Assembly: GCA_964519445.1 (NCBI GenBank)
Contig: CAZFIH010000001.1
Location: 2,144-66,143 of the forward strand
Reading direction: 5' to 3'
Length of the DNA: 64,000 nucleotides
Source of the DNA: an uncultured Bdellovibrionales bacterium
Lineage (GTDB): Bacteria; Patescibacteriota; Minisyncoccia; Moranbacterales; UBA11712
Shown here: positions 1 to 64,000 of the stretch, in pieces
Position numbering within the stretch: position 1 is the stretch's first letter
Layout: each line of letters begins with the position of its first letter
Translations under genes and position numbers: made by a program
The notes under the pieces: model-generated
What the model was told of the DNA's origin: nothing
The model's input: only the letters and a program-made list of their open reading frames with translations
The model's database searches: none

Positions 1-615
1 CCGCGAGAACTTCTTCCACTTCTTCCGTTTCTTCTTCGTCGTCTCCGCCGCGTCCGGCTCGCGCTTGGGCGGCGTTTAATCTTCCTTCAGCCGCACGCGC
101 GAAGATATCAATGGCCGCTTCGGGATCTCGCTGCGCAATTCCGCGCAATGCTTCAATTTGACCAGTCATCGTTCGCTCTTTGGCGGCTCGCACCTGCTCG
201 CGCGCTTGTTCCGGCACGCGCTCAAGAACCTGGTCAAGGACTGCCAAGTGCCGCGTCGTCGCGTCGGTCACTTCGGCTTCAAGGTCAAGCTCTCCTGTGC
301 GTCCGGCGCGTTCCTTTGCTTGGGCAAATTGTTCTTCGTACAGCCCTGCTGCTTTTTCTGTGTTTTCGCTATCTTGCCGCTCGGCAAGCGCTTGTGCTTC
401 TGCTAAACGCTCCTCGGCAAGCGCGAGATAACGCCGCGTTTTGTTGGCTTCGCCAAAGGTAAAGAATGTGCCAACGCCCTCAAAGAGGCGATCCAAAAAA
501 TAGAATGGGCTTCCCGGCGTTGTTCCCGCCGCCGGCAGGCTATTTGTCTGCGCGCTTGCCGCACCGGAGAACAAAAACACTCCGAGCACGGCGATTACAA
601 TGATTTTCTCTCTCA
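1..615 (-). CDS. DUF5667-like secreted protein (partial; runs off the window start)
   Basis: The minus-strand ATG at 615 gives MREKIIVIAVLGVFLFSGAASAQ (signal peptide), then a PGSPFYFLDRLFE motif, then an Ala/Arg-rich coiled-coil-like region. The edge-truncated ORF is absent from the track. The plus ORFs at 148-462 are antisense to it. Confidence 0.5.
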
Positions 616-837
616 TATTTTTTGACGGTTAATGATTATTTAAGCGAGATTCGACTCATAATTATTATACCATATATCTAATTAATTATCTGTTGCAACG
701 CGAAGAAGAAAGTTTTGACGAAGGCTAAGTTTTCGTCAGGCTTAAATAAGACCTTAATCCTGTTTTATAGTAACATCGGGCTACCTTTTCCGATAGATCA
801 TTTTTTGGCAAGGATAGTCTTAGGGCGGGGTTAATGC

Positions 838-1092
838 TTATAGCTTTTCAATTTCTTTTAAGTCCTTATCCGGCAGATAAAGGACAAGAAGTCCGATTAC
901 AATCCCGCCAAGAGCGGTCCAGACGTGGCTGCCGCCGAAAATCCATGCGTCCAGTCCGTCCAGCACATACCAGATTCCGCGCCAGATCAGAACCAAGCCG
1001 ATAACGATGGAAATGTTTTTTGCGAGATTCTGCAATGTAATTTTATTTTTCAGCATGGTTTTTAAATAAATATTTTTTTTATTTCCCAGCAT
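838..1092 (-). CDS. small 2-TM membrane protein (hypothetical; alternative start at 1056)
   Basis: 84-aa ORF with two hydrophobic helices. No Shine-Dalgarno is visible. Confidence 0.4.
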   Translation of the reverse strand: MLGNKKNIYLKTMLKNKITLQNLAKNISIVIGLVLIWRGIWYVLDGLDAWIFGGSHVWTALGGIVIGLLVLYLPDKDLKEIEKL

Positions 1093-1122
1093 CGGGTGTT
1101 GGGAAGCGATTAAAGATTGTTG

Positions 1123-1395
1123 TCATTTTATCTTGTCTTCGTACTCGGGGAAGTATTGGGAGATGACCGAAAGATCAAATTCCCGGAGTATTGATTCTTT
1201 CGGCTCTCGTTCCAATAAAAAATCAAAAGATTTTCTCACAAGCTCTTCCGGAGTAGCCGCGCCAGCGGCTAGTTTTTTGTAATAATCCTCACTCACACTG
1301 ACTCGGTGGGTGGTGCTGCTGCCATCTTTGTCTTCAACCACGACTTCCAAAACGGCGCTTGGCAATGATTCTATTTGCTTAACAAGTATTTTCAT
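1123..1395 (-). CDS. hypothetical protein (90 aa)
   Basis: Intact ORF in the co-directional minus-strand run. An ACATTCT/AGAATGT palindrome ends 14 nt upstream of its ATG. Confidence 0.45.
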   Translation of the reverse strand: MKILVKQIESLPSAVLEVVVEDKDGSSTTHRVSVSEDYYKKLAAGAATPEELVRKSFDFLLEREPKESILREFDLSVISQYFPEYEDKIK

Positions 1396-1612
1396 ATTTA
1401 CAGTTTACAACATTCTCACATTCTTCCTCCAGAGGCGGGCAGGCAAGAATGTTGGAATGTCGTGTCGTGTCGTGTAGTGGAGTTGGGGTTTTTGGTATTA
1501 TGAAATGCACTGGGTTTGTGATGCTTCCCCGCCGCGGGCGGGAATTACGGGATTATTTTTCTCGCTCCCCACTAAAGTTCAACCTCACTTAGCAAAGCTT
1601 TATGATTTCTCA
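1396..1612. repeat. family-1 mosaic repeat, copy A (ACATTCTCACATTCT...AGAATGT module, GTCGTGT module, CCCCGCCGCGGGCGGG hairpin plus ATTATTTT, CTAAG hairpin)
   Basis: Modules shared with copies at 2490-2635, 56741-56905 and 57660-57806. Confidence 0.65.
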
Positions 1613-1651
1613 AACTGATCCTATGCAATTCTGATCTCGGTAAAGTTCCAT

Positions 1652-2269
1652 TTATGAATCGCTGTCATCATCCCTCAATGTCTCTCTGATCATCTTGAAA
1701 AGCCTTTCAAGCTGCCTAATGCCCTCGTCCCCTTCCCTTTCGAGCCCCTTAAGGACTCGCCACGCACCCTTTTCTTTTTCCGGTTCCGCGTCAGTAACTG
1801 CCTCCATATAGTCTTTCTTGATTTTTTTTAATAAAAGGTTAAAGGCTTTATCTTCTGAAATATTTTTTATTCGGGCTTCAATGCTTCTTAATTTCCTGTA
1901 AAATTCCGTCTGTCTCTTGCTGACTGGTGATATATCCATTTCCGGAATTTCCAAAGGTTTCTGCTTTTGAATCTGTTCCAGTTCCTCTTTGGCTTCGCGC
2001 AAGATGTCCAAGCCTTCTTTCCAGTTTCTGATCATGTACGTTTCCGCTTCAGGGTTTTTGAACAACTTTATTGTTTCACCGGCAGTTTCCCGGAAACTTT
2101 TTTGTATATCGATATAGATCTCATTATCAGGTAGGCTCTTGTTCTTAAGAGCGGCGTTGATAAAACTCAAAAGCGAAAAGACTTCGGATGATAGATCTTC
2201 CATTGTTTCCGGATAGCCGGAATCAGACTGTTCAATTTTTGGCGGACCGCTCTCCCGGTCAAAAGTCAT
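1652..2269 (-). CDS. hypothetical protein (205 aa, charged/helical)
   Basis: Intact ORF, flanked on both sides by copies of the family-1 mosaic repeat. Confidence 0.45.
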   Translation of the reverse strand: MTFDRESGPPKIEQSDSGYPETMEDLSSEVFSLLSFINAALKNKSLPDNEIYIDIQKSFRETAGETIKLFKNPEAETYMIRNWKEGLDILREAKEELEQIQKQKPLEIPEMDISPVSKRQTEFYRKLRSIEARIKNISEDKAFNLLLKKIKKDYMEAVTDAEPEKEKGAWRVLKGLEREGDEGIRQLERLFKMIRETLRDDDSDS

Positions 2270-2489
2270 AGCTGGTTTTCATTTTTTGTTACTAAATGTA
2301 GCATATATCCCCCGCCGAACAAAAACCATCCGGGGAGACTGAAAAGGAATTTACTATTTAGCATAATAAGACGGCCGTATCAAAATGCTAAGTCTGGCAT
2401 AAAGAACGGAAAAGGCGGTAATTAATTGGGATTGGCAGAAAAATGCTGCGGGCATCAAAGAATGCTTAGTTGGGGAGGCTGGGAGAGGT

Positions 2490-2635
2490 GGTGGTAACGT
2501 ACCGGGTAACGTAGAATGGAACGTTACATTACCGCCTATGGCCGGGCTTCCCCGCCGCGGGCGGGGGGGGGTTGCAAGATTATTTTCCTCGCTCTCTGCT
2601 AAGATTCGACCTTAGCGAAGCCTTATAACTTATTT
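2490..2635. repeat. family-1 mosaic repeat, copy B
   Basis: GTAACGTACC module, CCCCGCCGCGGGCGGG(G7), ATTATTTTCCTCGCTC and the GCTAAGATTCGACCTTAGC hairpin. Confidence 0.65.
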
Positions 2636-2641
2636 TCAAAA

Positions 2642-3766
2642 TCATTTGTATGAGTCTGTCAGAATTTCTGAATAATTGTCCGGGTTGTGGTAACCGCCTT
2701 CAGTCGGATCATAAGCGGAAAGAGGCAGAGTGTAGCTTCGCCCGGTGGAAGGCGAAACCAGATCCGATTCCACGCCCATAATGGCATCGCTGAAATTATG
2801 CGAAGCGCGATCCTGGACGCTATTGCGATATTCCCAAGCTTCCATCAAGGGACTCGAATCATTCTCCAGATCCGCCGCAGTCGTCAGTTTGACCATATCC
2901 GCGCCGCCGACTTTTGAAGGATTGGTTATTATCGCGCTTAAAGCCACCCTTTCCAGAAGCGGCGCCCACTTGTCCCACTTGTCCGGTGTTGTCTGAAAAC
3001 CTTTGAAAACGGCAACATACTGCCCCTGGCCGTTGATAACACCGGCATCGGCTTTTATTTTCAGGGGAGTGTTCTCTTTTTTGCAGGTGAAAATTTTTGT
3101 CTTTTCTTTCCAGACATAGCCGGGAGCGGACGGATTGGCAATTTCTCCTTCTTCGGATTGTGAAATATAGTTTATGCTTGTCAGGCCGCCCATATCGGCT
3201 ATTTTTTCGATGAAAGCGTCCGGGCTGCTTTTGCCGGGCCAGCCCGAAACTGCGATCAGGGCGACGCCTATATTGCTGTCTTCAGGATTGACAATATTGA
3301 TTCCGTTTATGCTTTCATCCGTTTTCCAGCCTTCGGGAACCTTGGCGGAAAATATTTGCCCGTTGTAAGCGGCCAGCTTCAGGGAAGAATTTACATAATT
3401 TTCAGATAAGAATTCCGATCCGGCCGCGTCGTATTTTTCTGCTTCCTCCCTTGAGATGCATTTTTTTCCGTTGAAACATTCGCCCTTGCCGCAACTGCAG
3501 AATTTCACTTCATGGCTGTATTCAGGCGCGCAGCCGCAGGCCCCGATGGCGCAATTGTCCGGAAAATCTTCGGCTGACTCGCAGCAGGACGCGGCGGTAA
3601 CGGTGCCTCCCGAATCCAAACAGGCCTGTTCCCGGTCAGACGGCGTTTCAATATCCGCCGTTTTTTTATTTTCCGCCGGCATTTTTGTTTTTGAAAACTG
3701 AACTGCCGCCCAAACGGCCGTGCCGGCGATAATTATTGCAATAGCCGCCAAATAAATTTTTTTCAT
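2642..3766 (-). CDS. secreted/membrane-anchored Cys-rich protein (hypothetical)
   Basis: The ORF is trimmed to the internal start MKKIYLAAIAIIIAGTAVWA (signal anchor), because the longer start overlaps the upstream gene. An N-terminal Cys-rich module follows. Confidence 0.5.
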   Translation of the reverse strand: MKKIYLAAIAIIIAGTAVWAAVQFSKTKMPAENKKTADIETPSDREQACLDSGGTVTAASCCESAEDFPDNCAIGACGCAPEYSHEVKFCSCGKGECFNGKKCISREEAEKYDAAGSEFLSENYVNSSLKLAAYNGQIFSAKVPEGWKTDESINGINIVNPEDSNIGVALIAVSGWPGKSSPDAFIEKIADMGGLTSINYISQSEEGEIANPSAPGYVWKEKTKIFTCKKENTPLKIKADAGVINGQGQYVAVFKGFQTTPDKWDKWAPLLERVALSAIITNPSKVGGADMVKLTTAADLENDSSPLMEAWEYRNSVQDRASHNFSDAIMGVESDLVSPSTGRSYTLPLSAYDPTEGGYHNPDNYSEILTDSYK

Positions 3767-3788
3767 AAGCTTTCGTTTAATGTTTATT

Positions 3789-4742
3789 TTATTTTCTGCA
3801 TAGCCATACAAATTCACTTTGGCTGTCTTTTGAAAAGCATTCTTGTTTTTCACAGTCAAAACCTTGTTTCTTATATTCAGGCAGTTCGCTGCTTTCCGAT
3901 TTCAGATATTTCCAATCATCATATTTTGATTCACAAGTCCATTCCACTTTTGTCACAGATGGCTCGGGCATTACGCTCCCCTCCGCTTCACCTCCTGAAA
4001 ATTCCAAAGGCATGGGGTAACATTTATAATTTTTGTTTTCAAAGCCAATTACTTGGGCAGGCAGGCGTTTTTTGTCCCAATTTTCACGCGAAGTGATAGT
4101 GACTTCAGTATACTTTTCGTCAGTAAATGTTTGAAGATCTTTAAACGGCTCAACTGTTCCGTTTAGCAGATTAGTGCAATCTTTTCCGGAAAACGAGATA
4201 TCCGAACCAGTATTCGACTTAAAACTCCGGGCCATGCTCTCAAAAACGGTTCCAAATCTTTTGTATACGGACTCATTTTCATAAGTGCAAAAAAGACCAA
4301 GTCCTTCTTGGCCATTTAAAGTATAAATTGCGTCTTTCATTCCTTCGGGCTGCCGGGTAAGTAGATATATGGCTTTTTGTCCGGCTAAAAGCGTCTCTTT
4401 CTTTCCTAAAACTTTTTCCTCCGATGCCGGATCTTCCATAAGCCAGCTGATAAATTCTTCAAGATTTTGAGGCTTTCCTTGTTCGTTTGTCAGGGCATTA
4501 GAAAATCCGTAAGCATAACAAATGACCTCTTCTCCTGGAGCAATCATTTCTCGTCCGGCATTATTGGTTTCCGCTTCGCCCAACTGCCAGTTAGGCGGAT
4601 ATTTCAAACTGAAACCATAACGGGAGTTTTCATAAACGTTCCAACTGCTCCATTTCTGACCTTTAAAATATAAATAAAAAAGAAAAAAACAAAACAAGAT
4701 TATTACAATAATCACGATAAAGCAAATGACTTTCTTTTTCAT
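3789..4742 (-). CDS. membrane-anchored secreted protein (hypothetical)
   Basis: 317-aa ORF with an N-terminal TM (MKKKVICFIVIIVIILFCFF). An extended -10 TGTTATAAT lies upstream at 4775-4783 (minus). Confidence 0.5.
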   Translation of the reverse strand: MKKKVICFIVIIVIILFCFFLFYLYFKGQKWSSWNVYENSRYGFSLKYPPNWQLGEAETNNAGREMIAPGEEVICYAYGFSNALTNEQGKPQNLEEFISWLMEDPASEEKVLGKKETLLAGQKAIYLLTRQPEGMKDAIYTLNGQEGLGLFCTYENESVYKRFGTVFESMARSFKSNTGSDISFSGKDCTNLLNGTVEPFKDLQTFTDEKYTEVTITSRENWDKKRLPAQVIGFENKNYKCYPMPLEFSGGEAEGSVMPEPSVTKVEWTCESKYDDWKYLKSESSELPEYKKQGFDCEKQECFSKDSQSEFVWLCRK

Positions 4743-4921
4743 TTTTATTTTCTAAGGATTTCTTGCACCTAAATTATAACATTTTTTTGCAAAAGACAAG
4801 GAACAGTTCTAAAAAAACCGGATTTGTCCAATGATTTCCAAGAGGGATCTTTCAGAACCCAGTCGAGGACGGTCTTCGATTTATCGGGAGCCAACAGGGT
4901 TGCCTGACCTCCCGCGCTAAG

Positions 4922-4992
4922 CTCGGGGAGAAGGATTCGAACCTTCATGCCGTGATCCAGAGTCACGTATCCTACCATTAGATGATCCCCGA
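4922..4992 (-). tRNA. tRNA-Gln (anticodon CUG), no encoded CCA
   Basis: The minus strand reads TCGGGGA TC ATCT AATGGTA GGAT A CGTGA CTCTGGA TCACG GCAT GAAGG TTCGAAT CCTTC TCCCCGA G. It folds as a cloverleaf with U1:A72, G73 and the GGTTCGAATCC T-arm. The track ORF 4769..4978 overlaps it and is spurious. Confidence 0.8.
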
Positions 4993-5154
4993 ACTTAGCG
5001 CAAGACAGGTGCCGCCAGATGCCTTATTCGTCGGCTCTGATGAAACGGCCGCTAGACGATCCTCGAATGTCTGGGTATTCTATATCAAAATAAATCTTTT
5101 TTCAATACAAAAAGCCCTCCAGGAGCTTTTTTCAAAACGGCTAGGCTGTTTTAT

Positions 5155-6066
5155 TTATATTCTCAAATACCTTCTGATGGCGATGAGACTGCTTACTGTG
5201 CCGAGAGCCATGCCGGTCAAGAGCTGAACGATGAATATGAGCCAGTACCAGCGCATGAAGTTGGCCTGAACTTCAGCCACGGAAACTTGTCCGGCGACAA
5301 AAGGCGCCAGGAGCTTCATGGCGGGAAAAAGGAGAATGGAGACGATTATCGCGGAAATAGCGCCGTAAATAATTCCCTCAAAAATGAAAGGCAGGCGTAT
5401 ATAATGGTTGGAAGCGCCGACGAGGCGCATAATTTCAATTTCCTGGCGATGGGCATAGATCGTGATCCGAATGGCGTTGAAAGTGATGAGAATGGCGATG
5501 AGCGAAAACAAAAGCACCAGAACAAGGCCCACGTTCCGGGATGTATTCAAAATGGTATTCAGTCTCTCGATTATGATTTTGTTTTTGGCGTAGTTTATCC
5601 GGCTTATGTCTGATTTGAATTCAGAATTTTCAATGGCGTTGGCAATTGTGTCGTACTGATTGGGACTGACAGCCTTGATGTTGACCGACGCGTTGAGGGG
5701 ATTCCCGCCGATGGCTTCGAGCGACTGGAGTATGACGGGATTATCCTCGTTTTTGGCTTTGAATTCCTGAAGAGCTCTTCCTTTCGACACGTAATCCGCC
5801 GATTTAACCTCCCGATAGGAAAGAATTTTCGAGCGAAATTCGAGAATCCGTGATTCTTCGGTCTCGCTCACGAAATAGACGCTGATGTCCACTTTGTCCT
5901 GGACGGATTTGATCACCAGGTTGGCCGAGATGGAGAGCACGATAAGGAGGCTGATGATAAGAAGAGTCAGAATCAAAATGCTCATTACGGCAAAACTCAA
6001 CCAGCCGTTTCGCCAGAAATGCTGGAGGCCGGACTTGAATGTGCGGGAAAACGTAAGTAATATCAT
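5155..6066 (-). CDS. ftsX: cell division permease-like protein FtsX
   Basis: 303 aa with an N-terminal TM, a large periplasmic loop and three C-terminal TMs (FtsX topology). It lies immediately downstream of ftsE. Confidence 0.85.
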   Translation of the reverse strand: MILLTFSRTFKSGLQHFWRNGWLSFAVMSILILTLLIISLLIVLSISANLVIKSVQDKVDISVYFVSETEESRILEFRSKILSYREVKSADYVSKGRALQEFKAKNEDNPVILQSLEAIGGNPLNASVNIKAVSPNQYDTIANAIENSEFKSDISRINYAKNKIIIERLNTILNTSRNVGLVLVLLFSLIAILITFNAIRITIYAHRQEIEIMRLVGASNHYIRLPFIFEGIIYGAISAIIVSILLFPAMKLLAPFVAGQVSVAEVQANFMRWYWLIFIVQLLTGMALGTVSSLIAIRRYLRI

Positions 6067-6086
6067 AAATATATTGTTTTTTACTT

Positions 6087-6203
6087 TCTCTGCGAACTAC
6101 GAAATTATACGAACATACGAAAATAAATTTCTCTTGTCGCGCGATTTACAAAATATTTGAACAACAATTTTTTATTTTAGTACATTTTCGTAGTTCGCAG
6201 AGA
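6087..6203. repeat. TACGAA-arm palindromic element between ftsE and ftsX (18-bp perfect inverted repeat TCTCTGCGAACTACGAAA, 81-nt spacer)
   Basis: Arms at 6087-6104 and 6186-6203. The loop contains AATATTTGAACA. Confidence 0.7.
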
Positions 6204-6205
6204 GT

Positions 6206-6892
6206 TCAAATGGAATATCTCCCCTTGCTGTGGTCGCGGGACAATCGTCCCTGGTCGAGAGTAATGACTCTTTTTTTGACGCGGTTCACGATGTCTTTGT
6301 TGTGAGTGGCCAGAATCACGGTTGTGCCGAGCTTGTTGATCTTCAGCAAAAGCTGAATGATCCCCCACGAGCTGATCGGATCGAGGTTCCCCGTCGGCTC
6401 GTCGGCAATGATGAGCGGCGGACGATGGACTAGGGCCCGCGCGATCGCCACTCTCTGTTGTTCCCCGCCGGAAATTTCTCTCGGATAGCTTTCCGCTTTG
6501 TGGGCAAGTCCCACGATTTCGAGAATTTGGGGAACGCTTTTTTCAATTTCTTTGGCGGGATAATCGGAAACTTCCAGGGCAAAGGCGATGTTTTCGTATA
6601 TTGTTTTATTGGGAAGCAGTTTGAAGTCCTGAAAGACGTTGCCTATCCGGCGCCGGTGCAGAGGAACTTCCTTGGGTTTGATCTGGGTGATATCCTGGTT
6701 TTCGAAGAGCACTTCTCCGGATGTGGGCTTTTCTTCCGCGGCGATGATTTTGAGAAGAGTCGACTTTCCGGCGCCGCTGTGCCCGACTATGGAAACAAGC
6801 TCTCCTTTTTTAACTTCAAAACTGATGTCATCCAAAGCGACAGTGTTGATTCCCCCGGTATAGACCTTTTTTACGTTTCGGAATATTATCAT
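6206..6892 (-). CDS. ftsE: cell division ABC ATPase FtsE
   Basis: Walker [13 protein letters not shown] signature [15 protein letters not shown] and Walker [13 protein letters not shown]. Confidence 0.9.
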
Positions 6893-6914
6893 AAAAATTC
6901 AAAATTAACACATC

Positions 6915-7012
6915 AAAATGCGAAACCGCAGCGTGAAATTCAAAATGAAAAAATATCAAAATCGATTCCGGATTCTATTTTGATATTTTTTGCGTTTCGC
7001 ATTGTCGCCTTG
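6915..7012. repeat. long imperfect hairpin between prfB and ftsE (AAATGCGAAAC...GTTTCGCATT arms)
   Basis: AATGCGAAACCGC / GCGTTTCGCATT and AAAAATATCAAAAT / ATTTTGATATTTTT pair around CGATTCCGGATTCT. Confidence 0.5.
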
Positions 7013-7016
7013 ATTT

Positions 7017-8106
7017 TTATATTTTGCATTTGGCCAGGTATGCTTCGATGAATCCGTCAATATTTCCGTCCAGCGCTTCCTCCGGATTTTTTGACTCAAA
7101 GCCGGTGCGATGGTCTTTCACGAGTTTGTAGGGATGCAGGACATAGGACCTAATCTGGCTTCCCCACTGGACGCTTTTGTGCTCTCCTTTGAGCCGAGCG
7201 TCTTTTTTTTCTTTTTCCTCAATTTGTTTGTGAAGCAACCGGGCTTGGATAATTTTCATAGCCGTTTCCCTGTTTTGAAGCTGGCTTCTTTCACTCTGCG
7301 ACGATGAGGTTATTCCCGTCGGCAGATGCGTTATGCGCACGGCGCTGGACGTTTTGTTGACGTGCTGTCCTCCCGCTCCGCCGGCCCGGAAAGTATCTAT
7401 CCTGATGTCCGCCGGGTCGATTTCCACTTCCCTAATTTTATCAGTTTCGGGCAAAACTTCAACAAGGGCGAAGGATGTTTGCCGCAAATTGTTGGCATTG
7501 AACGGTGAGAGTCTCACCAAGCGGTGAATTCCGGCCTCCGCCTTGAGGTGGCCATAGGCGTGATTTCCCTTTATTTGAATCGTGGCGCTTTTCAGGCCGG
7601 CTTCCTGGGCCCTTGTTTCCGAAATAATTTTGACTTTCCATTCTTTTTTTTCCGCGAAACGCACGTACATTCGAAGGAGCATTTGGGCCCAATCTTGAGC
7701 GTCCGCTCCGCCCGTCCCGCTGTGAACGGAGACGATTGCGTTTTGTCTGTCGTACTCTCCAAAAAATAACGTTTGAAATTCGAGATTCTCGACTCTTTCT
7801 TCCAGGCTCCGCAAGCGCTCGCCGATTTCTTTTTCTATTTTCCTGTCTTCGGATCCGAGTTTCTCCATTTCTTCCATTTCGGAGATTTCTTGGGCGAGGT
7901 CTCCAGCTTCGCCCACTTCTTTTCTGAGGTTTTCCAACTCCTTCAACGTATTCCGGGCGGATTCCGGGTTTTCCCAGAAATTTTCTTTTTTTGATTGATC
8001 TTCCAATTTCTGAATTTTCTTTCCTTTTTCAGCCAAGTCAAAGACAGTCACCCGCAAGGGTGATTCTATCCTTAAGTTCTTTGATCTTTTCTCGGATATC
8101 TTGCAT
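7017..8106 (-). CDS. prfB: peptide chain release factor 2 with programmed +1 frameshift
   Basis: SPF and GGQ motifs (LSPFNANN, GGAGGQHVNKT). Frame 0 from the ATG at 8106 reads MQDIREKIKELKDRITLAGDCL and then hits TGA inside the classic CTT TGA C site (plus 8037-8043). The +1 frame continues DLAEKGKK... through to 7017. Confidence 0.85.
8037..8043 (-). promoter_or_regulatory. prfB autoregulatory +1 frameshift site CTTTGAC
   Basis: The canonical RF2 shift heptamer sits at codons 22-23 of prfB. Confidence 0.8.
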
Positions 8107-8116
8107 TTATGAAAAA

Positions 8117-8128
8117 ATTATATCACAA
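8117..8128 (-). promoter_or_regulatory. extended -10 promoter (TGTGATATAAT) for prfB; near-leaderless start
   Basis: The minus strand reads TTGTGATATAATTTTTTCATAAATGCAAG. The -10 box ends about 10 nt before the prfB ATG. Confidence 0.45.
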
Positions 8129-8404
8129 TTATCATTTATACGCTAAAGTGGCAAATTCCATTGCGCGAAGCGCGAAAAGTATTTTAGGTTCAATGGTTTT
8201 TTTGCAATTTTTTTGCGAATTTAGTAATTTGCCGCCGAACGGCGTCGAGCTTTCTGCCAATTTAAAAAGTAACGTACAATGTCTGCCCGCCTCCGCCCGA
8301 AGCGGCTAAATCCGGAGAGGTGCGTTACCGCCCCATAACATTTTCCATTATTTAGCGACATCCGCTACCCTTCTCTAGTGAACTAGAATCAATGCCGCCA
8401 TATT

Positions 8405-8440
8405 GTTCAAAAAAAGACCTTTTTTTTCGGAAGGTCTTTT
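8405..8440 (-). terminator. intrinsic terminator (AAGACCTT / AAGGTCTT hairpin plus U-tract)
   Basis: Perfect 8-bp stem flanked by A and T runs. It sits downstream of the 8610..8906 gene on the minus strand. Confidence 0.6.
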
Positions 8441-8609
8441 TCATTTTTTTTATTTTTTTGGTTTCGTTCGGATGTAGCAGACGATCAAAATAATGTTGAG
8501 TATGGGCCAGATGAAGACGGAGAAGTATAATAGCCAAACAATGTTGTAGGAATCAAATATATCAGATTTAGTAAGTTCCGCAAAACATAATTTTATTCAA
8601 TCCGCGCGC

Positions 8610-8906
8610 CTATTTCTTTTGAAAATATTTATTTTTGAGAAAGCCAAGAGCCAGCAGAATGGCAAGCGCTATGTTTATATACGGCCAAATAATGACAATT
8701 ATGAAATATAAGGCCCTTGGGTGAAAACTGTACCGACCCATAAAGTATAAATATAATAGAATATTTAAAATGACCGACATCCATAAAATCGCTCCGAATA
8801 TTTTCTTTCTTGCAACGAGGAACCAGGACCCATATGCACCGATGATAATAATAGCTAGATAGATTACATTTGCGATTGCCTTTCCTAGCCCTATGTCATC
8901 AAACAT
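8610..8906 (-). CDS. small multi-TM membrane protein (hypothetical)
   Basis: 98 aa with three hydrophobic helices. A terminator follows. Confidence 0.45.
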   Translation of the reverse strand: MFDDIGLGKAIANVIYLAIIIIGAYGSWFLVARKKIFGAILWMSVILNILLYLYFMGRYSFHPRALYFIIVIIWPYINIALAILLALGFLKNKYFQKK

Positions 8907-8962
8907 AACTTTTGTTCAATCCACACAAAGAGATCTTTGCAAAGATTGCTTTTAATTAATGT

Positions 8963-11716
8963 TTATTTAATTCTTATCGCACTTAGACTCTCAACTATTA
9001 AATCTGCTGCTTTTTCATTGACCCACCGAGGAGATTTTTTCTTTATCTGGTGAACAATGACATCTATATCTGCATTGATAATTTTACTCAATACTGCAAC
9101 TGATTTTTGTTTTAGTTTCGGTTTCAAGCTTGAATCTTCGATTTTTCGCAAAAGCTTGAAAAGATTTTCCAGTGTTTTTAGCTTTTTACGGAAATACTTA
9201 TAGGCAACTGTTTTCTTAATTAAGCCTAATTTATGATAATGATCAAAGTTTTTCCGGATGGCGCTGATATCTGTCCCTACTTGGAAATTCGCCTCTTTTT
9301 CAGCTGAATTCCCAGCTTCATCAGTAGCGGAAATTTTCAGTGTATATTCTCCCAAGCGCTCAAGCGAGAGGTCTATACTCTTCTCCATCCAGTCGAGTGC
9401 TTCTCCGTTTTTCTTAACTTGCCATGATTCAATACTAATTCTTGATTCGAAATCTTCGATTTTATAATCAATCATCAAAGTTCTATCATTAGTATAGCTT
9501 GTTTCCTCGGGGGAGAAAATAGTTATCATTGGCGGTTCCGTGTCCGGATTGTACAATACTTGATCATCGGCAACTTCAATTTCAAACTCTTGCACTACGC
9601 CTGCTTGGGACTCACCCGCTATTTCAGTCGAAGATTCGATCGCATTTCCTAGATCATTGGGATTTTCAGTGATTTTAGTTGTTTCTATTGTATAACTCCC
9701 TCCTTCTCCCGTTCCTTGCACCAGAATCTTATATTTTCCATTCTCCGAATTTGGGATGGTGACAAATTCATTTTCAGTATCAGATCCAGTGTAATAAGCT
9801 CCTTCGATTTCATTCACTTCTTCCCCCGTTTCAAAATTCTTCCCTATTTTCCTGCCGCTTGGAGATTCGATTTGAATGTCTGCGGGCGAAAAAACACCGA
9901 ATGTCAAAATGTCGACAACTCTGTCGAAAATATTCGCGGCGGAACAATCCTGATTCCCTGACAATTCTGTGAACACATGACATTGAGCCGCCGTGGGAAG
10001 ATCGCCGTGAGATGAATTCAGGATTATTTCTTTGTTAGACGCAATTCCTTTTGCGCTGGAGAACGGCACTGTTTCATCCCCGGGTCCGTACTCGATTCCC
10101 TGATCAGTACTGTCATCATAATAATTTTCCGGCATCCCGTGTTTCCATATGCCGTCGGTATCACTTTCAGCAACTCTTAATTTTTCTATCGTGTTGTTTC
10201 TTTCCGTGTCTGAAATGATATTCGTAAAATCAATGTTGTTTAGACGATTTAACCTACCTGAACCATTCAAAAAATCCAGGAAAGTATTTCGCGGATAATC
10301 ATTCGGGTAATTTCTCATCTCCCCGCTTGATGATTCCCTTAAATAGTCGTAATCGGGAAGGAGTTCTTTTACGGAAATCACCCTTCCCTGGATATAATCC
10401 TTCAGATTATCAAATCCCGAATGTTTTGCTTCGATTTTAAACATGCTTTCAACAATATTATCATCAAATGCTGTTCCTATTTCGCCAGCCTCCCATGTTA
10501 AATAACTTTTCGGTGCTCCTTTGTGCGGAGTTCCTAATGTAATGAGTTGATCAATGTCATTTTCATAGCTTTCTCCTTCTATATAATAGCGTGCAATAAG
10601 TCCTCCCATCGAATGAGCAACTATATCAACTTTTGGACGGCCTGTTTGATTTTTCACTTCACTGATTTTTTCTTTCAGTTCTTGCGCGGTTAGAATATTG
10701 CTGTCACGCCATTCGTATGGAAACTCAAAAAGCTTTTCTTCTTTTTCATAACCATTCTTTTCTAGAGATGCAATTAAATTATCATAAGTGTGGAGTATGG
10801 GATCGATTTTCAGTTCTCCAACTCCTCCTGGATATTTTGTAGCTGACCCCATAATCCCCGGAATGATGATCACCGGATCGGGATTCTCAATTGGGTCTTC
10901 TTCGAGCCATGGATCAAAAGTGAGCTGGCCGGTAACCGGATTTCCTTCGCCGTCTGGATTTTCATCTTCGTTGTAAGGTCCTGATTCGTCTCCCCACCAG
11001 TTATACCTCGCGTCCAATGCCGGTATGTCCGGATCAGAAGAATTTGTCGCGATTACTCCCGTATCGTTTTCCAATATTACGTTGTTCACCGCAACTGAAG
11101 TTTCTCCGGATTCAAATGTTATTCCTCTGGTATTATCACTGATTATGTTCGAATCAATCACAAATTTTGCATTTCCCAAATATTTAAGAGCAGTGCCGTT
11201 TTTCTTGAATTCACAATTTTTAACCATAATCTCACGATTTTGTTGGTTCGAAGCCTGGATTTGAACAGCCAAATAACTATAAAAAAATTGCGCGTGTTCA
11301 ATTCTGATTTTGACATCATCTGATGGAGAAATGCTAATATAATGCCAATCCCCGATTGAAGGCTTATGCGCACCTCCGTCACCGTTTGTGTCTCCGCCGT
11401 GCTCGTCATCCCTCATAGAAGTGAAAACCACGGGTTTTTCCTTCGTACCTTTAACGATAAAATCGTCTTGAATGATCAGTCTTTCCAGGCTTCCTCTGTT
11501 GAACTTTATCAGGGTTCCCTCCTCGATTGTTAAAGGTGCGGCAATAATATTCCAGCCGGATAGAATGTATGGACTGTTTTCTTTTGTCCAAGTTGTGGGC
11601 TCTGTTATTGTTCTCGCCGCAAGCCGTGTCGGCCCTTCGGCGTTCGTCAGGTCAGTAAATAGTGAGAACGCAAGAAAAAAAGTGACGAGATAGAAAATCG
11701 GTTTTACTGTTTTCAT
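8963..11716 (-). CDS. large secreted protein: right-handed beta-helix region plus lipase-like alpha/beta hydrolase domain
   Basis: Signal peptide [20 protein letters not shown], pectate-lyase/NosD-like repeat segments, and a lipase nucleophile elbow [14 protein letters not shown]. Confidence 0.55.
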
Positions 11717-11971
11717 TTCCCGAATTTAGAAATTTTATAATTCATCAAAAAACACCGCCAAAAGCAGTGAAATTAAAAAAGGCCTTCCTGAAACCCCAAG
11801 CGATATTTTTCTTTTCTTTTCATCGCCCTCCGCGAGAATGTTTACCCGTTTATTATACCAAAAACCCTGTCCAAATCCCACTTCCACTTATCCACACCTT
11901 CAAAAATTGTTTCAGAGACTGATATTTTTTGGCTTGGATTGAATTTTTTCCATTGCAGAATGCGAAAAAGT

Positions 11972-11980
11972 TGGTATAAT
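11972..11980 (+). promoter_or_regulatory. extended -10 (TGGTATAAT) promoter for the tRNA-Gly/tRNA-Thr pair
   Basis: TTGGTATAAT lies 12 nt upstream of the tRNA-Gly 5' end. Confidence 0.45.
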
Positions 11981-11992
11981 TCTGATGTCGAC

Positions 11993-12064
11993 GCGGGTGT
12001 CGTATAGTGGCTATTATGCAAGCTTCCCAAGCTTGAGAGGGCGGTTCAATTCCGCTCACCCGCT
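11993..12064 (+). tRNA. tRNA-Gly (anticodon CCC), no encoded CCA
   Basis: Acceptor GCGGGTG/CACCCGC, anticodon stem-loop CAAGC TTCCCAA GCTTG, T-arm GGCGG TTCAATT CCGCT and discriminator U. The D-stem is weak (3 bp plus a mismatch). Confidence 0.75.
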
Positions 12065-12080
12065 AAAAGTTATTAATTTT

Positions 12081-12153
12081 GCCCACATAGCTCAGCAGGC
12101 AGAGCAATGCTTTCGTAAAGCAGAGGTCGTCGGTTCGATTCCGACTGTGGGCT
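12081..12153 (+). tRNA. tRNA-Thr (anticodon CGU), no encoded CCA
   Basis: GCCCACA TA GCTC AGCAGGCA GAGC A ATGCT TTCGTAA AGCAG AGGTC GTCGG TTCGATT CCGAC TGTGGGC T. Confidence 0.85.
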
Positions 12154-12188
12154 CAAAAATCCGGCCGAAATGAGAGGCCGGATTTTTG
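12154..12188. terminator. bidirectional intrinsic terminator (ATCCGGCC / GGCCGGAT)
   Basis: An A-run, an 8-bp GC stem and a T-run, directly after tRNA-Thr. Confidence 0.65.
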
Positions 12189-12213
12189 TATTAGAGCCAC
12201 GGTTTGTGGAATA

Positions 12214-13257
12214 TCAAGGAAAAACCGACGGATCTCCTTGGGAATGAAGAGCCGTGTTTTTTTCGAATTCAATCATTCCCGGGTCGGTGAATTCCACTCG
12301 TCCGTCGTCGCTGTTCCAGCGATAGTCCCGCAAGAATACGATTATCCGGTGTTCTTTCACTTTCTCCTGAAGCCAGTCGCCAAAGGTCGTTTTTTTGACG
12401 AATATTTGGCGGATATGGGCCAGTTCCTCACCATCCTCGTCTTTCTTTTCTTCCAGCTTGATGATGTGAAAACCCAGCGGACTGGAGATCACTTCGCTCA
12501 TTTCCCCAATTTTCATGGAAAAAGCTGTTTCGGCGATCGGTTCTATCAACTGATCCCGGCTCGACCAGCCCAAATCCCCGCCGTCCTTGGCGCTCGCCCC
12601 CTCCGAAAACTGGCGGGCCGCTTCGTCAAAATTTTCTTTACTTTTCGAAACCCGCTCCCAGAGTTCGTTGATTTTTTTCTCTTCATCGCTTGTGTCAATT
12701 TCATCGAGATATATTTGCTCCAGTCTGCGCGCGTACAGCTCCGGCCTGACCACATGTTCCTGAAAATCAAGAATCGTCCAGCCGTAGAGCCGCGCCAGTT
12801 CGCTCATGAGTTTTTCCCGGTTGCCGAATTGCTCGATACTTTGGTTGACTTGGCTGCTTACTGTCGCGTCAGAAACGCGAATCCCTTCCCTTTTCGCCAG
12901 ACCCTCAACGATTTCGTTTTCAATCATTTTGTTCAGCACTTCCTTTTCTTTTATTTTGAGCCGTTTTTTGCCCTGTTCTGTTCCGAAATCAACACGAAGA
13001 CCCAGTTTCTCGAAATCCTGGGATTCGTAGAATTTTTTGACCGAGGCCGTGTTGTCCTTGATTTCTTCCACTTTTATAATTCCGTTTCCCGATATGTAGA
13101 CGGCCGGAAAAGGAAAAATTCTTTCGGCCATTCGAACGAGACGGTTGCCGGAATTGTATTTGTAGACAGCCGCGGTCAGCACTCCAAGACCGACGAAAAA
13201 AACAAGGCTTGCGACCAGAATACCGATGACAATTTTGAACTTATCTCTTTTTTTCAT
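12214..13257 (-). CDS. peptidyl-prolyl cis-trans isomerase, parvulin type (SurA/PrsA-like), membrane anchored
   Basis: N-terminal TM and a C-terminal PpiC/parvulin domain (GGDLGWSSRDQL...GFHIIKL). Confidence 0.7.
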   Translation of the reverse strand: MKKRDKFKIVIGILVASLVFFVGLGVLTAAVYKYNSGNRLVRMAERIFPFPAVYISGNGIIKVEEIKDNTASVKKFYESQDFEKLGLRVDFGTEQGKKRLKIKEKEVLNKMIENEIVEGLAKREGIRVSDATVSSQVNQSIEQFGNREKLMSELARLYGWTILDFQEHVVRPELYARRLEQIYLDEIDTSDEEKKINELWERVSKSKENFDEAARQFSEGASAKDGGDLGWSSRDQLIEPIAETAFSMKIGEMSEVISSPLGFHIIKLEEKKDEDGEELAHIRQIFVKKTTFGDWLQEKVKEHRIIVFLRDYRWNSDDGRVEFTDPGMIEFEKNTALHSQGDPSVFP

Positions 13258-13261
13258 GAGT

Positions 13262-13690
13262 TCACAGGTTTTTTTCCTCGAAGAAAAAAATTATCCATTT
13301 CTGCCAGTTGGGGTAGCCGTCTTTCTCGACCGCCAGTTTTTCCTTGGTCTCCTCTTCTTTTTTTTCTTCCTCGGGCTGCTCCATTTCTTTGCGCAGGACT
13401 ACCATTTTCTCATCCTCTTTTTGGAGGTTCAGTTTTTCACGGGCTTCCCTTTCCTGAAATTCTTCCGATGAAAAATAGGTAGTTAGGTTTTCCAGCTCGC
13501 TGTTTTCCTGGTGGAGCTGGTTGATTTCCTTTTGCAGGACTTCAATTTCCCCTTGAATTTGTTTTTTGCGGTATGTTTCTTTTCCAAGGGAAATGCCGAT
13601 CAGCACTAACGCGGCCAGTCCCGCTAAAAAGAAAAAACCGGAAAGAATTTTGGTGGAGGTTTTGGCTTCAGTTTTTTTTCTTTTCTTCAT
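13262..13690 (-). CDS. septum formation initiator-like protein (FtsB/DivIC family), start at internal MKKRKK
   Basis: Short basic N-terminus, a single TM (ILSGFFFLAGLAALVLIGISL), then a coiled coil (IEVLQKEINQLHQENSELENL). Confidence 0.45.
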   Translation of the reverse strand: MKKRKKTEAKTSTKILSGFFFLAGLAALVLIGISLGKETYRKKQIQGEIEVLQKEINQLHQENSELENLTTYFSSEEFQEREAREKLNLQKEDEKMVVLRKEMEQPEEEKKEEETKEKLAVEKDGYPNWQKWIIFFFEEKNL

Positions 13691-13840
13691 CCGAGAATGG
13701 GAGCGACGGTAAAGGCAATCATTGACAAAACAGCCACGATTGAAATAACTATCCAAATTATCCTCACTTTTTTGCGGTTGCGAGAAATCATATTTGTTAT
13801 TGCTTTCTTAGGTCAAGTTGATTTTCTGTTTTTTGTAATG

Positions 13841-15535
13841 TTACACTATCTTGATGGGAAGCTCAAGAGTGAATTTGCTTCCCTTGTCCCTTCCTTCCGA
13901 CTCCGCCCAGAGACTTCCCTTGTGAGCGGCTACAATCTTCCTTCCGACGTACATGCCCAGCCCCGTTCCTTCGGTATGGTAGTGGCTAACCTGCTTTCCG
14001 CGCTGAAACTTCTGAAAAATTTCTTTGATTTCTTGTTTGTCCATGCCGATTCCGGTATCCGAGACAATGACCCTGACAACGCTTTTTTGCTCTTTGCTGT
14101 CATGGTCAAAATAACTGCCGCATTCGGTTCGCACCGTGACGCTGCCCTTTTGGGTGTACTTTATGGCGTTGTCGACCATATTGGATATCACTTCCTTGAT
14201 CTTGGTGGCATCCGCGCTGACCTTGCGAAGAGGCTGGGCTGGCTTTTGCCAGTCGAGATGAAGTTTTTTGGCCTTGGCAGCCAGCTCGAGGGTGTCCACG
14301 ACCTCACGAACCAGATCCTCGATTTGAACTTCCTGGAAATCAAATTCCATCCGGCCGGCTTCAATGCGGGAAATGTTCAAGAGATCCTCCACGAGATGAA
14401 TAAGCCTTTCATTGGCGATGTATATTTTTTCCAGAGCGTTTTTCTGAACTTCAGAAAGCGCGCCGTATGTTCCCTCGAGGAGCAGGGACCCGAAGCCCTT
14501 GATGGAGGTCAGCGGCGTCCGAAGCTGATGGGAAGCAATGGAAATAAATTCCGATTTGGCTTTATCGAGAACGTGGAGCTTGTCATTGGCGGCGGCAAGC
14601 AGTTTGGAAAGATTTTCCAGCTCCTCTTTGCGTCGGACTTCCAAATTCACCGATCTCACCAGCATATAGCCAAAGACGATGGAAAGCGCAAGGGTTATTC
14701 CATTAAGAATAATATTAGTCGGGTTTTGGATAAAGAAGAATTGAGAGCCAATAAGGATGACGAGAGCTACGACAAGGACTTGAGCGGCGAGGAGTTTTAT
14801 GTTTAAGACTTTGAACTGGACGATCAAATATGCGAGAAGACCGATAAAAATAAACAGTCCAACTGGCCCAATAAAATTCAGTTGGTAGTATCGAGTCAGT
14901 TCCCCCAGGACATCGCTTAACCAGGCTAGGAGCAAAAAAATTGTTGATCCCAAAGTCAGCGTAGCTGTGATTATTTTTGATTTACGATCCTTTTCCTGGA
15001 GATACCTCTTTACTCCGATAAAAATAATACTTAGAATAATTACAAGCTCTATCGTGTAAATGTAATACCACAGCAAACCTATTTCTCCTTCACACATGGA
15101 CGCGTCAAAAAGGAGCATATTGTAGCGGGTTGGCATGAGGAACAGTACGGGCAATACAGTTAATGAAAAAAATAATTTTGAAACGAATGAAGAGTCTTTC
15201 TTATATAAAAAGACATAGACGAAATAAAGAGTGAGATAGTAAAAAGGCAGTATGAGAAGCGCTCCAAGAACCCAGGAAAACATATCGGGGTGAACATAGG
15301 CAATGGTCCACTGGAAGACATAGTTTGATACCCATAGGGAAAAAGAAATTGTTATGAAAAGCAGGAGCTTGCTGGGCAGGGAAAAATTGCTTCTCATCAT
15401 TACATAAATTCCAATGAGAAGCGACACGACAATTGCCGGGATATAGGAATAGAGCATGAGCGGAGGGGCCACACTGAAATCAAAGTAGGCGAAATTGGCT
15501 GGCACGGCATCCGAGCAAAGCAATGATACATCCAT
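13841..15535 (-). CDS. sensor histidine kinase with polytopic N-terminal membrane domain
   Basis: About 8 TM helices, a HisKA H-box ASHQLRTPLTSI, and a HATPase_c domain (NAIKYT, DTGIGM, GTGLGM). Confidence 0.8.
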   Translation of the reverse strand: MDVSLLCSDAVPANFAYFDFSVAPPLMLYSYIPAIVVSLLIGIYVMMRSNFSLPSKLLLFITISFSLWVSNYVFQWTIAYVHPDMFSWVLGALLILPFYYLTLYFVYVFLYKKDSSFVSKLFFSLTVLPVLFLMPTRYNMLLFDASMCEGEIGLLWYYIYTIELVIILSIIFIGVKRYLQEKDRKSKIITATLTLGSTIFLLLAWLSDVLGELTRYYQLNFIGPVGLFIFIGLLAYLIVQFKVLNIKLLAAQVLVVALVILIGSQFFFIQNPTNIILNGITLALSIVFGYMLVRSVNLEVRRKEELENLSKLLAAANDKLHVLDKAKSEFISIASHQLRTPLTSIKGFGSLLLEGTYGALSEVQKNALEKIYIANERLIHLVEDLLNISRIEAGRMEFDFQEVQIEDLVREVVDTLELAAKAKKLHLDWQKPAQPLRKVSADATKIKEVISNMVDNAIKYTQKGSVTVRTECGSYFDHDSKEQKSVVRVIVSDTGIGMDKQEIKEIFQKFQRGKQVSHYHTEGTGLGMYVGRKIVAAHKGSLWAESEGRDKGSKFTLELPIKIV

Positions 15536-15619
15536 AATTTCTGTCTGTATTTAAGATATTGTTATAGTAAAGCGAATTATTTCTAAATTATATATCACAA
15601 TCAACCCAGAGGCAAATAT

Positions 15620-16942
15620 ATGAACATATTGTTCGTTTCTGAAGATTTAGTTGCCGGAAATTTGGCCTATATTTTGAAAAAAGAAGGACATAGCGTCAAA
15701 CTGTACATAAAGGACAAGAGACGCAGAAAAAATTTTTCCGGATTAGTTGAAAAGATTCCAGATTGGAGAAAAGAACTGGACTGGGTCCGAAAAGATGGGC
15801 TCATTGTGTTTGACAGCGGTTCACATGGGAAAACTCAGGAAAGCCTGCGAAAGCAAGGTTATTTGGTTTTCGGCGGCTGCAAGCTGGGTGACAGGATAGA
15901 AAGCGACCGCACATATGGAGCCGACGTTTTTTCTCGCTTTGGAATGAAAACCGCTCCCCTTTGTGATTTTGAAAACTCGAATTCCGCTGTCCGGTTTCTG
16001 AAAAAAAGAAGGGGTCCGTGGGTTTTGAAACAAAATGTCGCCGGAACGGGTCTTAAAAGCCTCAATTATGTCGGGATGCGGGAAGACAATCGGGACATGA
16101 TAGATCTTTTTTCTCATTATCAGAAAAGAGGATTTCTCAAGAAGAGCAAGAGTCTGACCCTTCAAGAAAGAATTTTCGGTGTGGAGATGGGAGTAGGGAG
16201 ATTTTTCAATGGAAAAGAATGGACCGGACCAATTGAAATCAATTTGGAACATAAGAAATTCTTTCCAGGCGATCTGGGTCCGTCGACCAGCGAGATGGGA
16301 ACTTTGGCCTGGTACGACGAAAATGAAAGCAATAAGTTGTTTTCCGAGACCCTCGCAAAACTGAAGCCATATCTTCGCAAAATCGGTTTTCACGGAGACG
16401 CGGAACTCAACTGTATCGTCAATGAAAAAGGGGCATTTCCGCTTGAGGCGACCATGCGTTTCGGATCGCCCATCATTCATCTCCAAACCGAAATCCACGA
16501 ATCTCCCTGGGGAAATTTCTTGCAGTCGGTTGCAAAAACAAAAGAATACGATCTGAAATGGAAAAAGGGTTATGGAATTGTCGTAGTAGTGACAGTTCCG
16601 ACTAGTAATCCCTTTCCTTTTTCGAAAAACGAAAGCTACGTTTCGCCGGAAGGACTCAATATCTATTTTGACGAAAGATTGAACAAGAATGATATGAAAC
16701 ACGTCCACTTTGAAGACGTGTCTTTGAAAAAAAAAGGCGGTCTTGATCAATTTTATATTTCAGACAGTCGAGGATATATTCTCTATGTCACCGGAATAGG
16801 AAAAACCGTTGCCGAAGCGAGAACAAAAGTCAATTCAATTTTGAAGAAAATTCAAATACCCAAAATGTTCTACCGGAACGACATCGGATTGAAATTTTTG
16901 GACCGTGACCAATCCAGACTAAAAAAATGGGGATATCTCTAA
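15620..16942 (+). CDS. ATP-grasp enzyme, PurD-like (phosphoribosylamine--glycine ligase family)
   Basis: N-terminal MNILFVSEDLVAGNLA; PGDLGPSTSEMGTLAW resembles the PurD GPNTGGMGAYSP loop; C-terminal YVTGIGKTVAEARTKV...RNDIG matches the PurD C-domain. The track ORF 15821..16750(-) is antisense noise. Confidence 0.55.
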   Translation: MNILFVSEDLVAGNLAYILKKEGHSVKLYIKDKRRRKNFSGLVEKIPDWRKELDWVRKDGLIVFDSGSHGKTQESLRKQGYLVFGGCKLGDRIESDRTYGADVFSRFGMKTAPLCDFENSNSAVRFLKKRRGPWVLKQNVAGTGLKSLNYVGMREDNRDMIDLFSHYQKRGFLKKSKSLTLQERIFGVEMGVGRFFNGKEWTGPIEINLEHKKFFPGDLGPSTSEMGTLAWYDENESNKLFSETLAKLKPYLRKIGFHGDAELNCIVNEKGAFPLEATMRFGSPIIHLQTEIHESPWGNFLQSVAKTKEYDLKWKKGYGIVVVVTVPTSNPFPFSKNESYVSPEGLNIYFDERLNKNDMKHVHFEDVSLKKKGGLDQFYISDSRGYILYVTGIGKTVAEARTKVNSILKKIQIPKMFYRNDIGLKFLDRDQSRLKKWGYL

Positions 16943-16974
16943 TCGCACCATTCTGTGATGAAACATATTTGGGG

Positions 16975-18135
16975 CTAAATGCAGATTGTTTTTACTTTTG
17001 GAAGAGAAATAAATTCGGATCCAAAAGAATAGGCTCCGGCAGCCGTGAATATTAAATAGTCGCCGTTTTTCAGTTCTGGTAGTCTCATATTTCTTCCGAA
17101 AACATCCAATGAATCTGGTGTGCTGCCGCGAAGCATATAGTTCTTTGTCTTCGTGTGTCTTTCTTTTTCGAGACAGCAAACTGGCAGATAAAGGTCGACA
17201 ATTAGGGTGTCCATCGCGGCGTTGTAGAGAGAACAATTAAGAATAGCGATTTGGTCTCGCTTGAATTTTTTCAAGTGGACAACTTGACCTACCAACACAA
17301 TCGATTCGGCGACCAGCTTTCTGCCGGGTTCGTATATATATTTTATTTTCGGGAATATTCCGGATATTTTTTTTCTGCCCTCGGTTAGAATCTTGCCGAC
17401 TTGTTCGAGGCTCGGCGCGTCTTTTTTGTATGGCACCGGATATCCCCCGCCAAAATTGACATGGTCCAATTCGATACCCTCTTTTTGGAGCTTAGCCGAA
17501 AATGCGGATATTTTGTCTATGTTTTTTTTCCAAACATCAAGATAAGTGTTTTGAGAAAGAAGATGATTGTGAAGCCCCAGCTTGATGTTGTTTTTCTTTT
17601 TGAGTCTGCCGAGCTTTTTAAGGACCACGAGAGCGTCTTTGAGAGGAAAACCGAGATAAGAATCCATTCCGTAGGGAAGCTCCGGATTCTTCACCTTCAC
17701 TCCGGTGTTTATTCTGACGAATAACTCAAAACTATTTTTTTTGAAAGGGACATTTTTCAAAACAAGATTCAATTGGTCCCAGGAATCTATGCTGAATCTT
17801 TTCACGCCAAGACGCAAAAGTCTTTCCAGTTGCTTTTTTGTGAGACTGGGTGACTGGAAAATGATTCTGTCTCTTCGGACCTTTTTTATCCGCTTCAGAT
17901 TTTCAAGCTCATCCGGAGAAGATACAAGAAAACTGCATCCGTTTTGGCAGATAAGCTTGGCGATTTGCATCTCCGGATTTGTTTTGAAAGAGTAGGCAAT
18001 TTCTCCCGGAAGATTTTTTTTGAGTTCGCCTATAACAGCCGTCAGCTTTTTGGTGTCGGCCACAAAACAGGGAACATTTTCAATCCATTTCATTTTGTTC
18101 TGTTTGAGGAGCGCTGGGAAATTATCTTTTTTCAT
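16975..18135 (-). CDS. PLP-dependent decarboxylase, Orn/DAP/Arg decarboxylase family 2 (LysA/NspC-like)
   Basis: PLP-lysine motif YSFKTNP, GGGYPVPY, EPGR and C-terminal GAYSFGSEF. Confidence 0.7.
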   Translation of the reverse strand: MKKDNFPALLKQNKMKWIENVPCFVADTKKLTAVIGELKKNLPGEIAYSFKTNPEMQIAKLICQNGCSFLVSSPDELENLKRIKKVRRDRIIFQSPSLTKKQLERLLRLGVKRFSIDSWDQLNLVLKNVPFKKNSFELFVRINTGVKVKNPELPYGMDSYLGFPLKDALVVLKKLGRLKKKNNIKLGLHNHLLSQNTYLDVWKKNIDKISAFSAKLQKEGIELDHVNFGGGYPVPYKKDAPSLEQVGKILTEGRKKISGIFPKIKYIYEPGRKLVAESIVLVGQVVHLKKFKRDQIAILNCSLYNAAMDTLIVDLYLPVCCLEKERHTKTKNYMLRGSTPDSLDVFGRNMRLPELKNGDYLIFTAAGAYSFGSEFISLPKVKTICI

Positions 18136-18221
18136 TGATTTTTTTTAGAGCCTGTTAATATACGCCAAGTACTTCAAATAATATTATTTCGCGAAATTTT
18201 ATGCAAGTCGCAGCCAAGAGA

Positions 18222-19154
18222 CTAAAGACTTATCAAATATATTCCGAAAGCCATAGTGGCAATTGAGACAGTTTTGAGAGGTAGGCCAGTGAACTGCTCT
18301 CGATAAATAATCTTGATAACCTTCTTTTTTCCGAAGGAGTACGCGGGATAGCTTAGCAGGAGCAATACGCTGAAAAAAATTACAAACGCGGGGACAAAAC
18401 TTTCAATGACAGCCACGAAAGAGACGGAGGGACTGATGCTGATAGCTCTTTGTGAAAAAATTATGGCTCCCAGATTGATTGACTCAATAAGGAAAAACCA
18501 GAAAAAATATTTCTTACTCAACTGATATAGATAGCTCACGCTCTTGCTTTTTGTGAAGTTGAGTATAATGAGGGATCCGATAAAGTAACCAAGGGCGAAA
18601 AAAAGCAATCCGCTGATAAATTCTGTTTTTTGATAGACATGCTCCTGCACGACCATGCTCAGTGAAAGAAGCACAATAGCTCCGGAAATTATGATCAGGA
18701 AACGGCTGAAATTGTTTCTTCGGATATTGCCGCTAAGCGACAAGAGAGTCGCTCCCAAAAATGTGGTGATTATGCCGGTATACTGAAGGCCGGATAGTCT
18801 TTCCTTGAGAAAAATAAAAGCAAGAATCGGGACGAGAATAGCCGTCAGATTCCAGAAAATTTGAATGAGCGAAACGTCTCCAGTTATGAATAGCGCCTTG
18901 AAGTAAAAAAGCATAGCGGCGCTGAAAAGCAGTCCGCCAAGGAGCGCTAGTATAGTCGTGCTTCTGTCCGGCATGGAAAGACCAAGGAAAGGAACAAGAA
19001 GCCATGGCGCAATTTGAAAAAAACCCGAGATGATGGCGCCGTCGTATTCATCCTGGTAAATATCTTTTACGAAATATACGTCTATCAGGTTCACCAACGC
19101 CCAAAGCATTGGCGCCAGAAAGGCAATAATCAGCCAGTTATTCCAAAGAATCAT
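18222..19154 (-). CDS. polytopic membrane protein (about 10 TM; EamA/DMT-like, tentative)
   Basis: Hydropathy only. Confidence 0.4.
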   Translation of the reverse strand: MILWNNWLIIAFLAPMLWALVNLIDVYFVKDIYQDEYDGAIISGFFQIAPWLLVPFLGLSMPDRSTTILALLGGLLFSAAMLFYFKALFITGDVSLIQIFWNLTAILVPILAFIFLKERLSGLQYTGIITTFLGATLLSLSGNIRRNNFSRFLIIISGAIVLLSLSMVVQEHVYQKTEFISGLLFFALGYFIGSLIILNFTKSKSVSYLYQLSKKYFFWFFLIESINLGAIIFSQRAISISPSVSFVAVIESFVPAFVIFFSVLLLLSYPAYSFGKKKVIKIIYREQFTGLPLKTVSIATMAFGIYLISL

Positions 19155-19193
19155 CGTATATAGAGAAAATCAACAAAAAAGGTTAGTTTATTT

Positions 19194-19883
19194 TCACATG
19201 ATTATATCCGCTTCGTTTGATGGAAGTTCCGGAAGAGGATTCTCGTCTTTCAATTCTTGATTTTCCGGATTTTCTTCCGATTTTTCGTAATTATTTGATT
19301 CATCGAAAAGATTTTCCATCAGCCGCGTTCGATCCTCCGAATTTTCATTTTCCGCCGCCTCCGCTGATTCAAGCGATGCGTCTTTCTCGATCACATCATT
19401 GATTTCTTCTTCTGCTTCATATGCTTCGGGAGGATTTTCAAGAAGATATTGTTCCGGATCACTGCACAATTCCCCGGTGGATTCATCTTCGGGCGCGCAA
19501 AAAATTTCTTCGCATTCCGATTCTCCCGGCTGGCAAGCAAAAGCGTCGCATTCTTCGTCTTGGGGATCACAGTTGGACATATTTTTGGCGTTGCGCCTGA
19601 CAATCTTGTAGTACCAAATGTCTTCGTCGGGAATTCCGGTGCATCTCTCCCATTCTTCAAGAGATTCGGGATCGCATTCCCAGATGAAACAAGCATCGGT
19701 TTCTGGATCGCAGTCAACTTGAGCTTGAATGATATAATCGGCTTTCACGATGTATCTCCAGTAAGTTATTCCCAGAGAGACAAGAACAAGAATCGCCAAT
19801 GCTATGAAAAATATTTTTGAGCGAAGGTCAACTTTTATTTCGCCCGTTTCGTTTTTATTTTCTTTTTCCAGTGTCAATCTCAT
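19194..19883 (-). CDS. membrane-anchored acidic Cys-rich protein (hypothetical)
   Basis: One TM followed by a Cys/Asp/Glu-rich ectodomain. Confidence 0.4.
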   Translation of the reverse strand: MRLTLEKENKNETGEIKVDLRSKIFFIALAILVLVSLGITYWRYIVKADYIIQAQVDCDPETDACFIWECDPESLEEWERCTGIPDEDIWYYKIVRRNAKNMSNCDPQDEECDAFACQPGESECEEIFCAPEDESTGELCSDPEQYLLENPPEAYEAEEEINDVIEKDASLESAEAAENENSEDRTRLMENLFDESNNYEKSEENPENQELKDENPLPELPSNEADIIM

Positions 19884-19898
19884 AAATCCAGTATAACA

Positions 19899-21743
19899 TC
19901 ACTTCCTCAAAACCGCCAAAAAGGCGGAGGTGGGGATTTCGACCTTGCCGAACTGGGTCATGCGTTTTTTTCCTTTTTTTTGCTTTTCAAGAAGCTTTCG
20001 CTTTCGGGTGACATCTCCGCCGTAGAGCTTGGCCGTGACGTCTTTTCGGAAAGCTTTTACTGTTTCCCGGGCGAGAATTTTCCCGCCGACCGTGGCCTGA
20101 ATGGCGACTTGAAAGCTCTGCCTCGGGACCACATCTTTCAGTTTTTCCACAATCCCTTTTCCTTCCGAATAGGCTTTTTCTTTGGGAACGACGCGCGAAA
20201 ATGCGTCCACCTTCTCACCGGCGACCAATATATCGAGTTTCACCAGGTCATTGGGTCGGTATCCAATAAGTTCGTAGCTCATGGAAGCAAATCCGCTTGA
20301 AACGCTTTTTAATTTGTCATGGAGGTCAATGATGATGTCGATGAGCGGCACCTCGAACGCGAGAACCAGCCGCTCGCTGTCGAGATAGTCGGTGTTCTTA
20401 TATTCGCCCCGGACAGTCCGCATAAGCTCCATCAGCTGGCCCAGATATTTCGCGGGAGAAAAAATATCCAGCTTCACGTAGGGCTCTTCGATGGATTCAA
20501 TAACCGAGGGATCAGGCAATTCAAGGGGAGAATAAATATTTCGCGGCCTGTCTTCTTTTGATTTGATCTTCACTTTATACACCACACTGGGCGTTGTAAT
20601 CACCGGTTCAATCTCAAACTCGCGGCGCAAGCGTTCCTGGAAGATTTCCATATGAAGAAGTCCGAGAAAGCCGCAGCGAAATCCCCGGCCAAGAGCCAGG
20701 CTCGATTCCGGCTCAAAGGAAAAAGCGGCGTCGTTGAGTTTCAATTTTCCGAGCGCGTCGCGCATGAAGTTGTAGTCATCCCCTTCTTTTGGATAGAAGC
20801 TGGCGTAGACAACGGGTTTTATTTCCCGATATCCCGGTAATTTTGCTATTTTATTTTTGATATTTAATATGGTTATCGTGTCTCCCACCCGGCAGTCTTC
20901 GACGCTTTTGAAACCGGTGGCGATATATCCGATGTCACCGGCCGTGAGCATTTCTGCCTTTTTGAGTTCCGGAGAAAAAATACCGGTTTCAATGGCCGAA
21001 CTTTCTTTTCCGGTGGCCATCGCGACAATGTCGTCTTCTGCTTTCACTTCTCCGTCGATGATTCGGATATAGGCCAAAACGCCTTTATAGACGTCGTATT
21101 TTGAATCGAAAATAAGAGCCCGAAGCGGCTTTAGGGCATCTCCTTTCGGCGGAGGAATTTTTGCGACAACAGCTCGAAGAATTTGCTCAACGCCCTCCCC
21201 CGTTTTTCCGCTGGCAAGGATTATTTCATCTTCGGAACATTCCAGCAGGTGAATTATTTCTTTTTTGACTCTTTCTATTTCAGCGTTGGGAAGGTCAATT
21301 TTGTTGACGACCGGAATGATTTCCAGATTCTGCTCAACGGCTTGGTACAAATTGGCGACTGTCTGGGCTTGAACGCCCTTGGTCGCGTCCACGAGCAAAA
21401 TCGCCCCCTCTACCGCCGCCAGCGAGCGGGAAACTTCATACGAAAAATCGACATGACCGGGAGTATCTATAAGATTCAAAATATAGTAATCCGGTCGCGA
21501 AGCGACACCAAAATTTTGAATTTTGAATTTTGAATTTTGCATTTCAAGCTTCATCCTTACCGGTTGCAGTTTGATAGTTATTCCCCTTTCCCGCTCTAGA
21601 TCCATTGTGTCAAGAAGCTGGTCTTTCATTTTCCGCTCTTCGACGGTCTTGGTTATTTCCAATATCCGATCGGCAAGCGTGGACTTACCATGATCAATAT
21701 GGGCTATAATACAAAAATTTCGGATGTTTTGTTGATTATTCAT
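19899..21743 (-). CDS. lepA: translation elongation factor 4 (LepA)
   Basis: G-domain motifs AHIDHGKST, DTPGH and NKID. LepA-specific C-terminal domain. Confidence 0.95.
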   Translation of the reverse strand: MNNQQNIRNFCIIAHIDHGKSTLADRILEITKTVEERKMKDQLLDTMDLERERGITIKLQPVRMKLEMQNSKFKIQNFGVASRPDYYILNLIDTPGHVDFSYEVSRSLAAVEGAILLVDATKGVQAQTVANLYQAVEQNLEIIPVVNKIDLPNAEIERVKKEIIHLLECSEDEIILASGKTGEGVEQILRAVVAKIPPPKGDALKPLRALIFDSKYDVYKGVLAYIRIIDGEVKAEDDIVAMATGKESSAIETGIFSPELKKAEMLTAGDIGYIATGFKSVEDCRVGDTITILNIKNKIAKLPGYREIKPVVYASFYPKEGDDYNFMRDALGKLKLNDAAFSFEPESSLALGRGFRCGFLGLLHMEIFQERLRREFEIEPVITTPSVVYKVKIKSKEDRPRNIYSPLELPDPSVIESIEEPYVKLDIFSPAKYLGQLMELMRTVRGEYKNTDYLDSERLVLAFEVPLIDIIIDLHDKLKSVSSGFASMSYELIGYRPNDLVKLDILVAGEKVDAFSRVVPKEKAYSEGKGIVEKLKDVVPRQSFQVAIQATVGGKILARETVKAFRKDVTAKLYGGDVTRKRKLLEKQKKGKKRMTQFGKVEIPTSAFLAVLRK

Positions 21744-21774
21744 ATTCTTAAATCTAGCTCATTTCCCTATTTTT

Positions 21775-21802
21775 GCAAATAAAAAATAGTCGCGTAAGCG
21801 AC
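21775..21802 (-). terminator. intrinsic terminator after murJ (GTCGC GTAA GCGAC hairpin plus U-tract)
   Basis: The minus strand reads GTCGCTTACGCGAC then TATTTTTTATTTG. A second GC hairpin CCTGCCCGTAGGCAGG lies just upstream. Confidence 0.5.
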
Positions 21803-21865
21803 ACCAAATATTTTGCATTCCTGCCCGTAGGCAGGCAGGTTGATTTTTGATATTTGATTTTTTTT

Positions 21866-23500
21866 CTATATCCCGCTCGCTTGCGTCGGGTCTTCGGGAA
21901 TGGTCGGGCGGGCTCGCAGGAATTTTCCGGAAAGGAGTTTCTTAACTATTTCAAATTCCTCCATCTTGAGAAGCCAGGTGACGAAGAGATATACGCCTAT
22001 GCCCAAGGATCCGCTGATCGCAAGTTGAGCAAAAACGGCCAGAAATGTATCCAAAGTGATGAAGGGGTCGATGGCATATTTAGCGGCTTGAGCAATCGAT
22101 CCGGCGATAATGGTTGCAAGGGATATCCGGAAAAGGGAAGAAATAATTCTTTTGTCCGCGAAAACGTTCATTTTCTTGTTGAGGATGAAAAAAAGGAGCC
22201 CCATATTGACGATGCTGGCGATGGTAAAGGCCCAAACAAGCCCCAGAACGCCGTAGAATTGAGCGAGATATATGGCCAAAACCACGTTCACAATTTCGCC
22301 GACCAGTCCGGTAAAAAACGGTATTCTCGTATTTTGAATGGCATAGAACGACCTGGCAAGAAGCGGGATCAAGCCTTGAGCGAAAAGACTGAAAGCGAAA
22401 ATCCCGAGTGCTTGGAAAGTGAGAATCGTGTCTTCCCAGTCGAATTTTCCGGCTCCGAGAACCACTCTCACAATTTGGGCCCGCAGGATAATAAGAAGGA
22501 TACTGGCCGGGAGAATGAAGTAGAGAGTCTGCCGAAGAGTCTTCGAAAAATTTTCAATGAAAATATTTTTTTCTTCTTTCACCGCGTGGTGGGCCAGGGT
22601 CGGAAAGACAGCCAAAGCAAACGGGATGGCAAATATGCCGACGGGAAAGTTTTGAAGATTGTTGGCAAAATTGAAAACAGCCAGACTGCCGGCAGTCAGA
22701 GTGGAAGCGATGATAGTGATAACCAGAAGATTGATTTGGGCCATGGCAAGTCCCATCGTCCGGGGGATCATCAACCGCACCACTTTTCGAAAATAGGGGT
22801 CTTTGAAATCCAGAGACGGTCGAAAGCTGAAGCCGGTGACTTTGACTACCGGATACTGAATGAACATATGAAGGAAGGCCCCCAGGATGACTCCCCAGGC
22901 CAGGCCGGCGATGCCCGTGAATTGAACGAAGAACACGGCACCGATGATGATTCCCAGATTATACAAAATTGGAGCGAGAGAATAGACCAGGAATCTCTTG
23001 AAGGAATTAAGGATTCCGCCAAACACCCCGCTCACTCCGAGAAGTATGGGGCTCAAGAACATTATTCTCGTGAGATGAATCACCTGATCCAGTTTTTCGC
23101 CGGAAAAGCCGGGAGTGACAAGCTTCATGAGCTGGGGCGTGAAGATGGCGAAGACGATGCTAATCACTGCCAAAACAAGAAGGACGGTGCTCAAAAGGCA
23201 GTTGGCTAGTTTCCAGGCTTCACTTTCGTCATCTTTCGCCAGAAGTCCCGTGAAAACCGGAATGAAAGCGGCGCTCAAAGCTCCCAGGACGAGAAGATTA
23301 TAGATAAGATCCGGTACGCGAAAAGCGGCATAGTACACATCCAGAGCATCCCCGGCTCCGAACTGGGCCGCCAGGATCCTGTCGCGGACAAGTCCCAGGA
23401 GCCGGCTCAAAACCCCCGCCGCGCCAATTATCAGCGCGGCGGAGTTGATTGAATTGGAGGGGGTGGAATTTAGTATTCTATGGGTAAGGGTTTTGATCAT
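21866..23500 (-). CDS. murJ: lipid II flippase MurJ (MviN)
   Basis: 544 aa with about 14 TM. The N-terminus LLGLVRDRILAAQFGAGDALDVYYAAFRVPD is typical of MurJ. Confidence 0.85.
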   Translation of the reverse strand: MIKTLTHRILNSTPSNSINSAALIIGAAGVLSRLLGLVRDRILAAQFGAGDALDVYYAAFRVPDLIYNLLVLGALSAAFIPVFTGLLAKDDESEAWKLANCLLSTVLLVLAVISIVFAIFTPQLMKLVTPGFSGEKLDQVIHLTRIMFLSPILLGVSGVFGGILNSFKRFLVYSLAPILYNLGIIIGAVFFVQFTGIAGLAWGVILGAFLHMFIQYPVVKVTGFSFRPSLDFKDPYFRKVVRLMIPRTMGLAMAQINLLVITIIASTLTAGSLAVFNFANNLQNFPVGIFAIPFALAVFPTLAHHAVKEEKNIFIENFSKTLRQTLYFILPASILLIILRAQIVRVVLGAGKFDWEDTILTFQALGIFAFSLFAQGLIPLLARSFYAIQNTRIPFFTGLVGEIVNVVLAIYLAQFYGVLGLVWAFTIASIVNMGLLFFILNKKMNVFADKRIISSLFRISLATIIAGSIAQAAKYAIDPFITLDTFLAVFAQLAISGSLGIGVYLFVTWLLKMEEFEIVKKLLSGKFLRARPTIPEDPTQASGI

Positions 23501-23632
23501 GGTTAGCTAAGCCGCAGGGAAACATATTTAGGCAGTAGGTAGAGCTATAAGTGGTAAGCTGTAAGTTATTGCTTAAAACACCCATGACCTAAGCCTACAT
23601 CCTAACCTGCTGCTTCTTCCCTATTTCCCCTG

Positions 23633-26218
23633 CTACTTACGTTCTATCGCCATTCCAACATATTTATCCGCGTTCAAAATTGTTTCCACTTGAAAAGTGT
23701 TCCCGTTCCGATTGACGCTTTCCGGCCAGTGCCAGACGGTTTTCATGCTGTCCGGCAGAGTTATTTTTGAGTCCAAGCGGCTTCCCTGGCTTCCCGACTG
23801 TTTTTGATACAGCACCGAAAAAGAATCGGCCGGATGGTGAAGATTGTCAAATTTGACTTGGAACGGCAGACGGTACTTGTAGCGCATCGTGACGCTTTCG
23901 CCCGGACTCACATAAACCCAGTTGGCAAAGACCGTCTTGCGGTTTTCGGTGTAAATTTTTGTTCCCGTTTCTTCATCTGTCCGCAAAGAATCCCGATTGG
24001 CCTCGACTTGAGGATCGGCCTTAAAGTTGAGCGAATTGTAGTCAAGGGGCGGTGAAACGAACTCGCGGGTTTGACCCTCGGCTTCAAGAAGGGCGGAGCC
24101 TTCCGGAACATAAACGCGCATCCAATCCCCGTTCACCTTGTTCCACCAGTCGTATTTTTCATTTCCTCCCTTGTGAACTCTCGTTATTTCAACCGTGTCA
24201 ACAATGCTTCCGTCGCTTTGAATTTCAATTTGATGTCTAATATTCTCGTCTATGACGCCGTCCGTTTTGTACCCGTTGATGTTTGTGTTTATGACGCTCA
24301 AATAATCTTTTGGGGTATTGAGAATTTCTCCCGACCAGCCTTCTTTGGAAATAAGATTTTGGATGTTGTAGTTTTTTGAGTAAAGAAGCAGATGCTTCTC
24401 CCGGAGAGCTTCATTGAGAGCCGAAAGAGTTTTCACGATTTTGGCAACGTCTTTGGCGTTCAAAACCTCATCCAGTACTTTGGGGGTCAAATCGGCAATG
24501 AATTTTTTGGGGCGGTTTTCCTCTTTGTCGTAGTCGACCTCGACTTCATATTGAGTTTTTTCAATGAAATTGCGGGCGTCCACCGTCGTGCCGTATTCGG
24601 GCATTTCAATGGGTCCGGTTATCTCCAGCAGATTCTGAATCAAGTTCGGAGTAATCGCAACAACTCCGTCCACGGTAGGCCCTCCCGTTTTTTCATAGAA
24701 AAGCGACACTTTTTCAGCTGATGTCGGGAAATCCGGAAACCAGTTGGCGTCGTGCATCGTCCAAACAGCGCTCATTTTCTGAATTGGCTCGGGCGGAATG
24801 ACGCGGGCCTGGAGTTGGCCGTCCGGGTTATATATGTTGTCAACAAAGAGATTTTTTATCCTTCCGTCTCTTATGTCGAGAATTCCGTAGCTTCCGATAA
24901 AGCCGCCAGTGGCTCTCATTTCCTGATTATTTTGAAAAAGGAAGAGAAATTTTCGCTGGCCGTGGTAGCCGAGGACGTCGAGAAAAATTTCAGAATAATC
25001 AAGAAAATTTTCGAGATTGCTTGTTATGACAGGCAATTTTTCCTTGAGGGTCAAAAATTGAGGCTTCATTTCGTCCGGCAGATCGTCGATATTGACTTTG
25101 TTGATGTTTTCTTCCGCTTCCTTCATATCGTTATTGGCTTTTTCGATCCCCTTTTGGAGGTTCAAAAATATTTCCGTGAGCGACGGTCTTTCGGTGCTGT
25201 CGCCCGAGAGCGGGTTTTGAAATGATCCAAGGACCGATGTGGATTCAGAAATGTTTTTTCCGGCAAGAGCCAGATTTTCTCCGGCCGCGAGCACATAGTT
25301 GGCGCTGGCTACTTTTGAAATTCCCGGAATGAATCGGAGCACCTCGCTGAATTTTCCGCCCATTGACGATATGTCTTCCTTGGCTTCGGAAAGAATTTGG
25401 TATGATTCTTCGAAGTTGGCGGCGGCCCCGCCAAATTGTCCGGAAGAAAGGTTGTTTTGCGCCTGGACGAATCCGCTCAAGGCCGCTTGCCCGCTTTCAG
25501 TTATCCGGGCTTCCATGTCAAAGCCTTTTTGAAGATAAGCCATTCCCGGAAGCGCGAGGGAAAAGACGGCAAGGACCGATGCGAATGTGCCGATATATTT
25601 GAGCCTAAGAGGGAATGGTATTGTGTCAGTTTCTCTTTTTCTCCTGATTTTTTGGTTTGGCTTTTTATCTTCAAGCAAACTCAAAATATTATCGGCGGAC
25701 TGGTCGATTTCGCTTTCTTTTGACGGGGAAAATGAAGGGGAATCTTCGGGTCGGAAAAAGCCATCGATCTCTGTCTTTTTTTTGATAATTTTTTCTTCCA
25801 AGAATTGCCGATCGGTTTTTTGAAAGTATTCTTTTTTTGGCTTTGTTTCTGGTTCAAAATGATCCTCGGGAGCGGCCGGCGGTTCCGGAACCTTGGAAAT
25901 GGAAATGCAGTCATAAGGAACGACTTTTCCCATCTGAATGGCGTTGGCACGTCGTCTTCGTTGCTTTTCTATAGTTTTTTTCCGGGAAGACAAATAGCTT
26001 TTCTTCGGAAGAGGCGCGATTTCTCCATATGGAGTATAACTTTTTTTCAAGTCGGATATGCGCTTCTGTTTGTTTCTTGCCAAATTATCTTTTCTCTCGC
26101 GGCCAATGACGGCAGTTCTTTTCAATCCTTTGATTCTGTTCATATCCAAAGACCCGTCTGCCTTCACGGGACGCACATCGAACATTTCGGAAAAAATATT
26201 TTTTCGTCTTGATGGCAT
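23633..26218 (-). CDS. DUF4012 domain-containing membrane protein
   Basis: Hallmark RATGGFIGSYG motif. Single TM, large ectodomain, next to the glycosyltransferase cluster. Confidence 0.7.
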   Translation of the reverse strand: MPSRRKNIFSEMFDVRPVKADGSLDMNRIKGLKRTAVIGRERKDNLARNKQKRISDLKKSYTPYGEIAPLPKKSYLSSRKKTIEKQRRRRANAIQMGKVVPYDCISISKVPEPPAAPEDHFEPETKPKKEYFQKTDRQFLEEKIIKKKTEIDGFFRPEDSPSFSPSKESEIDQSADNILSLLEDKKPNQKIRRKRETDTIPFPLRLKYIGTFASVLAVFSLALPGMAYLQKGFDMEARITESGQAALSGFVQAQNNLSSGQFGGAAANFEESYQILSEAKEDISSMGGKFSEVLRFIPGISKVASANYVLAAGENLALAGKNISESTSVLGSFQNPLSGDSTERPSLTEIFLNLQKGIEKANNDMKEAEENINKVNIDDLPDEMKPQFLTLKEKLPVITSNLENFLDYSEIFLDVLGYHGQRKFLFLFQNNQEMRATGGFIGSYGILDIRDGRIKNLFVDNIYNPDGQLQARVIPPEPIQKMSAVWTMHDANWFPDFPTSAEKVSLFYEKTGGPTVDGVVAITPNLIQNLLEITGPIEMPEYGTTVDARNFIEKTQYEVEVDYDKEENRPKKFIADLTPKVLDEVLNAKDVAKIVKTLSALNEALREKHLLLYSKNYNIQNLISKEGWSGEILNTPKDYLSVINTNINGYKTDGVIDENIRHQIEIQSDGSIVDTVEITRVHKGGNEKYDWWNKVNGDWMRVYVPEGSALLEAEGQTREFVSPPLDYNSLNFKADPQVEANRDSLRTDEETGTKIYTENRKTVFANWVYVSPGESVTMRYKYRLPFQVKFDNLHHPADSFSVLYQKQSGSQGSRLDSKITLPDSMKTVWHWPESVNRNGNTFQVETILNADKYVGMAIERK

Positions 26219-26246
26219 ACTGTTCCTTGCGAATTTTAGAATTTTC

Positions 26247-26362
26247 TTTACGAAATACGAATTTTGCGAAATACGAAAAAGTTAAAATAGCAGAACATTT
26301 TTTCACTAATCAACCAATCAATATTTGAACATCTGTTTCGTATTTCGTTGTTCGTAAATACG
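26247..26362. repeat. TACGAA-arm palindromic element upstream of the DUF4012 gene
   Basis: Arms TTACGAAATACGAATTTTGCGAAATACGAAA / TTTCGTATTTCGTTGTTCGTAAA. The loop contains AATATTTGAACA. Confidence 0.65.
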
Positions 26363-27484
26363 CTATGCGCAGTTTTTATAAATATCCAGCGTCTCCCTCG
26401 CCATTTTTTCCCAACTGTATTTTTTTACCTGCTTGTGACCTCCTGAAATGAGTTTTTGCCGGACCTCTCCGTTGGTTGCGACTTTTTCAATGGTCTCTGC
26501 CATTTCCGTAAGCGCTTGGGGGTCGAAATAGCAGGCGGCGTCGCCGAGAATTTCCGGAAGACAAGAAGCATTCGAACTGGCGACGGGAAGATTCCAGCTC
26601 ATGGCTTCAAGCGGAGGAAGGCCGAAGCCTTCGTAGAGCGACGGAAAAATATAGAGCAGGGCTTCCTTATAGAGGGTCCCCAGCTCGCCGTCCGGAACAA
26701 AATCAGTGAAAATAACTTGCCTTATTCGATTGTCTTTCACGAATTTTTTCAGTCGCCTGTAGAAATAGTCTTCTTTCCCCACCAGAACCAGATGAAGGTG
26801 AGGATGCTTCCGCACGAATTCCCTAAACACCAAAACAAGCCTCTCCAGGTTTTTATGAGGATAGGCGTTTCCCACGTACAAAATGTACGGCTTTATTATA
26901 CCATATTTTTTGTGAATCTGTTGAGGGCTGGCTCGTAGAGGCTCAAGAGTCCTGTCGACCGCTTCCAGAGTAACGGCTATTTTCCTCGAAGAAACGCGAA
27001 AGTGCTTCAAAATATCTTTTTTTGTGAATCGGGAAACAGCGATGATTTTTTCTGATTTTTTGACGGCGTTTCGTATGACGATCCGGTGGGCTATTTTTTT
27101 GAGAAAATAATAGAATGGCGACAAAGTCGTGGCGCGCTGAGTGGGAAAATGAAACAGGATCAGATCGTGAATAGTGACAACGAATTTTCCTTTCCAGAAA
27201 ACGGGAACGTTGAAATGCGGAAAATGGACCAGGTCGAGATTGTATTTTTTGAGTATTCGCGGAAAAAACACCTGTTCGCGGACTCCATACCAGGGAATAT
27301 TGGCCAACACCTTCGAGAAATTCTTGTTGGCCGGCTGATATTCATCCCAGTTTTCTTTTCGGAGAAAAATGAAAAATTTGTCTTCTGAAGACACTTTTTC
27401 CAGGTTCTCTATCAGTTTTTGGGTATAGCGGCCAAGTCCTTTTCCGAGAGATCCGTAAAAACGGGCGTCGATTCCAATTCTCAT
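26363..27484 (-). CDS. glycosyltransferase family 4 (GT-B, Glycos_transf_1)
   Basis: EGFGLPPLEAM...PV motif. Paralog of 27581..28714. Confidence 0.8.
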   Translation of the reverse strand: MRIGIDARFYGSLGKGLGRYTQKLIENLEKVSSEDKFFIFLRKENWDEYQPANKNFSKVLANIPWYGVREQVFFPRILKKYNLDLVHFPHFNVPVFWKGKFVVTIHDLILFHFPTQRATTLSPFYYFLKKIAHRIVIRNAVKKSEKIIAVSRFTKKDILKHFRVSSRKIAVTLEAVDRTLEPLRASPQQIHKKYGIIKPYILYVGNAYPHKNLERLVLVFREFVRKHPHLHLVLVGKEDYFYRRLKKFVKDNRIRQVIFTDFVPDGELGTLYKEALLYIFPSLYEGFGLPPLEAMSWNLPVASSNASCLPEILGDAACYFDPQALTEMAETIEKVATNGEVRQKLISGGHKQVKKYSWEKMARETLDIYKNCA

Positions 27485-27580
27485 ATTGACTCGCGCCTGC
27501 CTGCCGGCAGGCAGGAATTGTGAGTGGATTAAAACGAATGGGAGCGAATGATTCGTTCCAATTCGTACGCAATTCGTTCT
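27485..27580. repeat. duplicated upstream element R1 (GCCTGCCGGCAGGC palindrome plus TTCGT repeats) before GT4 gene 26363..27484
   Basis: About 80% identical to 28715-28812. Confidence 0.6.
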
Positions 27581-28714
27581 TCAATTTGTGAGTATTTTTA
27601 ATGTTTCATTGGCGCATTTCCTCCAGCTGAATTTTCGGGCTTGTTCCAGTCCTCTTTGACGGAGCGTTGTTTGGAGCTTTTCGTCTCCGAGTATAGACTT
27701 CATAGCTTCGCGTAACTGCTCGGGACGATTTGGGTCAATTGCTATGGCCGATTTTCCGGCAACTTGCGGAATCGAGGAATTATGAGAGGTGATTACCGGC
27801 GTTCCGCAGGCCATCGCCTCGAGGACCGGCAGGCCAAATCCCTCAAAATGGGAGGGATAGACAAAAAGGGAGGCCAAATTGTATAAGAAAGGCTTGTCGT
27901 CTTTGGCGACGTACCCAATGGAAAAAATGCCGTTTTTTTCCCGATTGAAAATATCCGTATATTGCCTGCTGATGTTTCCGGCAAAAACCAGTTTGCACCT
28001 TCCGAACTGCGCGTTGACTTTTTGAAAATCCTTGAAAGCCTCGATGATTGAAACTATATTTTTTCGCGGCTCGATATTGCCAAGATACAATATGTATTTG
28101 TATGGGAGTCCGTATTTCTTCTGGATCTCGAGGAGTTTTGGATCATTTCGATCAATAATTCTATATTCTTCTCCGACACCGTGCCGAACAACCCGCACTT
28201 TTTCCGGCGAAATGCCGTATATATTTTCCAAATCAGTTTTTGTTGATTTGGAAACCGCGATAACGGAATCAGAATTTCGGGCGATTTTTCGGGGATTCAC
28301 AAACCATGAATGCCAGAGCATGGTTTTGTGCCGGAAGAATTCCGGAAAATACTCAAAAGAAAGATCGTGAAAAGTGGTGACGAATTTGCAATTCCGGCTG
28401 ACGGTTAAAAAATTTATATTGGGTGCGAAAAAAACGTCGACTCCGCCGATCAGCTTGTCCAGTTTCGGCCAATTCAGGTACCAAAGAAAAAGATTCAGCA
28501 GCTTGTTGGGAAATCGAAATCTGGCCAGCTTGACATTGGAATATTCATCGATAAAAGAAAAATTCTCGTTTTGATTTCGAAAGGCATTGGAGAAAATAAT
28601 ATAGTCGTTTTTTCTGTCCGCTTCCAGCAAACAACGAATGATCTCCAGCGTGTACTCGCCTACTCCGGAAATATTTTCTTCCTCCAGGCTTCTCAAGTCG
28701 ATGCCAATCCTCAT
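27581..28714 (-). CDS. glycosyltransferase family 4
   Basis: EGFGLPVLEAMACGTPVITS motif. Confidence 0.8.
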   Translation of the reverse strand: MRIGIDLRSLEEENISGVGEYTLEIIRCLLEADRKNDYIIFSNAFRNQNENFSFIDEYSNVKLARFRFPNKLLNLFLWYLNWPKLDKLIGGVDVFFAPNINFLTVSRNCKFVTTFHDLSFEYFPEFFRHKTMLWHSWFVNPRKIARNSDSVIAVSKSTKTDLENIYGISPEKVRVVRHGVGEEYRIIDRNDPKLLEIQKKYGLPYKYILYLGNIEPRKNIVSIIEAFKDFQKVNAQFGRCKLVFAGNISRQYTDIFNREKNGIFSIGYVAKDDKPFLYNLASLFVYPSHFEGFGLPVLEAMACGTPVITSHNSSIPQVAGKSAIAIDPNRPEQLREAMKSILGDEKLQTTLRQRGLEQARKFSWRKCANETLKILTN

Positions 28715-28812
28715 AAAAACTCGCGCCTGCCGGCAGGCAGGCAGGAATTAGGAGTGAATTAGAAACGTGTGAAAACGAACTTTTCGTTCCGATTCGCGTG
28801 GAATTCGTTCTC
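28715..28812. repeat. duplicated upstream element R2 before GT4 gene 27581..28714
   Basis: The CCTGCCGGCAGG palindrome ends about 10 nt before the ATG, with AATTCGTTC repeats beyond it. Confidence 0.6.
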
Positions 28813-29424
28813 TCATTCGTGAGTTATATAATGCTTCCCGAAAGCCGCAAGTGTTCCGAGAAACAGCCCCGCCAAGATAGCTGCCAAAAGATTGATTCTC
28901 AAATCCTGTCTGTTTCTGGCTGCGACAAAATCAGAAGATTCGACCACAAACCAGTTGGGATCCTGGGATGCGGCGTTCAGCGCGTTTGTTTTTTCGCTTA
29001 TGACGTCCTCGATGGAATCGGCCAATTTTTTGGCCTCTTCTTCATTTTGGGTTGAATAATTCACCCGAATGACATTGGATGCAATTTTTTCCGGACGAAA
29101 ACTTTTGGAAAGCTGTCGAACAGTTTTTCCTCCCGGATCAAGCTCCGCTTTTTCCAGAATCGATCTTGAAACGCCGGCTGATTTGAGCCAGACTTCAATG
29201 GCTTCAGCGAATTTTTCATCGGCCTGCAGGCGATAGAACTGGTCATAGCGGTAGTCAGAAGAGGACTGGAAATTGTTCCGGCTGATTTCAAGCAGTTGGG
29301 AGGCGGAATAGCTCTCCGACATTCGAACTGACCAGGCGTAAGCGGCAACGATGGAAATCAAAACGACGTAAATTACGACGGAAATGTGATGCCTCCATAT
29401 TTTGTAATATTCTCGGAGTTCCAT
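28813..29424 (-). CDS. two-TM polysaccharide co-polymerase-like protein (Wzz-like, tentative)
   Basis: N- and C-terminal TM helices bracket a periplasmic-type domain. Sits inside the glycosyltransferase locus. Confidence 0.35.
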   Translation of the reverse strand: MELREYYKIWRHHISVVIYVVLISIVAAYAWSVRMSESYSASQLLEISRNNFQSSSDYRYDQFYRLQADEKFAEAIEVWLKSAGVSRSILEKAELDPGGKTVRQLSKSFRPEKIASNVIRVNYSTQNEEEAKKLADSIEDVISEKTNALNAASQDPNWFVVESSDFVAARNRQDLRINLLAAILAGLFLGTLAAFGKHYITHE

Positions 29425-29497
29425 AAGTTAAATTTCCAAATTACAAGCGCCAACCACAACAAAATAAGATTCAATTATCAATTTTCAAATGACAGAA

Positions 29498-29550
29498 TTT
29501 TTGGATTTGAACATTGGAATTTGGTGCTTATTTGGAATTTGAGATTCGGT
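29498..29550. repeat. AT-rich TTTGGAATTTG-type repeat (also present inside rnpB at 35171-35211)
   Basis: TTTGGATTTGAACATTGGAATTTGGTGCTTATTTGGAATTTGAG compared with GGTATTTGGAAATTATTAGGTATTTGGATTTTGAAATTTGGAATTTCC. Confidence 0.45.
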
Positions 29551-30651
29551 TTATTGGTATTTGTGCGCGCGGAGCGCGTTCTCAATGTGGTATTTCATTT
29601 TACTCTTAAATATTTCTCTGTCAAATGGGAGAGCTCTCTGGCGGATCGCGTCAGAGTCGAAGTTTTGAGCATTGAATTTTCGAAGAATATTCATAAGAGA
29701 AGCAGAAGTTTGATCTTCGAAGAAAAGGCCGTCAACGCCTTCCCGCACGTGTTCAACGATATCCCCTCCCCGAAAAGCGATAATGGGTTTTCCGGAGGCC
29801 ATGGCCTCAACAGCCACGATTCCAAAATCTTCTTCCTGCGGAAAAATGAAAGCTTGAGCTTGAGCGTACACTTTGGCCAGTTCTTCATCACTCACTCGAC
29901 CCATGAATTCAATCGTGGGGCCGGCCATTTTCTGAAGCCGGTTTTGGTCGGGGCCGCGGCCAATGATTTTGAGAGGCCAGCCGAGCCGGTTGAAAGTTTC
30001 GATGACGATGTCAAATCTTTTGTAAGTCATCAGTCTTCCCACCATCAAAAAATAATCGCCTCGATTGGGATCGAGATGGAATTTTCCAGTGTCAACTGGA
30101 GGGTTTATGACCGTGGATTCTTTTTTGTAGTATTTTTTTATCCGCCCGGCCACGAACTTGGAATTGGCGACATACTCGCTCGGCCTTTCAGCGCTTAGCC
30201 GATCCCAGACGCGTATGAAATTCATGAAAAACGGGACCGACTTTCTGATAATCTTGGGAAATCCGAATTCGTCGATGTATTTTTGGCAATCATCCCAGGC
30301 GTATCGCATCGGCGTATGGCAATAGCAGACGTGGTGGACATGGGGCGGCGAGATGACGCCTTTGGCGTAGCTTGAAGAGTCCGAAAGAATGACGTCGTAT
30401 TTTGAGAGGTCGAACTGTTCGATGGCGAGCGGCATCAAGGGTGGAAATATGCGGTGATTTTTTCGGGAATAGGGAAAATTTTGGAGAAACGAGGTATATA
30501 TCCTTTTTTCTCTGAAAATGCCGTGAGTCTTTTTTTCGTCGTAAATAAGCGTATAAATCGGCGCGTAAGGCCAGATTTCAGCGAAGCATTCGAGAACCCG
30601 CTCGGCTCCGCCGTATTGGACGAGATAGTCGTGAACAAGGGCTATTTTCAT
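29551..30651 (-). CDS. glycosyltransferase family 4
   Basis: EDFGIVAVEAMASGKPII motif. Confidence 0.8.
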   Translation of the reverse strand: MKIALVHDYLVQYGGAERVLECFAEIWPYAPIYTLIYDEKKTHGIFREKRIYTSFLQNFPYSRKNHRIFPPLMPLAIEQFDLSKYDVILSDSSSYAKGVISPPHVHHVCYCHTPMRYAWDDCQKYIDEFGFPKIIRKSVPFFMNFIRVWDRLSAERPSEYVANSKFVAGRIKKYYKKESTVINPPVDTGKFHLDPNRGDYFLMVGRLMTYKRFDIVIETFNRLGWPLKIIGRGPDQNRLQKMAGPTIEFMGRVSDEELAKVYAQAQAFIFPQEEDFGIVAVEAMASGKPIIAFRGGDIVEHVREGVDGLFFEDQTSASLMNILRKFNAQNFDSDAIRQRALPFDREIFKSKMKYHIENALRAHKYQ

Positions 30652-30798
30652 AAGAGATGATGCTAATCCGCCAACCTTATGCTAATCAACGAATTGCGAA
30701 TTGTGCGAATAAATTTTAGCTTTTTTGGGCGGTTTTAGCAAATGAAAAGCCCTGCCGTCGTTTGGCGGCAGGGCTTGGGTTGCCGAAAAATATCTCCC

Positions 30799-30984
30799 TT
30801 ATTTGTAGGGCGGAAAAGGAGCACCCGTAGCGGCTAGAAATGCCGCTACTCCAATTAAAGTAAGTAAGAAGTGCCAACCCTTTTCCGGTACCCATAATCC
30901 CCCACAAGTGAATGCGGTGACAATCGCCGCTCCGATACAGAACCAGATCGCAACTTTTACATAAACCCAACTTGGAACTGGCAT
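30799..30984 (-). CDS. small 2-TM membrane protein (61 aa)
   Basis: Perfect SD AAGGAGGA 8 nt upstream of the ATG. A GCCCTGCCG/CGGCAGGGC hairpin lies downstream at 30748-30773. Confidence 0.5.
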   Translation of the reverse strand: MPVPSWVYVKVAIWFCIGAAIVTAFTCGGLWVPEKGWHFLLTLIGVAAFLAATGAPFPPYK

Positions 30985-31024
30985 GATTTAAATCCTCCTT
31001 GGATTGTTGAGATGAGACCTCGTC

Positions 31025-31369
31025 TTAATATTGCATTGGTCGATAGAAACCAGTAACGAAGTTGTTAAAAGATTCAGCGATCTGATCCCATCGTCGGTAC
31101 CATTTGCAGTTTTCCGGTCGAGCGAGGTAGGGCTTACTATTGGCTTGATCCCAAGGTCGTGGACAAGTGAACACCCAGGCGATATCTTTGGCCTGAGTAT
31201 TAGTAAGTCCAAGTTTACTAAAAAACTTACGAGCGTCTCCGTAGGATTCTAACGACGCCCATACTTCAGGTGGTATGAAAACCCCGACCTTTTTATTGTA
31301 AACATTAAAAAGCGCAATTGCGTCCTTTATCCGCTCCTTTTTGTTTTTTGGCCGTATGTATCCAGACAT
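31025..31369 (-). CDS. hypothetical Trp/Tyr-rich protein (114 aa)
   Basis: Intact ORF with no family recognised. Confidence 0.4.
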   Translation of the reverse strand: MSGYIRPKNKKERIKDAIALFNVYNKKVGVFIPPEVWASLESYGDARKFFSKLGLTNTQAKDIAWVFTCPRPWDQANSKPYLARPENCKWYRRWDQIAESFNNFVTGFYRPMQY

Positions 31370-31385
31370 AACTTTTCTATCCTCC

Positions 31386-32390
31386 TCAAGATTCTAATTT
31401 TAGGATTTCGTAATTTCCGCTTTCATACAGTTCCAGAACAAAGAAACTTTTGGTCTCAGCAACGGACGGAATGTACAGCAAGTCATACTTCTCGAATAGT
31501 TCGAACCGATGCAAGTTTCCTTCGGCCCAGGCAATGATCCGGTTTGCCCGATCGAAGCGGTTTTGAAGTCCCCAAAATGCACGAAGCAATAGCCGACCCC
31601 AAAAGCTTTTGGCGAGTTTTCCGACGGTTCTGTATCCGCGGAAGTTTCTTTCTCGATGGAAATGTCCGCATATTACTTTCGTGATTTTATCCGCGCCGGG
31701 GAACTGGTCAATGACCTCAATTGCGTCCGCGTCGTGGAGAAAGAGGAAAACTTTCTGGCCGGCGGGGACGTTCAGGAGATATTCCGTGAGAAATATTTCC
31801 TGTTCATGCTTCAGAGATTCGATCTCTTTTCGTTCTTTGTCTTCAAGATGATCAGTGCTCTGAATGAAAAGCGAAGAAGAGACTGTGATGAAATGAAAAT
31901 CTCCATTTCGCCAGGCGTCGAAAAGCGGGCCGAGAATTTTCCTGAAATTCTCGAGGCTTGCCAGCCTCATTCCGCCCCCGGGGTCGACTTTGACGGGCAG
32001 TTGGTAGCCAAGTTCATGATCACCAGAAATAAAATGGGCACTTTCAGGCTCGATTCTGACAGAATAGAGCATGAAATTTTTCAGCATAGTGATTTCTTCC
32101 ACGTCAACTGAAGTGACGATACCCCTCTCGTTGTATACACATTCAATGAGATCGCCTGTAAAAATCAATCCGTCAAGATGTCCGATCTCCCCAGACATTT
32201 TCAAGTCATAAATCTTTAGGAGAGTTATTCGGAAATTTTGATTATTCAGCTTTTTCTGTTTTCGGAAAATTAGCCAATCCCACAATCTGTCCCAGCCCTT
32301 GACGACAATTCCCTTTTGTTTTTCAGGCGGAACAACCATCCACCAGTGGGCGTCCGACATCAGCAAATATCTGGCCAGCAGCTGGCTCAT
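31386..32390 (-). CDS. calcineurin-like metallophosphoesterase
   Basis: Motifs SDAHW, TGDLIE, GDHELG and CGHFH. Confidence 0.6.
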   Translation of the reverse strand: MSQLLARYLLMSDAHWWMVVPPEKQKGIVVKGWDRLWDWLIFRKQKKLNNQNFRITLLKIYDLKMSGEIGHLDGLIFTGDLIECVYNERGIVTSVDVEEITMLKNFMLYSVRIEPESAHFISGDHELGYQLPVKVDPGGGMRLASLENFRKILGPLFDAWRNGDFHFITVSSSLFIQSTDHLEDKERKEIESLKHEQEIFLTEYLLNVPAGQKVFLFLHDADAIEVIDQFPGADKITKVICGHFHRERNFRGYRTVGKLAKSFWGRLLLRAFWGLQNRFDRANRIIAWAEGNLHRFELFEKYDLLYIPSVAETKSFFVLELYESGNYEILKLES

Positions 32391-32467
32391 TTTCAGATCC
32401 CCCTAAGAAGGAATTTTATTCAAATTTTAAAGAATTCGGTGCATTGTATTACAAAAAAATAGCCTTG

Positions 32468-33085
32468 TCAATTTCTTTTGTCAGGCTTGGAATTGCCGAG
32501 TAAAACTTTCGACCGGCGTTTTTTGTAGATAGTGAAGACGATGAAAAACAAAACGGCGGCGGAGAAAATGACAATTCCCGCGTATTCGATGTACTGGCTG
32601 ATTTGCTCCGCGGCGTAGCCGAAGAAATAGCCGACAATCACCAAGCCCGTGCTCCAAATGAGTCCTCCCAGAACCGAAAAAGTGACAAATTTTCGAAAGC
32701 GCATTTTGAGCGTTCCGGCGGTGATGAAGGTGATATAGCTCAAGCCGGCCGTTGTTTTGATATAAAAAATTATTTTCCCGCTATTCTCATGAAATTTATT
32801 TTTGAGCTTTTCAACTGTAGCGGAATTGATTTTCAAAAATTTTTCCGCTTTGGCCAGGACGCGGGATCCGCCGAAGTAACCGATTCCGTAGAGAATAATA
32901 TCACCCAGGACATCGCCCAGAACGCTCATAACAAACACGATGAAAACATTGAAAAAACCCATGGAAGCCAAAAAAGCCGCGATCATCGTCGCGAAGGGCC
33001 CCTCCAGAGTCATAAAAAGAAGCATGGCCGGATAACCCCAATACGGGAGATGTCGGATGAATTCCCGGGAAGTTAGGTCAAGCAT
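32468..33085 (-). CDS. DedA/VTT-domain membrane protein
   Basis: GPFATMIAAFLASMG and GYFGG motifs with polytopic TM helices. Confidence 0.7.
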   Translation of the reverse strand: MLDLTSREFIRHLPYWGYPAMLLFMTLEGPFATMIAAFLASMGFFNVFIVFVMSVLGDVLGDIILYGIGYFGGSRVLAKAEKFLKINSATVEKLKNKFHENSGKIIFYIKTTAGLSYITFITAGTLKMRFRKFVTFSVLGGLIWSTGLVIVGYFFGYAAEQISQYIEYAGIVIFSAAVLFFIVFTIYKKRRSKVLLGNSKPDKRN

Positions 33086-33099
33086 AATTTATGAACTAT

Positions 33100-33194
33100 G
33101 AAATAAACGAAAGTACGAAACAGATTTCAAGATATTGATTGATTCATAAAGGGAAAAAGTTCCTGATATTTCAACGCTTTCGTATTTCGTAATG
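33100..33194. repeat. TACGAA-arm palindromic element between the dedA-like gene and the sugar transferase gene
   Basis: Arms ACGAAAGTACGAAAC / GCTTTCGTATTTCGTAA. The loop contains GATATTTCAACG. Confidence 0.6.
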
Positions 33195-34613
33195 CTAAAG
33201 ATTTTTCCTTTTCTTCATCAGCACGAAAAATGTTTTAAATAGAATTTCAATATCCATCCAGAGCGACCAGTTTTCAATGTAGTAAATGTCCAGTTGAGCC
33301 TCCTCGGAAAAGCTCAAATCGGACCGTCCCGAGATTTGGGCCATTCCCGTCACGCCGGGCTTGATGGAGAGAGTCCTCTTCTGCCAGGTCTCGTATTTTT
33401 CGACTTCGCGCGGCTGGTGAGGGCGCGGTCCGACAAGACTCATGTCTCCTTTGAGAACGTTCCAGAGCTGGGGAAGCTCGTCAATGGAGAGCGGTTCAAT
33501 GATTTTTCCCACTCGCGTTTTGCGAGGGTCCTTTTTTATTTTGTAAAGGGGGCCTTTGCGCACACTTTGCTTTTCGATAAGCTCTTTCTCATATTCCAAG
33601 GCGTCTTTCATGTTAGGATTTTGGGAGCCGACGCAATACTCTATTTTCATATAGCGAAATTTCAAAACATTGAAATTTCTCTTGTGGCCAACCCGTTCGT
33701 TTTTGAAGATGATGGGGCCTTTTGAATCGAGCTTGATGGCGATCGCCGTAAGAAGGAGCACTGGAGACATGAGCACGAGTCCGGTGAATGATCCGACAAT
33801 GTCAAACGCTCTTTTGATTATTTTCCCCCATCCGTCGAGCGGCGTGTTCTTGATGGCGATAATTGGTTCATCAAAAAGAGTTTTGATTTCAAAATTAGTG
33901 CTGACTGACTGAAGAATTGCCGGAACAAATTTGAATTCAATCCGATTTCGGTGGCAGAAGTCGCTGGCTTCGCGGAGTTTTTCCATGGCAATGTGCGGAT
34001 CGCAAACCAGAATCTCGTCTATTTTTTTGACTTTGTGGATTTCTTGAAGAGAATCAACGTTTATGTCATCTTTCCTGGCGATGATTTTGTACCCAAGACT
34101 GGGATTTTTGTGAAACTGTTCACACAGTGTGTCGCAGTATCTGCCGCTTCCAATCAGAACCATTCTGTGAAGGCCGATGCTCTTGTAGACAAGAAGGAGC
34201 CGTTGAAAGAAGTTAATGGCATAGCGGGACGTGGATACCAGGACGATAGCCAATCCCCAGGCTGTGAGTATGACAAAACGCGAAGAAAACCAGTCCCTTT
34301 GCAGGAATATGACAAAGATAATTAGTGTCACACCGACAGTGACGGAAAAAGCAATTTCAATCAGTTCTTTCCAGAAAACTCGGGTTGATTTGAGTGAATA
34401 TAGGCCCTGAATCGCAAAAATGACCAAAAAAAACGGGGCGATAATGAGGACCACCTTGAGATAAGCATTGAAGGGGAAATCAAATAAAACCGGCTTTATG
34501 TCGATGATGCCGGGAGTAAAACGAAACCAATAAGCAAGAACAGCCGCAGCTACGATCATCAGGAAGTCAACCGGAAGAAGCAGGAGAGCGAAGATTAGCT
34601 CTGATTTTTTCAT
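33195..34613 (-). CDS. polyprenyl-phosphate sugar phosphotransferase (bacterial sugar transferase, WbaP/EpsB-like)
   Basis: C-terminal [10 protein letters not shown]...[18 protein letters not shown] catalytic domain. N-terminal TMs. Confidence 0.85.
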
Positions 34614-34614
34614 G

Positions 34615-34660
34615 CGGTCGTTACGAAGTACGAACTCCTACGAAGTTGCGAACTCGTGCA
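34615..34660. repeat. tandem TACGAAGT(T)RCGAACTC direct repeat 3' of rnpB
   Basis: TTACGAAGTACGAACTCCTACGAAGTTGCGAACTCG. Homologous to the P3-internal TTACGAACATACGAACTACGAA. Confidence 0.55.
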
Positions 34661-34724
34661 AATTTATTATTTATATTCAAAAGCGAGTCCGATGGTGTTT
34701 CAAGGATTTATTTCAATAACACTA

Positions 34725-35416
34725 ATATATACAGTTAGCCAAAACCTGTAAGCCGGATTCTGTCCCCTCCCTTCACGAAGGAAGGGGGATAATCATTTAT
34801 CTAGCCCCGGCGTCGCCGACGGGGTCAAGCGTCTCCCCCTTTCTCTACCAAGGAAGGGGTACAGACTTGCATCAGGCAGGGTTTGCCAAGGCACGGCCGT
34901 TGCCAGCCGGCTCCAATCGCAGCTCAATACCTCACGTGAGTGAATATTGAACACCAATCGGCTTTTCACCTTTGACCGACGCGAAGCATCGGCTAGTATA
35001 GTCTCTGTGGCACTTTCCCTGAATCCATCTTTCAATGAAACCGATGGGCGTTATCCATTGCCTGCTTCCACCACTGCCTCGCAACGGGAGCTCCAATAAT
35101 CAAGCGCCAAATGACAAATAAATATCAATTACCGAAATTCTAATGACCAGAAGTTTTGGTTATCGGAAATTGGTATTTGGAAATTATTAGGTATTTGGAT
35201 TTTGAAATTTGGAATTTCCGATGCGAAGCATTGGAGGGATGTCCGGACTTTCCTCGCGGATCCTTACGAATTACGAATACGCTTCGCTCTTACGAACATA
35301 CGAACTACGAATTATCTTTATTAACATCAGAGGATGATGCGGGTTCGTAGATTCGTATTCATTCCGTAATTCGTAAGGATCCGCGCGATTATCCGGTTTT
35401 GGCTAACTGTATATAT
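34725..35416 (-). ncRNA. rnpB: RNase P RNA, about 690 nt, with expanded P3 and an inserted AT-rich hairpin
   Basis: On the minus strand: a 22-bp perfect terminal pairing ATATATACAGTTAGCCAAAACC / GGTTTTGGCTAACTGTATATAT (P1); GGATAATC/GATTATCC (P2); P4 5' strand GAGGAAAGTCCGGAC (plus 35241-35255); AAAGTGCCACAG (plus 35005-35016); P4 3' strand ACAGAATCCGGCTTA (plus 34749-34763). A consensus TTGACA-15-TATAAT promoter lies at 35417-35446. Confidence 0.75.
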
Positions 35417-35446
35417 TATAATACTTTGCCGACTTTGTCAACCTCG
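35417..35446 (-). promoter_or_regulatory. sigma70-type promoter (TTGACA ... TATAAT) for rnpB
   Basis: The minus strand reads TTGACAAAGTCGGCAAAGTATTATAATATATACAG. The transcription start falls at the P1 5' strand. Confidence 0.6.
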
Positions 35447-35884
35447 TTAGAAAATTCTCGATTGGGCCCGAGTGGCTTCGTCCAGGGCTATATTGGCCAG
35501 TTTGTCGGCTTCAACGTTTTTACTTCTGGGAATGTGGAAATATTTCACATCTTTGAAGTCTATGGATAGATTCCAGAGGAGTAAAAAAAATTTCTGAATA
35601 TTATCGTCGAGCACTTTGTATTTTTTGTTCAGTTGCTTCACCACCAGCTCGCTGTCCGAATAGCATTCCAGCTCCAGACTCTTGCTTTTTGTTTTTCCGT
35701 ATAGCAATTTGATTTTCTGGAGAGCAAAAACAAGAGCTTTGTACTCGGCTTCGTTGTTGGTGGCGTAGCCGATGAATTCTCGGTAGGTTTTTTTGCTTCC
35801 GGTACTCTCGATTACGACTCCGATGGCCGAAGGGCCGGGGTTCCCCCGCGCGGCTCCATCGGAATAGACTCGTATTTTACTCAT
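35447..35884 (-). CDS. rnhA: ribonuclease HI
   Basis: YSDGAARGNPGPSA, E-containing helix, HIPRSKN and ADKLAN motifs. Confidence 0.85.
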   Translation of the reverse strand: MSKIRVYSDGAARGNPGPSAIGVVIESTGSKKTYREFIGYATNNEAEYKALVFALQKIKLLYGKTKSKSLELECYSDSELVVKQLNKKYKVLDDNIQKFFLLLWNLSIDFKDVKYFHIPRSKNVEADKLANIALDEATRAQSRIF

Positions 35885-35901
35885 TTTTATTGGATAGTTA
35901 T

Positions 35902-37608
35902 TTAGGAATCCTTTCGGATGTCGATGATGTGAAGTTCAATCTTGTGATTCCCGTTGAATTCGTTGGATTTCAACTTAAAGGCAATAGAAACGCTCTCATT
36001 TTTTTTCAGCTGATAAAACTTCTCGTCGGCGTTGAAAAATATGCCTTCAAAATTTTTTGCCGGAATTTTTTTGGCGCTCAAGCGCAGTTTCAAATGCTTT
36101 CCCCCGTTTCCCACGAGCCGAGATTCTTCAATCAGCATGTTTTCAGCGGCGAAAATAGGCTCCCGATTTCCTTCTCCGAAAGGAGCAAATTTCTTGATTT
36201 CGGAAAGAAGATCCCAGTCAATCTGCTCCGGACCGATTGACAAGTCGATGTGAATGCTTTTCCCCCAGGTCTTTTTATCGTAGCTCTTTTCGGCGATTTT
36301 GCGCAAATTTTTTTCGAATTGAGGGAAATTATGCGGTTTTATTTTTATTCCCATGGCCTGCGCGTGCCCCCCGAAACTTTCCAGAAGGCGCTCCGACTCG
36401 GAAACGGACTCAATCAGGTTGAAATGCTCGATACTTCTTCCGGAACCCTCAATGATATGGTTTTCTTCTCGGAGCACGAAAGCGGGACAATGATATTCCT
36501 CCGAGAGTTTTCCGGCAACGACTCCCAAAACTCCCAAAGGCCAATGTTCCCCTTTTTTGATTATCAGCTTATGTTCAGTCTTCTCATCCATATTGGCTTT
36601 GATTTCCCTGTAAATTTCTTCCGTAATTTTTTGTCTCTGGCTGTTTTTCTTTTCCAGTTCCAGGGCGAGGACGCGTGCTTTGACCGGGTCTTTTTCGGAA
36701 AGGAGGTTGAGTGTTATGTCAGCGTGATCCATTCTTCCGGCGGCATTGAGCCGGGGCCCGATTTGGAAAGAGATCATCTCGGATTTCGGCGGACTGGCGT
36801 CACCAACGTTGAGACGGGCCGTTTTGATAATTTCTTGAAGGCCGAGCCGTTTTGTCTTTTGAAGAACGATAAGCCCGAATTTGGCAAAAATCCTGTTCTC
36901 TTCCAAAAGAGGGACGCAATCAGCGATTGTTCCGATAGCAACCAGATCCAGGAGCCATTTCAGTTGTTCTATTTTTCCCGGCATGGCTTTTTTCCAAAGA
37001 GCGCTCGCAACCTTGAACACGACGCCCACTCCGGCCAGTTCCTGAAAAGGATACTTCTGATCCGGAAGTTTGGGATTGATGAGAATGGCGCCTTGAGGCA
37101 GGGTCTTGGGAATTGAATGGTGATCTATGACGATTACATCCATGTCTAGTTTTCGAGCATAAAGAATCTCTTTCCTGTTTGATATGCCGCAATCGACCGT
37201 GACAAGCAGATCAGGATCATACTCTTTTTTCAGGAAGTCAAGAGCGGCGCTGTTGAGGCCGTATCCTTCCTTGTTGCGGTCCGGAATATAGGTATTGGGT
37301 TCCAAGCCTACTAATTGCAATGCTTCTTTGAGAACGAGAGTCGAAGTGATTCCGTCTGCGTCATAGTCGCCGAAAATGACCACAGACTCTTTTTTTTCAA
37401 GGGATTTTTCAAACCTCTCTATGGCTTCTTTTGCCCCTGACAAATCCGTCGGATTATGAAGATCCTCATATGTTGCGTTGAAAAAACGTTCGATTTCCTC
37501 TTTAGAAAAAAAACCTCTCTGGAGAAGGAGCTTGAGAGTTATGGGATTCAGGGTGAGTGGCCGTAGATTTTCCGGCATCTTGGGCACCGGGCGAAAAGTC
37601 CATTTCAT
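35902..37608 (-). CDS. recJ: single-stranded-DNA-specific exonuclease RecJ
   Basis: DHH motifs (IFGDYDADGITS, DHHS) and a DHHA1 domain. Confidence 0.85.
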   Translation of the reverse strand: MKWTFRPVPKMPENLRPLTLNPITLKLLLQRGFFSKEEIERFFNATYEDLHNPTDLSGAKEAIERFEKSLEKKESVVIFGDYDADGITSTLVLKEALQLVGLEPNTYIPDRNKEGYGLNSAALDFLKKEYDPDLLVTVDCGISNRKEILYARKLDMDVIVIDHHSIPKTLPQGAILINPKLPDQKYPFQELAGVGVVFKVASALWKKAMPGKIEQLKWLLDLVAIGTIADCVPLLEENRIFAKFGLIVLQKTKRLGLQEIIKTARLNVGDASPPKSEMISFQIGPRLNAAGRMDHADITLNLLSEKDPVKARVLALELEKKNSQRQKITEEIYREIKANMDEKTEHKLIIKKGEHWPLGVLGVVAGKLSEEYHCPAFVLREENHIIEGSGRSIEHFNLIESVSESERLLESFGGHAQAMGIKIKPHNFPQFEKNLRKIAEKSYDKKTWGKSIHIDLSIGPEQIDWDLLSEIKKFAPFGEGNREPIFAAENMLIEESRLVGNGGKHLKLRLSAKKIPAKNFEGIFFNADEKFYQLKKNESVSIAFKLKSNEFNGNHKIELHIIDIRKDS

Positions 37609-37641
37609 TTAGCTAGCTCAAAGAATGAGTAGATTAGAGAA

Positions 37642-38208
37642 TTATCCGCACCGGGGACATCTGAAAGAGGCATCAAATCTTGTTTCTTCGGCTTTGGGGC
37701 GAAGTTCGAGAAGCATCAGGCTCTGACAAACCGGACATTTGAAGCTTTTTTTTGAAAGCGTGGCCGCCAAGCGGGGAGCGTCCCAAGCATTCGAGTCAAA
37801 ACTGATTCGGTATGAATCTTCGGGCTTGCTGTGAGTGAGATTTTTTACTCGCTTGACAATTTCATTGGCGGTGACTGCTCCCTGAATCATAAATTCCGAA
37901 ATTCCGAATTCCCGAGCTTTTTTCCGGTCTTCTTCTCTTCCCAAATGAGAAAGAATAGCGACGGGGATTTTTTTTGTGTCGACATTTTCCCGAAGAGTTT
38001 TGATGAGCCCGAATCCGTCCATTCGGGGCATTATGATCCCCGTTAGGATTACGTCCGGATTCTCTTTGGTCGCCACGTCGACTCCCTCTAATCCGTCGGC
38101 GGCTTCCAAGACATCAAAACCCTTTTGCTTGAAAACCTGAACATATGTATCTCGAATAATATCATCGTCGTCCACGATAAGTATTTTCAGTTTTTTTCCA
38201 TTTTCCAT
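37642..38208 (-). CDS. response regulator receiver domain fused to a C-terminal Cys4 zinc ribbon
   Basis: Receiver motifs (ILIVDDDD, phospho-Asp region MPRMDG, K in ILSHLG) followed by CPVC...CPRC. Confidence 0.7.
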   Translation of the reverse strand: MENGKKLKILIVDDDDIIRDTYVQVFKQKGFDVLEAADGLEGVDVATKENPDVILTGIIMPRMDGFGLIKTLRENVDTKKIPVAILSHLGREEDRKKAREFGISEFMIQGAVTANEIVKRVKNLTHSKPEDSYRISFDSNAWDAPRLAATLSKKSFKCPVCQSLMLLELRPKAEETRFDASFRCPRCG

Positions 38209-40287
38209 TTAATTGAGAAAGATTTTCGCATCCGGTATCTCGTATCGGTTTCCATCATTATAAAGGATTACGGGGTTAATATCAATTTGTGAAATATCCG
38301 GATTTTCGGCGGCCATATCGCTGATTCCTTGGGCAATTTCCATGATTTCAGCGAGTTTATAGCCCGCCTTCCCCCGAAAACCTCGAAGAACCGGGAATAT
38401 CTGGAGTTTTGCCAGCTTTCTTTTGATTTCTTGATCCAAAAAGGGGGGGATGAGAAGGATCCGGTCTTTGAATATTTCAGTGAAAGTGCCGCCCCATCCA
38501 GCCAAAATCACCGGTCCGAATATCGGATCTCTCTTGAGGCCCAAAATCATTTCAAGCCCCTGATCCATTTGAGACTGAACCAGAAATCTTTTAGATTTCG
38601 TGCCCCGTTTCATCTTTCGAAACTCCGACCGCAGCTCTTTTTCATTTTGGATATTGAGCTTGACCGCCTTTTTCTCCCAGCGGTGGACAATTTGGGAATC
38701 GTCTGTTTTGAGGACGGCCGGGAAGGAAATTTGTTGAGTCATTTTTTTGGGAATTGAAGCAAGGGATAGGGAATCAGCCAGGCGAATTCCGTATTTTTCC
38801 AATACTTCGCGCGTTTCGTCCCAGAAAAGCAGCCTCCTTTTTTCTTTTCTCGCTTCTTGAATGAGCGAGTTGACTTTGAGTTTGAGATGAATTTCTTTTT
38901 TTCCGGGAACGGGAGAAATTTTTGTTTTGTTTTTTTGGTATCCGATCAGCTTTTCCAAGGCCAGGAGCGCTCTTTGAGGGCTGCCGAAATTGGCAATTCC
39001 CGAGGATCGAAGAATTTGCGAAGCTGCTTCAATTTTTTTTCCGCCCAAGAAAGACGCGGAAAGGCAGGGAATTGTTTTTCGGTATTTTTTGAGCAGCAAA
39101 GCCACTTTCTCCGGTTCGGTCTGGGTTTGAGGGGTGAGAAGGACGAGAACCGGGTGCGAGGCCATTTTTTTCGCGATGATTTCCAGAACAAATTGGTAGC
39201 GATCCGGCGTCGCGTCACCGATGATGTCAACGGGATTTCTGACCGATGCGCTTGGCGGCAGTTTTTTTCGGAGTTCTTTTTTGGCGGGATCAGGAATTTT
39301 CAAAAGTTTCAAGAATTTTGAATTGCCAATGAAATCGGAGGCTATCACTCCCGGCCCTCCGGCATTTGTCACAATCAGGACATCTTTTTTCGCAAAAATT
39401 CCGCCGGAGTTCAAAAAATAAATGACGTCTTGAAATTCTTCGATATTTTTGGCTTCGATAAGATTCAGTTTTTCAAACACGGCTTCAGCAACAGCCTCGT
39501 CTTGAGCCAGAGATCCGGTATGCGAAGAAACGGCTTGCTGTCCTGTTTTCGTTTTTCCGGCTTTCAATATAACGACCGGCTTTCGGGCCGAGATGTTTTG
39601 GGCGATTTGGAGAAATTTTGCTCCCGAAGAAATGTCTTCGACGTATATAGCCACCGCCTTGGTTGATTTGTCGCCGGCCAGGTATTGGAGGATGTCAGCC
39701 TCGTCGAGAACGGCTTTATTGCCTATCGAGATCACCTTGGAAAAGCCGAAGCCGGTCTTTTCTATCCAATCCAAAAAGGCGACCGCCAGAGCTCCGGACT
39801 GGGAAACGATGGCAATATTTCCCGAGCGGAATTTTCCGGAAGTGAAAGTGGCGTTGAGCTTCTTCCGGGGGTTTATGAATCCGAGGCAGTTGGGTCCGAG
39901 GATATTTAGCTTGTGGGTTTCGGCAATTCGCTCCAGATCATTTTCCAGTTTTTTCCCGTTTTCCCCTGTTTCTTTGAAGCCCGAGGAAATCACGACAAAA
40001 TTTTCAATTTTCGGATCGGATTCAGCTCCGTCTTTGAGTATTTGTCCGACAAAAGCGGAAGGGATGGCCACCAAAACAAGATCCACGTTTTTTTTGATCG
40101 TTTTGAGGCCGGGATAGCACTTATATTTCCCAACCCGCTTGTACTTCGAATTGACGCAGTATATTTTTCCCTTCCAGCCGCTCTCCACGAGATTCCGAAG
40201 AAGAACATTGCCCATTTTTTCTTTTCCGGGAGAAGCGCCGACAATGGCGATTGATTTGGGAGCAAAAAATTTATTGAGATTTTTCAT
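38209..40287 (-). CDS. acetyl-CoA synthetase (ADP-forming), fused alpha/beta (NDP-forming acyl-CoA synthetase family)
   Basis: N-terminal CoA-binding domain (KSIAIVGAS), succinyl-CoA-synthetase-like flavodoxin domain, C-terminal ATP-grasp. 692 aa. Confidence 0.85.
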   Translation of the reverse strand: MKNLNKFFAPKSIAIVGASPGKEKMGNVLLRNLVESGWKGKIYCVNSKYKRVGKYKCYPGLKTIKKNVDLVLVAIPSAFVGQILKDGAESDPKIENFVVISSGFKETGENGKKLENDLERIAETHKLNILGPNCLGFINPRKKLNATFTSGKFRSGNIAIVSQSGALAVAFLDWIEKTGFGFSKVISIGNKAVLDEADILQYLAGDKSTKAVAIYVEDISSGAKFLQIAQNISARKPVVILKAGKTKTGQQAVSSHTGSLAQDEAVAEAVFEKLNLIEAKNIEEFQDVIYFLNSGGIFAKKDVLIVTNAGGPGVIASDFIGNSKFLKLLKIPDPAKKELRKKLPPSASVRNPVDIIGDATPDRYQFVLEIIAKKMASHPVLVLLTPQTQTEPEKVALLLKKYRKTIPCLSASFLGGKKIEAASQILRSSGIANFGSPQRALLALEKLIGYQKNKTKISPVPGKKEIHLKLKVNSLIQEARKEKRRLLFWDETREVLEKYGIRLADSLSLASIPKKMTQQISFPAVLKTDDSQIVHRWEKKAVKLNIQNEKELRSEFRKMKRGTKSKRFLVQSQMDQGLEMILGLKRDPIFGPVILAGWGGTFTEIFKDRILLIPPFLDQEIKRKLAKLQIFPVLRGFRGKAGYKLAEIMEIAQGISDMAAENPDISQIDINPVILYNDGNRYEIPDAKIFLN

Positions 40288-40388
40288 GGGAATATTTTGC
40301 TTTTTTTCACTTGACTGTCTTTAAGATAGCACAAAAAAATAGAATTGCGAACCTAAAGAGCCAGTTTCTTTTCTTTCTATCTCGGCGG

Positions 40389-41267
40389 TCAGTCGGTGAA
40401 TTTTTTGATGCATTTGTTGAAGGCGGCCGCTTCCAAATTGTACTCCTTGATCAGGTCCTGGGTTTCCTTGACGAGCGTATTATACTTCCTCACTTTGGCG
40501 TTATAGTCGTCTATCGCCTCGGAATAGTCGGGATCTCGTGGCCGGAGAGATTCGGCTTCGTCCCTTTCGGATTCCAGTTCCTCGGAGAGATTTTCTATTT
40601 TTTCGATGTTGGATTCGATGATTTTTTTCTTTTTCGAGCTGGCGCGGGGGCAGTCGGAAAGAGGCGTTCCAAATTCCTGAACGGCGAACCAGGTCTTTTT
40701 TCCCTGGTATTTTCCCTCCAGGACGGCCACTCCGATTTCGTGAAACCCCTTGTTTAGAATATTTTCCCGATGTCCGGGACTGGCCATCCAGGCTTCCAAA
40801 AGCTCTTTGTCGTTGGCAAAGTTGCCCATGGCCAGATTTTCTCCTATGGAAATATATTCATAGCCGGCCTTCTCTGCCAGGTCTTGGGGACCGTTTCCTG
40901 AAGGAGATACGTGATCAAAGTACTGATTTTCAAGCATATCCTCTGCCTTTGCCATCGCCGCTTCGTTAAGATCCTGGTTTTCCGTAAGATTGGGCAGTCC
41001 GTTTTCATTGCGGTTTCTGTTTGTCCATTCGATAGTCCCGGAATGAGTGAGAACCGGATTGGGAGATTCTTTCTCTGACTTGAGGGGCGGAGGAGTGGAA
41101 ATATTGACTTCGATGTCCGCAACGGCTTCACCTATGCTGCCTTTCCGCAGAGTGTCCAACTGGCGGGTTGAATTGGTGATATACTGATCGATTTGTGGTT
41201 CCAAAAGAATCCACCCCATTATTAAAAGGAATATGACCAAATAGACAAAAGTTCTTCTTGCAAACAT
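40389..41267 (-). CDS. membrane-anchored CAP (SCP/PR-1-like) domain protein
   Basis: CAP signature MASPGHRENIL. N-terminal TM. Confidence 0.6.
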   Translation of the reverse strand: MFARRTFVYLVIFLLIMGWILLEPQIDQYITNSTRQLDTLRKGSIGEAVADIEVNISTPPPLKSEKESPNPVLTHSGTIEWTNRNRNENGLPNLTENQDLNEAAMAKAEDMLENQYFDHVSPSGNGPQDLAEKAGYEYISIGENLAMGNFANDKELLEAWMASPGHRENILNKGFHEIGVAVLEGKYQGKKTWFAVQEFGTPLSDCPRASSKKKKIIESNIEKIENLSEELESERDEAESLRPRDPDYSEAIDDYNAKVRKYNTLVKETQDLIKEYNLEAAAFNKCIKKFTD

Positions 41268-41278
41268 AGGATTTTATT

Positions 41279-41686
41279 TTAGGGCAGTTGTTCGTCTTTG
41301 GCTCTGAATCTCAAAGCAATTGAATTGACGCAGTATCTTTTCCCGGTCGGTGGCGGGCCATCCAAAAATACATGACCCAGGTGCGAACCGCAGCGGGCGC
41401 AAATCACTTCCGTGCGGCGCATCCCGCGGGAAATGTCTTCCTTCTCTTTCAGATGGCCCGGTTTCAAAGGCTCGAAATAGCTCGGCCAGCCGGTCCCTGA
41501 TTCAAATTTGCTTTTTGAAGCGAAGAGAGGCAAATCGCAGGCGGCGCAATGATATATTCCTTTGCCCAAATTTGGCCAAGCGCAGGAAAATGGCGCCTCG
41601 GTACCCTTTTGGCGCATTACCTTAAACTGCTCGGGAGTGAGTATTTTTTTCCACTCCTCTTCGGATTTTCGGATTTTTTTGATCAT
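41279..41686 (-). CDS. msrB: peptide-methionine (R)-S-oxide reductase MsrB
   Basis: Two CxxC pairs plus RCGSHLGHVF and the catalytic RYCVNS. Confidence 0.9.
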   Translation of the reverse strand: MIKKIRKSEEEWKKILTPEQFKVMRQKGTEAPFSCAWPNLGKGIYHCAACDLPLFASKSKFESGTGWPSYFEPLKPGHLKEKEDISRGMRRTEVICARCGSHLGHVFLDGPPPTGKRYCVNSIALRFRAKDEQLP

Positions 41687-41747
41687 GGAAGTTATACTTT
41701 GTCCCGGCAGAGTATAATACGCCGACTAAAATCGTTAAATTCCCTTT

Positions 41748-42059
41748 TTATGGATACAAGAACAAGATCAAAAGAAGAATAACCAAAAAAAGAATCAGCC
41801 AGCTGACAGTCAATATGAAAAGTTGAAGGGCTTCCTTCTTTTTTCCTTCGAGATAAAGAAGGGCCGGTTTTCCCAAAATTAGGGCCCCGGAAATGGCGGC
41901 CGAAACAACGAAAAGTAAAAGGGCGGCAATGATGCCGAAAATGCCGGGTTTGGCGCCAAATATTTCATCTCCATATCTCAAAACAAGAGAGATAAGAAAA
42001 ATATACGCTACTTGAGAAAGCGCGGCAAAAAAAGAGAATGTTAGTAATTTTTTTTCCAT
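41748..42059 (-). CDS. small multi-TM membrane protein (hypothetical; start trimmed to MEKK)
   Basis: Hydropathy only. Confidence 0.35.
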   Translation of the reverse strand: MEKKLLTFSFFAALSQVAYIFLISLVLRYGDEIFGAKPGIFGIIAALLLFVVSAAISGALILGKPALLYLEGKKKEALQLFILTVSWLILFLVILLLILFLYP

Positions 42060-42069
42060 AAATGAATAT

Positions 42070-42459
42070 TTAGGTTTTTTTATGCAATACTTCTTCGACC
42101 ATATGCGCCATTTTTTTTGGATCAAACTGGGACTTTATCAAGTAGAAACTGGTGTCATATTTTCCCACTTTTTTGACGATTTCCATATTATCAACATTGG
42201 TCATGATAATCACAGGAAGGCCGGACAATTCGCTGTCGCTGCGAATTTTTTGGAGGAGTTCTAATCCATCCATTCTGGGTATGATAAGATCCAGCAAGAT
42301 GGCGTCGGGCTTGTCGGATTTCAAGACTCGGAGACCTTCTTCGCCGTCGGCGGCCGTGGTCACCCGATAGCCTTTCTTTTTGAGGACTGTTTCGTAAATT
42401 TCTCGAATGGCGTCCTCGTCTTCAATGATGCATATTTTCTTTTTTCGAGTTTTTTGCAT
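42070..42459 (-). CDS. stand-alone CheY-like response regulator receiver (start trimmed to MQKTRKKK)
   Basis: ICIIEDE, DLIIPRMDG and PVIIMT receiver motifs. Confidence 0.7.
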   Translation of the reverse strand: MQKTRKKKICIIEDEDAIREIYETVLKKKGYRVTTAADGEEGLRVLKSDKPDAILLDLIIPRMDGLELLQKIRSDSELSGLPVIIMTNVDNMEIVKKVGKYDTSFYLIKSQFDPKKMAHMVEEVLHKKT

Positions 42460-42511
42460 AGGCAGTTTTTTTTGATAAAATTTTCCAAAAATAATTTTTG
42501 CAAGGCAAGCA

Positions 42512-43753
42512 TCAGAACCGGCAGCCGTGCTCAAGGAGGAAATTTCTGGCTGCCGCGGTGCCGTCGAGATTAGCGATGAATTCGGCCATGTTATTTTCGT
42601 CGCGAAGGTAGGTCGTTTTGGTGGCCTTTCTCATTTCGGTGGCGTATTTTCGAAACTGGGTTTTGAAATCCCCTTTTCCGATAAATCGGTACCAGGAAAC
42701 CATAGTCGCCTTTTGGCAGTCCGTCTTGAACCAGTCTTCCTTTCCGTACGTCGGAGCCGGCGGCATAATTGAATTGAATTCAACAAGATTTTGATTTCCC
42801 GTTCTGTCGTCTATGCTCGACTGAAATGATTCAATTGTCCCCTCGCCGCAAATGTATTCCGGAAACATGGACCAGACGACGTTTCCCACTTGTTCCTCGA
42901 ACCAGTTGGGGAGATAAAAAAAGTAATCCTTATCGGGCTTAATTTTGATTTGCGAAAAATTGTGGTTGATTTCATGGATCATATCCTGGCTGATATAACA
43001 GTTTTCCGGCCAGGCGTAAGAAATGGCGACTTTATCGGTGCTCCCGGGGCGATAATACGTTTTCTTTTCCGGTTTGAATTGGGTAAAGCGAAGAATTCCG
43101 GTCGTATTTTCAAAGTAGCCATAGGCAAAGCCTCCAAAAGGGAGCTCATGCCCTTCGTTGATTTTGTCATAGTGGTCCAGATATATATGTAGAGCCGGAT
43201 ACGGGGCCACAGACTTGCCGATGAAAGAGAGATCTGAAAATCCGTAAATATCCATCATGGTCGGAACAGTGACTTGATCCGTGAATTTGGCCGCGTTTAG
43301 GATATAGCCGGCATCCATTTCCGCCTGATGCGACGTCACGTCGAAAAAAACGTTCTCTCCATAGAGGATGATTCGCTCGGCCGATTTGGCCTCAAGCACT
43401 GTCGCGATTTCCCGCTCATTGGCGGCATAGAGATTGGCGCAAAAAAGAGTTTTTCCGGGGTAGGGGCCGTCCGAAGTGTACCAATAAAGATCGTCGCAAT
43501 CAATTTTTCTTGACCTTACCGCGGAACCCGGCTCTTGAATAGGATAATTTCTCGGCGGGCTGGCATTGAAAAGAATATTTTTTTCATCTTTCTTGCTTCT
43601 CAAGCCTCTAAAAAAACTGCCAACAAGACCAATATCCAAAAAAGTCAGGCTCTGGAGAAGAAGCAGGACAATCAGACATCCCGCGACAAGAAGTGAGCAT
43701 CCGCAACAGGAATATTTCAGACAACTGTCTTTTTTTGTTGATTTTTCTTTCAT
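42512..43753 (-). CDS. secreted protein with HExxH motif (putative zincin-like metallopeptidase; hypothetical)
   Basis: Signal anchor at MKEKSTKK.... HEINH motif in the C-terminal half. Confidence 0.4.
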   Translation of the reverse strand: MKEKSTKKDSCLKYSCCGCSLLVAGCLIVLLLLQSLTFLDIGLVGSFFRGLRSKKDEKNILFNASPPRNYPIQEPGSAVRSRKIDCDDLYWYTSDGPYPGKTLFCANLYAANEREIATVLEAKSAERIILYGENVFFDVTSHQAEMDAGYILNAAKFTDQVTVPTMMDIYGFSDLSFIGKSVAPYPALHIYLDHYDKINEGHELPFGGFAYGYFENTTGILRFTQFKPEKKTYYRPGSTDKVAISYAWPENCYISQDMIHEINHNFSQIKIKPDKDYFFYLPNWFEEQVGNVVWSMFPEYICGEGTIESFQSSIDDRTGNQNLVEFNSIMPPAPTYGKEDWFKTDCQKATMVSWYRFIGKGDFKTQFRKYATEMRKATKTTYLRDENNMAEFIANLDGTAAARNFLLEHGCRF

Positions 43754-43877
43754 TCTGCTTGATCTAAGAATAGCAAATATTCCGCGTTTCTTCAATGAAA
43801 ATGCCGGGCCCATGAACTTCTGTAAAATATTTTCACGACTATAGCGTAAAAAGAAATATAACTATTTTCGCAAAAAT

Positions 43878-45002
43878 ATGAGCAATGACATTCAAAAAGA
43901 CTGGTGGATCTTTCCGGGATTCAAAGTAGAGAAAAAAGTTTCTGATCTCAAACTGCCTGTCAATCTGGCTTTTGTTCCGAAACCCAAGTCCGGAAAGTCG
44001 ACGCCGCTTCTTTACGTCACTGAACTATACGGTCAAGTGAAGGCTATTTCACGGGACTGGAAAACGCATACCTTCGCAAAGAATCTCCTAAACTTCAAGC
44101 CGAGCCGCAAATTTCCGGGTACCGGAGAATCCGGCGTCACCGGCATATGCGTTGAACCCGAAACGGGCGATGTTTTCGTTTCTCTTATATACGAAGACAA
44201 GGAGGACAGAAAAAACAAGATCAAGAACAAATTATTGCGGATGAAAAGCAAAGACGGTCTCAAGATGGATTCGACCGAGACAATCATGGAAGGCATACCT
44301 TCCACGACCCGTGCCCATCAAATCCAGGCGCTTTCAATCGGATTTGACGGCAAACTCTATGTCAATGTCGGCGACGGCGGCTCTTGGCGCGAAGCTCCCC
44401 AGAACCTGAAGGACCTGCGCGGGAAGATACTCCGGATGAATCTGGACGGATCAATTCCGAAAGACAATCCCTATTCGAGTAGTTGCGTCTATGCCCGCGG
44501 ATTCCGCAATCCTTTCGGAGCGGCTTGGAGAAAAAAAGACAAATCACTCTACGTTTCCATCAACGGTCCGGCGGTTGATGATGTGATAGCGAAAGTGAAG
44601 CCAAAGGGGAATCACGGCTGGTATGGCGATATGCGAAAAAACGCTCTCTTCTGGTGGCATTTTACCCAAGCTCCGACGGCCTTGGCATTCAGTGACGGAA
44701 ATCAATTTCCAAAAAGGTACCGGGACGAAATGTTCGTGGCCCTTTTTGGAAATTCCTATCAGGAAGGCCGGTCCGTCAAAGGCAAAAAAATCGTCAAGAT
44801 GGCCATCAATTCGGACGCCACGGCAGTGAAATCCTATGATGAGTTTGTGACCTATGTCGGCGAAGGCGCCGCTTCGCCCTGCGGTTTGGCTTTCGGCCCG
44901 GAGGGCCTCTATTTCACTGATCTATTCGGCGGCCATGTTTTTCTGGTGAAGCCGATCGAAGGCTACGATTTTAGCATCGAGACTGAACACGTTTTTGCCT
45001 GA
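43878..45002 (+). CDS. glucose/sorbosone dehydrogenase-like beta-propeller protein
   Basis: ARGFRNPFG motif and beta-propeller repeats. A terminator follows. Confidence 0.6.
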   Translation: MSNDIQKDWWIFPGFKVEKKVSDLKLPVNLAFVPKPKSGKSTPLLYVTELYGQVKAISRDWKTHTFAKNLLNFKPSRKFPGTGESGVTGICVEPETGDVFVSLIYEDKEDRKNKIKNKLLRMKSKDGLKMDSTETIMEGIPSTTRAHQIQALSIGFDGKLYVNVGDGGSWREAPQNLKDLRGKILRMNLDGSIPKDNPYSSSCVYARGFRNPFGAAWRKKDKSLYVSINGPAVDDVIAKVKPKGNHGWYGDMRKNALFWWHFTQAPTALAFSDGNQFPKRYRDEMFVALFGNSYQEGRSVKGKKIVKMAINSDATAVKSYDEFVTYVGEGAASPCGLAFGPEGLYFTDLFGGHVFLVKPIEGYDFSIETEHVFA

Positions 45003-45007
45003 AAAAA

Positions 45008-45049
45008 GAAAAACCGGGTTTCCTGTTTCGGAAATCCGGTTTTTTTTGA
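45008..45049 (+). terminator. intrinsic terminator (AACCGGGTTTCC / GGAAATCCGGTT plus T8)
   Basis: 12-bp stem with one G.U pair, then TTTTTTTT. Confidence 0.7.
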
Positions 45050-45071
45050 ATTTAGCACGATTTTCAAATTT

Positions 45072-45485
45072 TCAAATGGACTGTTGTCGCCTGTTATTAT
45101 CAGGTAAAAGAGGCAACGGCTGTTCCGGGATAGGGTCCTGCGGCAGATCCGGTAAAAAATCATCAAATTCATCAGCCAGTATTATATACACATTCAGATT
45201 CTCTATGAAAGCCATGCTTTTCATTTCATTCTCTTCGCGAATTCTCTTTTGGAGAGAATGAAAGAAAATATCAATCGATCTTGCAGCTGCTAGATCGATG
45301 CTTGCTGGATGATTATTTTTGAATTCAACCCTCACTTCGAATTCCGATGAGCTTACAAGCACATCGGAATTTTTTTGTACGATTTGAGAATAGAAGTATG
45401 CACCGGCACAAAAAATCAATATGTAGATAAAAATACTTTCGAAACTCGGTCCGTGCTTCTCAAACGTACTAATTTGCTCTTCCAT
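45072..45485 (-). CDS. hypothetical single-TM protein
   Basis: ORF only. Confidence 0.35.
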   Translation of the reverse strand: MEEQISTFEKHGPSFESIFIYILIFCAGAYFYSQIVQKNSDVLVSSSEFEVRVEFKNNHPASIDLAAARSIDIFFHSLQKRIREENEMKSMAFIENLNVYIILADEFDDFLPDLPQDPIPEQPLPLLPDNNRRQQSI

Positions 45486-45724
45486 AACAGCCCCCTCTCA
45501 ATTAGATTAAAATGGATACCAAATGCCCAGGACATTGTGAATCCCCAGTCACCATACCAAAATGACTATGGAAATGACGATTGTTGTTCCAGCTCTGTTC
45601 CCGAGTTTTCCTGCACGCTTGCTCCCCATTTCGGGCCATCTTCGCATAGTACTTTTTTCGCTTTCCAAGAGGAGAGAAAAAAGACACCCGCGAGGAAAAC
45701 CAGAAAAAGTATCGTTGGCACCAT

Positions 45725-46183
45725 CTATTCTCCCTCATCGGAACCTTGATTTGTTACTTTTTCGCCCAGGAACGCATCCCAGTTTGACCCAAGACACAAA
45801 AGAGAAAATAGCATCATTATAAGAATAACAATCAAAGGAAGATATCCATGTTTAACTAAGGACCCAATTTTAAAATCGAGACCAAGCAAAAGAAACGAGA
45901 AAAAGAATAGCAAGCAGCCGTTTCTGAGCGACCAGTTAATATCACTTTCTCTCGATTGCTCCCATTTAACAGTAAATTCAAGTTTCTTATATTTTTTTCC
46001 ATGGAACACAGCGGCTCGCAACCATCCCAGGCAAACCAGGCTAAATCCAATGACGAATATACCATCAGTAAAATAATTTAGCCCAAAGAGATACGAAGAT
46101 GTCAGTGATTGTAGGGAAGCTATAGAACCAAAAAAGAAAAGATGGAAAACAATATCTTTATTGTGCATAATTATCCCTCTCAA
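45725..46183 (-). CDS. hypothetical polytopic membrane protein
   Basis: ORF and hydropathy only. Confidence 0.35.
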   Translation of the reverse strand: MRGIIMHNKDIVFHLFFFGSIASLQSLTSSYLFGLNYFTDGIFVIGFSLVCLGWLRAAVFHGKKYKKLEFTVKWEQSRESDINWSLRNGCLLFFFSFLLLGLDFKIGSLVKHGYLPLIVILIMMLFSLLCLGSNWDAFLGEKVTNQGSDEGE

Positions 46184-46356
46184 TGATAGATTTTTAAAGA
46201 ATCAGCCCATGAACCATGGGGCTTTGTATTATCCTGCGTTATCCCTTTTTCGTCAAGAAAAATCAAAAAACCCTTTCGGGCTTTTACAAATTTCACAATG
46301 CAAACACAGTCGAGTTTTTCTCGGAGCTTGGAAAGACTACTATTTTTCAACCGAGT

Positions 46357-46614
46357 TTATTCCTCTTCAACGCGGTAGACGGTGGCTCCTTCTTTGGTCG
46401 GATTGGGCAATTTGACGGCAATTTCCTCACCCGCTTTTCCGGATTCGATCGGTTCATGGTTGAGCTGCATTGAGTCAACCTTGAACTCGAACTCATCCTC
46501 ATTGCGGACGATTTTCACCGTATCCCCCACCTTAAGCGGCTCATCCAGCCGAACGACTGCTACCATGGCTTTGTCGTAGTAGTGAATCACTTTTCCGGCT
46601 TCTTTGTCTGCCAT
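46357..46614 (-). CDS. small beta-barrel protein (hypothetical, 85 aa)
   Basis: ORF only. A terminator-like hairpin AAAGCCCGAAAGGGTTTT lies downstream. Confidence 0.4.
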   Translation of the reverse strand: MADKEAGKVIHYYDKAMVAVVRLDEPLKVGDTVKIVRNEDEFEFKVDSMQLNHEPIESGKAGEEIAVKLPNPTKEGATVYRVEEE

Positions 46615-46651
46615 AGCTTTGATTAATTAATTATCTTCAATTATTGAAAGA

Positions 46652-47614
46652 TTACATACTCCTGTCAAGGTCTTTTTTCATCAACAGTCCTTTGGTTGTT
46701 CCGATATGCCCGACGACGCTGGCGCTGTTCACGATTCCCGCCCGAAGGCATTTTTCCAGTTTTTCACCCCTGATATAAAAGCCCAGAAATCCGCCGGCGA
46801 AAGCGTCTCCCGCGCCCGTCACATCCACAATTTTCACTTTTTTAACCGGAGAGTGGATTATTTTTTTTCCGTCGGAAGCCCAGGCCCCTTTTCTGCCATT
46901 TGTAATGGCAATGGTATCAGGACCTAACTTGAATAATATTTTAAATAAATCTTTTTCCGTTTTGACTGCTTTTTTCAGCTTTGAGGCAATTTCAAGCGCT
47001 TCGTTTTTGTTGAGGATAAGCACTTTTGAAATCCGGAGAAGTTTTTTGAGATCTGCAAAATCATCCCGAATCTGGCTGGTGCTCGGGTTCACAATTAAGT
47101 CGGCATTGTATTTCCTCACATAATCCAAAATTTTTTTTGTTTGCTCTCTAATTTTCCCCTTGAGCGACGAAACAAAAATATATCTTGCTCTAAATCGAGG
47201 GAGCGGGGCAAGATTCAAATCGCCTGAAGAATTTTGGGTGAAAATAATCCTTTCTCCGGTTTTCTTGTCGCTCAATATCACGGATAAGGGAGTTTTTCTT
47301 TTTTCTTCCATTCCAATTCCCGTCAGATCTACCTTTTTCTTTTTTAAGTTTTCAATTATCCATTTCCCTTCAAAATCTTTACCAATTGTTGAGAAAAGAA
47401 AAGCCTTTATCCCAAGCTTGCTTAATCCGATTGAAATATCAGTCGCCACCCCCCCAATGCATTGTTGTATTTCATCCGCCCGAATTTTCTCTCCCAGTTC
47501 GAAACCAAGCCATTCGGGGGCCAATTTGTCGCGAGGTGTCTTGAAAACTTTCCCCCGATCGGTGACAAGAAATATGTCTTTTGTGACAGAGCCGACGGCT
47601 ATAAGGTCATACAT
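46652..47614 (-). CDS. PfkB-family carbohydrate/nucleoside kinase (ribokinase-like)
   Basis: N-terminal GG motif, C-terminal DVTGAGDAFAGGF. Confidence 0.8.
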   Translation of the reverse strand: MYDLIAVGSVTKDIFLVTDRGKVFKTPRDKLAPEWLGFELGEKIRADEIQQCIGGVATDISIGLSKLGIKAFLFSTIGKDFEGKWIIENLKKKKVDLTGIGMEEKRKTPLSVILSDKKTGERIIFTQNSSGDLNLAPLPRFRARYIFVSSLKGKIREQTKKILDYVRKYNADLIVNPSTSQIRDDFADLKKLLRISKVLILNKNEALEIASKLKKAVKTEKDLFKILFKLGPDTIAITNGRKGAWASDGKKIIHSPVKKVKIVDVTGAGDAFAGGFLGFYIRGEKLEKCLRAGIVNSASVVGHIGTTKGLLMKKDLDRSM

Positions 47615-47617
47615 AAT

Positions 47618-49162
47618 TTACAAAATACTTTTTAGCTTCATTTCCTTGAGCTTGTCTATTTCCATTATATCACATAATGTCGGAGCGATGTTTCCCAGAA
47701 CTCCCCCGCTTTTCAGCTTTTTCCGAAGCATTTTTTTCGCGCATATGATGAAAGGGACCGGATTCTTTGTGTGAAAAGTCATTGGCCGTCGCGCCTTCTT
47801 GTCCCACACGCAATCGGCGTTTCCGTGGTCAGCCGTTGCAACCAAATCTCCGTCATTTTTTTCGATTTCTTTCCAAATTTTTCCGATGGCTTGATCGACC
47901 GCTTCGCAGGCCATGACAGCCGCTTTCATGTCTCCGGTATGGCCGACCATGTCGGCATTGGCGAAATTAACGGTAATAAAATCGTATTTCGCCTCTTTGA
48001 TTGATTTTAGAATGAATCCGGTAATCTTTCCAGCCGACATTTCTGGTTTTTGGGCGTAGTTGGAGACTTTTGGCGAAGGAATCATCATCCTGTCTTCCCC
48101 GGCAATCGGATCGGCGTAGCCGCCGTTCAAGAAATATGTGACATGGGCGAATTTCTCCGTTTCGGCAATGTAGAGTTGGCGCAAATTGCGAAGCGCCACC
48201 GGAAGTGTTCCATTGAGCGGATGGCTTAAAAAGGCGGTATGAACCGGCAAATCCGGACCGAAGTTTGTCATGGCGACAAAATAAAGATTTTTCAGCCGCG
48301 GCCGGGGAAGACTGGTTTCTTTTGATTTTTGCTGGACAAAAAGCTTTGTGAACTGCCGGGCGCGATCCGAACGCAGGTTGAAAAAAATGACGGCGTCATT
48401 ATCTTTTATTTTGGCGATTGGCTTTCCATTTTCGGTTATGACGCACGGTCCGACATATTCATCAGTGACTTTTCGTTTGTAGCTCTTTTCAAAAACTGTT
48501 TCCGCGTTTTTGAATTTTTTGCCCTTTGCCTTTACCAGCAAGTCATAGGCAGTCTGGAGGCGCTTCCAATTTTTGGCCCGGTCCATGGCGTAGAAACGGC
48601 CGATGACAGTGGCGATTTTTCCTATCCCTATGTCGTAGATGTTCTGTTTCCATTCCCCGATATGTTCCAGGCCCTGTTTTGGGTAGGCGTCGCGTCCATC
48701 GGAAAAAAAATGGATGTAAACGTTTTTTATACCGCTTCGCTTGGCGAGAACAAGAAGGGCTTCGAGATGGTAAGGGTTCATGTGCGGACTGTCTTCGTTT
48801 CCCAAAAGACCCATCAGATGAAGATCAGAATTGTTCTTCCTGACGTGCGATATGGCACCAAGAAAAGCGGGATTGTGAAAAAAAGTTCCCGAGGTGATGC
48901 TTTCCGAGATAAGGCGAGAATCTTGAGTTGCGACGCGACCGGCGCCGATATTCATGTGCCCTGTCTCCGAACCGCTGGTCTGTCGGTTTTCCAGTCCTAC
49001 GTCAGTTCCGGTCGCTTCGAGTCGGGTGCTCGGATATTTCTTAGCCAGATAGTCCACTGCCGGAGTTTTAGCCAGATGTATAGCGTTGGTATCGTCTCTG
49101 GGTCCGATACCCCAGCCGTCGAGGATGGCCAGAATCGTGGGTTTTTTTGAATGATTTTTCAC
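47618..49162 (-). CDS. gpmI: 2,3-bisphosphoglycerate-independent phosphoglycerate mutase
   Basis: ILDGWGIGP N-terminus. The alkaline-phosphatase-like catalytic Ser region and ADHGNADCV are present. 514 aa. Confidence 0.9.
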   Translation of the reverse strand: MKNHSKKPTILAILDGWGIGPRDDTNAIHLAKTPAVDYLAKKYPSTRLEATGTDVGLENRQTSGSETGHMNIGAGRVATQDSRLISESITSGTFFHNPAFLGAISHVRKNNSDLHLMGLLGNEDSPHMNPYHLEALLVLAKRSGIKNVYIHFFSDGRDAYPKQGLEHIGEWKQNIYDIGIGKIATVIGRFYAMDRAKNWKRLQTAYDLLVKAKGKKFKNAETVFEKSYKRKVTDEYVGPCVITENGKPIAKIKDNDAVIFFNLRSDRARQFTKLFVQQKSKETSLPRPRLKNLYFVAMTNFGPDLPVHTAFLSHPLNGTLPVALRNLRQLYIAETEKFAHVTYFLNGGYADPIAGEDRMMIPSPKVSNYAQKPEMSAGKITGFILKSIKEAKYDFITVNFANADMVGHTGDMKAAVMACEAVDQAIGKIWKEIEKNDGDLVATADHGNADCVWDKKARRPMTFHTKNPVPFIICAKKMLRKKLKSGGVLGNIAPTLCDIMEIDKLKEMKLKSIL

Positions 49163-49271
49163 TTATTGTCTTTTGATTATATTTTCCTAATTCCATCCGT
49201 GTTTCCTGTTAGTCAGTATAGCAAAAAGACCCCGAAAACAAAAACGAGTTTTTTTGAATGAAAATGTAGTT

Positions 49272-50024
49272 CTAAATTTCCTCCAGCGTTTTGAGAACAC
49301 TCAATACCTCCGCTTTGGCATCATCATAGGGTATCTCCGGATTATGTTTCTCGTTCACTTCGATTCCGAATTCGACGCTTTCACCCGAATCGGCGGAAAA
49401 CATATAAAATTCATTCCTGTATCCGGCCGACGACGATCCCATGCCAGCGGCCGTGTATTTTTTTCCAAACGCTTCGACTTCAATACTTGGAATTGAGCTC
49501 CATTCGGCGCCGACGCCGGTGCGCATGCAAAACATTTTATCCTCCTCGTCGTGCTTCTTGCCAAGAATGATAATAGTGCCATAGTCGAGATGCACTGATA
49601 CGCAAAACCCGTAGTTGGGATTGTAGTCCAGCTCATGTCCGTACGTTCCGGCTTGGGCGACTTGAGCGCTCGGAGGATAGCTGATTTTATAGCCCTGATT
49701 TTCATTGACAAAAGTTTTCCAGTCGGAAGTCTCGGCCTCATTTCGAGAGATTCTGTTATTTTCTTCCGCCGTCGAGTTTTCCGGGTAAAGATTTTGCGGA
49801 ACCGTCTTTTCTGTGCCTGTGTTTTGGCTGATTTTTGCCGGCATTTGAATCTTGGCCGGTACCGTCTCCAAAAGCAAGCGGTTGGTTTCTTTGTATGTCT
49901 TGCCTGCCAGAAAAATACCGGCTAAAAGCAATATAGTTGCCGCACCGGCAATTACCCAAATTATTTTTTGTTTTATTCCGTTTGTCATTTCATCGATATT
50001 ATTAGTTAAATTATTATATTTCAC
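49272..50024 (-). CDS. membrane-anchored secreted protein (hypothetical)
   Basis: ORF with an N-terminal TM. Confidence 0.4.
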   Translation of the reverse strand: MKYNNLTNNIDEMTNGIKQKIIWVIAGAATILLLAGIFLAGKTYKETNRLLLETVPAKIQMPAKISQNTGTEKTVPQNLYPENSTAEENNRISRNEAETSDWKTFVNENQGYKISYPPSAQVAQAGTYGHELDYNPNYGFCVSVHLDYGTIIILGKKHDEEDKMFCMRTGVGAEWSSIPSIEVEAFGKKYTAAGMGSSSAGYRNEFYMFSADSGESVEFGIEVNEKHNPEIPYDDAKAEVLSVLKTLEEI

Positions 50025-50075
50025 TCATTATTTATCATTCTAATGCTAAGTAAAGAATTGAAAGAAGCCAGCCAT

Positions 50076-50651
50076 CTATACCTCAATCCCGAAAAACTTC
50101 AAAAAATTCTTGTAGAAATAGTAGAGAGCTACGATCAGAAAGATGGCAAAAATAAACCGATATATTATTTTCATTTTTTTGTATTTTTTGCGCTGATGAT
50201 GGAAAATCAGGTCCAAAAGTTCGTCGCCAAAGTAAAGTCCTAAAAATGTGCCGATTCCCGAAATAACAATCACAATCCAGTTCGGCCAGGGGTTCACCAA
50301 AATCATTTTGAAAGCGTGAGTCACAATTGTTCGGTCATAGATTTCCGGACGCAAATTGATGTAAAAAATATTTGCCAGGATTGCCGCAATCCAGACAAAA
50401 ATTTCGGTGTATATCATTCTTATTCCCGTAAGGAGGCGGATTGGAAAGTCCAATATAAGGCCGCCATCCGGCAGGGGCGTGGCGAGGACGAAAGCGCTCC
50501 AGGTAATGATCCCAAGAGAAAATCCGTTAGCTCCCTGGTCCCAGACGAGATAAGCGGTATAAAAAAGCAATATCGTTACGGCGACGACAAATCGCTTGAG
50601 TTGGTGTTTTTTTGTCTCGTGGCTGAGAAGGTGTTTTGATTTTATGTGCAT
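50076..50651 (-). CDS. polytopic membrane protein (hypothetical)
   Basis: ORF and hydropathy only. Confidence 0.4.
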   Translation of the reverse strand: MHIKSKHLLSHETKKHQLKRFVVAVTILLFYTAYLVWDQGANGFSLGIITWSAFVLATPLPDGGLILDFPIRLLTGIRMIYTEIFVWIAAILANIFYINLRPEIYDRTIVTHAFKMILVNPWPNWIVIVISGIGTFLGLYFGDELLDLIFHHQRKKYKKMKIIYRFIFAIFLIVALYYFYKNFLKFFGIEV

Positions 50652-50668
50652 CGGGTGATTATTTTGTT

Positions 50669-51100
50669 TTATTTTTTTCTGCTTCGTCGCTTTCTGGCGA
50701 AAAACTTTTCCGGGTCAATAAAATTTCCGAAATCTTTGATTTGCACCTTTTTGCGGCTTATGTCGAGATGAAAATGCGGGCCTCTGGTCAGTTTGCCCGT
50801 GTTTCCGGTATATCCTAAAATGGCGCCCCGTCGATACCTTCCAATTCTAGAATATTTTTTTAGATGCATGAAGCGAAGGATGACTATTCCGTATCGCTTA
50901 TCGGATAATTTTACGTGAATTGTTTTTCCTCCTTCGGGAAAATTTCCGGTTTTCACGACTTCGCAATCTGCCGGTGCATAGACCGGTGTTCCTTCGGGAA
51001 CCAGGAAATCCGTCCCCAAATGCCGGCGGGAATAGAAAGTTTTCTCGCCGAATCTGTATCCCCTCTTTATCCGCGGCCAGTTTTTCAAGGGATATCGCAT
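50669..51100 (-). CDS. M23 family metallopeptidase (LytM domain)
   Basis: HLGTDF and GPHFHLD motifs (HxxxD...HxH). Confidence 0.75.
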   Translation of the reverse strand: MRYPLKNWPRIKRGYRFGEKTFYSRRHLGTDFLVPEGTPVYAPADCEVVKTGNFPEGGKTIHVKLSDKRYGIVILRFMHLKKYSRIGRYRRGAILGYTGNTGKLTRGPHFHLDISRKKVQIKDFGNFIDPEKFFARKRRSRKK

Positions 51101-51111
51101 TCAGTAATCTT

Positions 51112-51456
51112 TTAAGGTTTATACCTTACTATTGCGAACCACGCCAGTGAAAATATCATTCCCGCGATGCATAAAATGTTGAGCGCAAGAAGCCAAGAGG
51201 GAATCCAGTACGCGCCCGTTTTGATTTCAATAAAGTCAGTAATGCCGAAGATAATCAGGGTCATAAAAGCAAAAATTGTCAGCTTTTTATGCTTTTTGGG
51301 CACAGAATTGGAAAGAGACAGCGCGAAAAGCCCTAAGACAATCCAGTTTATACCCTCGATCAGATTGAATGTTCTGAAATCCAGATTGGAAAAAACTAGC
51401 AATGCCGAAAGACCGAAGTAGGCAACTATCAAAATAATGGATATGAAAAAGTGCAT
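51112..51456 (-). CDS. small polytopic membrane protein (hypothetical)
   Basis: Hydropathy only. Confidence 0.35.
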   Translation of the reverse strand: MHFFISIILIVAYFGLSALLVFSNLDFRTFNLIEGINWIVLGLFALSLSNSVPKKHKKLTIFAFMTLIIFGITDFIEIKTGAYWIPSWLLALNILCIAGMIFSLAWFAIVRYKP

Positions 51457-51516
51457 GGGAAAATATTTTATTGTTTTCAGACCGCAAAAACGTGAGTTTT
51501 CAAGGCACTGATCCGG

Positions 51517-51882
51517 CTAATTTTCATTTCCCTGCTCGAGTTCCGAACATTCCTCTTCCCAAATACGGAGGCATTTGCTTTTTGATTCGCACCAGCTGTA
51601 GCCGGCTCCAGTGAGGCATCCGTGCTCGTCCTTCTGCCCGTCAATGATCCGATTATCGGCATCATTCCCGTCGACTGGAATTCTGTTATTTTCGGGAGGC
51701 GCGACGCCTTCTTTTTCAAGCGGCGGACTGCTTTTTTCTTCCTTCGGCGAAACATCTCCTTCTTGCCGCGCTAAGAAAAATATCGTAAAAGCAAAAAGAA
51801 CGATTGCCGTGGCTGCCAATATGATTCCTATTGTCTTGCTCATAATTCGATGATTTTCTTGTTCAACAAGCTCCTTTATCAT
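51517..51882 (-). CDS. small secreted Cys-containing protein (hypothetical; probable start at 51843)
   Basis: Signal anchor MSKTIGIILAATAIVLFAF. Confidence 0.35.
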   Translation of the reverse strand: MIKELVEQENHRIMSKTIGIILAATAIVLFAFTIFFLARQEGDVSPKEEKSSPPLEKEGVAPPENNRIPVDGNDADNRIIDGQKDEHGCLTGAGYSWCESKSKCLRIWEEECSELEQGNEN

Positions 51883-51965
51883 TGTATTATATATTCATTT
51901 CAAAACAAAAACCAGCCGGAAACGAAAAGCGGTCCGGTCGAAACGACCGAACCGCGCATAGTTCC

Positions 51966-52373
51966 TTAAAATTGACGATGAGCCCATTTCTTTGTCTTGA
52001 GAAGAATTAGATACTTCAGATATCCCCCTTCGTGGGGCAGGGGGAAAATGCTCCGATCAAGGCAAGTATCGCTGGAAAGAGGATACCTTATTTTAAAATC
52101 AACGATTTTGTTCACCAATTCAGCGACAACAAGAATCTTGTCATCTAAGTCTTTCAAATTTACAACAGGTTCCCAGCCTTCGTGTATGAGAGCCTCTTCC
52201 ATTTCGCCCACGATTTTTTTGTGTTTCTGTGAGTATAAGATCTGAACAGCGTCAGGACCTTTCATCATTGTAATGATGTACGGCGAATAATGCTCCGCGA
52301 AGGCCGCTGCTGCATTTTGGGAAAAGGTTGTTACAAGAAGACAGAGCATCGCAATGGAGATAATCTTTTTCAT
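51966..52373 (-). CDS. secreted protein (hypothetical)
   Basis: SD AAGGAG upstream; signal peptide MKKIISIAMLCLLVTTFSQNAAA. Confidence 0.5.
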   Translation of the reverse strand: MKKIISIAMLCLLVTTFSQNAAAAFAEHYSPYIITMMKGPDAVQILYSQKHKKIVGEMEEALIHEGWEPVVNLKDLDDKILVVAELVNKIVDFKIRYPLSSDTCLDRSIFPLPHEGGYLKYLILLKTKKWAHRQF

Positions 52374-52385
52374 AGTTCCGGCTCC

Positions 52386-52799
52386 TTATCCCGCGCAGGA
52401 ATATACGAACTTCCTTTTGTAGATGAAATAATAGGCTCGTTGCCCGTCTTTCAGGTAGGCGGTGACCAGTAGCATGCCTGTGCGCGAACGGCAGAAAACA
52501 TATCCTTCTGTAATCCGAATCTTTCCCGGATTGAGAAGATCAAAGATCCAGCCATCGAGATACAGGCGCCCGTTGCAATCAAGCCAGACTTTGTTTTCAT
52601 CCATGGCTTGGGCGGTGTTGTTCAAAAAAACGAAGGTCACGCCTTTGATGTCTCCCATGGAAAAATAATCCGGATGATCGATAGCAGGAACAAATTTCCC
52701 GGTTCGGGAATCTTCGATCAAAAATTCTGCCCATGAAAAAGTTGTCAGAGTATTGATTGTCAAAAGAACAAGTGCGGCCAAAAAAAACATTTTTTTCAT
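52386..52799 (-). CDS. secreted protein (hypothetical; start at MKKMFF)
   Basis: SD GGAGGGAAGGAG upstream; signal peptide. Confidence 0.5.
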   Translation of the reverse strand: MKKMFFLAALVLLTINTLTTFSWAEFLIEDSRTGKFVPAIDHPDYFSMGDIKGVTFVFLNNTAQAMDENKVWLDCNGRLYLDGWIFDLLNPGKIRITEGYVFCRSRTGMLLVTAYLKDGQRAYYFIYKRKFVYSCAG

Positions 52800-52880
52800 G
52801 GCTCCTTCCCTCCTTGCTATTTTTTCGTTTCCAAAAAGCCTAGCAGTTTGCTGTCGGACAGTCAAGAAAACCGCAGAAGT

Positions 52881-53528
52881 CTATATTTTGAGCGCTTTTT
52901 CCTTCAGTTTCAAAGCTTCGTCGGAAAGAAGCATGAGCTGAACCTTGTCCCTTGAAGAGATTTTGACAAGATTGGCCATGGCCTTCTCGACGATTCCAAA
53001 GCATTCCTTGAGAACGTATTGGGTATAGTCAAAATCGAAATCGCCGTAATCATCGCCTTTTTCCATGTGCCAGCGATTTGTAAGCTGGCGGTATGTCTTG
53101 GCGCAGATTGTGTTCGCATACCAGAAAAGATCTTCAGCATCTTCGGTGAGCATCCAGGAGGCAGTTTCCTGATTTTTCGTGAGTGAATATAATGAATCCC
53201 TCCATTGCATCACTTCCCCATGAAAAGGAAATTCTTCCGGCTCGGGAGGCAACTGAATGTCATCAATGTTTTCGATTTCAAAACCGTGCTTTGCGGCATC
53301 CTGCTTGATGAGTGCCAGAGTTTCCTTGAGCGTGTCTCCAACTTCTTCAAGCGCGTATTTCAAGTCATCAGGGTCTTCACCCTGATCAATATGCTTTTGC
53401 CGATTCGCTTTTATTTTGCCGCAAATGGGACACGAATCTTTTCCGCAGGATTTTCTCCGCCAAGAGCAGTTAATCCACTCGGGCATGGAAAAATCTTTTT
53501 CCTTTTTCGATTTCCTTTTCTTCGGCAT
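52881..53528 (-). CDS. hypothetical protein with N-terminal Cys4 zinc-ribbon-like motif
   Basis: CSWRRKSCGKDSCPICG motif. Confidence 0.4.
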   Translation of the reverse strand: MPKKRKSKKEKDFSMPEWINCSWRRKSCGKDSCPICGKIKANRQKHIDQGEDPDDLKYALEEVGDTLKETLALIKQDAAKHGFEIENIDDIQLPPEPEEFPFHGEVMQWRDSLYSLTKNQETASWMLTEDAEDLFWYANTICAKTYRQLTNRWHMEKGDDYGDFDFDYTQYVLKECFGIVEKAMANLVKISSRDKVQLMLLSDEALKLKEKALKI

Positions 53529-53566
53529 AGCGATTTTTTTTGCGGAAAATTGATAAGTGTCAAAAA

Positions 53567-54364
53567 TTATTTCCCTATCAATCGGGCAAAAGTAGGCGAA
53601 AAATAATCGCCAAGTTCAGAAAAAGGAATTTCGATCGTTTGCGGTCCGGAAGCGGCCGGCGCAACGCTGTATGGGGCGGGAAATATTATCATCGAGTCGT
53701 CAGTCAAAGCAAAATCGGAAAAATTTTCCGCTTTCGGGGCAAGCGCCCGGGAAAGCATATCATCGTCGAACAAAGAATCTTTTGGCGCTTCGGCTTTGAG
53801 ATTTTGGATGGCCAGTTTCGAAAGCGGCACCAAATAATCCTTGCTCGTGTCGAACACATCAGTGAGCGCAATTTTTTGTCCGTTGGTGAGATCATAGCTC
53901 AATCCGTGAATTTCATTCGCGGGATGAGCCGATCCTTCGATAAAAGCAGAGTTCGCGAATTTGAAGCTGGCGATATTCTGGGTCAAGCCCTGCACCGCGC
54001 AGGAAACGTCAAGCGTGCTTTTGACTCCTTCTACGGGGTAACTATTATCCTGGACGCTCTTTTTGAAATCCGCGACAAGATTCTCGGCGTAACTTTTAAG
54101 TTCGCTGTTTACTGTTGTTTGGACCGAGCTATTCGTTGTGCCGGAGAGCACGGGATAACTGACGTTAATCGTCATTTTGTCGGTCGATTCCTGGATTTTC
54201 TGCTCCTTTTGGGTCGGGATTGCTGCCGCCGACTGCGTTGGAGTCGTCTGTTTCTGGCTTTGGTTATTTTGCTGCTCGGACGCGGGCTTTTTCCGATAAC
54301 CAGCGTAGACCAAGATACCGACAATCACAAAAGCCAGAATTATCAGCAATGTTTTTTTGGACAT
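53567..54364 (-). CDS. DUF3298/DUF4163 (RsiV-like) domain protein, membrane anchored
   Basis: N-terminal TM; C-terminal IIFPAPYSVAPAASGPQTIEIPFSEL. Confidence 0.5.
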   Translation of the reverse strand: MSKKTLLIILAFVIVGILVYAGYRKKPASEQQNNQSQKQTTPTQSAAAIPTQKEQKIQESTDKMTINVSYPVLSGTTNSSVQTTVNSELKSYAENLVADFKKSVQDNSYPVEGVKSTLDVSCAVQGLTQNIASFKFANSAFIEGSAHPANEIHGLSYDLTNGQKIALTDVFDTSKDYLVPLSKLAIQNLKAEAPKDSLFDDDMLSRALAPKAENFSDFALTDDSMIIFPAPYSVAPAASGPQTIEIPFSELGDYFSPTFARLIGK

Positions 54365-54407
54365 ATTTTTATAAGTTATGAGTTAACTTTTTAAATCTAG
54401 TAACGTG

Positions 54408-54803
54408 TCACCAGTTCAGGAAAGTTATCGTGAGCTGGAGTACTGTCGCGAACGCTATCCACAGAAGATAAGGGATGTTTGCATACGCGACCCAGCGCAT
54501 GCGCGGCCAAGCTGACGCCATAGCCCAAACAAGAGTCGCGAGAACGAGGATAACATCCACCGCCGCCAGCAGATTATTCCGGAGACCGAACTGGATCGGC
54601 GAGAAAGCGAAATTAAAAACGAGATTCAGCGCGAAAGGCAAAGCGACCAGCGAAGGCAGCTTCTTCCGGTACGCTTTCCAAAAAACAGCAAGGAAAGTGA
54701 CGGCAATAATCGCATAAAGCACCGTCCAAACAGGGCCGAACACCCAGGCCGGAGGAGCCCAAAAAGGCTTTGCGAGAGTTTGATACCAGTCAAAGGCTTC
54801 CAT
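54408..54803 (-). CDS. TspO/MBR family tryptophan-rich sensory protein
   Basis: WYQTLAKPFWAPPAWVFGPVWTVLY motif with five TM helices. A paralog sits at 62535..62942. Confidence 0.8.
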   Translation of the reverse strand: MEAFDWYQTLAKPFWAPPAWVFGPVWTVLYAIIAVTFLAVFWKAYRKKLPSLVALPFALNLVFNFAFSPIQFGLRNNLLAAVDVILVLATLVWAMASAWPRMRWVAYANIPYLLWIAFATVLQLTITFLNW

Positions 54804-54825
54804 TTTTTTATGTTATTTTTATGGA

Positions 54826-55341
54826 TTATATTTTTCGACTGTCGTAGGCCCAGTGGAGAATTGCCTGGCGCTGTTTCGGGCGGCACTTGAGATCACCGCG
54901 AGGGCAATTTTTTCTCACCTGGACGATGTGTCTCTTGATCGCTTTCCATCTCTTGATCTGCCGCAGGTCGTCAGTCGAGCGTCGGCCCATGTAATATCTG
55001 CAATACCACTGAAACCACCCGCGCGGATCATCTTTCCAAATCCAGCCTTTCTTGCGCCAGACGGAAAGCGGCTGGGAGGCATCGATACCGAAATAATTCA
55101 AATGGGGGTTATGTCCCGGAACACCTTCGGGATGGAATTTGGCTTTCCGGAACCAGCTGGAGGGAAATTCCCTGCGGCAATCGCGCATATACCGCCCGCC
55201 GAAGACCCCCAGGGCGAGCATCTCGGCGGGAGTAAGTTCCGGCTTGAATTCAGGCGCGAAATTTTCCCCCATCGGCTCTGTGAGCTCATAGCGGTAGTTT
55301 TTCTGCATCCTGTCTTTTACGAGAACGGTTTTCTTTTTCAT
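54826..55341 (-). CDS. conserved hypothetical protein (Trp/Arg-rich), higher GC
   Basis: Intact ORF with no confident family. Confidence 0.4.
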   Translation of the reverse strand: MKKKTVLVKDRMQKNYRYELTEPMGENFAPEFKPELTPAEMLALGVFGGRYMRDCRREFPSSWFRKAKFHPEGVPGHNPHLNYFGIDASQPLSVWRKKGWIWKDDPRGWFQWYCRYYMGRRSTDDLRQIKRWKAIKRHIVQVRKNCPRGDLKCRPKQRQAILHWAYDSRKI

Positions 55342-55449
55342 TTCTTTTATTATATATCATATGCCTCTCCAAACAAAAACCAGCCCGGGCGGGGCTGGCG
55401 ATTTTTTCTCGGAGTACAAAAGATAATCCTAAATACGTTCGATTCCACG

Positions 55450-56133
55450 CTAAACATCCATAGAATTGTATTCCTTTTCCATTTCTATTAGATTTTTCTT
55501 TTTCTGCGTTTCTCTCAGGACTCTAGCTGACGCGGTTTTCCATTCGTGGTTTTTTAAAAGTTCAATCGCGAATTTGATGAATCCCTTTCTTTTTTCCGGA
55601 TCAGTCAGATCGATTCCGAGTTCTTCCATCAATTTTGCCCTTTTTTCGAAAAAATCATCCCTGCCAAAATTGCTTACATCGGCATCCAAAACGTATCCAA
55701 ATTTGCTTTTTCCTTTGAGAAGATGGGGACCATTTTCTCGCATCACCATTTGAGTATCAAGAATATTGGAAATAATTTCCTGCTGTTCTTTTTCGGAGAA
55801 GGCATGATATGCTTTGCTTTTTCGAAAAAGTTCGACGGCTACAGGTTCATTGTTTTCAGGTTTTTCTACGTATCCGGTGTCATGCCAAGCGGCTGCAATT
55901 GCCTGCTGGCGGATAACCGACTGTTCAGCCCCGTCAGTCAAAGCGAAAAGAATTGTTTCCCTAATTACGTCGAAAGTATGATCTTTCGTATGGTATTTCA
56001 AATTTCTTGGCAATTTGTCCAATATCTCCAAAGCTTCGGCTACTTCCGGAAGATTGATCATCTCGGCGTACATATCTTCTGCTTTGACCTCTAAGTCCTC
56101 CGTTGACAATTTTTTTTTCTCAAGTTTTTCCAT
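55450..56133 (-). CDS. HD-domain phosphohydrolase
   Basis: Motifs H..HD (YHTKDHTFDV) and AAAWHDTGY. Confidence 0.55.
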   Translation of the reverse strand: MEKLEKKKLSTEDLEVKAEDMYAEMINLPEVAEALEILDKLPRNLKYHTKDHTFDVIRETILFALTDGAEQSVIRQQAIAAAWHDTGYVEKPENNEPVAVELFRKSKAYHAFSEKEQQEIISNILDTQMVMRENGPHLLKGKSKFGYVLDADVSNFGRDDFFEKRAKLMEELGIDLTDPEKRKGFIKFAIELLKNHEWKTASARVLRETQKKKNLIEMEKEYNSMDV

Positions 56134-56258
56134 AGATGTTTCCTGCAGTTGGAAGCTATGGCGGGAGCTTAGCCCCGGCAGGGGCGGGTTATAGCTTTAT
56201 TATACAAGTTTCAGATACGAAAAACCAGCCAGTATGGGTTAATGCAATTAGAAGCGAA

Positions 56259-56287
56259 ATAGAAAACCGGATCCGTATGCGGATCCG
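56259..56287 (-). terminator. intrinsic terminator (CCGGATCCG TAT CGGATCCGG)
   Basis: 9-bp palindrome followed, on the minus strand, by TTTTCTATTT. Confidence 0.45.
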
Positions 56288-56302
56288 GCAGCTTGTCGAA
56301 GC

Positions 56303-56611
56303 TTAGTGCGAGTGTAGGTTGACGTTGCTGATTGCCCATTCGGCATCTCCCTCCGGATCAAAAATAACGAGATCATGGTCTGGTTTGGGTTGTCGGATCC
56401 TCCCATCCCAAAGCACAAATTTCATTCGTTCTGCAGCGGGGTCATAAAGCCTGACGCAACATACCATGCAATCGTTGCCGAAAAATGCATAGATTTTCGT
56501 CACGTCGTGGTACACCGTCTCGTATCCAATACCTTTTAGCATATCAAGGACTTCTCTTACGGTTTTACCTCTTAGATCGAGCGGCTCATCCGGAATGATT
56601 AATGCGGCCAT
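56303..56611 (-). CDS. hypothetical protein (102 aa), higher GC
   Basis: ORF only. Confidence 0.4.
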   Translation of the reverse strand: MAALIIPDEPLDLRGKTVREVLDMLKGIGYETVYHDVTKIYAFFGNDCMVCCVRLYDPAAERMKFVLWDGRIRQPKPDHDLVIFDPEGDAEWAISNVNLHSH

Positions 56612-56740
56612 GGTCCATACCTCCTGGTATTCATTTTTTATAGCGTATCAGTCTGTTTTGTTTAGGTCAATCCTTTTCGATTCTATTCTAATTAGTGTAG
56701 TGGGTTGGAATGGATAATGATTGGAATATTTTCTAACGTA

Positions 56741-56905
56741 GAGTGGCACGTACCACTTCCCCGCCGCGGGTAGGGATAGCAGAATTTTTTCACAGAATGT
56801 CATACTTACATTCTCAAGTATGTAAGGATGTCGTGTTGTGTGCTGGGTTTGTGATACTCCCCCGCCGCGGGCGGGGAATACGGAATTATTTTTTCCTAAA
56901 GTTCT
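56741..56905. repeat. family-1 mosaic repeat, copy C (two GC-hairpin modules, one degenerate)
   Basis: CACGTACC; CCCCGCCGCGGGTAGGG; AGAATGT...ACATTCT; GTCGTGTTGTGTGCTGGGTTTGTGATACT; CCCCCGCCGCGGGCGGGGAATACGGAATTATTTTTT. Confidence 0.65.
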
Positions 56906-56925
56906 ATTTTTGGAGCAACTAGTTA

Positions 56926-57630
56926 TTATTTCTTTGTAACTCTGACAAAACCGACGTATTTCATTTCATCCGGCAGATCAAGCCGTTTGTTGCTGGGAGA
57001 ACGAGGATATCCAATTTCCGATTCAACCACATTTTTTTCTTCAAGTTGCTTGACTGTAGTCCAAAAATAGTCGCTAAATTCTTGTTGAACATCATCATTT
57101 TCATTGGTCAAAATATCTTTTGATCCCGGAGATGAAACAGGATAAACAAGCAATTGACCTCCCGGTTTCAAAACGCGGACAGCTTCGAGAATATTTTTTT
57201 TCAAACTCACTTTGTTTTCTGTGTGGTGATAGGCTGAATAGACGGATGTTATTAGGTCAAAACTGCCGTCTTTAAAAGGTAATTCTTCGCCGATAGCGGC
57301 CACCGCTGCCGGAAGATCCTTTTCCTTCCCGGTAAGAAATCGCTTTATTCTTTGCCACACCTTTTCCTGAAAGAATTTTTGCCTTCCCCTTTCCAAAAGA
57401 TACATAGGGTCAAGGGCCGTGACATTAACGCCGTAGTTTTTTGCATCTTTGGCAAAATAAGCAGAACCGGCCCCAACATCCAAAATTTTCTTATCCTTAA
57501 GATCATCGACTTTTAGATCGAAATAAGCAAGATAGAGGACAAGATCCCGATTTATTTCATTTGTTTCAAATTTTTCCGCCAACCTTTTCAAATTAGTTGT
57601 TTCGGAAGAATTTTCTTGTTCAATCGACAT
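56926..57630 (-). CDS. class I SAM-dependent methyltransferase
   Basis: Motif I ILDVGAGSAYFA and post-I VLKPGGQLLV. Confidence 0.8.
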   Translation of the reverse strand: MSIEQENSSETTNLKRLAEKFETNEINRDLVLYLAYFDLKVDDLKDKKILDVGAGSAYFAKDAKNYGVNVTALDPMYLLERGRQKFFQEKVWQRIKRFLTGKEKDLPAAVAAIGEELPFKDGSFDLITSVYSAYHHTENKVSLKKNILEAVRVLKPGGQLLVYPVSSPGSKDILTNENDDVQQEFSDYFWTTVKQLEEKNVVESEIGYPRSPSNKRLDLPDEMKYVGFVRVTKK

Positions 57631-57659
57631 GATTCAAATATATAAGACAATAGTTTTTT

Positions 57660-57806
57660 GTCACGTACCTTACCTGCCCGCCTTTGGCTGCGGTACGTAT
57701 CCGGTTACTTATAATTTGCCCGCCGCGGGCGGGAATCACGGAATTATTTTGCAAATAACATTCTCACATTCTCCCCCCAGAGGCGGGCAGGCAAGAATGC
57801 TGGAGG
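57660..57806. repeat. family-1 mosaic repeat, copy D
   Basis: ACGTACC...GGTACGT hairpin, GCCCGCCGCGGGCGGGAATCACGGAATTATTTTG, then a 45-nt near-identical copy of the 1409-1456 module. Confidence 0.65.
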
Positions 57807-57812
57807 GTTATT

Positions 57813-58571
57813 TTATATCTTATCAATCCACTTCAATAATATTTCCTTTATCTCATCCAAATGTTCCTTTTCTCTAAAGGTGTGCTCGGCGCCTTTTATT
57901 ATATGCAATTCCTTTTTTCCCGGCAGAGCGTCAAATAATATTTTCTGGTGATCGGGTAGAGTCCGTGTGTCTTTATCGCCGACAATCATCAGTACCGGCA
58001 TTGTGAGTTTATCGACATTTTCTAAAAGATCGTACTTCAGCCGATCCTCCATATGTGACCACGGTAGTTTTTTTACAATTCCTGGTTTTGATCTGCTCTC
58101 GGAAATTCGCCAACCGTCCTTCTTCCATTTTTTCGTATCTTCCGTATCGGCTGATAATTTTCCTGAAACAACCGTTGAAATCGGCGCAAGCGCTTTTACT
58201 TTTTCCGGATATTTTTCTGCATAGAGCGCCGTGCAAATTCCTCCCAAGCTGTGCCCTGCCAGCACGAACGGTTCCTGATACAACTTCTCGGTTTTCGCCC
58301 ACTCAATAACGTCTTCGAGATCTTCATAATAATTCGTGACTGTGGCTTTTTCAATATCACCCTCGCTTTCACTGAAGGAGTTCGTCGCATCAAAGCGGAT
58401 CACAGAGAAGCCTTTTTTTCTGAATGCATTCGCGAACGTTTCAATGTGCGGCTGTTCCTTGAATCCGCCTAACCCGTGCATAACGAAAGCCAATCCTTTT
58501 TGCTCGGGTATTTCCTCAATTAGCACCGCCATCTTCTGTTCCTTGCGGTTTTTGATAAATAATTTTTCCAT
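57813..58571 (-). CDS. alpha/beta hydrolase (esterase/lipase-like)
   Basis: LAGHSLGG nucleophile elbow plus Asp/His in the C-terminal part. Confidence 0.75.
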   Translation of the reverse strand: MEKLFIKNRKEQKMAVLIEEIPEQKGLAFVMHGLGGFKEQPHIETFANAFRKKGFSVIRFDATNSFSESEGDIEKATVTNYYEDLEDVIEWAKTEKLYQEPFVLAGHSLGGICTALYAEKYPEKVKALAPISTVVSGKLSADTEDTKKWKKDGWRISESRSKPGIVKKLPWSHMEDRLKYDLLENVDKLTMPVLMIVGDKDTRTLPDHQKILFDALPGKKELHIIKGAEHTFREKEHLDEIKEILLKWIDKI

Positions 58572-58615
58572 TTTGTCTTCTGTTATAATTACACCTACTT
58601 TTCCCTTCTCTCAAT

Positions 58616-58652
58616 TACGACATTCTCACATTCTGCAGAATATTAGAATGTT
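58616..58652. repeat. ACATTCTCACATTCTGCAGAATATTAGAATGT palindrome (family-1 H module) between arsR and the hydrolase gene
   Basis: Inner 7-2-7 palindrome ACATTCT GC AGAATAT with outer ACATTCT/AGAATGT arms. Confidence 0.65.
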
Positions 58653-58930
58653 TTTATGAATTTCAAAAATCTTGATCCGTAAGGCGAGAGGCTGTGCTCT
58701 ACCTGGCGGCCGCGGTATTTCTTGTTGACCAAGCCGGCCTGCACCAGTTTTCTGGTATGTTCCGAAATGGTTTTGATATTGCAATCCAATGCCGCCGCAA
58801 TCCCGTCAACGGTAATCCCTGTGTTTTTTGAAACAAGGCCCAATATTTCAATTCTCCGGTGATTGGCCACGCCCTTGAAATGCCTTTCTAGTTGCTTTGG
58901 AGTTTTGCTTCTTGCTTTAACTATTTGCAT
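58643..58930 (-). CDS. ArsR/SmtB-family HTH transcriptional regulator
   Basis: Winged-helix region HRRIEILGLV...DCNIKTISEHTRKLVQAGLV, 95 aa. Confidence 0.7.
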   Translation of the reverse strand: MQIVKARSKTPKQLERHFKGVANHRRIEILGLVSKNTGITVDGIAAALDCNIKTISEHTRKLVQAGLVNKKYRGRQVEHSLSPYGSRFLKFIKTF

Positions 58931-58975
58931 TTATTAGCAGTGCTACAATAGTATCAAATACGGAAGAATATTCCA

Positions 58976-58996
58976 ACATTCTGCAGAATATAGGAA
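58976..58996. repeat. ACATTCTGCAGAATAT palindrome upstream of arsR
   Basis: The same 16-mer as at 58623-58638, about 46 nt upstream of the arsR ATG. Confidence 0.65.
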
Positions 58997-59230
58997 TATA
59001 TTCTATTTGCTTCGCCAATCTCTAATTTGTATTCCTCCTCTTATTCTTGCGACTTTCACTTTCTGTCTTTCTCGCCAGCCGAGCTCGCGGAGCATTTCAA
59101 TTGGAAGGGTGATGCCCAGAGAACTCGCGCCGATTCGGGATATTTTTCGGATGTTTCGATTTTGAATTTTCCGCCTCGCCATAAAATAGGTATTTAAATA
59201 TGTATTTTAATAAGTATTTCTATTTTTATC

Positions 59231-60231
59231 CTATCCCACCAAGAGATTCGTGACAATCTTTATCATCTTATCCTTTTCTTTTGGGTCGCTGATGGCGATG
59301 AGAAGCGCCAGGGCTGTGAGAGCGTTGTCGTTGATTTTCCGCTCCCCGCTTTTTTTTAGGAGATAAAATTATTCCGGTCTAAAAAATAAACAAACAAAAA
59401 CGAACCGATTCGCTTGTTGCCGTCAACGAACGGATGGTCCTTGATCACCAAATACAAAAGATGGGCCGCTTTTTCTTCGAGGGAAGAATAAAGCTCCTTT
59501 TTTCCAAACGTTTGGCAGAGATTTCCTACGATGGCTTCAAGTTTATTTCCAGATTCTTGTCCGAACAAATCACTCGCTTCCTTTTTGGCGGTGAGCTTTT
59601 TCTTTATTTCGGCGATAACTGATTTGGCGTCTTTGTATTTCAGAATAAATTTCCCCTTGGCCTTTTTTGAGAGATGTAATTTTTCCTTATCATACTTTTC
59701 AAGAAGACTAAGTGTCTTTGAATAATTCTCAAGCAGATTCAATATTTCTTTCTCCTGCCCTTTGAGGAGCTTATGACTTGATTTTTCTCGGAGAAATAAG
59801 ATTGTTTCCCGCAAGTCTTCGAATTTATTCTTTTCCTGCAACAGTCGCTTTTCGTTAATCGTGTAGCCTTTGATCAAATGCTGTTTCAGTGTTTTCGTCG
59901 CCCAAATGCGGAATTGGGTAGCTCTTTTGGAGTTCACCCTATAGCCAACAGAAATAATCATATCTAAGTTATACATGTTCATCTTTCTTATTTTCCCATC
60001 AGCTGCAACCTGTTCCAAAATGGAACAGGTTGATTTTCTATCTAATTCGCCTGTTTTATAAATATTATTTATATGCTTAACAATAGCGGGACGATTCACA
60101 CTAAAAACTTTTGCGATGGAATGAGCGTCTAACCAAACAGAACCCTTTTCAAGTTTTACTTGAATTTCTGGTCCGCTTGGGGAGCGATAAATCACAATCT
60201 CTCCTTTTTTTATTTCCTTCTTTCGTGCCAT
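59231..60231 (-). pseudogene. RhuM-like N-terminal domain plus Fic/Doc-family domain, interrupted by a stop and -1 frame change at an A8 tract
   Basis: Frame A reads HPFVDGNKRIGSFLFVYFLDRNNFIS then TAA at 59356-59358. The -1 frame continues ...KKSGERKINDNALTALALLIAISDPKEKDKMIKIVTNLLVG, which resembles the Doc C-terminal helices. Confidence 0.55.
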
Positions 60232-60260
60232 ATATTTCCTTTATCCTACTCCAAAATCAC

Positions 60261-60758
60261 CTATTTTTCAAGAAAAAAGGCCGGTTTTGAAACATGAGGA
60301 TCGCCTTCGCTTTGAAATATGTGGATAATATCGCATTGCTTCCAGACATTTTTCAGGTCGCCCGACAACTGGAAATTTTCGCAGCCATATGTATTGTTGT
60401 GAGGCGTCGCGACGAGGAAAAGGGCGCCTATTTTCTTGGTAAATTTGTTTTCGGAAAGATATTTGGCAAGAAAAATTCCGCCCAGTGAATGGCCGATAAG
60501 AATTACGTTATTTCGAAAGAAGGGCCGCATTCTTTCGAACCAAATTTTCCATTCTTTATATTTCGCGTTCTGCTTGTTCGGCATTTGAGGCATAAGCACT
60601 TCATAATTGTTTCCTAAAGCAGCAGCTAACGTGCTTTTCCAGTCTTTTTTACGAAAAAAATATGCTGAATCTACTTTTCTGTTTTTCAGAAAATGCAAAA
60701 AGTCATCGTATTTATTGAACGACCATCCGCCATGTATGACAACTACTTGCTTTTTCAT
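60261..60758 (-). CDS. alpha/beta hydrolase, RBBP9/YdeN-like serine hydrolase
   Basis: VVVIHGGWS and ILIGHSLGG motifs. Confidence 0.6.
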   Translation of the reverse strand: MKKQVVVIHGGWSFNKYDDFLHFLKNRKVDSAYFFRKKDWKSTLAAALGNNYEVLMPQMPNKQNAKYKEWKIWFERMRPFFRNNVILIGHSLGGIFLAKYLSENKFTKKIGALFLVATPHNNTYGCENFQLSGDLKNVWKQCDIIHIFQSEGDPHVSKPAFFLEK

Positions 60759-60769
60759 TGGTAAATTCT

Positions 60770-61783
60770 TTATTTCAATAAATCATCCAATAATCTCAAA
60801 AGCAGATTGAGTCTCGCTTTCTTTTCTTTTTTTGGTTTTCGCGAAGCGGTGACGTCGGCTAGAATGGCGCCTAGGCATCTTTCCGTAAGACTGGCTTTGA
60901 GCAAGCTTTCCGGATTATTCATTTTGAGCTGTCTCATTATTGGAAGCACGTCCTTTGTCCATGAGCCAATTCCCCTTTTCCATTTTCGATAGTCCGTTTT
61001 CCAGTTGGCTCCGAGCATCCAATCCGACCAGATCATGAAACCGATTTCATAACCTTCGGGATAGAAGCAGGTATGAGCGAAATCGGTAAGGTAATAGACA
61101 TTCTTTTTCGGTGAAAAATATATTTCTTTGGCCTTGAAATGCCCGTGAGACCAGAGCATTTTTCGGGGTCGGAAAACTTTGCAAATGAGTTCTTGAGCTT
61201 GGAAATACAAAGGGAAAAATTTCTTGAGGTTGAGAGCTGGTTTTTCACCCCTGAGTTGCATCTCGATTTCCCTTTCGTTTGCCATTTCGAACCAGCGGTG
61301 AATCCTGGTAATGTGGAATTCATCGGCTGGCAGTTTCTCGGCAATGAGAAGAGGGCGGAAAGATTTTTTGGGAAAGTGTTTTTTGTACTCGAGATAAACC
61401 TCCAAAAATTCTTTTCTGCGGATTTTTTTCATAGGATTCGGGTAATCCGATTCGGACAAGAAATGTCCGTCTTTGGGAAGTTTTTCCATGATATACCAGC
61501 CGCGGGATGGTGAGATTTCTTTGTACTTGTATACTGCGGGACCAATAAGTTTTTTGCTTTTGTTGACCCGGTTGTAGTAAACCAGCGAGGAAGCCTCTTT
61601 GATTCTTCTCGGCTCGTCGTATATTTTGAGAACCACCGGTTTATTTCTGTAAACCCCGGAGTAAATTATATTTCTCAAATTGTCTGGTTGCCCCAGGTCC
61701 GAATGATATATTTTTCTCGGCGATTTTAGCCCCGTTTCTCCGATTACCTTCGCTGCCCATTTTTGCAGTAGAGTCTTTTCCAT
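60770..61783 (-). CDS. phosphotransferase (APH/choline-kinase-like protein kinase fold)
   Basis: HGHFKAKEIYF ... YLTDFAHT resembles the APH HGDxxxxN...IDxE motif (APH-type Brenner motif and DFG-like). Confidence 0.5.
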   Translation of the reverse strand: MEKTLLQKWAAKVIGETGLKSPRKIYHSDLGQPDNLRNIIYSGVYRNKPVVLKIYDEPRRIKEASSLVYYNRVNKSKKLIGPAVYKYKEISPSRGWYIMEKLPKDGHFLSESDYPNPMKKIRRKEFLEVYLEYKKHFPKKSFRPLLIAEKLPADEFHITRIHRWFEMANEREIEMQLRGEKPALNLKKFFPLYFQAQELICKVFRPRKMLWSHGHFKAKEIYFSPKKNVYYLTDFAHTCFYPEGYEIGFMIWSDWMLGANWKTDYRKWKRGIGSWTKDVLPIMRQLKMNNPESLLKASLTERCLGAILADVTASRKPKKEKKARLNLLLRLLDDLLK

Positions 61784-61820
61784 ATGTGAGTATACTAGCC
61801 CGAAATTCTTCTTTTTTCAA

Positions 61821-61852
61821 ATAAAAAAAGACCCCGGGTAGCACCTGGGGCC
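61821..61852 (-). terminator. intrinsic terminator (GACCCCGGG TAGCA CCTGGGGCC plus U7)
   Basis: GC stem. The minus strand follows with TTTTTTTATTTG. Confidence 0.6.
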
Positions 61853-61875
61853 TAAACAGGATAGATAAATGAATT

Positions 61876-62451
61876 TTATGCATAGGCTTGCTTTGCCGAA
61901 CCTCTGGCGAGCATTGCGGTGAGAAGTTTTTCCTCGCCTGCCTTAAATCGAGTGAGGGCAATCGTCGGCGGCTCCTGGAATGGAATTATTTTTCCCTCTT
62001 TCGCGGCGATCGCGAGCGCGGTCGCCCGATGATGACCCTCAATGAGAACAATTGATCCATCCGGCATGAGAACTCCAATAAATTCTGTGGGATCGGGGAA
62101 ATTTTCAAGGAGCCCCTCGACTTTTTCATTGTCTTTGAAAGATACGCGCTCGATAAGCGTTGAAAAAGCATGCCTCAGGCGCTCATGAGCCGGAAAATGA
62201 TTTTGCCAAGACCGGGTAGGGCCCACGCGAAATTGAGGAATTGCCTCAAGCGGATTGAGTATGATATAGCGACGCCATTCCCTATCCCGCGCTCCAATAT
62301 TTTCTGCCCACTCGGATCTCCATTCTGGCCATGAATTCCAGCCTTTATTCATGGCAACCTGTTGCCATTCTTTCATCGTGCCTTCCCGCTCTTGCCAAGC
62401 GCGAAAGACATCCTCCCAATTTGTTTCTTCCGTGAATTGTAATCCTTCCAT
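61876..62451 (-). CDS. ParB/sulfiredoxin-fold domain protein (hypothetical), higher GC
   Basis: LIEGHHRATALAIA resembles the ParB/Srx DGHHR box. Confidence 0.4.
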   Translation of the reverse strand: MEGLQFTEETNWEDVFRAWQEREGTMKEWQQVAMNKGWNSWPEWRSEWAENIGARDREWRRYIILNPLEAIPQFRVGPTRSWQNHFPAHERLRHAFSTLIERVSFKDNEKVEGLLENFPDPTEFIGVLMPDGSIVLIEGHHRATALAIAAKEGKIIPFQEPPTIALTRFKAGEEKLLTAMLARGSAKQAYA

Positions 62452-62534
62452 TTTTTATATCCCCCCAATGAGTGATTCTTTGACATTTTTTTCAAGTGAA
62501 TTTATCCTTCCAGATTTCATCCACTTCAAAAATA

Positions 62535-62942
62535 TTAGTTCCAATTCAAATAGGTTATCGTGAATTGAAGGCCGGTAGCGAAAATGACCCACAGGAGGTA
62601 TGGGATATTCGCAAGCGCGATCCAGCGGGCGTGCGGCCAAATCGCAACCATTGCCCAAATGAGGGTGCCGAGGACGAGGAGTATGTCAATCGCTGCCAAA
62701 AGATTGCTTTGAAGCCGGAATTGAATCGGAGAGAAGGCGAAATTAAAAATGAGATTCAGGATGAACGGAAGAAGAACCAGAAAGGACACGCGGCCTTTCC
62801 AAAATAAATACACCGCGTATCCGAACGAAACGGCAATGATTATGTACAAAGCGGTCCAAACCGGACCGAAAATCCACGCCGGTGGCGCCCAGGAGGGTTT
62901 TATAAGTTCTTGATACCAATTGAAAGTGTCCATATTGTTCAT
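62535..62942 (-). CDS. TspO/MBR family protein (second copy)
   Basis: WYQELIKPSWAPPAWIFGPVWTALY motif. Roughly 60% identical to 54408..54803. Confidence 0.8.
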   Translation of the reverse strand: MNNMDTFNWYQELIKPSWAPPAWIFGPVWTALYIIIAVSFGYAVYLFWKGRVSFLVLLPFILNLIFNFAFSPIQFRLQSNLLAAIDILLVLGTLIWAMVAIWPHARWIALANIPYLLWVIFATGLQFTITYLNWN

Positions 62943-62948
62943 TTCAAA

Positions 62949-63992
62949 TCACTGAATATATTCTATCGATTCGGCCATATGCCTGAAAATTGCCAGGGCT
63001 TCGAAAATTTCCGGATCCAGAGAAACGGAATTTTTTGGTTTCTGGAAATCAATTTTCGAAATATTTTCCAGTTTCAATTCTTCGCTTTGAGTGCCTGTTT
63101 TGATCATGAGCTGGTCGATAACCATCTCGAGGCACGTTTCGGGATACGGTTTTCCCGGCAAATAGTACCCGAGTGCGCTGAAAATCGGCTCCCCGTGGTT
63201 CACGAAGCGAAAATCGATTGCTCCAATGTCGCTGATCCTTTCGCATCCTTCTTCGCAGAATTGATCAAGGCTGTCGTATTCATAAGCGCAACTTCCCACG
63301 ATATTATTCGGATGGTCCGGTATAAATCCATGCTCTATGCCCAAGACTCTGACGTTGAGCGGGTCGGGCATCATTTCATCGTCCGAATCCGATTCTCCGG
63401 GTTTTGCAATTTTGACATACAATTCTTCCTTTCCAATCTCGGGTTCTGTCAAAATCCAGTTCTCCGGATAGTCGAATTGGATGCCATAAGTCGGATTGTA
63501 ATAATGCTTCCATTTGAGACCCGCCAGAATTTCCTCTTGCTGCCGCGTATTTAGTTCGGTATTGGTACCTGCGTCGGGCGGCTGGTCTTGTGAGTTTTGC
63601 TCGTCATTGCCAGATTCGGAAATAATTTTAGCGAGTTGCTTATTAATCCTTTCTTGGCGTTTCTGGCTCTCGGCTTGTGTGATTTTTTTGGTGATCTCTT
63701 CATTAACGCGCATTAACCGCATAGTGTCTCGATACGATAAGAAAATCGCAGTCCCTAAAATAACCGCTAAAGCGATAACAAGTGAAATTCGCAGTCGATC
63801 GAACGCTCTTTCTCTGGAATCCGTAGTTTCGAAATATTCGGCGCGGTTCAGGGTCGCAAGCCTTAGCCGATATGCGATAAAACCCACAAAAAGACCAATC
63901 AGTCCCCAGAAAAGTGGGGACGCGATCACGTATAGAAGCGTCTGTTCCCCCTCAAGTTGAAGAATCGGCTGGACGATTGCAATGAAAGGCAA
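62949..63992 (-). CDS. membrane-anchored hypothetical protein (start may lie beyond the window)
   Basis: ORF with a TM near the N-terminus and an acidic C-terminal domain. Confidence 0.35.
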   Translation of the reverse strand: MPFIAIVQPILQLEGEQTLLYVIASPLFWGLIGLFVGFIAYRLRLATLNRAEYFETTDSRERAFDRLRISLVIALAVILGTAIFLSYRDTMRLMRVNEEITKKITQAESQKRQERINKQLAKIISESGNDEQNSQDQPPDAGTNTELNTRQQEEILAGLKWKHYYNPTYGIQFDYPENWILTEPEIGKEELYVKIAKPGESDSDDEMMPDPLNVRVLGIEHGFIPDHPNNIVGSCAYEYDSLDQFCEEGCERISDIGAIDFRFVNHGEPIFSALGYYLPGKPYPETCLEMVIDQLMIKTGTQSEELKLENISKIDFQKPKNSVSLDPEIFEALAIFRHMAESIEYIQ

Positions 63993-64000
63993 AAGAGGAA

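What the first reader, a model, noticed from the sequence alone, without database searches (positions are those of the whole stretch)
1396..2641. Mosaic structured repeat (family 1) flanking gene 1652..2269; copies again at 56.7-59.0 kb
Five copies of an exact GC hairpin CCCCGCCGCGGGCGGG (6-bp stem, GCG loop) each followed by (G)AATNACGGRATTATTTT occur at 1527, 2550, 56757 (degenerate), 56867 and 57718, always in the same orientation. They combine in different orders with other shared modules. These are ACATTCTCACATTCT...AGAATGTTGGAATGT (1409-1456, near-identical to 57755-57806), GTCGTGTYGTGT...CTGGGTTTGTGAT, ACGTACC hairpins, and a CTAAG...CTTAG hairpin. The elements sit between co-directional minus-strand genes, with the hairpin-plus-T-run facing the plus strand, antisense to the genes. 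Copies A and B start 40 nt and 7 nt after the stop codons of two consecutive genes. Module shuffling at this level is typical of recombining small mobile or structured-RNA families. These may be antisense small-RNA genes, 3'-UTR elements, or a new repeat class.
Basis: seen in the sequence. Interest (0 to 1): 0.7.

Follow-up and report, generated by a model that had tools for sequence, protein, structure and literature searches.

The report
Operator palindromes plus GC mini-hairpins
The "mosaic repeat" is real, but it is mostly the control DNA of a few accessory genes in a candidate-phyla-radiation bacterium: a repressor binding site conserved across that whole lineage, combined with a small GC-rich hairpin cassette whose role is still unsettled.

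Summary

The window comes from a Patescibacteria (CPR) genome.

The ACATTCT...AGAATGT module and its GTCGTGT flank are not mobile. They form the 32-bp palindromic operator of a small ArsR-like winged-helix regulator encoded at 58643-58930. In 80 other species this palindrome lies upstream of the orthologous gene in 70 of 75 loci and at its stop codon in 71 of 78. It sits just before a -10 box. It changes together with the regulator's recognition helix.

The GC hairpin with its GGAAT-box and T-run tail is lineage-restricted:
- Five copies are in the window and one diverged copy is in an 87%-identity relative.
- No copy was found in the GTDB representative genomes, and none in viral contigs. The four metagenome pattern hits are unrelated coding sequence.
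- Four of the five copies lie within 100 nt of an operator.

Similar GC hairpins are presence/absence insertions at the centres of operator-like palindromes in five species, counting this one.

The hairpin is not a canonical terminator on either strand, matches no Rfam family and shows no usable covariation. Its function remains inferred: leader or intercistronic hairpin, REP-like spread, or antisense RNA end.

The parts
58643..58930 (-). Gene for a 95-aa ArsR/SmtB-like winged-helix regulator, the proposed binder of the ACATTCT palindromes.
   Evidence: Pfam HTH_5, HTH_20 and MarR. NCBIfam ArsR/SmtB subfamily, below cut-off. More than 2500 homologues, the best 120 listed at 67-85% identity, with CPR names where a name is given.
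58620..58651 (.). Type-1 operator palindrome ACATTCTCACATTCT-GC-AGAATATTAGAATGT. It overlaps the last codons (ACA TTC TAA) of the regulator gene and precedes the hydrolase gene.
   Evidence: The same position relative to the stop codon is seen in most of 70 species.
58968..58999 (.). Type-1 operator palindrome upstream of the regulator gene (the autoregulatory site).
   Evidence: An upstream palindrome is found in 70 of 75 species loci.
1410..1460 (.). Type-1 operator split by a 21-nt GC-rich insert (TCCTCCAGAGGCGGGCAGGCA). It lies 14 nt upstream of the ATG of the 90-aa gene 1123..1395.
57758..57808 (.). Second copy of the split type-1 operator, 94% identical to 1410-1460, with a degenerate outer right box.
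56800..56831 (.). Variant palindrome TCATACTTACATTCT-CA-AGTATGTAAGGATGT lying between hairpins C and D.
   Evidence: Near-identical counterparts occur in L040, L043, L035 and L041.
1510..1560 (+). Hairpin copy A: CTGGGTTTGTGATGCTT, stem-loop 1527-1542, tail AATTACGGGATTATTTTT.
   Evidence: 71 bits.
1561..1612 (+). Extension shared by copies A and B (CTCGCTCC... plus the CTAAAG...CTTAG small hairpin at 1572-1592). It ends 40 nt from the stop codon of gene 1652..2269.
   Evidence: A and B are 73% identical over 90 columns.
1493..1501 (+). Extended -10-like TGGTATTAT on the + strand, 25 nt upstream of hairpin A. It lies in a segment absent from copy D.
   Evidence: Sequence. The 19-mer is 17/19 identical to the segment at 11849-11867 on the - strand, which carries an extended -10 (TGGTATAAT).
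2533..2616 (+). Hairpin copy B: stem-loop 2550-2566, variant tail ending ATTATTTT at 2586, GCTAAG...CTTAGC hairpin at 2598-2616. The shared sequence runs on to 7 nt from the stop codon at 2642.
   Evidence: 50.7 bits.
2494..2530 (+). Three TAACGTA-type boxes at a 12-nt period.
   Evidence: Sequence. Tandem TACGTA boxes occur at 7 sites in 6 loci, against 1 expected.
56742..56793 (+). Hairpin copy C: degenerate stem 56759-56775 and tail ATAGCAGAATTTTTT.
   Evidence: 58.3 bits.
56843..56896 (+). Hairpin copy D: CTGGGTTTGTGATACTC, stem-loop 56860-56876, tail AATACGGAATTATTTTTT.
   Evidence: 67.3 bits.
57701..57752 (+). Hairpin copy E: stem-loop 57718-57733 and tail AATCACGGAATTATTTTG.
   Evidence: 62.5 bits.
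57663..57698 (.). ACGTACC...GGTACGT inverted repeat with a 22-nt GC-rich centre (TTACCTGCCCGCCTTTGGCTGC). The centre is inverted relative to the insert of the split operator at 57777-57795.
   Evidence: (pair I2: 19 nt, 89% complementary).
27495..27534 (+). Related GC hairpin GCCTGCCTGCCGGCAGGCAG followed by GAAT-type boxes. In gene sense it lies 11 nt upstream of the ATG of a GT4 glycosyltransferase gene.
   Evidence: (family D5). The same 20-mer occurs in L046, L009 and L069.
28725..28764 (+). Paralogous copy of the previous element, upstream of the neighbouring GT4 gene.

Best explanation
These are not copies of one mobile element or one small-RNA gene. They are the intergenic control regions of a few accessory genes in a Patescibacteria genome, assembled from a small set of cis elements.

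**(1) The operator (well supported).** The ACATTCT...AGAATGT module, with the GTCGTGT-type sequence that follows it, is the operator of the ArsR-like winged-helix regulator encoded at 58643-58930. Each arm carries two heptad boxes. The palindrome covers the -35 to -12 region of the adjacent promoter, so the bound regulator would block RNA polymerase. One copy autoregulates the regulator gene. A second copy overlaps the regulator's own last codons and controls the next gene. Further copies mark other targets. Direct binding and repression are inferred, not shown.

**(2) The GC hairpin (partly supported).** The hairpin (RCTT-CCCGCC-GCG-GGCGGG) with its tail of two GGAAT-type boxes and a T run is a discrete cassette. 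It and its relatives (CCTGCC..GGCAGG; TGCCYGCCCGCC..GGAGG) occur as presence/absence insertions in or near the dyad centre of operator-like palindromes, or beside GAAT boxes. In this genome the cassette has been copied along with the operator regions.

**(3) Likely action of the hairpin (inferred).** I think it most likely acts in cis as a stable stem-loop. It would sit near the 5' end or in the intercistronic part of transcripts from the regulated promoters, affecting RNA stability or polymerase pausing. It is not a terminator and not an independent RNA gene.
For: **Organism.** Bacterial RNase P RNA. The closest proteins come from Parcubacteria/Patescibacteria genomes.

**Operator.**
- The palindrome lies upstream of the regulator gene in 70 of 75 species loci and downstream in 71 of 78. 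About 45 extra copies lie within 10 kb of the gene.
- 67 of 74 upstream palindromes are followed within 22 nt by a -10-like hexamer. The downstream palindrome usually starts inside the last codons, ACA TTC TRA.
- Regulators with ANPKTIGEH instead of CNIKTISEH pair with ACAAACT-type palindromes (L064). A second such regulator, the L067 paralogue at 10921-11226, is flanked by ACAAACT-type palindromes.
- The relative L005 has the same palindrome on both sides of a 60%-identical orthologue.

**Hairpin as a cassette.**
- Alignment A3 shows TCTCTAATTCGCGC-[+/- about 20-nt GC hairpin]-GAATAGGCGAATAG after the operator in L060 (both forms), L067, L078 and L042.
- Type-1 palindromes are interrupted by GC inserts of 21, 32, 41 and 20 nt in the window, L050, L052 and L046.
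- Four of the five hairpins lie within 100 nt of an operator. The nominal binomial P is 3e-4.
- A diverged copy in L005 (E = 0.0024-0.01) has the same orientation and position, about 40 nt after a stop codon.

**Not a terminator.** The scans list these hairpins on neither strand, whereas canonical terminators exist nearby at 56289-56266 and 55399-55379.
Against: - No binding or expression data exist. The hairpin's function is inference only.
- The five copies are recent duplicates. Their shared tail and their nearness to operators could reflect copying of whole intergenic segments rather than function, so the P value assumes an independence that does not hold.
- Copy B has no operator nearby.
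- Homology of the window cassette to the L060/L067 hairpins is weak (13.5 bits, E = 3.5) and rests on architecture.
- A systematic scan found GC inserts at palindrome centres only slightly more often than background (5 versus 2 at score 10 or more).
- GAAT-box spacing in the tail varies from N3 to N5 among copies, which is unusual for a protein site.
- All family-1 copies are antisense to the genes here and in L005, but sense in L060/L067.
- The 21-nt insert should weaken a dimeric operator unless phasing or cruciform extrusion compensates.
Confidence: 0.55

Rival explanations
1. REP/MITE-like selfish mini-palindrome. The GC hairpin with its tail is a non-autonomous element mobilised in trans, for example by a Y1/HUH-type transposase encoded elsewhere. 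That enzyme would recognise a hairpin on one DNA strand plus adjacent bases. The single orientation would then reflect the replication strand, not transcription.
For: - It is a discrete unit with presence/absence polymorphism.
- All five copies, plus the two D5-type copies, have one orientation in a window where nearly all genes share a strand.
- The exact family is restricted to this lineage.
- The GC insert of the split operator is 95% conserved between the window and L005, while the surrounding arms have decayed. That pattern fits recent spread.
Against: - No transposase or integrase appears among the 58 window ORFs scanned.
- No target-site duplication or terminal inverted repeats are evident.
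- The copies are clustered next to operators rather than dispersed.
- No inverted pairs of the BIME type occur.
- The identical 20-mer CCTGCCTGCCGGCAGGCAGG is present in distant species. That looks more like selection or convergence than a species-specific REP family.
Confidence: 0.2
2. Antisense small RNAs. Short + strand transcripts start just upstream of the hairpin, under control of the adjacent operator, and end at the hairpin and T run. They would act on the 3' ends of the convergent - strand genes.
For: - The T run lies on the + strand in all copies.
- Copy A has a good extended -10 (TGGTATTAT, 1493-1501) 25 nt upstream of the hairpin.
- In copies A and D the + strand order is operator, then spacer, then hairpin, then T run.
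- In L078 the operator-linked promoter also faces a convergent gene and a terminator.
Against: - The T run begins 11-16 nt after the stem, so termination should be inefficient.
- The promoter-like insert is present only in copy A.
- Copies B, C and E have no consistent + strand promoter.
- The CTGGGTTTGTGAT 'seed' is shared by only two copies.
- There is no Rfam match and no covariation.
- Folding z-scores are weak.
Confidence: 0.1
3. A 3'-UTR or intercistronic stabiliser, or a non-canonical terminator, for the upstream - strand gene. This is the role long known for REP hairpins in E. coli operons.
For: - Elements begin 7-40 nt after stop codons in copies A and B.
- The L005 copy begins 39 nt after a stop codon.
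- Each of four co-directional genes is followed by one hairpin copy.
- The hairpin is very stable: 6-7 G-C pairs.
Against: - In gene sense no U run follows the stem.
- The genome does use canonical terminators.
- The D5-type relatives sit 11 nt before a start codon, not after a stop.
- In L060/L067 the hairpin lies between a promoter-like -10 and the next gene.
Confidence: 0.1
4. No function. The similarity is simply the residue of segmental duplication or recombination between two regulatory regions of one genomic island.
For: - Gene order differs sharply from the relative. In L005 the 374-aa gene is directly followed by RhuM/Fic, whereas these two genes are 56 kb apart in the window, each beside a repeat cluster.
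- The intergenic region at 57631-57812 and the one at 1396-1651 together reconstitute the module order of the region at 56612-56925.
Against: - The stems are perfectly kept in four of five copies while the flanks diverge.
- A homologous element persists in L005.
- Similar architecture occurs in distant species.
Confidence: 0.05

Closest known systems
Autoregulated ArsR/SmtB-family winged-helix repressors and their dyad operators (for example SmtB, CzrA, HlyU, BigR)
   Same: It is a small winged-helix protein. The weak best matches are to ArsR-family structures 2kko/3gw2 and to HlyU 4k2e, and to the NCBIfam ArsR/SmtB subfamily. An inverted-repeat operator overlaps the regulator's own promoter.
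   Different: - It scores below the curated family cut-offs (44 versus 55 bits).
- The operator is 15-2-15 with two heptad boxes per arm.
- A second operator overlaps the gene's own last codons in most species.
- The family is confined to Patescibacteria in the searches made.
- No effector or metal site has been identified.
- I found no description of it in three library searches.
REP / BIME elements of enterobacteria and pseudomonads
   Same: Both are short GC-rich extragenic palindromes found between co-directional genes, combined with other short motifs in a mosaic, and lineage-specific. REPs can stabilise upstream mRNA (from established knowledge).
   Different: All copies here share one orientation, with no inverted pairs. 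Only five copies are seen, clustered beside operators. There is no GTAG-type head and no RAYT gene in the window. Genome-wide copy number is unknown.
GC clusters of yeast mitochondrial DNA (recalled from memory, not tested)
   Same: Both are short GC-rich palindromic cassettes that appear as insertions in AT-rich intergenic DNA, with presence/absence polymorphism.
   Different: The host and sequence are unrelated. No target duplication is seen here. This is an analogy only.
Intrinsic (Rho-independent) terminators
   Same: Both have a GC-rich stem-loop with a T run on the same strand.
   Different: The T run starts 11-16 nt after the stem instead of 0-2 nt. It lies on the strand antisense to all neighbouring genes. 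It was not called by the terminator scan.

Membership tests
Transcription-factor operator of the adjacent winged-helix regulator | Dyad-symmetric site located next to the regulator gene across many genomes | tested here: met
   70 of 75 loci upstream and 71 of 78 downstream, in 80 species. L005 also has it.
Transcription-factor operator of the adjacent winged-helix regulator | Site overlaps core promoter elements | tested here: met
   67 of 74 upstream palindromes have a -10-like hexamer within 22 nt downstream, most at offsets of 0-5 nt.
Transcription-factor operator of the adjacent winged-helix regulator | Operator sequence co-varies with the recognition helix | tested here: met
   L064 (ANPKTIGEH) pairs with ACAAACT-type palindromes. 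The L067 paralogue at 10921-11226 has the same helix and the same palindrome type. L034 (GNIKTLAEH) pairs with a GCTTTCT type. The number of cases is small.
Transcription-factor operator of the adjacent winged-helix regulator | Direct binding by the protein | not testable with these tools
   Needs EMSA, DAP-seq or ChIP.
Intrinsic terminator | GC-rich stem-loop | tested here: met
   Six to seven G-C pairs and a GCG loop.
Intrinsic terminator | U/T tract starting 0-2 nt after the stem on the transcribed strand | tested here: not met
   On the + strand the T run starts 11-16 nt after the stem. The - strand has no T run. The hairpins are absent from the scan output.
REP / BIME | Short imperfect extragenic palindrome | tested here: met
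   All five copies are intergenic.
REP / BIME | Many copies dispersed around the genome | tested here: inconclusive
   Five copies lie in 3 of the 43 intergenic regions of 50 nt or more in the 64 kb. The rest of the genome was not retrievable.
REP / BIME | Copies in alternating orientation (inverted pairs) | tested here: not met
   All copies are on the + strand, including the adjacent pair C and D.
REP / BIME | Cognate RAYT (Y1 transposase) gene | tested here: inconclusive
   None among 58 window ORFs scanned against Pfam. The gene could lie elsewhere in the genome.
MITE | Terminal inverted repeats and target-site duplication | tested here: not met
   No TIRs or duplications flank the hairpin cassette. 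The L060 sites with and without the hairpin differ by a clean 20-nt insertion with no duplication.
Integron attC site | R''/R' core sites (RYYYAAC...GTTRRRY) and a nearby integron integrase | tested here: not met
   No such core sites are seen on reading the elements. No integrase is present in the window.
Known RNA family (Rfam) | Match to a curated covariance model | tested here: not met
   Only chance hits at E > 1 in both regions. At gathering threshold the window yields only RNase P RNA and tRNAs.
Structured RNA supported by covariation | Compensatory changes in the stem across homologues | tested here: inconclusive
   Stems are identical in four copies and copy C is degenerate. The L005 copy has one C-G to U-A change, plus one mismatch. 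There are too few sequences.

The most novel reading that the evidence does not exclude
GC-rich mini-hairpins (YCCGCC-loop-GGMGGR and CCTGCC..GGCAGG) are a Patescibacteria-wide insertional cassette. It would land in or near the dyad centre of operator palindromes in steps of about whole helical turns (20, 21, 22, 32, 41 nt). Insertion would convert simple operators into cruciform-prone or phase-shifted sites and so rewire the regulon of a lineage-wide winged-helix repressor. That would be a new kind of very small mobile or templated element with regulatory consequences.
Probability: 0.12. Interest if true: 0.8.

Novelty: new variant of a known kind. Interest (0 to 1): 0.5.

Why it matters
Almost nothing is known about transcription control in the candidate phyla radiation, whose members are mostly uncultured and carry few regulators.

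This analysis gives a concrete and testable regulator-operator pair. The regulator is a 95-aa winged-helix protein. Its operator is a 32-bp palindrome that brackets its gene in about 90% of 80 species examined. A simple sequence rule now allows its targets to be found in any Patescibacteria genome.

The analysis also shows that small GC hairpins repeatedly interrupt these operators. That may be a mechanism of regulatory change, or a new mini-repeat class.

For genome annotation there is a practical point. Repeated intergenic 'mosaics' in these small genomes may be regulatory vocabulary rather than mobile DNA.

Tried and rejected
- **Public collections.** An exact-pattern scan for hairpin plus tail found nothing in the GTDB representative genomes and nothing in viral contigs. 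The four metagenome hits are unrelated. L001 and L003 are coding: the pattern encodes an IIPARGGS motif at the start of a gene. L002 matches over the same stretch and looks similar, and L004 is a chance match.
- **Source contig.** It could not be fetched. Cluster look-up gave no names.
- **Small ORFs.** Those in the intergenic regions are frame-inconsistent between copies, so they were rejected as coding.
- **Rfam.** No match at permissive thresholds.
- **Whole-region RNA folds.** Unremarkable z-scores.
- **Integron attC, CRISPR and canonical terminator.** All rejected on sequence features.
- **Relatives of the 374-aa gene (L005, L007, L008).** They lack element B. The intergenic region there is a short ordinary promoter region.
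- **Relatives of the methyltransferase.** At 52-56% identity and on short contigs, they are too distant for footprinting.
- **Covariance model beyond L005.** Hits are weak, AT-rich and probably chance.
- **Other palindromes.** The idea that the CTAAAG..CTTTAG and GTACGT..ACGTAC palindromes are also lineage-wide was not supported (counts at expectation). Only tandem TACGTA boxes were enriched.
- **GC inserts at palindrome centres.** A general enrichment was not significant in a systematic scan.
- **Viral contigs.** The operator pattern is absent there too.
Full report

Yes. CCCCGCCGCGGGCGGG, allowing up to two mismatches, occurs five times. All five are on the + strand, at 1527, 2550, 56759, 56860 and 57718, against 0.04 expected.

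- The stem has six or seven G-C pairs and a GCG loop.
- Copies A, D and E are followed by AATNACGGRATTATTTT. Copies B and C carry variant tails that still end in ATTATTTT or AATTTTTT.
The split inverted repeat at 1409-1456 is 94% identical to 57757-57804. CTGGGTTTGTGAT is shared by copies A and D. An extension of about 90 nt, including a CTAAG hairpin, is shared by copies A and B.
- All flanking genes are on the - strand.
- A sensitive self-BLAST and a covariance model of the five copies find no further copy in the 64 kb.

**2. What is the genome?**

The window carries a bacterial class A RNase P RNA and three tRNAs. Its G+C content is about 44%.

The proteins next to the repeats have their closest relatives in Parcubacteria/Patescibacteria genomes from metagenomes. 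A 100%-identical protein sits on a 66,660-bp NCBI contig, presumably the source, but that contig could not be fetched.

The repeats lie among accessory genes:
- a 90-aa and a 205-aa protein of unknown function;
- a 374-aa secreted-looking protein;
- a methyltransferase and an alpha/beta hydrolase;
- a small winged-helix regulator;
- a MazE/AbrB-like 59-aa ORF;
- a RhuM/Fic gene.

No transposase or integrase appears among the 58 window ORFs scanned.

**3. The ACATTCT module is an operator.**

Two compact versions of the inverted repeat, ACATTCTCACATTCT-GC-AGAATATTAGAATGT at 58620-58651 and a similar one at 58968-58999, bracket the 95-aa ArsR-like regulator gene at 58643-58930. The relative L005, whose orthologous regulator is 60% identical, has the same palindrome on both sides of its gene.

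The regulator family is large. More than 2500 homologues were found, and the best 120 listed are 67-85% identical to the query.

I fetched 80 loci from different Patescibacteria species. The results were:
- The 32-bp palindrome lies within 160 nt upstream of the gene in 70 of 75 loci with enough sequence.
- It lies at or just after the stop codon in 71 of 78 loci.
- About 45 more copies lie within 10 kb.
- Of 74 upstream palindromes, 67 are followed within 22 nt by a -10-like hexamer, mostly at 0-5 nt. The right arm therefore occupies the -35 to -12 region.
- The downstream palindrome usually begins inside the last codons, ACA TTC TRA, encoding Thr-Phe-stop. It is followed by the next gene's -10.
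- Regulators with an altered recognition helix (ANPKTIGEH in L064) pair with an altered palindrome of ACAAACT type. The L067 paralogue at 10921-11226 shows the same pairing.

This is the signature of a repressor and its operator. Binding itself remains untested.

The degenerate palindrome between hairpins C and D (56800-56831) has near-identical counterparts in L040, L043, L035 and L041.

Three library searches found no description of this system. The closest solved structures are ArsR-family proteins and HlyU, at weak E-values.

**4. The GC hairpin cassette.**

Outside the window, the covariance model finds one credible copy. It is L005:18865-18916, with E = 0.0024-0.01. It lies antisense to the genes and about 40 nt after a stop codon, as in the window. 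Its stem is GUCCGCC/GGAGGAU, which has one compensatory pair and one mismatch.

Exact-pattern scans found no copy in 185,579 representative genomes and none in viral contigs. The four metagenome hits are unrelated sequence: coding in L001 and L003, with L002 similar over the same stretch, and a chance match in L004. The exact family is therefore narrow.

The kind of element is wider.
- After the operator, several species carry a second conserved element, TCTCTAATTCGCGCGAATAGGCGAATAG.
- In L060 (one of two copies) and in L067 (both copies), a roughly 20-nt GC hairpin sits exactly between TAATTCGCGC and GAATAGG. The hairpins are GCTTGCCCGCCCCCCGGAGG and GCTTGTCCGCCTCCGGCGGA. L060's other copy, L078 and L042 lack it.
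- The window cassette has the same layout: TTTGTGATGCTT, then the hairpin, then AATTACGGGATTA, then a T run. The sequence match, however, is weak (13.5 bits).
- Operators themselves are interrupted near their centre by GC-rich inserts. The inserts measure 21 nt in the two split copies here, 32 nt in L050, 41 nt in L052 and 20 nt in L046.
- The L046 insert, CCTGCCTGCCGGCAGGCAGG, is the same 20-mer found 11 nt upstream of two glycosyltransferase start codons in the window (27495 and 28725). It also occurs in L009 and L069.
- The ACGTACC inverted repeat at 57663-57698 carries a 22-nt GC centre related to the split-operator insert.
- In the window, four of the five hairpins lie within 100 nt of an operator-type palindrome. 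The nominal P is 3e-4, and the copies are not independent.

**5. What the hairpin is not.**

- It is not a canonical terminator. On the + strand the T run starts 11-16 nt after the stem. On the - strand, the gene-sense strand, no T run follows. The scan lists canonical terminators nearby but not these hairpins.
- It matches no Rfam family.
- The intergenic regions do not fold markedly better than shuffles, with z from -0.9 to -3.4.
- The small ORFs across it are not conserved in frame.
- It has no attC-like core sites, terminal inverted repeats or target duplications.

**6. Most likely mechanism.**

*Shown.* The repeats are real. The palindrome is associated lineage-wide with the regulator gene and with promoters. 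The GC hairpins show presence/absence polymorphism.

*Inferred.* The regulator represses by occluding promoters at intact palindromes, including its own.

For the hairpin I favour a cis role as a stable stem-loop in transcripts from these control regions. Three observations fit this:
- In gene sense, each family-1 hairpin is preceded at 8-12 nt by an AATAAT, TTTAAT or TCTAAT hexamer.
- The D5-type relatives lie between a box array and a start codon.
- In L060 and L067 the hairpin lies between a TCTAAT -10 and the next gene.

This arrangement would put the stem near the 5' end of the RNA, where it could act as a stabiliser or pause element. I put this specific reading at about one in three.

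The broader statement is that the mosaic is regulatory vocabulary plus a hairpin cassette, not one mobile or sRNA family. I put that at about 0.55.

The rivals are listed with their tests: REP-like selfish spread, antisense sRNA, 3'-UTR stabiliser, and neutral residue of duplication.

**7. Novelty and verdict.**

The operator-regulator pair belongs to a known kind (ArsR-type autoregulation). Its unusual features are its architecture and its lineage-wide reach, and I found no published description.

The hairpin cassette resembles REP/BIME elements in form. It fails the inverted-pair feature, and its copy number and transposase could not be assessed. Its repeated position at or near dyad centres is unusual.

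Overall this is a new variant of known kinds, of moderate interest.

Noticed in passing
window 58620-58999; loci L009-L088: A 95-aa ArsR-like regulator is bracketed by 32-bp palindromes in about 90% of 80 Patescibacteria species. The downstream palindrome overlaps the gene's last codons, ACA TTC TRA. A single Cys (C50) is nearly invariant. Downstream genes vary; by eye they include TspO, MsrA/MsrB, NUDIX, DNA glycosylase and enolase.
   Followed up: yes
window 27535-27580, 28775-28812, 30697-30720, 35351-35375: Arrays of CGAAT/ATTCG boxes lie upstream of three GT4 glycosyltransferase genes and near the RNase P RNA gene. They are related to a conserved element, TCTCTAATTCGCGCGAATAGGCGAATAG, seen in 10 other species. 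That element also precedes a glycosyltransferase in L035 and an ArsR paralogue in L044. This may be a second regulon.
   Followed up: partly
window 2347-2545: About 200 nt of intergenic sequence between hairpin B and a decayed terminator/promoter module has no ORF and no known match. It holds a perfect 10-nt inverted repeat, AGGCGGTAAT / ATTACCGCCT, at 2413-2422 and 2528-2537.
   Followed up: no
window 2295-2331, 51881-51917, 55349-55385: A repeated module consists of a terminator T run followed by a TATATAAT-type promoter. The copy at 2295-2331 appears to have lost the 5' arm of its terminator stem.
   Followed up: partly
window 59183-60231: The RhuM/Fic gene (291 aa) is shorter than its L005 counterpart (324 aa). 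The 170 nt after its stop may be a frameshifted remnant.
   Followed up: no
window 59003-59182: An unlisted 59-aa MazE/AbrB-like ORF lies directly upstream of the regulator gene (Pfam MazE_antitoxin, 23.5 bits against a 24.7-bit cut-off). A MazE-like gene also follows the 382-aa homologue P0004 on another contig.
   Followed up: partly
window 54408-54803 and 62535-62942: There are two TspO/MBR paralogues, 70% identical over 240 nt. By eye, a TspO gene lies immediately downstream of the regulator in L013, L017, L020, L036 and L041.
   Followed up: partly
L060:10270-10340: A run of eight tandem TAACATTC units, with a ninth after a short interruption, directly abuts the operator downstream of the regulator gene. 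This is an expansion of one operator box.
   Followed up: no
window 2642-3766 versus 59356-60231; L005:10001-12217: In the relative the 374-aa gene is directly followed by RhuM/Fic. In the window these genes are 56 kb apart, each beside one of the two repeat clusters. That suggests a rearrangement with breakpoints in the repeat regions.
   Followed up: no
window 1-615: The listed + strand ORF 148..462 looks spurious. A - strand gene with a good promoter and its start at 615 runs off the window start.
   Followed up: partly
L005:18107-19800: AAATAATTACGTAWTTAATTAC motifs repeat on both sides of the Ham1-like gene, and the upstream regions of two consecutive genes are homologous. A reverse transcriptase, a LexA-fused methylase and a Vsr gene lie nearby, so this is a variable island.
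   Followed up: no

Follow-up and report, generated by a model that had tools for sequence, protein, structure and literature searches.

Several described systems resemble the repeats considered here. The REP/REPIN-RAYT system of Pseudomonas and E. coli consists of short, GTAG-headed palindromic repeats that are dispersed in transcribed spacers and rarely lie between divergent genes; a small gene for a Y1 HUH transposase is flanked by inverted repeat copies, most copies are gene-less, and target-site duplication is absent. The intervening sequences (IVS) of 23S and 16S rRNA are extended hairpins at the helix tips of a structural RNA, with an optional small ORF in the loop, and some of them carry the 23S_rRNA_IVP gene (PF05635). 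Classical MITEs (Correia, ERIC, RUP, BOX) are small, non-coding, hairpin-forming, co-transcribed with their neighbours and polymorphic between relatives. Free-standing homing endonuclease genes, such as seg and mob of phage T4, are small, co-oriented nuclease genes wedged tightly between conserved host genes and absent from the same junction in relatives. The cyanobacterial STRR repeats are intergenic, have a heptamer unit and can extend a helix inside RNase P RNA; Vioque reportedly found them in helix P12 of cyanobacterial rnpB in 1997. Among the candidate phyla radiation (CPR), rRNA insertions with a PF05635 ORF have been reported (PMC11270868), and in TIGR-Tas systems, where each unit has two spacers of 8-12 nt, the arrays adjoin a Nop-domain tas gene and give rise to 36-nt guide RNAs (PMC12045711).

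The 64,000-nucleotide stretch of DNA analysed here (the window), which comes from a Moranbacteria-like CPR bacterium, contains four TACGAA/TTCGTA hairpins and one solo arm. In our judgement, these palindromes probably represent a small insertion element, palindromic in form and widespread in Patescibacteria (CPR); they would be its gene-less copies, and its full-length members carry a GxxExxY gene. The features concerned are the following:

6087-6203, minus strand: gene-less TACGAA hairpin element at the ftsE/ftsX junction (arms 6087-6122 and 6168-6203, loop 6123-6167).
26247-26362, minus strand: gene-less TACGAA hairpin element in the GT4/DUF4012 spacer (arms 26249-26277 and 26337-26356).
33086-33194, minus strand: partly decayed TACGAA hairpin element in the spacer between the sugar-transferase (Bac_transf) and VTT genes (arms 33099-33119 and 33179-33191).
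34622-34652, minus strand: solo four-unit arm, of the TTCGTA type in the mRNA sense.
34733-35410, minus strand: rnpB (bacterial class A RNase P RNA) with two insertions, located by Rfam RF00010 and P1 complementarity.
35255-35385, minus strand: TACGAA hairpin at the tip of rnpB helix P3 (arms 35265-35311 and 35344-35375).

The five copies listed in an initial annotation of this DNA, made from the sequence alone (6087-6203, 26247-26362, 33100-33194, 34615-34660 and 35255-35385), were all found in the sequence. The ftsE/ftsX copy is a 36-nt inverted repeat, 83% complementary, in which the left arm reads TGCGAA-c-TACGAA-atta-TACGAA-ca-TACGAA and the right arm TTCGTA-g-TTCGCA followed by two decayed units. 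Four-unit arms, each with one mismatch, are located at 6091-6121 (gaps of 1, 4 and 2 nt), 26249-26277 (1, 3, 1), 34622-34652 (1, 4, 2) and 35344-35375 (1, 5, 2). Hence the plain 8-nt period first proposed does not apply: the hexamer starts are spaced by 7, 10 and 8 or by 7, 9 and 7 nt, and the units are heptamers, TACGAAT, arranged 2+2. The window contains 48 instances of TACGAA compared with an expected 26.9 ± 5.0, a count reached by none of 100 dinucleotide-preserving shuffles, and among the hexamers that recur at 7-10 nt and are not of low complexity TACGAA ranks first by a wide margin; three TACGAA hexamers with gaps of 1-4 nt were found in three instances, compared with none in the shuffles. 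A TIGR-Tas array, which likewise occurs in CPR and alternates short conserved motifs with short variable stretches, was considered and rejected: the gaps here are 1-5 nt long, the copies are dispersed singly, and no array was seen in the window.

Each copy was folded and compared with shuffled sequences. The 18-bp perfect stem that had been described between ftsE and ftsX was recovered as the outer stem of that copy (-40.2 kcal/mol, z -5.7), and the rnpB copy, with 21-nt perfect arms, folds even more strongly (-61.9 kcal/mol, z -9.1). Folding is weak in the remaining two hairpins (z -1.1 at 26247-26362 and z -1.6 at 33086-33194), and the region of the solo arm folds no better than shuffles (z +0.7). 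A word resembling AATATTTGAACA had been assigned to three loops; it is an exact 12-mer common to two of them, the third matches it at only 9 of 12 positions, and the similar word at 34940 is part of the conserved rnpB core. The hairpin between prfB and ftsE (6915-7012), once counted as a periodic relative, turned out to be a separate, non-periodic and unrelated palindrome. The runs noticed upstream of the three GT4 genes are present, but they are built from AACGAAT/ATTCGTT units spaced by 10-12 nt and their membership in the family is uncertain:

27534-27577, minus strand: AACGAAT/ATTCGTT run with 10-11 nt spacing upstream of a GT4 gene, related but distinct.
28783-28816, minus strand: ATTCGTT-type run with 10-12 nt spacing upstream of a GT4 gene, related to the family.
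30689-30710, minus strand: short AACGAA/GCGAA run of three units upstream of the third GT4 gene, with no significant fold (z 0.0).

The genes around the window elements (ftsE, ftsX, prfB, three GT4 glycosyltransferases, and those for a DUF4012 protein, a polyprenyl-phosphate sugar transferase, a VTT-domain protein and RNase H) all lie on the minus strand, and the best homologues of their proteins belong to Candidatus Moranbacteria and other Patescibacteria. The ftsE/ftsX copy is flanked by the ftsE stop codon (6206-6208) and the ftsX start codon ending at 6066; the copy at 26247-26362 lies between a GT4 glycosyltransferase gene (stop codon from 26363) and the DUF4012 gene (start 26218); the copy at 33086-33194 occupies the whole Bac_transf/VTT spacer, and the solo arm has its end 8 nt upstream of the Bac_transf start codon (34613). 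The arms begin 2-3 nt past the stop codon at two junctions and 6 nt past it at the GT4 junction, and they finish 4-30 nt short of the next start codon.

The Rfam RF00010 match to rnpB (111.9 bits) covers no more than 34733-35112, because insertions interrupt the gene. The P1 strands (34733-34746, complementary to 35396-35409), the universal GAGGAAAGUCCGGAC at about 35229-35243 and a promoter-like site (TTGACA-17-TAATAT, 35441-35413) indicate that rnpB spans approximately 34733-35410, with its true 5' end near 35410. The TACGAA copy is located at the P3 position, between GGATAATCGC and GAGGAAAGTCCGGAC, the latter also at about 35229-35243, and the P3 stem itself is formed by 35255-35264 and 35376-35385. 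TACGAA arms can therefore mislead RNA-family annotation, as in this mis-aligned rnpB. P3 is a short hairpin in the relative L121 and an unrelated long hairpin in the relative L125. The rnpB copy, with its 21-bp perfect outer arms and a P3 that is short in L121, has the helix-tip geometry of an rRNA IVS; most TACGAA copies, however, are found in mRNA spacers, and the ORF family differs from that of the IVS. A second, different insertion is present in rnpB at approximately 35113-35225, and it resembles the periodic arms around a PF05635 gene in the locus L251. There, the PF05635 gene is flanked by periodic inverted arms of its own, of the AATTTTGA type.

Filled and empty sites were compared across relatives sharing 76-80% protein identity (FtsX) and not across strains. 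The ftsE-ftsX spacer is 139 nt long in the window and 18-28 nt long in three relatives; the element begins 2 nt past the ftsE stop codon, and the original A-rich spacer is kept downstream of it. The Bac_transf and VTT genes overlap or abut without any spacer in L121 and L125, whereas the window has a 109-nt element between them. Since the sites at ftsE/ftsX, the sugar-transferase/VTT junction and rnpB P3 are empty in relatives, the window copies at these three positions are insertions. The GT4/DUF4012 spacer of L121 also has TACGAA arms, with a different loop, and in L125 a variant of the TTCGT type is present there. Comparison of the filled and empty ftsE/ftsX sites revealed no target-site duplication, and across the family direct repeats of 2-6 nt at offsets of 0-5 did not appear to exceed our own estimate for AT-rich flanks. 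The likening of the repeats to REP or MITE elements in the initial annotation consequently stands in part: they are palindromic, dispersed, situated in transcribed intergenic spacers and missing from three sites in relatives, but a target-site duplication was not found. Classical MITEs share the small, non-coding, hairpin-forming, co-transcribed and polymorphic character of the TACGAA elements; the latter differ in having inverted arms without any target-site duplication found and without any DDE-transposon parent seen (none of the loci examined had a DDE transposase gene enclosed by the arms), and in that only their arms are conserved while the interior is free.

The distribution of the arm was assessed by two scans, in both of which loci were selected by the TACGAA motif itself: one of a single genome per GTDB species for three TACGAA units, and one of metagenomes for the canonical arm with 24 specified bases; each returned at least 120 loci. 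Among the matches listed for the genome scan two classes were seen, namely strict (TACGAAT)n tandem arrays and the four-unit arm with an inverted copy. The 2+2 arm was present in at least about 20 of these loci across many Patescibacteria phyla; the four-unit arm with gaps of 1-2, 4 and 2 nt and its inverted copy was observed in Nomura-, Doudna-, Uhr-, Moran-, Magasanik- and Harrisonbacteria, Saccharibacteria, Paceibacterota, unclassified Patescibacteria and a few Bacteroidota. Contrary to what had been supposed, the family is therefore not genome-specific: an identical four-unit arm recurs across phyla, and the motif is not confined to the window, with at least 120 loci elsewhere, while its frequency within the window lies far above chance. 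In the matches listed for the metagenomes, 738 kb in all, 242 arms were counted, of which 159 are perfect, where by our own estimate chance would yield essentially zero for 24 specified bases. The consensus is C-TACGAAT-TACGAAT-nnn-TACGAAT-A-TACGAAT, with the single A also given as n and with G excluded at the seventh position; the arm measures about 31 nt, its four units are separated by 1-2, 3-5 and 1-2 nt, and the commonest layout, 1,4,2, accounts for 135 arms among the metagenome matches listed. Carriage by phages was rejected, as the canonical arm was absent from IMG/VR.

Of 68 arm pairs no more than 200 nt apart among the metagenome matches listed, 66 are arranged as TACGAA…TTCGTA and two are reversed. 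The loops between them are 0-174 nt long and unrelated in sequence; even within one genome, the arms are conserved, including their spacers, and the loops are not. In the same listed matches, 47 of the 52 pairs with both neighbouring genes called lie between co-directional genes, five between convergent and none between divergent ones, the distance from the stop codon to the 5' arm being mostly 2-8 nt and that from the 3' arm to the start codon mostly 3-14 nt. Solo arms obey the same positional rule, those of the TTCGTA sense lying elsewhere 3-10 nt before start codons, and nine solo arms were located in divergent intergenic regions. Operons for ribosomal proteins, groES/groEL and ftsE/ftsX are all hosts of the element, and host junctions outside the window include groES/groEL and rpsC/rplP.

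Such positions could also be expected if the hairpins were host cis-acting RNA elements of polycistronic transcripts, serving translational coupling, RNase III processing or mRNA stabilisation, with UACGAA/UUCGUA read by a conserved CPR RNA-binding protein and GxxExxY genes merely landing in the loops. The base of the hairpin adjoins both the stop and the start codon, pairs are overwhelmingly co-directional and never divergent, copies sit inside the operons just named, the hexamers are kept across phyla while the spacers vary, and the ftsE/ftsX and rnpB hairpins are very stable. We nevertheless regard this explanation as unlikely, given that the orthologous junctions of relatives work without the element, with spacers of 18-28 nt or overlapping genes, that one copy lies within rnpB, which is not an mRNA, and that for two of the four hairpins in the window the fold is no more stable than in shuffles. 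An excess of sense-strand G-U pairs, a sign of selection at the RNA level, was not detected either (21 G-U versus 13 A-C mismatches, not significant). The inter-unit spacers are only weakly complementary (43% versus 33% expected), and the compensatory changes, eight compared with 0.85 expected, all represent one T-to-A variant unit, AACGAA, in four elements; these figures give no clear signature at the RNA level, a point that also counts against the insertion-element reading. Finally, the type of arm tracks the clade of the enclosed nuclease, as described below, which would be unexpected if genes landed at random.

The reading of the repeats as an insertion element draws on the gene enclosed by some of them. 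At four metagenome loci the arms are about 400 nt apart and surround an ORF, and all four ORFs encode GxxExxY proteins (TIGR04256, E 1e-30; PF13366 PDDEXK_3, E 1e-27 to 1e-30). The close GxxExxY homologues among the matches listed for the metagenome sample are solely these four, all between arms. In an independent test, five homologues were picked by protein similarity alone and their DNA was then checked for arms:

P0163: GxxExxY gene between T2SSE and T2SSF, with both arms.
P0156: GxxExxY gene between genes for hydrogenase/NADH-dehydrogenase-type subunits, with both arms and an extra enclosed ORF of 137 aa.
P0124: GxxExxY gene between T2SSF and a pilin gene, with both arms; the same element as the metagenome locus L193.
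P0181: GxxExxY gene between zwf and gnd, with both arms.
P0150: GxxExxY gene after an arginase gene, with a full 3' arm and a single 5' hexamer.

Four of the five have both arms, and four of the loci are new, that of P0124 having been re-found. In total, eight independent TACGAA-flanked GxxExxY loci were obtained, seven with both arms and one with a full 3' arm and one 5' hexamer. The gene, encoding about 130 aa, occupies the position of the loop and, in every case with a recorded orientation, points the same way as the host operon. A nuclease gene between the same arms points to a selfish mobile element. The protein has its catalytic D…ExK intact and invariant, and an AlphaFold model (pLDDT 92) predicts a PD-(D/E)XK fold; the solved structures that come closest to it are those of Cas4, lambda exonuclease, tRNA-splicing endonuclease and Hjc, generic relatives within the fold; a sequence search with the GxxExxY protein found no solved structure. 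Many GxxExxY homologues were seen on very short contigs, which is consistent with assembly breaks at repeats. A six-frame HMM search of the 64-kb window found no GxxExxY homologue, and the window copies are therefore gene-less: they have the four-unit arm, the inverted partner and the stop/start siting of the TACGAAT-arm element without its GxxExxY gene. The possibility that gene-less loops are decayed GxxExxY genes was also considered; only one of 32 loops matches a C-terminal motif, compared with 0.1 expected, so that an origin of the loops by deletion is not supported.

More distant GxxExxY genes are flanked by other repeats:

L034, uncultured bacterium: ACAGAA / TTCTGT.
L263, Bernardetia: CACAGAG.
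L269, Bacteroides finegoldii: ACAGAGG, three times on each side.
L270, Sphingomonas, at the fabD/fabG junction: CGCGAAG, three times, upstream only.
L264, Gemmatirosa: CGCGGAT hairpin, downstream.
L261, Treponema: single inverted repeat.
L268, Fusobacteria: direct repeats.

One tight clade unites the TACGAA-flanked proteins, and a second one the two proteins of the CACAGAG type. Arm type tracks protein clade in these sequences, an association for which common inheritance alone could account.

From these results, a mechanism may be proposed. The element enters short operon spacers a few nucleotides past a stop codon and, as at rnpB P3, also the helix tips of structural RNA. The arms are expected to pair, so that the inserted RNA would fold out as a hairpin; this may keep the stop and start codons, or the strands of the host helix, adjacent to each other, and insertion would then be tolerated. 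The four hexamers of each arm are most likely recognition sites of the element's own nuclease, which would act in trans on gene-less copies in the way that RAYT acts on REPINs. Iterated protein-binding sites, as which the units had been interpreted at the outset, remain a plausible part of the mechanism. RNase III may cut the arm stems, as it does in rRNA intervening sequences.

By analogy, REPIN/RAYT comes nearest to the TACGAA family in logic, and an rRNA IVS with an optional ORF in RNA geometry. Shared with the former are short palindromic repeats dispersed in transcribed spacers and rarely found between divergent genes, the absence of target-site duplication, and a small enzyme gene flanked by inverted repeat copies while most copies are gene-less. 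The TACGAA family differs in that the enzyme is a PD-(D/E)XK nuclease (PF13366) and not a Y1 HUH transposase, in that the arm has four periodic TACGAAT units and no GTAG head, and in that it spans many phyla. Y1_Tnp genes were observed in two of the loci, L257, where the gene has unrelated hairpins of its own and not TACGAA arms, and L266. As with the homing endonuclease genes, a small co-oriented nuclease gene is wedged between conserved host genes and is absent from the same junction in relatives; GxxExxY genes, however, are found at diverse junctions, between palindromic arms, and are far outnumbered by gene-less copies. Membership in the REP/RAYT, classical MITE, STRR or TIGR classes was rejected, as the TACGAA elements do not show the features that define each of them (arms, gaps, enclosed gene, target-site duplication). 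The statement in the initial annotation that the repeats match no described element holds for the literature searched: no description of TACGAA/TTCGTA repeats, of GxxExxY/PDDEXK_3/PF13366 or of a link between GxxExxY and hairpin arms was found in the searchable literature, the coverage of which leaves out most subscription journals. A candidate protein partner of the arms, GxxExxY, can nevertheless now be named. A review listing the GxxExxY family gives its function as 'Unknown' (PMC3424549).

The strict arrays raise the question of whether the arms, similar to the STRR heptamer arrays of Cyanobacteria, are instead neutral products of replication slippage that have no machinery of their own and persist only where they are harmless. 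Strict (TACGAAT)n arrays of 3-18 units were indeed found in at least 87 loci of Nostocales, Bacteroidota, Acidobacteriota, Planctomycetota and Verrucomicrobiota, most of them without an inverted partner, and no GxxExxY gene was present beside these arrays within the 8-kb loci; STRR repeats inside cyanobacterial rnpB are a precedent for heptamer repeats in RNase P RNA. The heptamer unit, the intergenic position, the helix extension inside RNase P RNA and the occurrence of strict arrays in Nostocales are all reminiscent of STRR. The CPR arms, however, consist of four units with fixed unequal gaps and an inverted partner, and not of an open-ended tandem array. Slippage accounts neither for the fixed 2+2 layout across phyla (gaps of 1-2, 4-5 and 2 nt) nor for the consistent inversion of the second arm (66 to 2), the C/G caps or the enclosed nuclease gene, and we consider it an improbable origin for them.

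It is very improbable that the arrays serve as double-stranded DNA iterons to which a host protein binds, be it a transcription factor or a ribbon-helix-helix nucleoid or partition protein reading 7-8 bp repeats: omega/MetJ-type operators do consist of short units in direct and inverted arrays, which the TACGAA arrays resemble, and solo arms exist, nine of them in divergent intergenic regions, but arm pairs avoid the divergent, promoter-bearing spacers (none of 52), copies occupy operons and rnpB, gain and loss of sites between close relatives leaves the neighbouring genes unchanged, and the promoter and terminator scans gave just one weak, 9/12 promoter-like match at the elements, with the ftsE/ftsX arm serving as the -35 box. 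That match was likewise the only candidate for a sigma-70 promoter, which was rejected, as was an intrinsic terminator, no terminator-like site having been found at any copy; the sequence 3' of the window stems is A-rich and has no terminator T-run.

The insertion-element reading of the window copies may belong to a larger picture. Selfish palindromic elements are already known, and there is a moderate chance that the pairing of TACGAA arms with GxxExxY marks a broader, undescribed class. In its widest form, which we put forward tentatively and consider somewhat less likely to be right than wrong, GxxExxY genes together with inverted arms of periodic units would constitute a widespread class of prokaryotic selfish elements that follows a REPIN/RAYT-like logic with a PD-(D/E)XK enzyme; every clade of the nuclease would recognise a unit of its own, 6-7 nt long (TACGAAT, CACAGAG, CGCGAAG and others), and the elements would insert in operon spacers and RNA helix tips, shedding many gene-less hairpins. 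If this were true, a function would be assigned to a protein family that comprises about 15,700 clusters at 50% identity (15,735 at E values up to 0.001), and some of the STRR-like heptamer arrays of Cyanobacteria, Bacteroidota and other phyla might be explained. Small and tightly packed as they are, CPR genomes accept many hairpin insertions in essential operons and in RNase P RNA. The tie between these hairpins and one abundant, uncharacterised nuclease family leads to testable hypotheses on the function of GxxExxY proteins, on the origin and tolerance of insertions in the rnpB, rRNA and operons of CPR bacteria, and on whether a REPIN/RAYT-like partnership evolved independently with another enzyme.

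Besides the TACGAA element, further palindromes were located in the window:

1407-1463, 57758-57771, 58620-58651 and 58968-58999: palindromes of ACATTCTC units (ACATTCTCACATTCTGCAGAATATTAGAATGT)
6893-7016: prfB-ftsE spacer, 124 nt, in which AATGCGAAAC…GTTTCGCATT enclose a 22-bp A/T-rich stem to give a nested palindrome
27494-27516 and 28724-28743: CCTGCCTGCCGGCAGGCAGG hairpin with 4-nt periodic arms, upstream of two glycosyltransferase (GT4) paralogues
35113-35225: second insertion in rnpB, an imperfect palindrome of CCAAAT/ATTTGG-type units, distinct from the TACGAA hairpin

A similar insert is present in the rnpB gene of the relative L125, at a different position near P12 (about 9680-9760). 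In locus L251, a 23S_rRNA_IVP (PF05635) gene lies between AATTTTGA-type periodic inverted arms, 3726-3779 and 4149-4216, and these arms are comparable to the second insertion of the window rnpB. The CCAAAT/ATTTGG-type inserts and the arms flanking the PF05635 gene may form a parallel family, in which a hairpin element is combined with a small ORF.

The prfB-ftsE junction spans 2-50 nt in three relatives versus 124 nt in the window, so the palindrome represents a further lineage-specific hairpin insertion, its type differing from that of the TACGAA element. The CCTGCCTGCCGGCAGGCAGG motif was found nested within the TACGAA elements of L121, a syntenic locus of a relative (about 16285-16305), and of locus L219 (about 2920-2935); this nesting suggests that the CCTGCCTGCCGGCAGGCAGG hairpin may be another small repeat inserting into TACGAA elements, or that TACGAA elements may insert into the CCTGCCTGCCGGCAGGCAGG hairpin. 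Two of the ACATTCTC-unit palindromes bracket a 95-aa gene at 58643-58930 (minus strand), the product of which, judged by eye, looks like an ArsR-type winged-helix repressor. The ACATTCTC-unit palindromes resemble operator sites rather than mobile hairpins.

In locus L250, the TACGAA-arm element contains an extra 137-aa ORF (2603-3016) 5' of the GxxExxY gene; its product appears, by eye, Cys-rich with a hydrophobic N-terminus, and the ORF has no Pfam match in the gene table. Y1_Tnp genes (IS200/IS605- or RAYT-type) are inserted adjoining ftsX in the relative L266 (4160-4867) and adjoining a pilin gene in the CPR contig L257 (2984-3412), the latter copy, the one whose flanks were read, having its own GC-rich hairpins and no TACGAA arms. 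In the Fusobacteria plasmid pZRK30-1 (L268), a GxxExxY gene is situated between direct repeats of ~25 nt (540-612 and 988-1052) that take in the stretch preceding the ribosome-binding site; the arrangement gives the impression that insertion duplicated the host spacer.

Strict tandem arrays, (TACGAAT)n with 3-18 units, are present at no fewer than 87 loci among L001-L120, which were drawn from a scan for TACGAA units alone. Among the matches listed, the arrays belong to Nostocales, Bacteroidota, Acidobacteriota, Planctomycetota and Verrucomicrobiota; 76% of their units have T as the seventh base, and an inverted partner is missing from most arrays.

The 3' region of the L121 rnpB (about 9885-9910) harbours a mini-palindrome, TCTCTACGAATTACGCAGAGA, similar to the outer ends of the window ftsE/ftsX element; this mini-palindrome might represent a minimal copy or, alternatively, a footprint. 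In the Rfam/Infernal alignment of the window rnpB (34733-35112), model position 1 was forced onto 35112 and P1-P3 were mis-assigned. In CPR genomes, such large hairpin insertions will lead to wrongly annotated boundaries of RNase P RNA.

Follow-up and report, generated by a model that had tools for sequence, protein, structure and literature searches.

The 64,000-nt stretch of DNA analysed here (the window) carries on its minus strand an RNA gene with the hallmarks of RNase P RNA and a length beyond that of the usual bacterial form. This raises the question of whether one intact ribozyme is encoded, where the additional sequence comes from, and what becomes of it in the RNA. The locus is rnpB, the bacterial type A RNase P RNA gene, of a Candidatus Moranbacteria (CPR/Patescibacteria) genome. 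Our overall account, in which we place high confidence, is that of an intact type A rnpB with two peripheral helices lengthened by dispersed-repeat inserts.

Gene limits and conserved core

The covariance model RF00010 matches the minus strand with 111.9 bits (gathering score 100; E = 2.2e-33). This search had been named as a check in a preliminary description made from the sequence, and the match is significant, but it is restricted to 34733-35112 although the model is spanned in full (1-367), and its 5' third is misaligned. The P4 5' strand is deleted (18 model positions, GAGGAAAGUCC among them), and P1 to P3 contain many non-canonical pairs of low posterior probability. As the alignment starts at 35112, the CR-I block is absent from it. 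We placed the 5' third of the gene by aligning it to relatives and set the 3' end as the end of the P1 pairing. On the RF00010 match and this alignment, rnpB is proposed to occupy 34733-35408 (minus strand, ~676 nt). It is the one copy found in the 64-kb window.

The promoter lies at 35413-35441 (minus strand). Its -35 hexamer is TTGACA (35436-35441), and the -10 hexamer is TATAAT (35415-35420) or TAATAT (35413-35418, 17-nt spacer), in agreement with the consensus promoter first described. Four syntenic relatives have TTGACA and TATAATAT unchanged, and in these the gene order RecJ - RNase H - rnpB - sugar-transferase is kept with a gap of 770-870 nt. The promoter spacing predicts transcription to start at A35408, which is the first base of P1.

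The P1 5' strand, AGTTAGCCAAAACC (35395-35408), pairs with 34733-34746 and lies inside a perfect inverted repeat of 24 nt at the ends of rnpB (34723-34746 with 35395-35418). P1 had been taken as a perfect 22-bp duplex. The perfect repeat is there, and is longer than stated, but its outer 10 bp (35409-35418) extend into the -10 box, ahead of the likely start, and relatives pair over only ~13-14 bp. Hence, the mature P1 probably has 14 bp and the RNA ~676 nt. Inside P1, the P2 5' strand GGATAATC (35387-35394) is complementary to GATTATCC at 34787-34794 and is conserved in all relatives. These nested closing helices are perfect (14 and 8 bp), and P3 sits between P2 and P4.

The P4 pseudoknot is formed by CR-I, GAGGAAAGTCCGGAC (35241-35255), and CR-V, ACAGAATCCGGCTTA (34749-34763), which correspond to the consensus strands GAGGAAAGUCC and ACAGAAxCCGGCUUA and are invariant in relatives. 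CR-V and the P1 3' strand together make up 34733-34763. The specificity domain and the 3' strands of P7 and P5 occupy 34870-35064, where the RF00010 alignment has high posterior probability, including the conserved J11/12 (AGGGAAAGUGCCACAGA); the block 34996-35020 begins with AGGGAAAGTGCCACAG. P7 to P14 are of ordinary size. The region 34764-34866 holds P15-17 (34831-34866), P18 (34805-34824), the P2 3' strand (34787-34794) and a short P19 (34764-34787). Inspection of the sequence between P15 and P16 revealed no obvious GGU loop that could bind CCA. The helix order P1-P2-P3-P4-P5, P7 to P14, P15 to P18, P19 and the blocks CR-I to CR-V are thus all present; the core elements are intact, and neither the catalytic core nor the specificity domain departs from the usual form. 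The minus-strand hallmarks of rnpB reported earlier therefore hold, with a score above the gathering value and with P1, P2, CR-I and CR-V located and invariant in syntenic relatives.

Read at face value, the coverage of model positions 1-367 within 34733-35112 would suggest that the true gene is this shorter RNA and that the 300 nt upstream of it consist of intergenic repeats unrelated to it, or else that the long form is an assembly artefact. We consider either version highly improbable. The short alignment drops the P4 5' strand and builds P1-P3 from the poor pairs described above, whereas the genuine 5' strands of CR-I, P2 and P1 are found further upstream, where they follow the conserved promoter and are perfectly complementary to their 3' partners. 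A promoter-like site is absent within 35040-35260. Against an artefact, homologous inserts occupy the same sites in independent assemblies of other samples.

The P3 and J5/7 inserts and their copies

The gene is indeed longer than usual, though by less than first estimated: the excess is ~270 nt over the minimal Moranbacteria forms (~406-412 nt) and not ~300 nt, and the RNA probably has ~676 nt and not ~690 nt. The additional sequence is found in P3 and in J5/7, as two blocks that each fold into a hairpin of their own.

The expanded P3 is a TACGAA-repeat hairpin of 129-131 nt at 35255-35385 (minus strand), compared with 19-23 nt in minimal relatives. It is closed by a perfect 21-bp basal stem, which is part of a run of 25 paired bases with one bulge, and a GCGAAGC bulge hairpin sits in its 3' arm. 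The predicted folding energy is -60 kcal/mol (z -8.9). Eight TACGAA/TTCGTA hexamers recur with a period of ~8 nt. The size, the stem and the 8-nt periodicity had all been described correctly for this hairpin. The element is homologous to the P3 of three other lineages (L034, L006 and L039), and in these four diverged lineages the stems are near-perfect and ~20-22 bp long. Double compensatory changes occur at 5 of 36 P3 pairs, a count that comes from just 4 sequences. Outside rnpB, extragenic hairpins of L008 and L006 match the 3' arm with 92-93% identity across 44-50 nt.

The second insert had been placed directly after P4 as a 61-nt hairpin. This assignment was not borne out. The insert follows P5 and lies in J5/7, at the P5.1 position, as one long imperfect hairpin of ~170 nt (35068-35237, minus strand), in which the host stem pairs 35220-35237 with 35068-35086. 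The best fold is this single hairpin (-56.7 kcal/mol, z -5.9), and forcing the ATCGGAAATT/AATTTCCGAT stem proposed earlier costs 11.5 kcal/mol. J5/7 measures ~170-180 nt here and is a hairpin-containing segment of ~30 nt in minimal relatives. Inside the hairpin, which is rich in bulges and internal loops, lies an AT-rich dispersed element of 133 nt, GGAAATTCCAAAT...ATTATTGGAGCTCC (35087-35219, minus strand). It is homologous to the P15-17 insert of the L027 rnpB (score 100 vs 17.6 +/- 2.3 for shuffles) and to an intergenic copy in the window (29425-29560; local score 71 vs 19.7 +/- 3.3). The intergenic copy has the same orientation (minus strand) and lies between two minus-strand ORFs. It forms a weak hairpin with z -1.4, and the rnpB-resident copies fold much better (z -5.9). 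As the intergenic copy gives no convincing hairpin, the AT-rich element may not be intrinsically palindromic everywhere.

We rejected the idea of a promoter inside the AT-rich element that would give a 5'-truncated RNA from ~35112, because the 9/12 match in the intergenic copy is no better than chance and the rnpB copy lacks a match altogether.

TACGAA repeats recur in the window as well. Four clusters of at least three TACGAA-type hexamers were observed, compared with 0.005 expected from shuffles; besides P3, they lie at 6098-6116, 26249-26272 and 34622-34639. The first belongs to an intergenic hairpin with an 18-bp perfect stem (6087-6203; -40.2 kcal/mol, z -5.7), and the second to an intergenic inverted repeat whose hairpin energy is not significant (26240-26360; z -1.1). 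The third is part of a repeat cluster just downstream of rnpB and upstream of the sugar-transferase gene (34622-34655, minus strand), which occurs at the same position in L003, L006 and L018. A looser inverted repeat with a weak hairpin (33100-33195; z -1.6) lies between the sugar-transferase and VTT-domain genes, and L008 has, at the matching position, an element closely related to that of P3. With 2 mismatches allowed, the pattern TACGAANNTACGAA is not significantly enriched (9 matches vs 5.6 expected); the appropriate enrichment test for these repeats is the cluster statistic and not a single-pattern count. The hairpin z-scores of the dispersed elements were -8.9, -5.9, -5.9 and -4.8.

Both inserts had been said to recur between genes of the window. 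For the AT-rich element this is correct, as 29425-29560 is a homologous copy. For P3, the other sites in the window share the short repeat motif only (local scores of 26-32, near background), and the homologous copies are found in other genomes. Each element thus has homologous copies at unrelated loci and is self-complementary, though the intergenic AT-rich copy is weak in this respect. Judged by these alignments and predicted folds, both inserts are members of palindromic dispersed-repeat families that otherwise lie between protein-coding genes in Moranbacteria.

Variation among relatives and origin of the inserts

Relatives were collected via a conserved rnpB DNA pattern and compared by anchor-based segmentation and with MAFFT; the latter produced an artefact in which the CR-I block slid across the second gap. 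A RecJ protein search of representative genomes confirmed no relative, and the neighbouring RNase H had no exact-protein match. Comparison with related rnpB genes had been proposed earlier, and it places the repeat inserts in a clade-wide pattern. Among 22 distinct Moranbacteria rnpB genes, the P2-P4 span varies from 374 to 1021 nt and the gene length from ~410 nt to >1,000 nt. Inserts occur at seven sites: P3, J5/7, P10/11, P12, P13, P15-17 and P19. An insert-free RNA of ~410 nt (406-412) is found in at least six sampled lineages, and the two minimal relatives that were checked give full-length Rfam matches of 173-180 bits. With its two blocks removed, the window RNA is 67-74% identical to these ~410-nt relatives. 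The reading of repeat elements in permissive helices of an intact rnpB, which the preliminary description had offered, is supported by this relative-like remainder and by homologues of the inserts, which lie outside the gene or, in another species, in a different helix of it.

In the L027 rnpB, a 133-nt element occupies P3 and recurs as its reverse complement in P19 (score 231). In L003, a single module is present in P3, P17 and P19. A long P19 element occurs in many lineages, and the GTCCGACCGC module is confined to rnpB in the sampled flanks. We also asked whether the GTCCGACCGC...CUGAUG module is a hammerhead or another known motif. This was not supported: Rfam scans at gathering level of the loci with the module gave RNase P only, and the module occurs in both orientations.

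In L018, a 258-nt ORF for a GIY-YIG nuclease (Pfam, E = 2.5e-17) sits in the 301-nt P3 insert. Patescibacteria often carry group I introns in their tRNA and rRNA genes (PMC13011429, PMC11270868), and the inserts could accordingly be thought of as self-splicing introns of group I or II. We find this hardly tenable. A permissive Rfam scan of 34600-35500 gave no intron family up to E = 1, simple repeat hairpins of 130-170 nt leave no room for an intron core, and in L018 the ORF takes up all but a small part of the insert.

From these comparisons we conclude that palindromic mobile repeats appear to have repeatedly lengthened peripheral helices of Moranbacteria rnpB. Insertion of the elements would take place in the DNA, at helix tips and in both possible orientations. 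The occurrence of one element in two helices and opposite orientations in L027 points to such DNA-level insertion. As the elements are palindromic, they should fold on themselves, so that the host helix grows outward. Pairing of P4 and the other core strands is unchanged from relatives, so that the inserts should be compatible with ribozyme function. If modules have repeatedly been gained, lost and exchanged at some seven permissive sites, this would account for the ~410 to >1,000-nt genes of the clade. By inspection, neither insert shows a target-site duplication at its borders, and the loci contain no transposase associated with the elements. Thus, the term mobile refers to distribution and orientation only.

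The extensions might instead be adaptive arms for protein binding or tertiary contacts, which make up for lost features of CPR RNase P and are kept for folding or function. The TACGAA P3 shared by four lineages with compensatory changes would also fit a selected structural role in place of a selfish insert. The long P19 element of many lineages, the confinement of the GTCCGACCGC module to rnpB in the sampled flanks and the far better folding of the rnpB-resident AT-rich copies would also agree with such a role. However, at least six sampled lineages do without inserts, with an RNA of ~410 nt that matched Rfam over its full length in the two cases checked. The same element occupies different helices among species and occurs in both orientations within one RNA, which alters loop and bulge sequences, and the element families also lie between protein genes. 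We therefore regard an adaptive origin as improbable and prefer insertion of palindromic repeats.

Moranbacteria rnpB provides a natural test bed for the proposal that structured RNAs grow by self-folding inserts at helix tips. Among close genomes, the same ribozyme core is combined with anything from no hairpin module to seven; these modules come from identifiable repeat families and differ in orientation and in host helix. P3 and J5/7, which accept inserts of 130-300 nt, one of them protein-coding, are candidate permissive sites for experiments. There is also a consequence for annotation. The standard Rfam model truncates the gene of the window and misses, at the gathering threshold, the expanded rnpB of three relatives (L004, L006 and L018). 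Hence, rnpB is likely reported absent or mis-bounded in many CPR genomes. Assembly is affected too: three short contigs among the closest RecJ relatives (P0002, P0004 and P0008) end inside or just before rnpB and contain a partial P3 only.

Fate of the inserts and comparison with known systems

We lean slightly towards both inserts being retained in the mature RNA, where they would serve as expansion segments. It is possible, if somewhat doubtful, that an RNase III-type enzyme cuts them out and that the ends are not religated. The RNA would then consist of two to three pieces held together by P1, P2, the residual P3 and the P5.1 stem, like fragmented 23S rRNA, which raises the question of whether a bacterial RNase P RNA works in pieces. 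Long-stem inserts at helix tips, as in intervening sequences of the RNase III type, are present at both sites, perfect over 21 bp in P3 and long but imperfect in J5/7. A stem of the length of the P3 run, with 25 paired bases and one bulge, is expected to suit RNase III. The ~20-22-bp stems kept by compensatory changes in four lineages go beyond what simple tolerance needs, and a protein-coding ORF in the P3 of a relative is awkward for a compact mature ribozyme. ORF-less inserts at helix tips of CPR rRNA are thought to be intervening sequences of this type (PMC11270868). Against excision, the J5/7 hairpin is a poor RNase III substrate because it is full of bulges and internal loops. The repeat-bearing P12 of cyanobacterial RNase P RNA reportedly stays in the mature RNA, and no bacterial RNase P RNA is known to us to be fragmented in nature. 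A search of the 64-kb window for an RNase III signature gave no match, a result that says nothing about the rest of the genome.

A more far-reaching scenario combines both processes in a present-day accretion of RNA. Palindromic mobile elements, one with a GIY-YIG nuclease gene, would land in about seven helix tips, and at least inserts with perfect pairing, like the 21-bp stem of P3, would be cut by RNase III to leave a naturally fragmented, multi-piece RNase P RNA. We consider this combination unlikely.

As a type A RNase P RNA (RF00010), the RNA of the window has the expected helix order, the blocks CR-I to CR-V, a promoter-proximal 5' end at P1 and an above-threshold score. It differs in its length (~676 nt vs 367 in the model) and in its P3 of ~130 nt. 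J5/7 is normally a short junction in type A, and type B has P5.1 there; here, it is a hairpin of ~170 nt.

As repeats, the elements resemble MITE- or REP-like sequences in being small, non-coding, self-complementary, multicopy, intergenic and found in either orientation, within the sampled 64 kb and short flanks. They differ in that neither a target-site duplication nor a cognate transposase was found at the loci.

The cyanobacterial case reportedly involves heptanucleotide repeats at a single site, P12. Short tandemly repeated repetitive (STRR) sequences in helix P12 are described for the RNase P RNA of heterocyst-forming cyanobacteria (Vioque 1997, as cited in PMC2858038). The likeness is that a genome-wide short tandem repeat family extends a peripheral rnpB helix as a hairpin. 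The Moranbacteria system differs in its repeats, which are 8-nt TACGAA units in P3 and an AT-rich element of 133 nt in J5/7, and in the use of several sites across the clade. P12 of the window RNA is a plain hairpin of just 23 nt, and the repeats with 8-nt period are in P3.

For CPR, Lui, Nielsen and Arkin (2021, PMC8172020) described RNase P RNAs with large helix extensions, which had to be refolded manually and which RF00010 failed to find at default thresholds. The sections available to us of that study illustrate this with individual cases, an extended P15 among them, and also show RNAs that lack helices. A repeat or mobile origin, an element in different helices and orientations, an ORF in P3 and the 374-1021-nt range are absent from those sections.

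Insertions in CPR rRNA genes (PMC11270868; Brown et al. 2015) share with the present inserts an essential structured RNA as host and a patchy distribution among lineages. Short (<200 bp), ORF-less, non-intron insertions are found there at the tips or bases of stem-loops, and a few others, likewise not introns, encode GIY-YIG proteins (Tsurumaki et al. 2024, PMC11270868). The host differs, being rnpB here and not 16S or 23S, and RNase P has 0 occurrences in PMC11270868. The insertion habit of CPR rRNA and tRNA genes would thus extend to a third essential RNA.

Identity and boundaries of the RNase P RNA gene

The feature is real; the gene family is ordinary, the repeat-built architecture unusual. 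We inspected the minus strand of 34725-35416 directly and searched the whole window with Rfam at the gathering threshold. The only RNase P match covers 34733-35112; it is to RF00010, the bacterial type A family, and scores 111.9 bits (E = 2e-33; gathering cut-off 100), which bears out an rnpB gene on this strand. A permissive rescan of 34600-35500 left the match unchanged and gave no second credible family. The alignment is reliable from P7 to the 3' end. The aligned 5' third is forced: P1-P3 are assembled with many non-canonical pairs, and 18 model positions with the P4 5' strand are deleted. The true 5' strands of P1, P2 and P4 lie upstream of the match, where the preliminary description had placed them. 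At 35241-35408, we found P1 (AGTTAGCCAAAACC, 35395-35408, paired with 34733-34746), P2 (GGATAATC, 35387-35394, paired with 34787-34794) and CR-I, the P4 5' strand (GAGGAAAGTCCGGAC, 35241-35255). CR-V, the P4 3' strand (ACAGAATCCGGCTTA), is located at 34749-34763. Rfam also lists three tRNA genes in the window (RF00005; 4922-4992, 11993-12064 and 12081-12153).

Directly upstream of the 5' elements is a promoter, TTGACA followed by TATAAT or TAATAT. The gene ends form a perfect 24-nt inverted repeat (I5), which had been read as a 22-bp P1. Because the outer 10 bp of I5 represent the -10 box and the 3' trailer, promoter spacing (kept in relatives) places the start at A35408, and P1 of relatives pairs over 13-14 bp only, P1 probably comprises 14 bp, which gives an RNA of about 676 nt.

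The best relatives of the neighbouring RecJ (57-68% identity) are from Candidatus Moranbacteria (Patescibacteria/CPR). Four relatives share the gene order, with RecJ and RNase H on one side of an unannotated 770-870-nt gap and a sugar transferase on the other. In the alignment of these gaps, the promoter hexamers, P1/P2, CR-I, J11/12, J12/13 and CR-V are invariant; each of the four is oversized, and the additional sequence lies at differing places. Using a conserved 24-nt pattern, rnpB loci were collected from representative genomes (11) and metagenomes (27), and segmentation between conserved anchors yielded 22 distinct genes. Their P2-P4 span extends from 374-380 nt in six minimal forms (L011, L017, L023, L029, L040 and L045) to 1021 nt (L027/L030), and is 646 nt in the window. 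Rfam was applied to two of the minimal forms, L011 and L017, and matched both over their full length (173-180 bits). Over shared columns, identity between the window RNA and the six minimal forms is 67-74%, and the difference consists essentially of two window-only blocks, P3 (129 nt versus 19-23 nt) and J5/7 (181 nt versus about 30 nt). P12, P10/11, P15-17 and P19 of the window RNA have the size seen in minimal forms.

At the gathering threshold, RF00010 detects no RNase P RNA in the whole loci L004, L006 and L018, where an expanded rnpB is nevertheless present in full; standard annotation would report the gene absent there. Two loci carry other taxonomic labels and are, from their sequences, probably mis-assigned bins: L013 (DATGZC010000010.1, Bathyarchaeia archaeon) carries the 24-nt pattern and a bacterial rnpB of Moranbacteria type (201 bits), and L010 (CAZAQS010000110.1, Anaerolineaceae) matches by the 24-nt rnpB pattern only.

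The inserts in P3 and J5/7

The P3 hairpin (35255-35385, minus strand, 129-131 nt) is as previously described, with a perfect 21-bp basal stem (I19) and eight TACGAA/TTCGTA hexamers recurring about every 8 nt; its folding energy is -60 kcal/mol (z -8.9). The second insert had been described as a 61-nt hairpin just after P4. It is in fact larger and lies after P5 in J5/7, the position occupied by P5.1 in type B RNAs. The best fold of the 181 nt from CR-I to P8 is a single long imperfect hairpin at 35068-35237 (-56.7 kcal/mol, z -5.9), and forcing the 10-bp stem proposed earlier (ATCGGAAATT/AATTTCCGAT) costs 11.5 kcal/mol. Apart from this insert and the shorter P1, the preliminary description was mostly correct. 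The strands of the ribozyme core are preserved, and both inserts form folds of their own.

Three or more TACGAA/TTCGTA hexamers cluster at four sites in the window (P3, 6098-6116, 26249-26272 and 34622-34639) versus 0.005 expected from dinucleotide shuffles, and a looser TACGAA-type inverted repeat is present at 33100-33195. All sites outside P3 are intergenic and flanked by co-directional ORFs, and the hairpin at 6087-6203 folds strongly (z -5.7). The P3 insert recurs in the window as a repeat motif, as claimed, but the likeness is at motif level only. The element itself has homologs in P3 of L034 and L006, which score 82 and 71, respectively (shuffle maxima about 31-32). Extragenic hairpins in two genomes match the 3' arm of the P3 element, with its GCGAAGC mini-hairpin, at 92-93% identity over 44-50 nt; that of L008 is located between the sugar-transferase and VTT-domain genes, that of L006 just downstream of rnpB. 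A TACGAA hairpin occupies the sugar transferase/VTT-domain slot in two diverged Moranbacteria (window 33100-33195, L008 1741-1823), and in the window, L003, L006 and L018 a TACGAA cluster is located 3' of rnpB. Such hairpins may be terminators or processing sites.

The P3 extensions of the window, L034, L039 and L006 support a common helix of 36 pairs, 5 of which show both-sided changes. The perfect stems, about 20-22 bp long and maintained by compensatory change, would be suitable for excision by an RNase III-type enzyme, as in the intervening sequences of 23S rRNA, but the bulged J5/7 hairpin would not. We lean slightly towards inserts that stay in the RNA.

The core of the J5/7 hairpin is an AT-rich element (35087-35219). 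Its recurrence between genes of the window is confirmed by a homologous copy at 29425-29560 in the same orientation (score 71 versus 19.7 ± 3.3). It is closer still to an insert in another helix, P15-17 of the L027 rnpB (score 100 versus 17.6 ± 2.3), and shorter relatives are found in P12 of L004 and L027. Together with the L008 and L006 hairpins that match the P3 arm, the copies at 29425-29560 and in P15-17 of L027 support the earlier proposal that repeat elements have invaded rnpB helices.

The window holds further repeats. GC-rich palindromes CCCCGCCGCGGGCGGG within 51-nt repeats (D2/D3) form a separate family (1523-1542, 2546-2565, 56755-56774, 56856-56875 and 57714-57733) and may be terminator-like or REP-like elements. 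A 68-nt direct repeat (D5/I10; 27467-27534 and 28697-28764, 84% identical) holds the palindrome GCCTGCCGGCAGGCAGG between successive minus-strand ORFs, and a 240-nt direct repeat (D1) is located at 54411-54650 and 62541-62780 (70% identity).

Insert modules in other Moranbacteria and their proposed origin

The largest rnpB found, L027/L030 (Ga0207433_10063354, Ga0078972_1004085), has inserts in P3, J5/7, P12, P13, P15-17 and P19. A 133-nt palindromic element makes up P3 of L027, and P19 is built from the reverse complement of this element (score 231, about 93% identical). L003 carries one module of about 70 nt in P3, P17 and P19, and a related GTCCGACCGC module occupies P12, J5/7, P13 or P15-17 in other species. 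Within the sampled flanks, a hairpin module about 40-70 nt long, whose core reads GTCCGACCGC...GCGGTCGGAC, was seen inside rnpB only, in a helix that differs between species (L003 8338-8891; L004 8274-8308; L006 8568-8577; L018 3205-3214; P12 of L013). In L018 (Moraniibacteriota), P3 has a 17-bp stem, and its loop contains a 301-nt insert with an 85-aa ORF (3542-3799, minus strand) matching a GIY-YIG nuclease domain (Pfam PF01541, E = 2.5e-17). P19 of the same RNA is closed by this stem sequence as well (CCAGCCCCAGTTTT...AAAACTGGAGCTGG). In L020, a hairpin CCCCGTTTGAAAA...TTTTCAAACGGGG is inserted in the rnpB promoter, with TTGAC on both sides. Three short Logan contigs of close relatives (L019 4671-4877, L020 5673-5916 and the end of L021) stop inside or just before rnpB, which suggests assembly breaks at repeats.

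A specific RNA motif hardly accounts for an element that can occupy any peripheral helix in both orientations; a self-folding palindromic repeat readily does. Such a repeat would fold on itself wherever it is inserted, and each insert would lengthen a helix pointing away from the core, which could be why P3, J5/7, P10/11, P12, P13, P15-17 and P19 all accept inserts. From the inverted P3/P19 pair of L027, the modules in varied helices, the GIY-YIG insert of L018 and the promoter hairpin of L020, we infer that the inserts arise by a mobile-repeat process at the DNA level.

Comparison with known RNA genes

Lui et al. (2021; PMC8172020) reported that the RNase P RNAs of CPR bacteria have diverged, with greatly extended helices, and that RF00010 misses them at default thresholds. 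In CPR rRNA genes, short non-intron insertions occur at stem-loop tips and some encode GIY-YIG proteins; RNase P is nowhere mentioned in that paper (PMC11270868). In the literature on RNase P RNA with Patescibacteria, repeats or intervening sequences, we found no description of the present pattern. The window rnpB exemplifies a clade-wide phenomenon, apparently undescribed in this form. A classical precedent is provided by repeats within P12 of cyanobacterial rnpB. Unlike the cyanobacterial gene, the window gene has a minimal P12 and carries its repeats in P3.
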